The position numbers and the translations under genes were made by a program. From the NCBI GenBank assembly GCA_010093995.1, contig ML992529.1:51201-71200 (forward strand): a stretch of DNA of 20,000 nucleotides, in the 5' to 3' direction. This DNA is from Elsinoe ampelina. Its lineage: Eukaryota. The notes beneath the pieces were generated by a model, which was not told where the DNA came from, did not search any database, and worked only from the letters and a program-made list of their open reading frames with translations. Each line of letters starts with the position of its first letter. Position 1 is the stretch's first letter. Positions 1 to 20,000 of the stretch are shown here, in pieces.

Positions 1-951
1 CGCACAGCATTGTTCTGACCATTCGTCGAGTAAACGCTGTTCCACATGTCTCTCAGCAAAGGCACACTCAATGTAGGAGCGAAGCTCAGACAGATGCTCC
101 CTGCAAAATAGGTATTAGTCCAATTTGTCTGGTAGTAAATGCACTTACCAGCAGCCGTCTCTACGAGCCTATCAACTTCATCCTTACTTAGTGCCTCCGA
201 TGCCTCGCTGAACGCGGACGACTGTCCTGAAGCAAGGAAGCCACTTGCACTGGGAATGTCGTCAATTTTTGCCACCATTTCCTTTAGTGATTCTAGAGCA
301 CCAGCCAGGTCGGAGTTCTGTAAGCGAGTGGAACTTTTCCCAATCACGTTTTCCACCAGACCGGTGGCGATCCTGGTGTGAGTATCATTGGTAGCGTCGG
401 GAATACTGAGACTCTCGGTGGCATGCATGGTGGTGGGCGATGAGGAGGCATCGGTTGAGTCTCGATCATGATACGTCGTGCTGGACCTACCAGAATTTGA
501 CTGCTCCTGCAACAGGCGCTCGATACTTTTCAGACGATCTTCGATCCGGTCAATCTTATTCTCGCTGGAGGTTGGGTCAGTCTTGACACGGGTGGCAAGT
601 CGAAGACGTGACCAACTATTGTTTTGTAATGATCACGCGTGACTTGGACTCGCCTGTCTGAGCCGTAGTCGTTCGACATACTGACAATGCTTCAGCTGCA
701 TGCATCGGGTCACCGGGGACGTACTTACTCATGCCACCACTTTTGCAATGTGAGCATGGTGAGCCTTTGTCACACCGCACCTTTCTGGCTCGGCAAGCAT
801 CACACTACCAGATCCAAGTCAGCGATGGGATTTGCATGCCGACTAGGTGCATGCTGAGGAAGGTCTACCAGCAGCATCGAATGAATGGAGAATATCTACT
901 TACAGCACGTTTCTGAGCTACGTCCGTCACCGACTCTTTCGTGTGAGCCAT
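1..951 (-). CDS. Zn(II)2Cys6 fungal transcription factor, 5' part (3' end lies outside the window)
   Basis: Spliced by hand: exons 951-904 (MAHTKESVTDVAQKRA), 804-729, 680-617, 564-149, 100-<1. Donors GTAAGT/GTTGGT, acceptors TAG/CAG. The join gives CDACRARKVRCDKGSPCSHCKSGGMIC (C-X2-C-X6-C-X5-C-X2-C-X6-C) followed by a coiled coil YENKIDRIEDRLKSIERLL. Frame stays open across all junctions. Absent from the ORF track. Confidence 0.9.
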
Positions 952-1176
952 GCAGAAGTCCTATGGCTGACAATCAGCCTTGCTGTGCACTATTCACATG
1001 GTTATGCATAATAGTAAGAAGGGAGAGGAATGACACGGCTGCGATGCGGCTCAACCCACCTCGGCCGAGTTCCGGCCTGCGTTTGCATTCAGCTCTGATA
1101 CTGTTCTTCGACAACAGCACCTCGTTGTCACCATTCTTCTTATCGCATATCGACATCCTCGACTGACATTACTCGG

Positions 1177-1600
1177 ATGGGAGCCTTCTCCGACGTCATC
1201 CATGTAAGCGCACCAGTCCACCGTATGTCTCCGTAATCATCACTAACACCGCCAGGCCCTCCTCATCCCCGCAGGCATAGCCATCGTCCTCTACCTCTCC
1301 CTCTCCTTCCTCATCCTCCCCGCCATACGACGCTACCGCAACCGCTACGACCAGTACATCCCTCTCCAACGGGTCTCCAACACAGTAGCAGCCAGCACGA
1401 GCACCCTCCGCGACAGACTGGCCGATGTGGTGACGCGGATAGCACTGCCTCACGTACGGGGACGGATGCTGGGGCGGACGATCGTGCAGCAGGGCAGGGA
1501 CGATTCCCTCGAAGACCTCTATGCGCTGGAAGAAGGGGAGGAGCTAGAAGACTTTATCGAGCGTGCGGAACATTCGGTGGATGAGAGCAGTGATGCGTGA
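1177..1600 (+). CDS. Small fungal single-pass membrane protein of unknown function (about 123 aa, 2 exons)
   Basis: Exon 1 1177-1203 (MGAFSDVIH); intron 1204-1255 (GTAAGC...CACTAAC...CAG); exon 2 1256-1600 reads ALLIPAGIAIVLYLSLSFLILPAIRRYRNRYDQYIPLQ...EEGEELEDFIERAEHSVDESSDA*. One hydrophobic helix, then a basic RRYRNRY stretch and an acidic tail. Confidence 0.8.
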
Positions 1601-1775
1601 CCCTTGATTCGCCCATACATGCTACACAGCGAGGCGTTTCCGGAGTAAAAACGAGTGGGTATCATGTTCCATGCTATGTACTATACTGTGCACTAGTCGT
1701 TGCTGTCCATTATCAATTCATACCGCCCGCTTCGTGCCCGTCGTCAATCGTTACATCTGGCCGTATACACAATTA

Positions 1776-3341
1776 TCAGGGTTTCTTGTACCAATACCCT
1801 GCCAGTTCTCGGTTCATCTTCCTCGGTGGCGGCGCTACGTCGTGGTCGCACTTGACTACCACCTGTGTTGGTCTGTCTTTGAGTGCTTGCAGCATTCTGT
1901 CGTGGTTTTCCGCTTGGGATGTCTGTAGTTTCTCGATCCGTTCGTCCATGAGTTTGTACATGTCCCGTTTGAGTCTGGCCATGTCCTTTGTGTGAGCAGC
2001 CTGCATCTCTTCGATCCTTTTCGTGACTATCGCATTGGAGTCCGGGAGTGCTTCCACAGAGCTCTGCATCTTGGAAACAATCTTATTGCTTGCCTTCTGC
2101 GATGATATCAAGCCTTGAAGCTGTGTCTGTTGCTGCTCGATCACTGTCTGCAGGCGCTGCATGCCACCTGCGCTGGGTGTGGGAGGTGATTTCTCGGGGC
2201 TGACAGGCTTCTGCCTCTCCGAAACTTGATCCAAAGACGACATGATGCGGTCGAGCTTGTGGTCGCCGGCGTGTTGGCGCTCAAGGATCGTCTGCACTCG
2301 ATCAGCTGTCTGCTTGCCGGAGAGTTTCGTGTCCTGGATCTCGAGGAGACTGACCCGCTGTGTTTCGGCCAGACCATCCAGGCGCCGGAATCCTTCCTCC
2401 ATTCGCCGTGTCATATTATCCATGCGATCGGTGTCGTCGGCTTGTCGCTCGAGGACAGTCCGGACATGGGAGGCATTTGTCTCAATCGCAGATCGCATGT
2501 TCTTGGTGCTGATGGCGCCCGCGGTATACTGAGTTGTGAGAGACTGGATCTGCATCATTGTCGACTCCAGCGCTTGGTGTAGTCTGTCCACGGAATCGGC
2601 GTACATCTGCTGCCTCTCAGCGAGCACATCGATGCGCAGGTTGGTTTGATTCATCATCATTTGCATGCGATCCAGTGTTGAGTTCAGTCCTGCCATATCG
2701 ATGGAGTTTTGGTTCGACCGAGGAGGTGTTGGCACCGTGAACGGGTCGTCTGGGAGGAGTGCCGGACTACGATGCATGTCTTTTGCTTGTGGTCCCTCGC
2801 CGATGGTGCCTAGTGATGGAGTTGATAGCATGCGCATTACTGTCCCTCTCTTGCCTGCGCGCCGCTGGCCGTTCAGAGGCTTCTCTGGTAATTCTGCTTC
2901 CTGAGAATGATTCTCCTTCTCGTCGAGCTGGCGGTAGGTCCATTTGTCCTTGAGGTGCGCAAAGCGCGGATTGTCCCATGCTCGGGCAGGTACCCGGTCG
3001 CTCTTGAACGAGAACAGTTGACTACTCTCGCGCACCGAGTCTGGAAACTCGTCTTGCATGAGCTTCCACCAATCTTGCGCCGCTTCGGCATCGACGAATG
3101 TGAGGAGATATCGGGCACGATTGATCTTGAGAGGGCTCGAGAAGGATCGAACGCGGCGCGCATAGGCTAGAAACGGGTGAGGAGGTCCTAGAGTATCGCC
3201 GTCGCTTGTGGTGAGGAACGAGTCTCGCTTGCTGTTCAATGTCTCGCTGCTTGGAGGAGTAGGTTCTTTGTCGACGGTGGGACGCGATGGAGTGCGCGGC
3301 ATCGTGGCCGTTGGCGTGTGTGTGTCGCCGTTTTCCGACAT
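1776..3341 (-). CDS. Hypothetical coiled-coil protein, 521 aa, with a possible PH-like N-terminal fragment
   Basis: Long uninterrupted ORF. Q/E/R/M-rich heptad-like region from about aa 215 to 490. N-terminal globular segment RYLLTFVDAEAAQDWWKLM resembles the end of a PH fold. Ends in PPPRKMNRELAGYWYKKP. A small intron near the N-terminus cannot be excluded. Confidence 0.75.
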   Translation of the reverse strand: MSENGDTHTPTATMPRTPSRPTVDKEPTPPSSETLNSKRDSFLTTSDGDTLGPPHPFLAYARRVRSFSSPLKINRARYLLTFVDAEAAQDWWKLMQDEFPDSVRESSQLFSFKSDRVPARAWDNPRFAHLKDKWTYRQLDEKENHSQEAELPEKPLNGQRRAGKRGTVMRMLSTPSLGTIGEGPQAKDMHRSPALLPDDPFTVPTPPRSNQNSIDMAGLNSTLDRMQMMMNQTNLRIDVLAERQQMYADSVDRLHQALESTMMQIQSLTTQYTAGAISTKNMRSAIETNASHVRTVLERQADDTDRMDNMTRRMEEGFRRLDGLAETQRVSLLEIQDTKLSGKQTADRVQTILERQHAGDHKLDRIMSSLDQVSERQKPVSPEKSPPTPSAGGMQRLQTVIEQQQTQLQGLISSQKASNKIVSKMQSSVEALPDSNAIVTKRIEEMQAAHTKDMARLKRDMYKLMDERIEKLQTSQAENHDRMLQALKDRPTQVVVKCDHDVAPPPRKMNRELAGYWYKKP

Positions 3342-4253
3342 GGCTAATTACATGATATGTGCGATATATACAAGTGGGTCCAAAGCAAGGAAACGACGGG
3401 AGGTACTAGAGCGACGACATCATCAGGCCAGTCGCTTGACAGCGCATACAGACATCATGATCAGAGGCGGGCACGGAAAAAACATGCTAAAGAGCTGTAG
3501 CCCGTGTCTGCAGAGGTCTCGTCACGCCCCAAAACAGGAAACATGCTATGACCTTGCCTGATCGAGTTAGGGCGAGGTTATGGTTGTTTTTTTAATTTCT
3601 GCAAGGGACTCTGTACCGCTCTTTGACATGTCCTTGACAACTTCATCTCTTTGCAGCCACAAGACCCAAATTTTATCACAATACCAAGCTTTCTCGACTC
3701 TGTCTCCTCCCGTGTGGCTACCATGACCTGTGGTCTTCATTTCTTGCATGCCTCGGAGGTTCCTTAGCAGACATTGATACGCATCAGTAGTGACTCGTCC
3801 CGTGTACCCCCACACAGACGTCACTTGTCCTCGGAGCTTTTCGGGGCAGCCATGGCGGACTAGTTAGCTTGTTATACGTCGGGCGAGTGAGTGAGCATAC
3901 CTACAGTACTGAGCAGATTGATGGTCCAGGAGCGATCAAAGACTTACTTGACTGTCAACGAGCCTGAAGAGCTGCGCAACAAGTTGCCTCACAGGCCAGA
4001 TGTTGCAGGCAATACCATTGCTTGCGAGCGAAGGGACTGGTTAGGTGGCAGATACATCAGCTGTGTCCGGGACATGGAGGAGCTGATGAGCAGGAAGGAG
4101 GAGATTTTGTCTAGTAACAAGTTGAAAATTTGTATGGTATTTCAACGTCTTCCTCTGTGATAATCATGGCCTTGGCCATGGTGAAACCGGTAGGTATTCG
4201 AAGTTTGCTGCATTGTGGCCAACTGACCTGGCAGTGATAGTGTCTGTCCTTCT

Positions 4254-5588
4254 TTATTCTCTTCTCATGCTAATCAACGGTAAGCCGACCGTGGCTCGTG
4301 CCCACTGTAGTGCACTGTCCCATTCGCTCCCCTTCCTCCCCTTCAGCTTGTGTGAGATGTCATCCACCACCCTCGTGCTCACAAATCGTGCCCACCACGC
4401 CAACTTCATCTCGTTCAGCACGACTCCCCAATGCAGCAGAATCATCAGAGCTGATTGATTGTCATCTTCAATATCCTCGACAAAGGACCAACCAGCCCAA
4501 GCAAGTAGAGCGAGACACATGATTGGTTCCTCTTCGATCGACCTGAACAGCCAGTCGACAGCATCTCTGTGCGCTTTTGCTCGCGCGTCCTGCACATTTC
4601 CTGCTTGGATCTCAGCCTCAGCCATGGCTCGAAGCTCGCATAGAGGCTGCGAGAGCTTCTTCTTGCTGGCTTGCTGCCAGTCGTCCACCATTGGAGTTCG
4701 TGTATTCTTTGCTGCAAACGGGCTGTTCTCAATGTGACCTTGGCCACTTCTGACCAGCTGTGTTATGATCATGACTTGTTGAAATGACACGAGCACACCC
4801 TGAATTGGCGTGGCAGGGACATCACTTGGCGCGCTCGAGAGCTGAGGTGAGACCATGGAAAAAGTCATGTTGAGGATACTGAAGAGGTAGAGAGCATCAT
4901 AGTTCTCGCTCGATGCATTGGCGGCAGCTGCCCGGGCGGCTGACGTGGCAGCATCCTGATACTGTAAAGCCCGCTTCACGTACTGTATCGAGACTGTCCG
5001 GTCCTCGTTTTCTGCGCCCAGCTGTAAGCTTGACAACCCTAGGATCATGTCCATCAAAAAGTTGTGCTTGAAGGCTATATCCGTGGCGGATCCCAGCCAA
5101 ACTGGAATGTCCGTCTCGACACGGACCGCGCTGAGATGGGTTCTAGTGCACCATTGTCGCATGAGCTCGAGGTCTACATTGCGATCATAGGTGAAGGCGG
5201 ACAAATTCAACGACCTGAGCGAAGGAAGGTTGTGTCCATTATTGTCCTGCTGGACGGGCGCGCGCAGAGGCGACGGAGCTCCTTCTTGGGTAGCTACCAG
5301 TCCTGAGGCCATACTATCCACAGGTACCGCCGGTTTCGCATTGGTCCCGGTGCTCGGATCTGCGTGTACTGCTGTGGCGGGCGGTGGGGATCTCGCAGAA
5401 GGTGTGGCAGATGCAGGTCGTCCGATATAGAAGCACTGACTTTCGGCTTTTCGTACTTGACAATTGACACACGGGGGACCTTGCTCGTCACATTTGACTC
5501 GTCTCCTCTTGCAAGGAACGCAGCCGTTTCGTGATTTGGAGTGAGGTTTCCTGGTCTGGGCCCTGGTAGGTGGCGTCGGTGTGCTCAT
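4254..5588 (-). CDS. Zn(II)2Cys6 transcription factor, UPC2/Ecm22-like family
   Basis: RKPHSKSRNGCVPCKRRRVKCDEQGPPCVNCQVRKAESQCFY zinc cluster, with C-terminal motifs typical of the family (DLELMRQW, FLMDMILGLSSLQL, ALMILLHWGVVL, WWA, WARATVG). First ATG is at 5588; the ORF-track start at 5612 is not an ATG. Confidence 0.88.
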   Translation of the reverse strand: MSTPTPPTRAQTRKPHSKSRNGCVPCKRRRVKCDEQGPPCVNCQVRKAESQCFYIGRPASATPSARSPPPATAVHADPSTGTNAKPAVPVDSMASGLVATQEGAPSPLRAPVQQDNNGHNLPSLRSLNLSAFTYDRNVDLELMRQWCTRTHLSAVRVETDIPVWLGSATDIAFKHNFLMDMILGLSSLQLGAENEDRTVSIQYVKRALQYQDAATSAARAAAANASSENYDALYLFSILNMTFSMVSPQLSSAPSDVPATPIQGVLVSFQQVMIITQLVRSGQGHIENSPFAAKNTRTPMVDDWQQASKKKLSQPLCELRAMAEAEIQAGNVQDARAKAHRDAVDWLFRSIEEEPIMCLALLAWAGWSFVEDIEDDNQSALMILLHWGVVLNEMKLAWWARFVSTRVVDDISHKLKGRKGSEWDSALQWARATVGLPLISMRRE

Positions 5589-6341
5589 GGCGGACGCAGC
5601 ATGATTGATCAAAGCTTGGAGAGTCGTTTACGCCACACCGGTCCCGATTTACCTGATGAATGTTGAGATAGACATGGTTGGCCGAAATGAGAGGCTGATG
5701 ATGGCGAATTATCCTCAGCTCGCGTAGTAAGTCCAGTCGGAACGGCGTGACCAATGCTCCTGCTTCGGCTGGGGACAAAAATGATCCATATGAAAAATCC
5801 CTAGTTATGGATGTACTGATTATATTGATGTATCACCAGTAGACTGCGGCTGTATGCGGATCTGGAAATGTGGTTGATGTTGTGCATCTGGGAATCATGA
5901 TCGGCCGATGCCGGCAAGACGATGGAAGATGCAGCGGAACATCAGACAACCACACAATTGCTGTACAAGCGGTAATTAATATTGGTCCTATTATCTTACC
6001 ACCTCTGTCATTTCTGTAATCATCTGCTGACCGTGGAGTTCCTGTATCCGTGTAATTATGCAAAAGGTGGTCTTGAACTCCTTGCCAGTCTTCTTGTCCT
6101 TGTTCAAGACAATGCTATGGTTTGCAATCACTCCATTCTTGCTCTCTTCAGGAGTCTGCCTTTGCGAACTTCTTGTCAAGGTTGGTGGAGCTTTATGTGT
6201 TTTGATAACTGACTGTTCTTGGTGGTCCACCGGAGCAATTGGCTTGCCGACACTAGGGCAAGACCGCGGTGTCTGACTAAGATACAGGGCTTCTATACAG
6301 GCAGAGACCACGACCATTGTTGCCAGGTCTCGCCATCTGAG

Positions 6342-6380
6342 TGGAATTACTAGTTGGAACTACTAGATGGAACTACTAGA
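6342..6380. repeat. 13-bp tandem repeat, 3 copies
   Basis: tggaattactagt / tggaactactaga / tggaactactaga, in the divergent intergenic region between the UPC2-like factor and the permease. Confidence 0.8.
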
Positions 6381-6930
6381 CCAACCATGCTCGAGACAGT
6401 CCAAGACATATTCGTCAGGCAGAGACTTGGAGCAGCATGTTTTCATATCGGAAGAACGTCGTTCTCTTTGATGTTGGTAGTGGAGCATGCGTAATACCAG
6501 CCTTAGTGGAGCAGAATTACTACAGCTGCAGTTCCAGGATGCCTAGGTCGCGGCGCTGTGTCTGGTATGCAGAGCAATATGCTTGACGCCGCAATCATGA
6601 AGCTGGTCAGTAGCGCTAGAAATATAAAATCTTCACCGCAGGTAGTATAACAAGGAATGCCATCAGCCATTGCGTATCATCGTAAGATGTCTAGTGCATG
6701 AGCGTAGAAGTAAGAACTAAGCCGCGCTTTAGATTTCCAAACTGACCCGGACCTCTTCGGCCACTCTGCACTCTGATTGGCTGCACATCTCCTGACCAAA
6801 ACAGCATCATCTCTCTTTTCATGTCCAAGGATCGCATCTCCCAAGACCTCGAGCTATTCAAACATATTTCTACCACCACGTTCCCCCTTCCGCGGCCATG
6901 GAATCGATATGACCCACCATCTCACCTTCA

Positions 6931-8724
6931 ATGGCCCGCTACAGCACACTGGGCGCGGGCGCCCCCACCACCACCAATCGCGACTCGCTCGAACTAGCAT
7001 CCCTAGCCTCCTCAAGCGGTAGTCCACGCTTGTCCGTCTCTTCCTCTCGCTCCGGCGCACCCTCCTCGCGGAAACTGTCCCTCGACACCTCCCCCAACGA
7101 TGCTCGACCCCTCGCCAACCGCCGCTCCTTCTCCGTCTCTTCTGCTTTCGACTTCGCGCCCAACCTCTTCCCCCTCTCCACCTCAGGAGCAGGCTACACA
7201 GCCATCGGCGCGCCCACCGCCGCGGGACCTGAAGCCGGCGGCGGCCTGGAGAAACACAAGAGCTTGACGTTCCTCAATGGCATGAGCTTGATCATCGGCC
7301 TGATCATCGGGTCGGGCATCTTCTCTTCGCCGGCGCAGGTGAACAAGAATGCGGGATCGCCTGGGGCGGCGCTGATCGTGTGGACAATAGCGGGGACATT
7401 GGCGTGGACGGGGGCGGCGAGCTATGCAGAACTTGGAGGGGCGTTGCCTTTGAGTGGAGGCCCCGCGGTGTATTTGAGCAAGATTTATGGGGAGTGGGCC
7501 GGGTTCTTGTTCACGTGGGTCGCGGTCACGGTGTTGAAACCTGGGTCGGCGGCCATCATTGCAATCATCTTTGGGGAGTACATTGTCAGGGCAGTCGTGG
7601 GGCCGGATGCGATGGAGGTGAGTCCGTGGTTGAACAAGGGAGTTGCGTTTGGGGGTTTGGCTGTCGCGACGTTGGTGAACTGCGTTTCGACCAAGATGGC
7701 GACGAGGAGCACGGATTTGTTGCTGGTCTTGAAGTTTGTGGCCCTGATTGGGGTGGGAGTGCTTGGTTTGGTGGTGTCAGTCACTGGATTCAGCTACAAG
7801 GGGCAGGCGAGTAAAAATTGGAAGAATATTGGATGGTTTGAGGGTACGAGTCACGATACCAGCGAGTGGGCGGTGGCGTTGTACGCAGGACTTTGGGCAT
7901 ACGATGGGTGGGACAACACCAACTATGTCACGGGAGAATTCATCAACCCTCGACGAGACCTTCCAAGGACGATACACACATCGCTGGCTATGGTAATTGT
8001 TTCTTATCTTCTGGCAAATGTCTCTTACCTTTTGGTCTTACCGATACACACTATCAACTCGTCCAATACGGTCGCAGTCACGTTCGGCCAACAAGTGTTT
8101 GGACCAGTTGGTGCTATTTCTTTTGCCTTGGTAGTGTCGTTATCATGCTATGGAAGTCTGGCGGCCACGACTTTTACGAGCTCGAGACTGGTGTATGCGG
8201 CATCGAGAGAAGGACTGCTGCCTTCGTGGTTTCAAAGACTGGGCTGGAGCAAAGACACCGCCGTGCGCTTACCAATGAGGACGAATCAGATGTCCAAGGC
8301 AGCGAAACTCTTCGCCGATGACGCTGGCTTCTTCTACACGCCGATCCTGGCCACCGTCCTCAATGCCGCCATCACAGCTGGGTACATCATTGTTGGAGAT
8401 TTTAGCACCCTCACCACCTTCTACGGCGTGGCAGGCTACACCTTCTACTTCTTCACGGTGCTCGGTTTGATCGTGCTGCGGGTGAGGGAGCCGGAACTCG
8501 ACAGACCATACAGGTGCTGGATCTCGACACCTGTCATCTTCTGCGCCGTCAGCATCTTCCTGCTGAGCCGGGCCGTCTTTGCGCAGCCGCTGCAGACCAT
8601 GATTGTAGTGGCCTTTATCATCGCAGGTGTGCCGCTGTACTGTCTTAGGATTTACTCTTCTGGGAGGCGTGGTCGAAGAGAAGGGCCTGACTGGAAGTTT
8701 TGGAAGCGATGGGGACGGTCATGA
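6931..8724 (+). CDS. APC-superfamily amino-acid permease, LAT/Mup1-like subfamily
   Basis: 597-aa intronless ORF with about 12 hydrophobic segments and signature motifs IIGSGIFSSP, SYAELG, GLWAYDGW, EFINPRRDLPR, SRLVYAASREG and LRVREPELDRPYR. Confidence 0.93.
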   Translation: MARYSTLGAGAPTTTNRDSLELASLASSSGSPRLSVSSSRSGAPSSRKLSLDTSPNDARPLANRRSFSVSSAFDFAPNLFPLSTSGAGYTAIGAPTAAGPEAGGGLEKHKSLTFLNGMSLIIGLIIGSGIFSSPAQVNKNAGSPGAALIVWTIAGTLAWTGAASYAELGGALPLSGGPAVYLSKIYGEWAGFLFTWVAVTVLKPGSAAIIAIIFGEYIVRAVVGPDAMEVSPWLNKGVAFGGLAVATLVNCVSTKMATRSTDLLLVLKFVALIGVGVLGLVVSVTGFSYKGQASKNWKNIGWFEGTSHDTSEWAVALYAGLWAYDGWDNTNYVTGEFINPRRDLPRTIHTSLAMVIVSYLLANVSYLLVLPIHTINSSNTVAVTFGQQVFGPVGAISFALVVSLSCYGSLAATTFTSSRLVYAASREGLLPSWFQRLGWSKDTAVRLPMRTNQMSKAAKLFADDAGFFYTPILATVLNAAITAGYIIVGDFSTLTTFYGVAGYTFYFFTVLGLIVLRVREPELDRPYRCWISTPVIFCAVSIFLLSRAVFAQPLQTMIVVAFIIAGVPLYCLRIYSSGRRGRREGPDWKFWKRWGRS

Positions 8725-10037
8725 AGATTACAATTGTTGTTTGCATAGCCTAGGGTAGGGTAGCATTGGATATCGGAACATTGCTGACCAATCAATTTTG
8801 TAAAATGCCTGGAGCATTTTCTGCTCTGAGCCAATGATTGTGCTGAGCGAGCGTGTCGTACAAAGAACAAGGCTCGTTACAAGAAAAGATGACTGTAGCC
8901 AGCGAGGATACTCGATGCTTCTTCAAGCTTGCTCCTGCTCGGTACTGCACCTATGCCGAAAATACCATGCTCGAAATAGAGGAAAGTGTATTGAATCGAT
9001 CCAATCAGAGAACCAAGACGGTGTCTACTGTAAAGGGAGATGTAGGTATTTTTGGACGCCGTACGCGTAGACAAGGGATCTCTGGCGAATACGATTGCCT
9101 TTCATAGCCCTGCCGCGGTGTTGGTTCCTCCGTTTGTGTCTCCAGCTGAACGGGAGCTTTCTTTCAAGGGAAAAATCAGGTCAGGATCGAGGTCAGGGCT
9201 GAAAACACACGTGCTCCGGCACCAACACCCTTCCCTGCACCGAGTCACGTTTACTGTATGTTGACGAGCAGTGTTGTTGCCTGCCACTATCGTCTAGCTA
9301 GAGACGGATCACAATTGCTCCGTCTGGTAGTACTATCGCGAGCAAGCAATGGCGATCCGATAATTGTTGTCACCCTCCTAGTCATCAGCGAATGCAACAA
9401 GGACATGGTCAAATGTACTTACTGCACCCATCAGAACGGCACCGGCATCAAGCATTACCCATGTTAGTCAAAACCGTGCGCTCCATGTCAGACACCAATT
9501 CCAATCAACGGGCCAGACGCAGGTACAGTACTCGTGTACCTTTTGGCTAACCAATCCAATCAGCTGGATCAGGCGACCGCTGCTGAGCCCATCATGCCCA
9601 TGACAGGCAGAATGACAGATGCGGCTGCATGATGATGGGCCAACTTATTATCTGACTCCATCAAAGGGACAAACACTACTACGACCTCACTTTGTCCAGT
9701 GGCAGTGCTTCCTTCAATTACACTTTACTCATCTCCATCAGCTCACGGATGCCTCGGACCATATCAGCCTTATTGCCTGACCTCGTGTCCCCAATCGAGA
9801 CATGTTCTTGCTGTTTTCCCTCTATAGGTCGGTTGTCTGCGGCCTCCCGAGCATGAGTCCCCTAGGCTACCAATGACTCTTGACACCGATTTTAGCACCG
9901 CCTGTGGTCCTTCACACGCTCGTTCTGCGTCAGAGGGTCAGCTAATCTTATTCATCCTTCGCATTGTCGTTGTTCTAGAAGGTTGTGTCTGCCTTGTCAC
10001 CGTCTGAGAGACAAGTGTGATTGGTGCCTGAGCAAGG

Positions 10038-10201
10038 CATATAAGGTGGCGTATATCTCTCTCATTCTTCTCGTTCTTCATCATCACCATCAAACACATC
10101 TTCCGTATAGCATCACTACCGCTACCGTCTACCACTACCAGTCAGACCAACCAACCATATCCCCAACAATACACCACCACACAAACATCACAACATCAAC
10201 A
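10038..10201 (+). promoter_or_regulatory. Putative core promoter and 5' UTR of the GRGGYN-repeat gene
   Basis: CATATAAG TATA-like element at 10038-10045, then a CT-rich tract, then a CA-rich G-poor leader ending in CAACATCAACA-ATG-G. This layout is typical of strongly expressed ascomycete genes. Confidence 0.55.
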
Positions 10202-10450
10202 ATGGGTCGTGGAGGATACAACACCCCCTTGGTCGTCTTCGGCAGAGGAGGCTACAACGCCCCCGCCCGAGCAGGCGAAGACGAGGGTCGAGGCGGGTAC
10301 AACGCCCCGGTCAACGCTGGACGAGGAGGCTACAACAAAGCCGGCGGCGAAGACGAGGGTCGAGGCGGGTACAACGGTCCCATTAACTTTGGGCGAGGAG
10401 GATACAACAAGGATGGCGGCGAAGACGAGGGTCGCGGTGGATACAACTAG
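10202..10450 (+). CDS. 82-aa GRGGYN tandem-repeat micro-protein (7 copies), function unknown
   Basis: M-GRGGYN-TPLVVF-GRGGYN-APARAGEDE-GRGGYN-APVNA-GRGGYN-KAGGEDE-GRGGYN-GPINF-GRGGYN-KDGGEDE-GRGGYN-stop. The hexapeptide copies differ only at synonymous positions. Strong start context. The upstream extension in the ORF track (from 9983) starts at a non-ATG codon and looks like promoter/UTR. Confidence 0.85.
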   Translation: MGRGGYNTPLVVFGRGGYNAPARAGEDEGRGGYNAPVNAGRGGYNKAGGEDEGRGGYNGPINFGRGGYNKDGGEDEGRGGYN

Positions 10451-10687
10451 ATCTGCATTTCATTTCCCTTCTCCTGGGACAGATTGGGCATAGCATTGCG
10501 AGGATCGGAAGGGATAGATCTGTACAACACCTCTCTTGCGACATATTTACACGACCACGGCATAGACACTGGACCATCGACACGACCATGTCCTTCATCA
10601 TTCGAGCATAGCAGGACCACGGACAGGAGGGAAGAATAGAGGAGCATCACCCCGGCGCCAGACAAGATGGGATACATTTCACTCGTT

Positions 10688-10701
10688 CACACACACACAC
10701 A
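10688..10701. repeat. (CA)7 microsatellite
   Basis: cacacacacacaca in the convergent 3' intergenic region. Confidence 0.7.
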
Positions 10702-10774
10702 TCTCCTTTTCGTCATACTTTCTCTCCGTCATCTCTACTAGACAGTTTCACCACTGAGAATGTTGATCCATTCC

Positions 10775-12661
10775 CTATTTGCCTACACAAAACCTCTCAA
10801 ACACAACCCCCAAGACCTCTTCCACATCTCCCTGTTCCCCCTTACCAGTGATCCGTGCCAGACACCCAGCCGCATTACGCAAGTGCTCAGCAGCGAGGAC
10901 AAAGTCTAGTTCCCCGTCACTCTCTCCCTGTATGTGTTCCATATCTTGCCTCATCCGTGACTCATTGCAGTGACCAGACCCGGACACCGCATGCCGTCCA
11001 ATGTCGAGAAACAGGCCAAGGTGCTCGTTACATTCTTCCAGCAAGAGGCGTTGGCGCTCGGTCGCCCCTAGAGATTCTTGCCAGATCGAGGTGTCAGCGT
11101 CCGAGGTATCCGCCGTGTCTGAGGCGGTCACCGCGCGGGTCATGGCGTGAAAAGTGGTGACGAGGCCGGAGAGGAAGGAAGGAATGCCAGCATCTGGAGA
11201 AGCAGTGGTTGGCTGTAGAGTAGTGTTGGGTCGGCATGATAGCATGTGAATGTCTTCTGACCGCAGACCAGGTATGGCTGCTTGAATGCCGCCCGTAATC
11301 TCGCTGTCTGGGAGGTCGGGCGGCTTCTGATCGATCTTGTTGACGACGACCAGAATGTTGTGTCCTTGGCCAACGAGTGTGCGTGCGGTGTCAAGAACCT
11401 CCTCGTCGAGCTTGAGGGCGGGACTGGAGCTGTCGGGCTCGAATGATAGGGCGACAATGACTAGGTCGCTCTCTGCTGCTCTCGCTTTTGCCCTTCGTAT
11501 GCCCTCTTGCTCCACAATCCCAATGTCCTGGCTTTTGTGTCGGCCGTTGTCCTCGGTAGGCAGGTTCAGAGCCCGTCTCAACCCTGCTGTGTCACCGAAT
11601 CGACAGAGGTAGCCACCGATATCAACCGATACCTCAACCACATCTCTTGTCGTTCCAGCCTCGTGGCTGACAATGGCTGCCTCCCGACCGACGATCCTGT
11701 TCAGCAGACTGCTCTTGCCAGCGTTTGGTGCTCCAAGGAGACTGATGCTAATACCGTTGCGGAGAAGTTCGCCTCTGACTGCGTTCCGGGTGTGAGCTTC
11801 AAGAGTCTTCTGTAACTCAAGGACCTGCTGGGCAACATTCCCAATGAGCTCCGCCGGCGACTCATCAAAATGCTGATCTTCCGAAAAGTCAATGAGTGCT
11901 TCAAGCTCGCCACGAGCAGACAACAAGAGCTGACGCCATGACTCGTAGCGTCGGGTAAGATTGCTGACAGTCCCTCGGACAGACAAACGTCTTTGTTGCT
12001 CTGTCACAGCTGACAACGAGTCTCCCAGAGCTTCGACCTGTGTCAAGTCCATGCGATCATTGAAGAAAGCTCGGCGTGAGAATTCTCCTGCTTCCGCGTA
12101 CCGAATGCTGCCAGTCTTGCCCGAGCACTTTGGGATGGCAGACAGCACAGCCTTGACGATGGCTGGACCTCCGTGTACATGAAGCTCGAGGACATCTTCT
12201 CCAGTGACGCTGTGGGGACCAGGGAAGAAGAGGATCAGAGCATTCGAGTCGAGCATAGTCTGCTGGGAGGGCGCCACGTGTGGCTCGTAGAGCGTGCGGA
12301 TAGCAGCATAGCGTGGTTTGGGCACCGTCTTCCCGGGACTCAATCCATGGTAGACGAGTCTTGCTCCAGGTCCGGAGATTCGGATGACAGCTATACCAGC
12401 TCTTCCAGGGGCAGTGGAAAGGGCATAGATCGTTGAACCTAATCCAAAGGCTCCATCACCGTGTAAGTCATCGGCTTGATTGTATGTCGGAGCTTCTATA
12501 TTCCCGCTTGCTCTTGTGCCTGCGGTCTCATGTGGATGATGTAATCGTGTGGATGAAATGGACCAAGGACCCCAGATGGGCCCCTCATGGGGGATTCGAA
12601 GGCGGTGCGCGGATCTTCGTGCTGACCTCAGATGTCGAAGGAGACATCTCGAAGCCAGCAT
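10775..12661 (-). CDS. MSS1: Mitochondrial tRNA modification GTPase (MnmE/TrmE family)
   Basis: TIYALSTAPGRAGIAVIRISG, SVTGEDVLELHVHGG, GEFSRRAFFNDRMDLTQVE, G1 GAPNAGKSS, GTTRD, DTAG, NKID and the C-terminal FCVGK. Arg-rich N-terminal presequence. Confidence 0.96.
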   Translation of the reverse strand: MLASRCLLRHLRSARRSAHRLRIPHEGPIWGPWSISSTRLHHPHETAGTRASGNIEAPTYNQADDLHGDGAFGLGSTIYALSTAPGRAGIAVIRISGPGARLVYHGLSPGKTVPKPRYAAIRTLYEPHVAPSQQTMLDSNALILFFPGPHSVTGEDVLELHVHGGPAIVKAVLSAIPKCSGKTGSIRYAEAGEFSRRAFFNDRMDLTQVEALGDSLSAVTEQQRRLSVRGTVSNLTRRYESWRQLLLSARGELEALIDFSEDQHFDESPAELIGNVAQQVLELQKTLEAHTRNAVRGELLRNGISISLLGAPNAGKSSLLNRIVGREAAIVSHEAGTTRDVVEVSVDIGGYLCRFGDTAGLRRALNLPTEDNGRHKSQDIGIVEQEGIRRAKARAAESDLVIVALSFEPDSSSPALKLDEEVLDTARTLVGQGHNILVVVNKIDQKPPDLPDSEITGGIQAAIPGLRSEDIHMLSCRPNTTLQPTTASPDAGIPSFLSGLVTTFHAMTRAVTASDTADTSDADTSIWQESLGATERQRLLLEECNEHLGLFLDIGRHAVSGSGHCNESRMRQDMEHIQGESDGELDFVLAAEHLRNAAGCLARITGKGEQGDVEEVLGVVFERFCVGK

Positions 12662-12831
12662 GCAGTCGATTGCACAGTACGTCGAAATGTCAGATTGTGA
12701 AGGGGATGATTGTTGATGGAGAAGAATTATTGTACTTGATCTTCACCGCAGTGCCAAGGCCGAGGCAAGGTTGCTATCGAACATCTTGCGACGGGCTCGG
12801 ATCCCTCGGGCATGAAGTCACATTCCTTGTC

Positions 12832-13659
12832 ATGTTTGAAGTGCCTTCGGCAAAGAGGTGGGAGGATTGAAATGACCTGCGACGCATTCGCTGACATGCT
12901 TCCAGAGTGCGCAGGGAGGAACTCGACGAGTCTGCTTCGTCACGACAGAGCTCACCTGACAATGATGCACTAGAGACGTTCAGAGCTGTCCAACTGGACT
13001 ACGAGATCGTACAACAGAACGACGACACCCAGCCCACCCTACAAGCCGGTGAAGAGGAGGATGCCGAATTCAATCTGTTCTCTAGACCCAGCAATGGGAC
13101 CGCGTCACAGCCGAGCAAGGTCACATTGAGGTCGCCAACACCTGACGCCGAGTGTGGCATAATCGTCAAAGAGAGACCGATTTCATACTACTTCACGGGA
13201 CCGATACCTGCAGAGCTTGCCAGAGAGTATCGAATTGCTGCCCTCAGTGGAGAAGATATCCGGCGGTGGTCACAAATACCATGGCCCGGAAGCAGGTACG
13301 GGTGGAAGGTCATAACTTTTCCCCCCAATACACGCAAGACGGGCAGTCCTGGTACGAGTGGTCGAGAGGAGCACAGCAGATACGGGACCATGCGGAAGCG
13401 ACTAGGGAAGAAGGGCAGGATAAAGAGGCGCAAGACATTGGCAACAAAGGCATTACAGCAAGAAGCTGAGGAGGCAGCCAAGGAAGTCAAGGAACGGGCG
13501 GATCGGGAGAAGAGGGCGAGGAAGAATCGCGACAAGAAATTCAAGAAGCGGGCACGAGACAAGCAGAAGAAGCAAGGTCTGGATGGAGCAGTCGCTGCTG
13601 GCACTGCTGCTGGCACTACTACTGGCAGTGGCAGTGAGAGTGGTGGGAATGAAATCTGA
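12832..13659 (+). CDS. Fungal DUF2011-like protein (basic C-terminus, possibly nucleolar)
   Basis: Exon 1 12832-12857; intron 12858-12905 (GTGGGA...GCTGAC...CAG); exon 2 12906-13659. The join gives MFEVPSAKRVRREEL. Motifs EFNLF, LRSPTP, RPISYYF, PWPG..WKVI and a Lys/Arg-rich tail REKRARKNRDKKFKKR. Confidence 0.8.
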
Positions 13660-15278
13660 TATTGCCATGCTCTTCTCGCCTCTGGTATCAAACCGGTGAT
13701 GCTCAAACAACCAAATGCCGATTTCGGTAGTGGTCAAAGCAAAGTCGTGAACCACTGAAGGGGCTCGGTATATCCCGCGGATATGTTTTCCAAATTCTGC
13801 TCTTAACTTACTATCGGGTCATATCGCAGAGATCACTGAGACCTTTTGTATAATAAGCGGTCATGGCTCGGCCGAGTGATGCACAGGCCGTCATCGGAAG
13901 CTGGCAAATGACGCGGCAATCGAGTGAGAGCTCCATTTATTCCACCTTTTAGAGGTGCAAGATGCGTCAATTGATCGCCCACCAACCACAATACCAAAGT
14001 CTAGAAGGGTCAATTGACGGAGAATTTACCTCGGTTGCCTGTCCGGACATGCGCAACTACTGTATTTGCGCAGAGCTTGCGACAAGGTCTGTGATTTGAA
14101 CACTGTGCGGGAGAAGGAATAGGCAGGTTCAAGTTGCCCCTCATCGGCCGGGCTGGATTGCCCAAATTGACAAGACGACCCCGCAGTAGCTATGAAGTGG
14201 GCGAGCTTGCAGGGAAACCAAGAAAAGGCACCCAGCGGTGACGGCAACGAATTGGAGACTGACAACCCCACCAGTTGGATTGGCGAGGGCCAAGACAAGA
14301 CGAATCACTCGTGGCTGCAGCTGGCGGAGCTCGATCTCGGTGTCCATCAGATCAAAGTCGACCATCTGGCGGGGTGTGATGGCATCGAGAGATGGACATC
14401 GCGTAGCGTGGCACATGGTGTCAATTGCATGACTAGAGCTGTATGTCCTCCTCGTAGCTGATCCTCCATCGCTGGCGGCGACGGATTAACGAGCGGCACG
14501 CAGAGTAGACCAGCCAGTCCTAACCAAGACCGGCTGGTGGTCGATGCTGGAACAAGTGCTAGTCCTCTCAAACCGAGAGCAACTCCCGCTCAGAGAGGTC
14601 AACGGGAGCTGACAAAAAGCTTGGATCCACGACCCAATGTCTGATCCGGACTTGAGAGATGTGGGATGGAGACGCAATATGGATACCTATTTGGACGAGG
14701 AGGCTCACCGCGTTCGGAGGCTGTCTGGTGACGCCAAAGAAGGCCCCGTGCAGTGCGAGTATAAGAAGAGCTAGACGCCCCGGGCTGGGAGCTTCTGCAG
14801 CTCATTGTGATAGCATTCTATAGCTCTTTTTTCTCGCTGATTGTCAGTCAATTGAAGTCGACGATAGCTTCTGGAAGCTCAAACAAACAAAGGTGTGTAA
14901 GATCCCTACCGACTTCGATCCGGGAAACAAGTGCAGAGACCAGCACTATCGCAGCAGAGGACGGCAGATGGGGCTCGCCTGGCGACAGACCAGAGACAGG
15001 CCTCGAAAAATAGCGTGCGCCGGGCTGTCCCTCTTTCTGAAGGAGAGAGGCAGAGAAAGCAACAGAGCGACGTCAGAGTTTGTGGGAGAAAGCTTGTTGC
15101 TCCGCATTTCCGGCCTGCAAAGAGTCAAGAGCTCCACCGGCATCGAAGATCATCCATATCTATTCACACAAAACACTGGCATAATCAGGACTAACATCCG
15201 CTGTCAGACTAATAAAACCCGTCTCAGCCCCGGCGACTCGTCTCGACTACCGCTTTTCCTCTCACAAACTCAATCAAA

Positions 15279-16689
15279 ATGGTATTTGCCCGTGCAGCTT
15301 CTCGTCTTTCCCGCCCCGCCGCAGCTAGCCTGCGAGCTACCCCCTCCTCTTCCTCCTCCTTCAGACCTCTCAATTCTGCTTTCCGTCAAGCTGGAGGTGT
15401 CAGGACGCTGACAGCAACTTCTTCGCGACAGGGCAAAGTACTTCTCGTTCTCTACGATGTAAGTTTGACTCGATTGGGAGATCCTCGTACCTGAGCTGAC
15501 CCCGCATACCAGGGCGGCAAGCACGCCACGGACGAACCCAAGATGTTGGGTACCACCGAGAACGAGCTCGGCCTGAGGAAGTGGATTGAGGAGCAAGGCC
15601 ACGAATTGGTCACCACTTCCGACAAGGAGGGTGAGAACTCGACCTTTGACCAGCACTTGGTTGACGCCGAAGTCATCATCACCACTCCGTAAGCTTGGCC
15701 TGCAATATACCGATAAGCTCACGCCACAGCAACTGACAACAACCACAGCTTCCACCCTGGCTACCTCACCGCCGAGCGTCTGGCAAAGGCAAAGAACCTC
15801 AAGATCGCCGTCACCGCTGGCATCGGTTCCGACCATGTCGATCTCAATGCCGCCAACAAGACCAACGGAGGTATCACCGTCGCCGAAGTCACCGGCTCCA
15901 ATGTCGTCTCCGTCGCCGAGCACGTCGTCATGACCATCCTCACCCTCGTCCGCAACTTTGTCCCTGCCCACGAAATGATCGCCCGCGGTGACTGGGACGT
16001 CGCCGAGGTCGCCAAGAACGAGTACGACCTCGAGGGCAAGGTTGTCGGTACCGTCGCCGTTGGCCGTATTGGTGAGCGTGTCCTGCGCCGCCTGAAGCCG
16101 TTCGACTGCAAGGAACTCCTCTACTTCGACTACCAGCCATTGAGCCCCGAGAAGGAGAAGGAGATTGGCTGCCGCCGTGTCGACAACCTCGAGGAGATGC
16201 TCGCCCAGTGCGACGTCGTCACCATCAACTGCCCACTCCACGAGAAGACCCGCGGTCTCTTCAACAAGGATCTCCTGTCCAAGATGAAGAAGGGTGAGCA
16301 TTCATCGACTCGCTTGCTCATTCAAATGCTAACTTCTTACAGGCTCATGGCTCGTCAACACCGCCCGTGGTGCCATCGTCGTCAAGGAGGATGTCGCCGA
16401 CGCCCTCAAGTCCGGCCACCTCCGCGGCTACGGTGGTGACGTCTGGTTCCCTCAGCCCGCCCCCAAGGACCACCCTCTGCGCTACGCCCAATACCCATGG
16501 GGAGGAGGTAACGCCATGGTCCCCCACATGTCCGGTACCTCGATCGACGCCCAGCAGCGCTACGCCGCCGGCACAAAGGCTATTCTCACCAGCTACTTCA
16601 GCGGCAAGCACGATTATAAGCCTGAGGACTTGATCGTCCAGGGTGGTGACTACGCCACCAAGGCTTACGGTCAGAGAATCCACGCATAG
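15279..16689 (+). CDS. fdh: NAD-dependent formate dehydrogenase
   Basis: Exons: 15279-15458 (or ATG 15279-15281 plus 15432-15458 if intron 1 is spliced), 15513-15688, 15749-16293, 16343-16689. Motifs [47 protein letters not shown], Rossmann fold [32 protein letters not shown], and [11 protein letters not shown]. Confidence 0.97.
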
Positions 16690-17196
16690 ACGTGGGATGA
16701 TCTACCGGAAAGAGATGGGGGAGTTTCATACCCTTGTACATAGAGAGCCTGCCGACAATGCCATGAATTGCTGAGAACTTGGTCAACTACGTGCACAGTG
16801 CAGTTGTGGTATGTTGTCCATTGTGATTGTTATGCACCTTCGCCATCTTGCTCGGGGACCGCCATATATATGTGCCACACCGATTACCCCCTTCAAGCGA
16901 TGAGCGGTGGTGCTAGGATGTCCCGATTGTGCCTCTTCGCTCTTGATCTCTGGTCCATGCTCATCCTGCTCAATGAGTCGCTTCCGCAGTGGTGATATCT
17001 GCTTGCAAGATGTAGCCCTCCACATATATCCTGACTTGGCTCTTCCTGCGTGTCGGCTCAACCGGGGCGTGCGTGAAGATGTCGGCGTGCCCGTATATCG
17101 TCGTCAATTCAGCCTTTGAGTATTTCTCATCAGAAGCTTCGCTTTCGACCTCCATCTTTCTATCCTTGTGATTATGATCCATCCACGCCGATCTCC

Positions 17197-17949
17197 TCAT
17201 CCCCATCTCCCACCCGCCCCACTGGAGCCATACCCTTGCTGCCCCCCCTGCCCGCCATAACCCCCAGGACTCGCTGCCCTCCCACCACCCGCCTGCCCCC
17301 ACAACCTCGCCTTTAACCTCTCCTGCGCCGTGCCCCCGCCGCCCTGACTCCCAGTCCCACTCTGCAACCCCATCCCACCCGCTCCTCCCCCGGCACTGCT
17401 CCCGAACTGCGGACTCCCCACCCCGTCCCTCCTCCCTCCCAACTGCTGACTCTGATAACTCCCCGCTCTTTGACTCGGCAACGGCCTCACGTTGGCTTGT
17501 GGCGCGAGGTGTCCCCCCGCGCCACCTCCAAGCGGCTGCCTGCCTTGGCCACGCAGCGAGACTGGCGAGGCGACGCGTCCTGGTTGGGCCTGTGCGGGAG
17601 GATCCCAGAGATCGGACAGTGCAGAGCGGGAGTTGTTCGCCGAGGTGCTCAGCATGGGAGCCTGTTGCTGGGCTGGGGTAGAGGAGTTCCAGAGATTGGC
17701 GTACGAGGAGCCGATGCTGGATTGGGACGGGGGAGGGGGAGGGGGAGGCGGGGCGACGACTTTCTTCGGGTCAGGGGGCAGCCAGTCGGGGAGGGTGTGC
17801 GTTTTCTCGGTGTAGTACGCGCGCAGCACGCGGCAGATGTGGGAGTCGTCTTCGGTGTCGCCGTCGCCTTCGGAGGTGAGGAGGTTGCGGCGGAGGGAGT
17901 TGTAGCGGTCTGTGGTGGAGGTGAGGAGGTTGGAGAGGTAGCCTGACAT
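17197..17949 (-). CDS. Mso1-like exocytosis protein (N-terminal Sec1-binding domain, Gly/Pro/Gln-rich tail)
   Basis: MSGYLSNLLTSTTDRYNSLRRNLLTSEGDGDTEDDSHICRVLRAYYTEK...PDWLPPDPK matches the Mso1 Sec1-binding pattern; AQERLKARLWG near the C-terminus. ATG at 17949. Confidence 0.82.
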   Translation of the reverse strand: MSGYLSNLLTSTTDRYNSLRRNLLTSEGDGDTEDDSHICRVLRAYYTEKTHTLPDWLPPDPKKVVAPPPPPPPPSQSSIGSSYANLWNSSTPAQQQAPMLSTSANNSRSALSDLWDPPAQAQPGRVASPVSLRGQGRQPLGGGAGGHLAPQANVRPLPSQRAGSYQSQQLGGRRDGVGSPQFGSSAGGGAGGMGLQSGTGSQGGGGTAQERLKARLWGQAGGGRAASPGGYGGQGGQQGYGSSGAGGRWG

Positions 17950-18072
17950 GTTGGGGATGAGCTTGAGGGCCGGCCTCAAGTGGGTGGTGAGGTGTGGTTG
18001 ACGAGGGGTTGGAGCGGAGGACAAGGGGGAAACGGCTGTGACGATGGTGGATGCCCGAGGACTTGGCGGGGA

Positions 18073-18142
18073 TGGTGTTGTAATGGAAGGCTGGTACAGC
18101 TTCTCTGGTGTTGTAATGGAAGGCTGGTACAGCTTCTCTGGT
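18073..18142. repeat. Perfect 33-bp tandem duplication at the 5' end of the LTR
   Basis: tggtgttgtaatggaaggctggtacagcttctc twice (18073-18105 and 18106-18138), followed by a further tggt. Confidence 0.92.
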
Positions 18143-18250
18143 ACTGAAGAACTGGTACTGATGAGTCAGCGCACGCACAGTAGATAAATCGGTTATTGTA
18201 ACTCTCTGAATAAAACACACGTCTCTCGATCCGATTTGCTAGTTATAACA
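18076..18250 (+). repeat. 5' LTR of the Ty1/copia element (start may instead be 18109)
   Basis: Begins TGTTGTAA and ends TTATAACA: TG...CA termini forming an 8-bp inverted repeat with one C-to-T mismatch. AATAAA at 18209-18214. Directly followed by the PBS. Confidence 0.7.
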
Positions 18251-18262
18251 GGTTATGAGCCC
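18251..18262 (+). other. Primer-binding site complementary to the anticodon arm of initiator tRNA-Met
   Basis: GGTTATGAGCCC is the reverse complement of GGGCUCAUAACC in the tRNAi-Met anticodon stem-loop, and it abuts the LTR-terminal CA. Confidence 0.8.
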
Positions 18263-18474
18263 GGCGCTTCTACAAAAGCACTTAAAGCTATAGCAAATTA
18301 AGCGTGTTATTATTAAAAGGATTACTAAGCCGCCTACACTAAATTCTAGACTAGCTACATTAAGACAAACACTTATAGTAGCCCGCATTAACCCTTTAAT
18401 TAAACAGTTTAAACGGCTTAAACAAGCTAATTATATTAATTAAATTAATAGGCCTTTAGCTAATTACTATTATT

Positions 18475-20000
18475 ATGTCTAGATTAGCAAAAATGCTTGA
18501 GACTTAGATTCTTAAGAGAAGGAGTAACTATAATGCTTAGAGATCAACTCTTAAGGTAGCCCTCCTTAAAAAGGATATACTTAGATATACAATTTATAAC
18601 ATCGACTAGATACTAGCAGTTATAAAGCCTAAAGAACTAGCTCTAGATACTAGTAAAGGCACTAAGGTAATCTATAAGGTTAGGAACAAGACCTAGTATA
18701 AGAATAACAGAATTGCTTATAGTATTATTATAATAAGGATTTATAAATCTATTAGACCTTACTATAGTATAACTTAGAAGACTTTAAAGGAACTTCTAGA
18801 CACTATTAAAGCTACATTTAAACCTGTTATTTTATATAAGCTATATATAGCTATCTATAACCTTAATAAGGTAATTATAACAAGTTATAATACCTAAAGG
18901 TACTATAAAGACTTTATAAAGTACTATTATTAATACACTATTACTATAGAGCAAAGAGTAAGTACTATTAGTGCTAAACTAGATAAGTTTAGGCTCCCTC
19001 TATACTATATTAAGACTATGTTTATTATAGGAATAGAGACTACTAAATAGTTAAGGAGCTAGAGATCTAGCCTTAACTATAAGAAGAGTCTTAAAGAGAT
19101 AATAGGCTCTCTTAGAATATAGAAGCCCCTATATAATAGAAGAACTAATCTAAACCCTATTTATAGAGTAGCTAGTTATATTAAGGATTAATACACTTAG
19201 TATACTTATTATGTCTACTCTAATATAGATTACTTTAAGTAGCACCCTAAGAAAGCACTAAAGAGTTAGAGCAAAAGGAATAACAAAGACAGGTTAAATA
19301 ATAAAGGTATAAAGGCTAAAGGCAAAGGTAACAAGTTAAAGACTAAGAAAGTTAGAGGTTAAGTAGCTATTAAAGAATCTAGAGAACCTACTAAGGTAGG
19401 TAAATTAGATAAACGCTCTAACACTAATATTAATATTATTATACTAGTCTATAGAGTAGTAGCAGTGTCTATATTATTATTCTTAACCTATAGTAAGAAT
19501 AGAGCAATCTATAACTCTAGTACGTTAAGGCACTTTATTAAAGACAGGTTATAGTTCTTAACAATTAAGGTATATAAAGGTGTTCTTAAATTTAAATAAG
19601 CTATTAGTACAAAGAAGCTACTTAATGTAGAAGTTAGTATAGTTAGGCTTACTCTAACTAATAGCAAAGGCAAGAAGTTAATTATTAAGCTTTATAATTG
19701 TATATACTTACTATTATTACTAAATACTCTTATATCTAATCTTTAGAATAAAGAGGAACTTAGTATCTCTATAGTTAGCAAATCCTTAATAAAGAATAGA
19801 AAGGAAGTTAGCCTTATTAAACACTTTAAAAGAGTTAAATAGCTTAAGAACTTTAAAGTATATAAGCCTTAGAACTATAAGGAATTACCTATAAGGCTAA
19901 AACTATAGAAGCTATAGACTATAAAAGCAAATCTAGCTATTATAACTACTTAAAAGCTAATATTAGAAAGATAGTACTAGAGGTTAAGCTATATTAGTAA
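18475..20000 (+). pseudogene. RIP-degenerate copia gag-pol (gag, CCHC zinc knuckle, aspartic protease)
   Basis: One frame from ATG 18475 contains ILKRRSNYNA*RSTLKVAL (gag N-terminal L.G..NY..W pattern), Y-T-*-Y-T-Y-Y-V-Y-S-N-I-D-Y at 19192-19233 (reverts to CX2CX4HX4C by undoing G>A and C>T changes) followed by HPKKA, and IYNSSTLRH at 19507-19533 (reverts to the IYDSGASRH protease motif). Many TAG/TAA stops, but these motifs stay in the same frame. Confidence 0.85.

What the first reader, a model, noticed from the sequence alone, without database searches (positions are those of the whole stretch)
10202..10450. GRGGYN x7 micro-gene: candidate new multi-core peptide precursor with no signal peptide and no Kex2 sites
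Seen in the sequence: the whole 82-aa product is seven invariant GRGGYN units. The first follows Met directly and the last is followed directly by the stop, so both ends of the protein coincide with motif boundaries. The copies differ only synonymously (ggtcgtggaggatacaac, ggcagaggaggctacaac, ggtcgaggcgggtacaac, ggacgaggaggctacaac, gggcgaggaggatacaac, ggtcgcggtggatacaac), which indicates selection on the peptide rather than simple DNA slippage. Established knowledge: fungal repeat precursors such as dikaritin precursors (UstA), KEPs and alpha-type pheromones have a signal peptide and KR/RR sites, and MSDIN precursors have a leader and one core. This ORF has none of those. Inference, three alternatives: (a) GRGGYN is the released or modified core, with Tyr available for cross-linking; (b) GRGGYN is a constant recognition sequence, as in cyanobactin precursors, flanking variable Pro-containing cores TPLVVF, APVNA and GPINF; (c) it is an unprocessed RGG/Tyr low-complexity protein involved in RNA binding, Arg methylation or condensates. 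No tailoring enzyme is visible in this window, so any processing would have to act in trans.
Basis: partly seen in the sequence, partly recalled or inferred. Interest (0 to 1): 0.78.

Follow-up and report, generated by a model that had tools for sequence, protein, structure and literature searches.

The report
Conserved fungal GRGGYN-repeat microprotein gene
A tiny, transcribed gene in a fungus close to Elsinoe ampelina encodes a floppy 82-residue protein built from seven identical six-residue motifs, and it belongs to a large fungal family that I found no description of and whose job is still unknown.

Summary
ORF 10202-10450 (+) encodes 82 aa with seven invariant GRGGYN units. Met directly precedes the first unit and the stop directly follows the last. 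All DNA differences between the units are synonymous.

It is a real gene. Spliced-RNA contigs of four runs cover it. A deeply diverged fungal contig has a homologue in the same convergent position next to MSS1/TrmE. A profile search finds 133 protein clusters. Named relatives lie in Leotiomycetes, Eurotiomycetes, Sordariomycetes (Neurospora crassa NCU04148) and Lichinomycetes. Signal-peptide forms occur in Lentinus and Aspergillus. MSS1 similarity places the window in Elsinoe, a Dothideomycete.

The conserved unit is G-R-x-G-Y-N. It occurs as bare micro-proteins, as signal-peptide forms with KR/RR sites, and as arrays inside large intracellular proteins. No Pfam family, solved structure or paper describes it.

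- **Best reading (0.5):** an intact, disordered, multivalent motif array.
- **Main rival (0.3):** a leaderless precursor of peptides that end in GRGGYN.

It is not a KEP, a Par32 member or a canonical RGG box. Function is untested.

The parts
10040..10046 (+). TATAAGG, a TATA-like box about 160 nt upstream of the ATG, followed by a C/T-rich then CA-rich leader
   Evidence: Read from the sequence. No ATG lies in 10040-10201. The role as promoter is inferred.
10202..10450 (+). 82-aa ORF (stop included): seven GRGGYN units and six spacers. Context is caacaATGg.
   Evidence: It is the only ATG ORF of 30 aa or more on the + strand across this stretch.
10205..10222 (+). GRGGYN unit 1, directly after Met
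10241..10258 (+). GRGGYN unit 2
10286..10303 (+). GRGGYN unit 3 (DNA identical to unit 5)
10319..10336 (+). GRGGYN unit 4
10358..10375 (+). GRGGYN unit 5
10391..10408 (+). GRGGYN unit 6
10430..10447 (+). GRGGYN unit 7, directly before the stop codon
10274..10447 (+). 72-nt (24-aa) higher-order repeat: [acidic spacer-GRGGYN-xPxNx-GRGGYN], 2.4 copies
   Evidence: TRF score 243, 85% matches, no indels
10451..10781 (.). Transcribed tail region shared with the 3' end of the convergent MSS1 gene
   Evidence: RNA contigs span 10347-10729 (X7), 10347-10781 (X6) and 10347-13552 (X1). Contigs cannot show the strand.
10775..12661 (-). MSS1/TrmE mitochondrial tRNA-modification GTPase, the conserved convergent neighbour. 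It is a synteny anchor and not claimed to act with the micro-protein.
   Evidence: Pfam TrmE_N, MnmE_helical, MMR_HSR1. The same arrangement occurs in L001.

Best explanation
The ORF is a real protein-coding micro-gene of an Elsinoe-like fungus. It is a dense member (7 units in 82 aa) of a family that I found in no paper or domain library and that is defined by arrays of the hexapeptide G-R-x-G-Y-N.

The product most likely acts intact. It would be an intrinsically disordered, very hydrophilic, near-neutral chain in which each GRGGYN is a short functional module (Arg plus Tyr held in a fixed Gly/Asn frame) and the spacers are only linkers. Function would come from multivalency. The units would either stick to each other, or to the same motif in larger proteins (a reversible sticker, condensate or hydrogel scaffold). 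Alternatively they would occupy several copies of one unknown binding site, as the repeated GRGGAGN motif of Par32/Amu1 is needed for that protein's interactions.

Shown: gene reality, selection on the motif, family breadth, predicted disorder, and presence of the motif in intact large proteins. Inferred: that the protein is not cleaved, and what the motif binds.
For: 1. Selection on the peptide. All 5 variable sites among the 7 units are synonymous, P about 2e-6. The same holds in 4 of 4 metagenome homologues.

2. Transcription. Contigs of 4 of 4 runs laid (3 studies) cover the ORF. They are RNA-derived, because they skip GT..AG introns in neighbouring genes.

3. Age and orthology. Contig L001 carries a homologue convergent with MSS1, as here, although its MSS1 is only 62% (N-terminal part) and 35% (C-terminal part) identical.

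4. Breadth. 133 clusters at E<=1e-3 and 29 at <=1e-10 among 1.84 billion representatives. 149 of 151 proteins held have at least 2 GRxGYN.

5. The motif works inside intact proteins. Arrays sit in a calpain-domain protein (P0074), the cytoplasmic tail of an aquaporin (P0134), an MBOAT protein (P0038), S/P-rich disordered proteins (P0031, P0049, P0142, P0045), and annotated Hypoxylon and Chaetomium thermophilum proteins (P0033, P0055, P0044).

6. Leader and net charge are not conserved. Some members start M-GRGGYN and others have 12-20 residue N-termini. Spacers are acidic in some lineages and basic or neutral in others. Only the motif, its repetition and its flanks (N-F or acidic before, K/R or x-P after) persist.

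7. 133 of 149 proteins use a single x residue in all their units, although the DNA copies have diverged. This fits units that must match each other or one partner.

8. AlphaFold2 with 21 sequences gives mean pLDDT 53.9, pTM 0.11 and no secondary structure. GRAVY is -1.20, Gly 33%, pI 6.2.

9. No peptide-tailoring or protease gene is shared by the two loci. Only MSS1 is shared.
Against: - No protein-level data exist, so intactness is inferred.
- 14 of 149 relatives have signal-peptide-like N-termini by my reading, and 10 have two or more GRxGYN followed by KR/RR. That is the architecture of released peptides.
- 95 of 149 relatives, and this protein, end exactly at the motif. This would also be expected if every unit is a peptide ending in ...GYN.
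- A motif used both inside and outside the cell argues against one specific intracellular partner.
- No partner was identified, and no known family with a tested mechanism matched.
- Some long 'proteins' in the hit list are gene-caller read-through of 5' leaders, not true fusions.
- Within-protein uniformity of x can also come from repeat homogenisation.
Confidence: 0.5

Rival explanations
1. Leaderless multi-core precursor. The chain is cut after each Asn, or trimmed to it. This releases 6-15-residue peptides with variable N-terminal parts and a constant C-terminal GRGGYN: (M)GRGGYN, TPLVVFGRGGYN, APVNAGRGGYN and so on. These peptides act as signals or are modified further in trans. The signal-peptide plus KR/RR relatives would make the same kind of peptide through the secretory pathway.
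For: - Relatives such as P0126 (Lentinus tigrinus), P0058, P0084, P0120, P0137, P0143 and P0027 have a signal-peptide-like start and units of the form acidic-GRxGYN-KR/RR. The last unit often ends the protein, so Kex2/Kex1-type processing (established for KEPs, recalled) would leave peptides ending in GYN.
- 95 of 149 relatives end exactly at the motif.
- Both the secreted and non-secreted forms often have acidic residues before the motif.
- In run X1 the contigs over the ORF have much greater word depth (6947-8816) than their neighbours (685 and 68). The tool warns that contig depth cannot rank genes, so this is only a weak hint of high expression, which precursors often show.
Against: - This protein has no signal peptide, no dibasic site and no conserved leader.
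- No protease, UstYa/DUF3328, tyrosinase, prolyl oligopeptidase or methyltransferase appears in 20 kb here or 20 kb of L001.
- The residue after Asn varies (K, R, G, A, T, Q), so there is no uniform cleavage site.
- The same motif sits inside large intracellular proteins where release is unlikely.
- The three KEP papers checked do not contain the motif in their text. The held supplements of two of them do not contain it either.
Confidence: 0.3
2. Canonical RGG-box protein: an RNA-binding, arginine-methylated low-complexity protein in which RGG is the functional element.
For: Seven RGG triplets, each next to Tyr. The protein is Gly-rich and predicted disordered.
Against: - RGG is not the conserved feature. 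Of 606 motif copies in relatives, x is S in 190, D in 25, K in 9, R in 8 and A in 2, whereas G1, R2, G4, Y5 and N6 are fixed.
- RGG triplets are 8-12 residues apart. The RGG-box definitions I recall (Thandapani et al. 2013, not consulted here) require gaps of 0-4.
- Spacers are acidic, which would oppose RNA binding.
- There are secreted relatives.
Confidence: 0.1
3. GRGGYN is a constant recognition or cleavage sequence, and the Pro-containing spacers (TPLVVF, APVNA, GPINF) are the cores of released or cyclised peptides.
For: Four of the six spacers begin x-P. In relatives Pro is the commonest residue at +2 (164 of 606) and at -4 (109 of 606).
Against: - Spacers are the variable part of the family. 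Lengths run from 1-2 residues (14 cases) to 70.
- Many spacers are pure acidic runs or Gln/Ala linkers without Pro.
- No prolyl oligopeptidase or other macrocyclase lies nearby.
- The short x-P-hydrophobic-N/D-x linkers are semi-conserved, not diversified as cores usually are.
Confidence: 0.03
4. Not a functional protein: a transcribed repeat, or an ORF arising by chance from DNA slippage.
For: Not annotated. The exact sequence is absent from the 15-billion-protein collection, and no held relative exceeds about 63% identity. No proteomic evidence was available.
Against: - Synonymous-only divergence of the units here and in 4 of 4 other loci.
- An ORF kept with the same start and stop logic across fungal classes, with conserved synteny.
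- Transcription.
Confidence: 0.03

Closest known systems
Par32/Amu1 family of fungi (repeated GRGGAGN(I) motif; PMC4501750 and PMC6249832, passages read)
   Same: Fungus-only. It is an intrinsically disordered protein defined by a repeated, invariant Gly-Arg-Gly-Gly...Asn motif (3-6 copies) with variable sequence between the copies. The Arg, or the whole motif, is required for partner interaction and localisation. Long S/P-rich relatives of the present family (P0031, P0049, P0142) have a Par32-like layout.
   Different: The motif here is one residue shorter and carries Tyr (GRGGYN against GRGG-x-[AG]-N). Spacing is 5-9 residues against 30-110, and size is 82 aa against 295. 0 of 151 relatives match GRGG.[AG]N. 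There was no Pfam hit of any kind. No homology is shown; this is a resemblance of logic only.
KEPs, Kex2-processed repeat proteins (alpha-factor type; surveys PMC6339444 and PMC7329392, abstracts seen in listing; text and supplements searched)
   Same: Tandem copies of one short peptide. Some relatives of this gene have the full KEP architecture (signal peptide, motif, KR/RR).
   Different: The window protein has no signal peptide and no dibasic site. The GRxGYN motif is absent from the text of PMC7329392 and from the held supplements of both surveys.
RGG/RG-box low-complexity proteins, and Arg/Tyr 'sticker' regions of FUS-type proteins (recalled; a model RGG peptide is discussed in bioRxiv 10.1101/2020.07.30.229062, passages read)
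   Same: Gly-rich and disordered, with Arg and Tyr regularly spaced. Multivalent weak association is plausible.
   Different: A fixed hexamer with invariant Gly4 and Asn6 and a variable third residue. RGG spacing is 8-12. Spacers are acidic. The motif also occurs in secreted proteins.
Leaderless fungal RiPP precursors (MSDIN/cycloamanide, borosin) and dikaritin precursors (UstA) - recalled
   Same: Small, possibly highly expressed ORFs. UstA has many identical cores.
   Different: There is no conserved leader and no Pro-flanked single core. No fused or neighbouring methyltransferase, prolyl oligopeptidase or UstYa gene was found, and there is no signal peptide or KR.
Hydrophilins / small stress proteins of fungi (definition recalled: Gly above 6%, high hydrophilicity)
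   Same: Gly 33%, GRAVY -1.20, small, predicted disordered, and apparently strongly condition-dependent in RNA depth.
   Different: Hydrophilins are a physico-chemical class without an invariant hexamer. No sequence relation to any such Pfam family was found.

Membership tests
Kex2-processed repeat proteins (KEP) | N-terminal signal peptide | tested here: not met
   The N-terminus is MGRGGYNTPLVVFGRGG and the longest hydrophobic run is 4 residues. This was judged by reading, as no signal-peptide predictor was available.
Kex2-processed repeat proteins (KEP) | Repeats separated by dibasic KR/RR sites | tested here: not met
   0 dibasic pairs in 82 aa.
Kex2-processed repeat proteins (KEP) | Three or more copies of a near-identical short peptide | tested here: met
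   7 identical GRGGYN.
Par32/Amu1 | Pattern G-R-G-G-X-[AG]-N-X(30,110)-G-R-G-G-X-[AG]-N (as given in PMC4501750) | tested here: not met
   The motif here is GRGGYN followed by T/A/K/G, and the spacers are 5-9 residues. 0 of 151 relatives contain GRGG.[AG]N.
Par32/Amu1 | Match to the family's Pfam model (recalled as DUF3602; the accession is from memory) | tested here: not met
   No Pfam family at E<=10 for the window protein. There was no such hit for 6 relatives at E<=10 or for 20 relatives at E<=0.01.
Par32/Amu1 | Binds and inhibits Mep ammonium transporters, with Npr1-dependent phosphorylation | not testable with these tools
   Needs experiments. The window protein has no Ser and a single Thr.
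RGG/RG box (di- or tri-RGG; definition recalled) | RGG triplets separated by 0-4 residues | tested here: not met
   The gaps are 9, 12, 8, 10, 8 and 10 residues.
RGG/RG box | RGG conserved among relatives | tested here: not met
   The third residue varies: G 371, S 190, D 25, K 9, R 8, A 2, H 1 of 606 copies.
Dikaritin (UstA-type) RiPP precursor | Signal peptide, KR-flanked cores, and UstYa/DUF3328 and tyrosinase-type genes in the cluster | tested here: not met
   None of these appears in 53 window ORFs or in 37 ORF scans of L001.
MSDIN/cycloamanide precursor | Conserved leader, a single Pro-bounded core, and a prolyl oligopeptidase partner | tested here: not met
   Met is followed directly by the motif. 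There are seven motifs. No peptidase S9 hit was found in the window.
Hydrophilin (physico-chemical class; definition recalled) | Gly above 6% and strongly hydrophilic | tested here: met
   Gly 32.9%, GRAVY -1.196. This is a class, not a homologous family.

The most novel reading that the evidence does not exclude
GRxGYN micro-proteins are leaderless multi-core precursors of a fungus-wide family of peptides that share a constant C-terminal hexapeptide and differ in their N-terminal parts (the logic of animal FMRFamide-type precursors, recalled). The peptides would be made by two routes. One is the classical secretory Kex2 route in the signal-peptide relatives. The other is an unknown cytosolic cleavage after Asn in the micro-proteins. 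This would be a new class of fungal signalling or modified peptides with a Neurospora member (NCU04148) ready for genetics.
Probability: 0.25. Interest if true: 0.8.

Novelty: new variant of a known kind. Interest (0 to 1): 0.6.

Why it matters
Small ORFs like this one are routinely missed. The Elsinoe copy is absent from the protein collections searched, although its neighbour MSS1 is annotated in four Elsinoe species.

The work turns a single odd ORF into a defined family:
- It is held by selection and is old.
- It spans at least five classes of Ascomycota, with signal-peptide forms in a basidiomycete.
- It has one sharply defined hexapeptide that is reused in micro-proteins, secreted repeat proteins and the disordered regions of enzymes and channels.

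That makes the motif a candidate new portable module of fungal proteins, either a binding motif or a self-association sticker. Alternatively it is the hallmark of a new peptide family. A model-organism member, N. crassa NCU04148, makes the question directly testable.

Tried and rejected
- **Own genome:** not held. The Par32 link therefore rests on motif comparison and negative Pfam scans only.
- **Sequencing runs:** no listed holder is on record as RNA. The RNA nature of X1, X2, X6 and X7 was inferred from intron-skipping contigs. Contig depth cannot rank genes, and neither the strand nor the exact transcript ends could be read.
- **Complex prediction, four copies of the protein:** no answer (score 0.00, mark 0.32). 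This is no evidence either way.
- **Solved structures:** only Rrp7 at E = 0.26.
- **ESM Atlas:** one 195-member Ascomycota cluster of 76 aa at score 0.81, which is a lead only.
- **Earlier findings of this scan:** nothing for this genome, this sequence or these words.
- **Literature:**
  - GRGGYN occurs in 5 papers. I opened 2 of them: it was the Hrp1 PY-NLS in one and a typesetting artefact (…RGGY-NH2) in the other.
  - GRSGYN and GRDGYN occur in 0 papers.
  - NCU04148 occurs in 1 paper, as one item in a list of differentially expressed genes.
  - SMAC_04439 and GLAREA_01001 occur in 0 papers.
PDF supplements of the KEP surveys are not held, so the signal-peptide relatives may be listed there unseen.
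- **N-myristoylation of the Gly after Met:** rejected from the recalled consensus, which excludes Arg at the next position. Not tested.
- **Shared neighbours:** the permease and DUF2011 neighbours are not shared with L001. tblastn found no hit.
- **False positive:** P0109 in the profile hits (repeats of LQFGRGCYAAET) has no GRxGYN.
Full report
**1. The observation**

Window 10202-10450 (+) is an ATG-to-stop ORF of 82 codons. Its product is MGRGGYN-TPLVVF-GRGGYN-APARAGEDE-GRGGYN-APVNA-GRGGYN-KAGGEDE-GRGGYN-GPINF-GRGGYN-KDGGEDE-GRGGYN.

- Seven GRGGYN units occupy 42 of the 82 residues.
- A degenerate DNA pattern for G-R-x-G-Y-N hits the window 7 times, all in this ORF, against 0.01 expected. 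None of 200 shuffles reached 7.
- The seven 18-nt units exist in six DNA versions. The five variable positions (3, 4, 6, 9, 12) are all silent.
- This needs at least ten changes. Only 26.7% of possible single-base changes in these codons are silent, so all ten being silent has P of about 2e-6 without constraint.
- TRF adds a 72-nt (24-aa) higher-order period over 10274-10447.
- The protein has no dibasic pair, 33% Gly, GRAVY -1.20 and pI 6.2.

**2. It is a gene**

- A TATAAGG box lies at 10040-10046. There is no ATG between it and 10202, and the start context is caacaATGg.
- Four runs were laid on 6500-16500 (X1, X2, X6, X7; three studies). The tool only guesses that they are RNA. In all four, however, contigs skip GT..AG introns in the neighbouring genes, for example 14890-15206 and 15688-15749, so they derive from spliced RNA.
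- All four runs have contigs over the ORF. X2, X6 and X7 carry one difference there, 10309 G>C, which is silent (Pro36).
- In X1 the contigs over the ORF have word depth 6947-8816. The MSS1 contig has 685 and the permease contig 68. In the other three runs the ORF is at or below its neighbours.
- The tool warns that contig depth cannot rank genes, so I take this only as a hint of strong, condition-dependent expression. Contigs show neither the strand nor the transcript ends.

**3. Source and neighbours**

The convergent neighbour at 10775-12661 (-) is MSS1/TrmE. Its closest named relatives are:

| Species | Identity to window MSS1 |
|---|---|
| Elsinoe ampelina | 96% |
| E. batatas | 86% |
| E. 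fawcettii | 75% |
| E. australis | 72% |

So the window comes from an Elsinoe species, a Dothideomycete.

Other genes in the window:
- a Zn2Cys6 factor (4254-5627, -)
- an amino-acid permease (6913-8724, +)
- DUF2011 (12895-13659, +)
- a 2-hydroxyacid dehydrogenase (15717-16686, +)
- an Mso1-like protein (17197-18165, -)

I scanned 53 window ORFs in all: 11, and 42 of the 72 stop-to-stop ORFs of 90 aa or more. The remaining ORFs overlapped genes already named. Nothing resembling a peptide-tailoring enzyme or a dedicated protease was found.

**4. Relatives**

- A word-seeded search found 27 proteins of 57-126 aa at E<=0.01. All 27 contain two or more GRGGYN, and 22 of them end in GRGGYN.
- The 'longer' search gave 5 proteins. 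Four are the same small ORFs read through their 5' leaders by a prokaryote-style gene caller. One (P0031, 274 aa) is a true S/P-rich disordered protein with 8 GRGGYN.
- Alignment A1 was built from the query plus 20 of the 27 hits. I left out P0002, P0008, P0010, P0012, P0018, P0025 and P0027 for long extensions, signal peptides or read-through. A profile of A1 was run against 1.84 billion representatives.
- That search gave 133 clusters at E<=1e-3, 29 at <=1e-10 and none at <=1e-30.
- Of the 151 proteins then held, 149 have at least two G-R-x-G-Y-N. The exceptions are P0043, with a GRAGYN/GRSGYN mix, and the false positive P0109.
- 95 of the 149 end exactly in the motif.
- x is G in 371 copies, S 190, D 25, K 9, R 8, A 2 and H 1, out of 606 copies.
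- 133 of the 149 proteins use one x throughout.
- Copy number is mostly 3 (51 proteins) or 4 (46). Spacers run from 1 to 70 residues, mostly 5-12.
- Flanks are biased: N-F or acidic residues before the motif, K/R or x-P after it.
- No held protein is more than about 63% identical to the window protein, and its exact sequence is not in the 15-billion collection. The Elsinoe copy therefore seems unannotated.

**5. Taxonomic range**

Names come and from 20 of the 151 proteins looked up.

| Type | Named members |
|---|---|
| Small GRGGYN proteins | Glarea, Cadophora, Venustampulla, Amylocarpus (Leotiomycetes); Exophiala (Eurotiomycetes) |
| Small GRSGYN proteins | Neurospora crassa NCU04148, Sordaria macrospora SMAC_04439, Anthostomella (Sordariomycetes) |
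| GRDGYN | Lichina (Lichinomycetes) |
| Long array proteins | Hypoxylon; Chaetomium thermophilum CTHT_0024160 |
| Signal-peptide forms | Lentinus tigrinus (Agaricomycetes); Aspergillus homomorphus |

All are labelled hypothetical, or at most 'glycine-rich protein'.

**6. Synteny and selection elsewhere**

- One metagenome scan confirmed 4 loci out of 598 pattern matches.
- In L001, from a 40-kb contig, the homologue (…MAVFGRGGYNAPVDSGRGGYNAPVDAGRGGYNAPLKRGPDDDDEAEDGRGGYN-stop) is again convergent with MSS1.
- That MSS1 is only 62% identical to the window's in its N-terminal part and 35% in its C-terminal part. The window's MSS1 is about 60-64% identical to those of other orders of Dothideomycetes.
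- No other neighbour is shared.
- In all four loci the motif copies differ only at nucleotide positions 3, 4, 6, 9 or 12, and TAC-AAC is invariant.

**7. Three contexts of the motif**

1. **Bare micro-proteins without a signal peptide.** This is the majority type and includes this one.
2. **Proteins with a signal-peptide-like start.** By my reading 14 of 149: P0010, P0012, P0027, P0042, P0058, P0084, P0096, P0106, P0113, P0120, P0126, P0133, P0137, P0143. Ten proteins have at least two GRxGYN followed by KR/RR. This is the KEP architecture.
3. **Arrays inside large intracellular proteins.** These are a calpain-domain protein (P0074), the C-terminal tail of an aquaporin (P0134), an MBOAT protein (P0038), S/P-rich disordered proteins, and a Hypoxylon family with a conserved N-terminal domain and a basic tail. 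This rests on 20 of the 151 proteins scanned against Pfam.

**8. What it is not**

- Pfam gives no family at E<=10.
- The PDB gives nothing better than E = 0.26.
- It fails the KEP criteria: no signal peptide and no dibasic sites.
- It fails the published Par32/Amu1 pattern G-R-G-G-X-[AG]-N-X(30,110)-…. None of the 151 relatives matches that motif.
- It fails the RGG-box spacing I recall. The gaps are 8-12 residues, and RGG is replaced by RSG, RDG or RKG in relatives.
- It has none of the dikaritin or MSDIN features.

Full-text searches found no description of the motif as a fungal repeat. It is absent from the text of two KEP papers and from the held supplements of two KEP surveys. The supplements of the third paper could not be opened.

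**9. How it most likely works**

AlphaFold2 with the 21-sequence alignment predicts no structure: pLDDT 53.9, pTM 0.11.

Across the family the leader, the net charge and the spacers are free. The hexamer, its repetition and its immediate flanks are fixed. The same hexamer is embedded in intact enzymes, a channel tail and long disordered proteins.

The most economical reading is that GRxGYN is a portable module that acts within intact disordered chains, and that the micro-protein is a bare, dense array of it. Two sub-mechanisms remain open:
- **Self or mutual association of the units.** Arg-Tyr contacts would be held in a fixed Gly/Asn frame. This would also explain why all units of a protein share the same x, and why the motif can be useful outside the cell.
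- **Multivalent occupation of one partner site.** This is how the repeated GRGGAGN of Par32/Amu1 behaves, where mutating the Arg of all four copies abolishes binding to Mep1 and mutating the motifs abolishes nuclear accumulation and TORC1 reactivation.

I give the intact-array reading 0.5.

The chief rival (0.3) is that the chain is cut after each Asn into peptides with a common C-terminal GRGGYN. The KEP-like relatives would produce such peptides by Kex2/Kex1 processing, and 95 of 149 proteins end at the motif. Ending at the motif is also expected for a bare array, however, because any stop codon after the last functional residue is tolerated.

A classical RGG-box role gets 0.1. 'Not a gene' gets 0.03.

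**10. Verdict**

The main new facts are:
- the size and age of the family;
- the true consensus, G-R-x-G-Y-N;
- its three architectural contexts;
- the conserved linkage to MSS1;
- a Neurospora member that makes experiments easy.

Function remains unproven. I rate interest at 0.6.

Noticed in passing
window 9373-9422: An X1 contig spanning 6835-9600 skips 48 bases with CT..AC ends, which is a GT..AG intron on the minus strand. It lies in the 'intergenic' stretch between the permease and the micro-gene, so an unannotated spliced minus-strand transcript may lie there.
   Followed up: no
window 10347-13552: One X1 contig bridges the 3' half of the micro-gene, all of MSS1 and most of DUF2011 (intron 12856-12903 removed). 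The transcripts of the convergent micro-gene and MSS1 therefore probably overlap at their 3' ends.
   Followed up: partly
window 12904-13678: The DUF2011 gene differs between the window and runs X2, X6 and X7 at 22-27 positions, plus a 9-base deletion at 13593 in X2. The 2-kb MSS1 gene next to it differs at only 2 positions. This is a locally fast-evolving gene.
   Followed up: no
window 14440-16342: A multi-intron gene on the + strand (six GT..AG joints) includes a D-2-hydroxyacid dehydrogenase domain. It carries the deepest RNA contigs in X2, X6 and X7.
   Followed up: partly
proteins P0033, P0055, P0146 (two are Hypoxylon species): These share a conserved N-terminal domain of about 180 residues with no Pfam family (…IPPE VL.MPFD…FPWLP…YNPRYLY…). 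It is followed by up to 15 GR[GD]GYN-QP units and a basic tail.
   Followed up: no
protein P0044 (Chaetomium thermophilum CTHT_0024160, 740 aa): The C-terminal half is a long array of GRSGYNGI-type units. The trailing G-I recalls the GRGGAGNI form of the Par32 motif.
   Followed up: no
all motif copies: window, L001-L004: Tyr and Asn of the motif are always encoded TAC AAC, in 19 of 19 copies across five loci, while the Gly and Arg codons vary freely. This could reflect codon bias of a highly expressed gene or a constraint at the nucleotide level.
   Followed up: no
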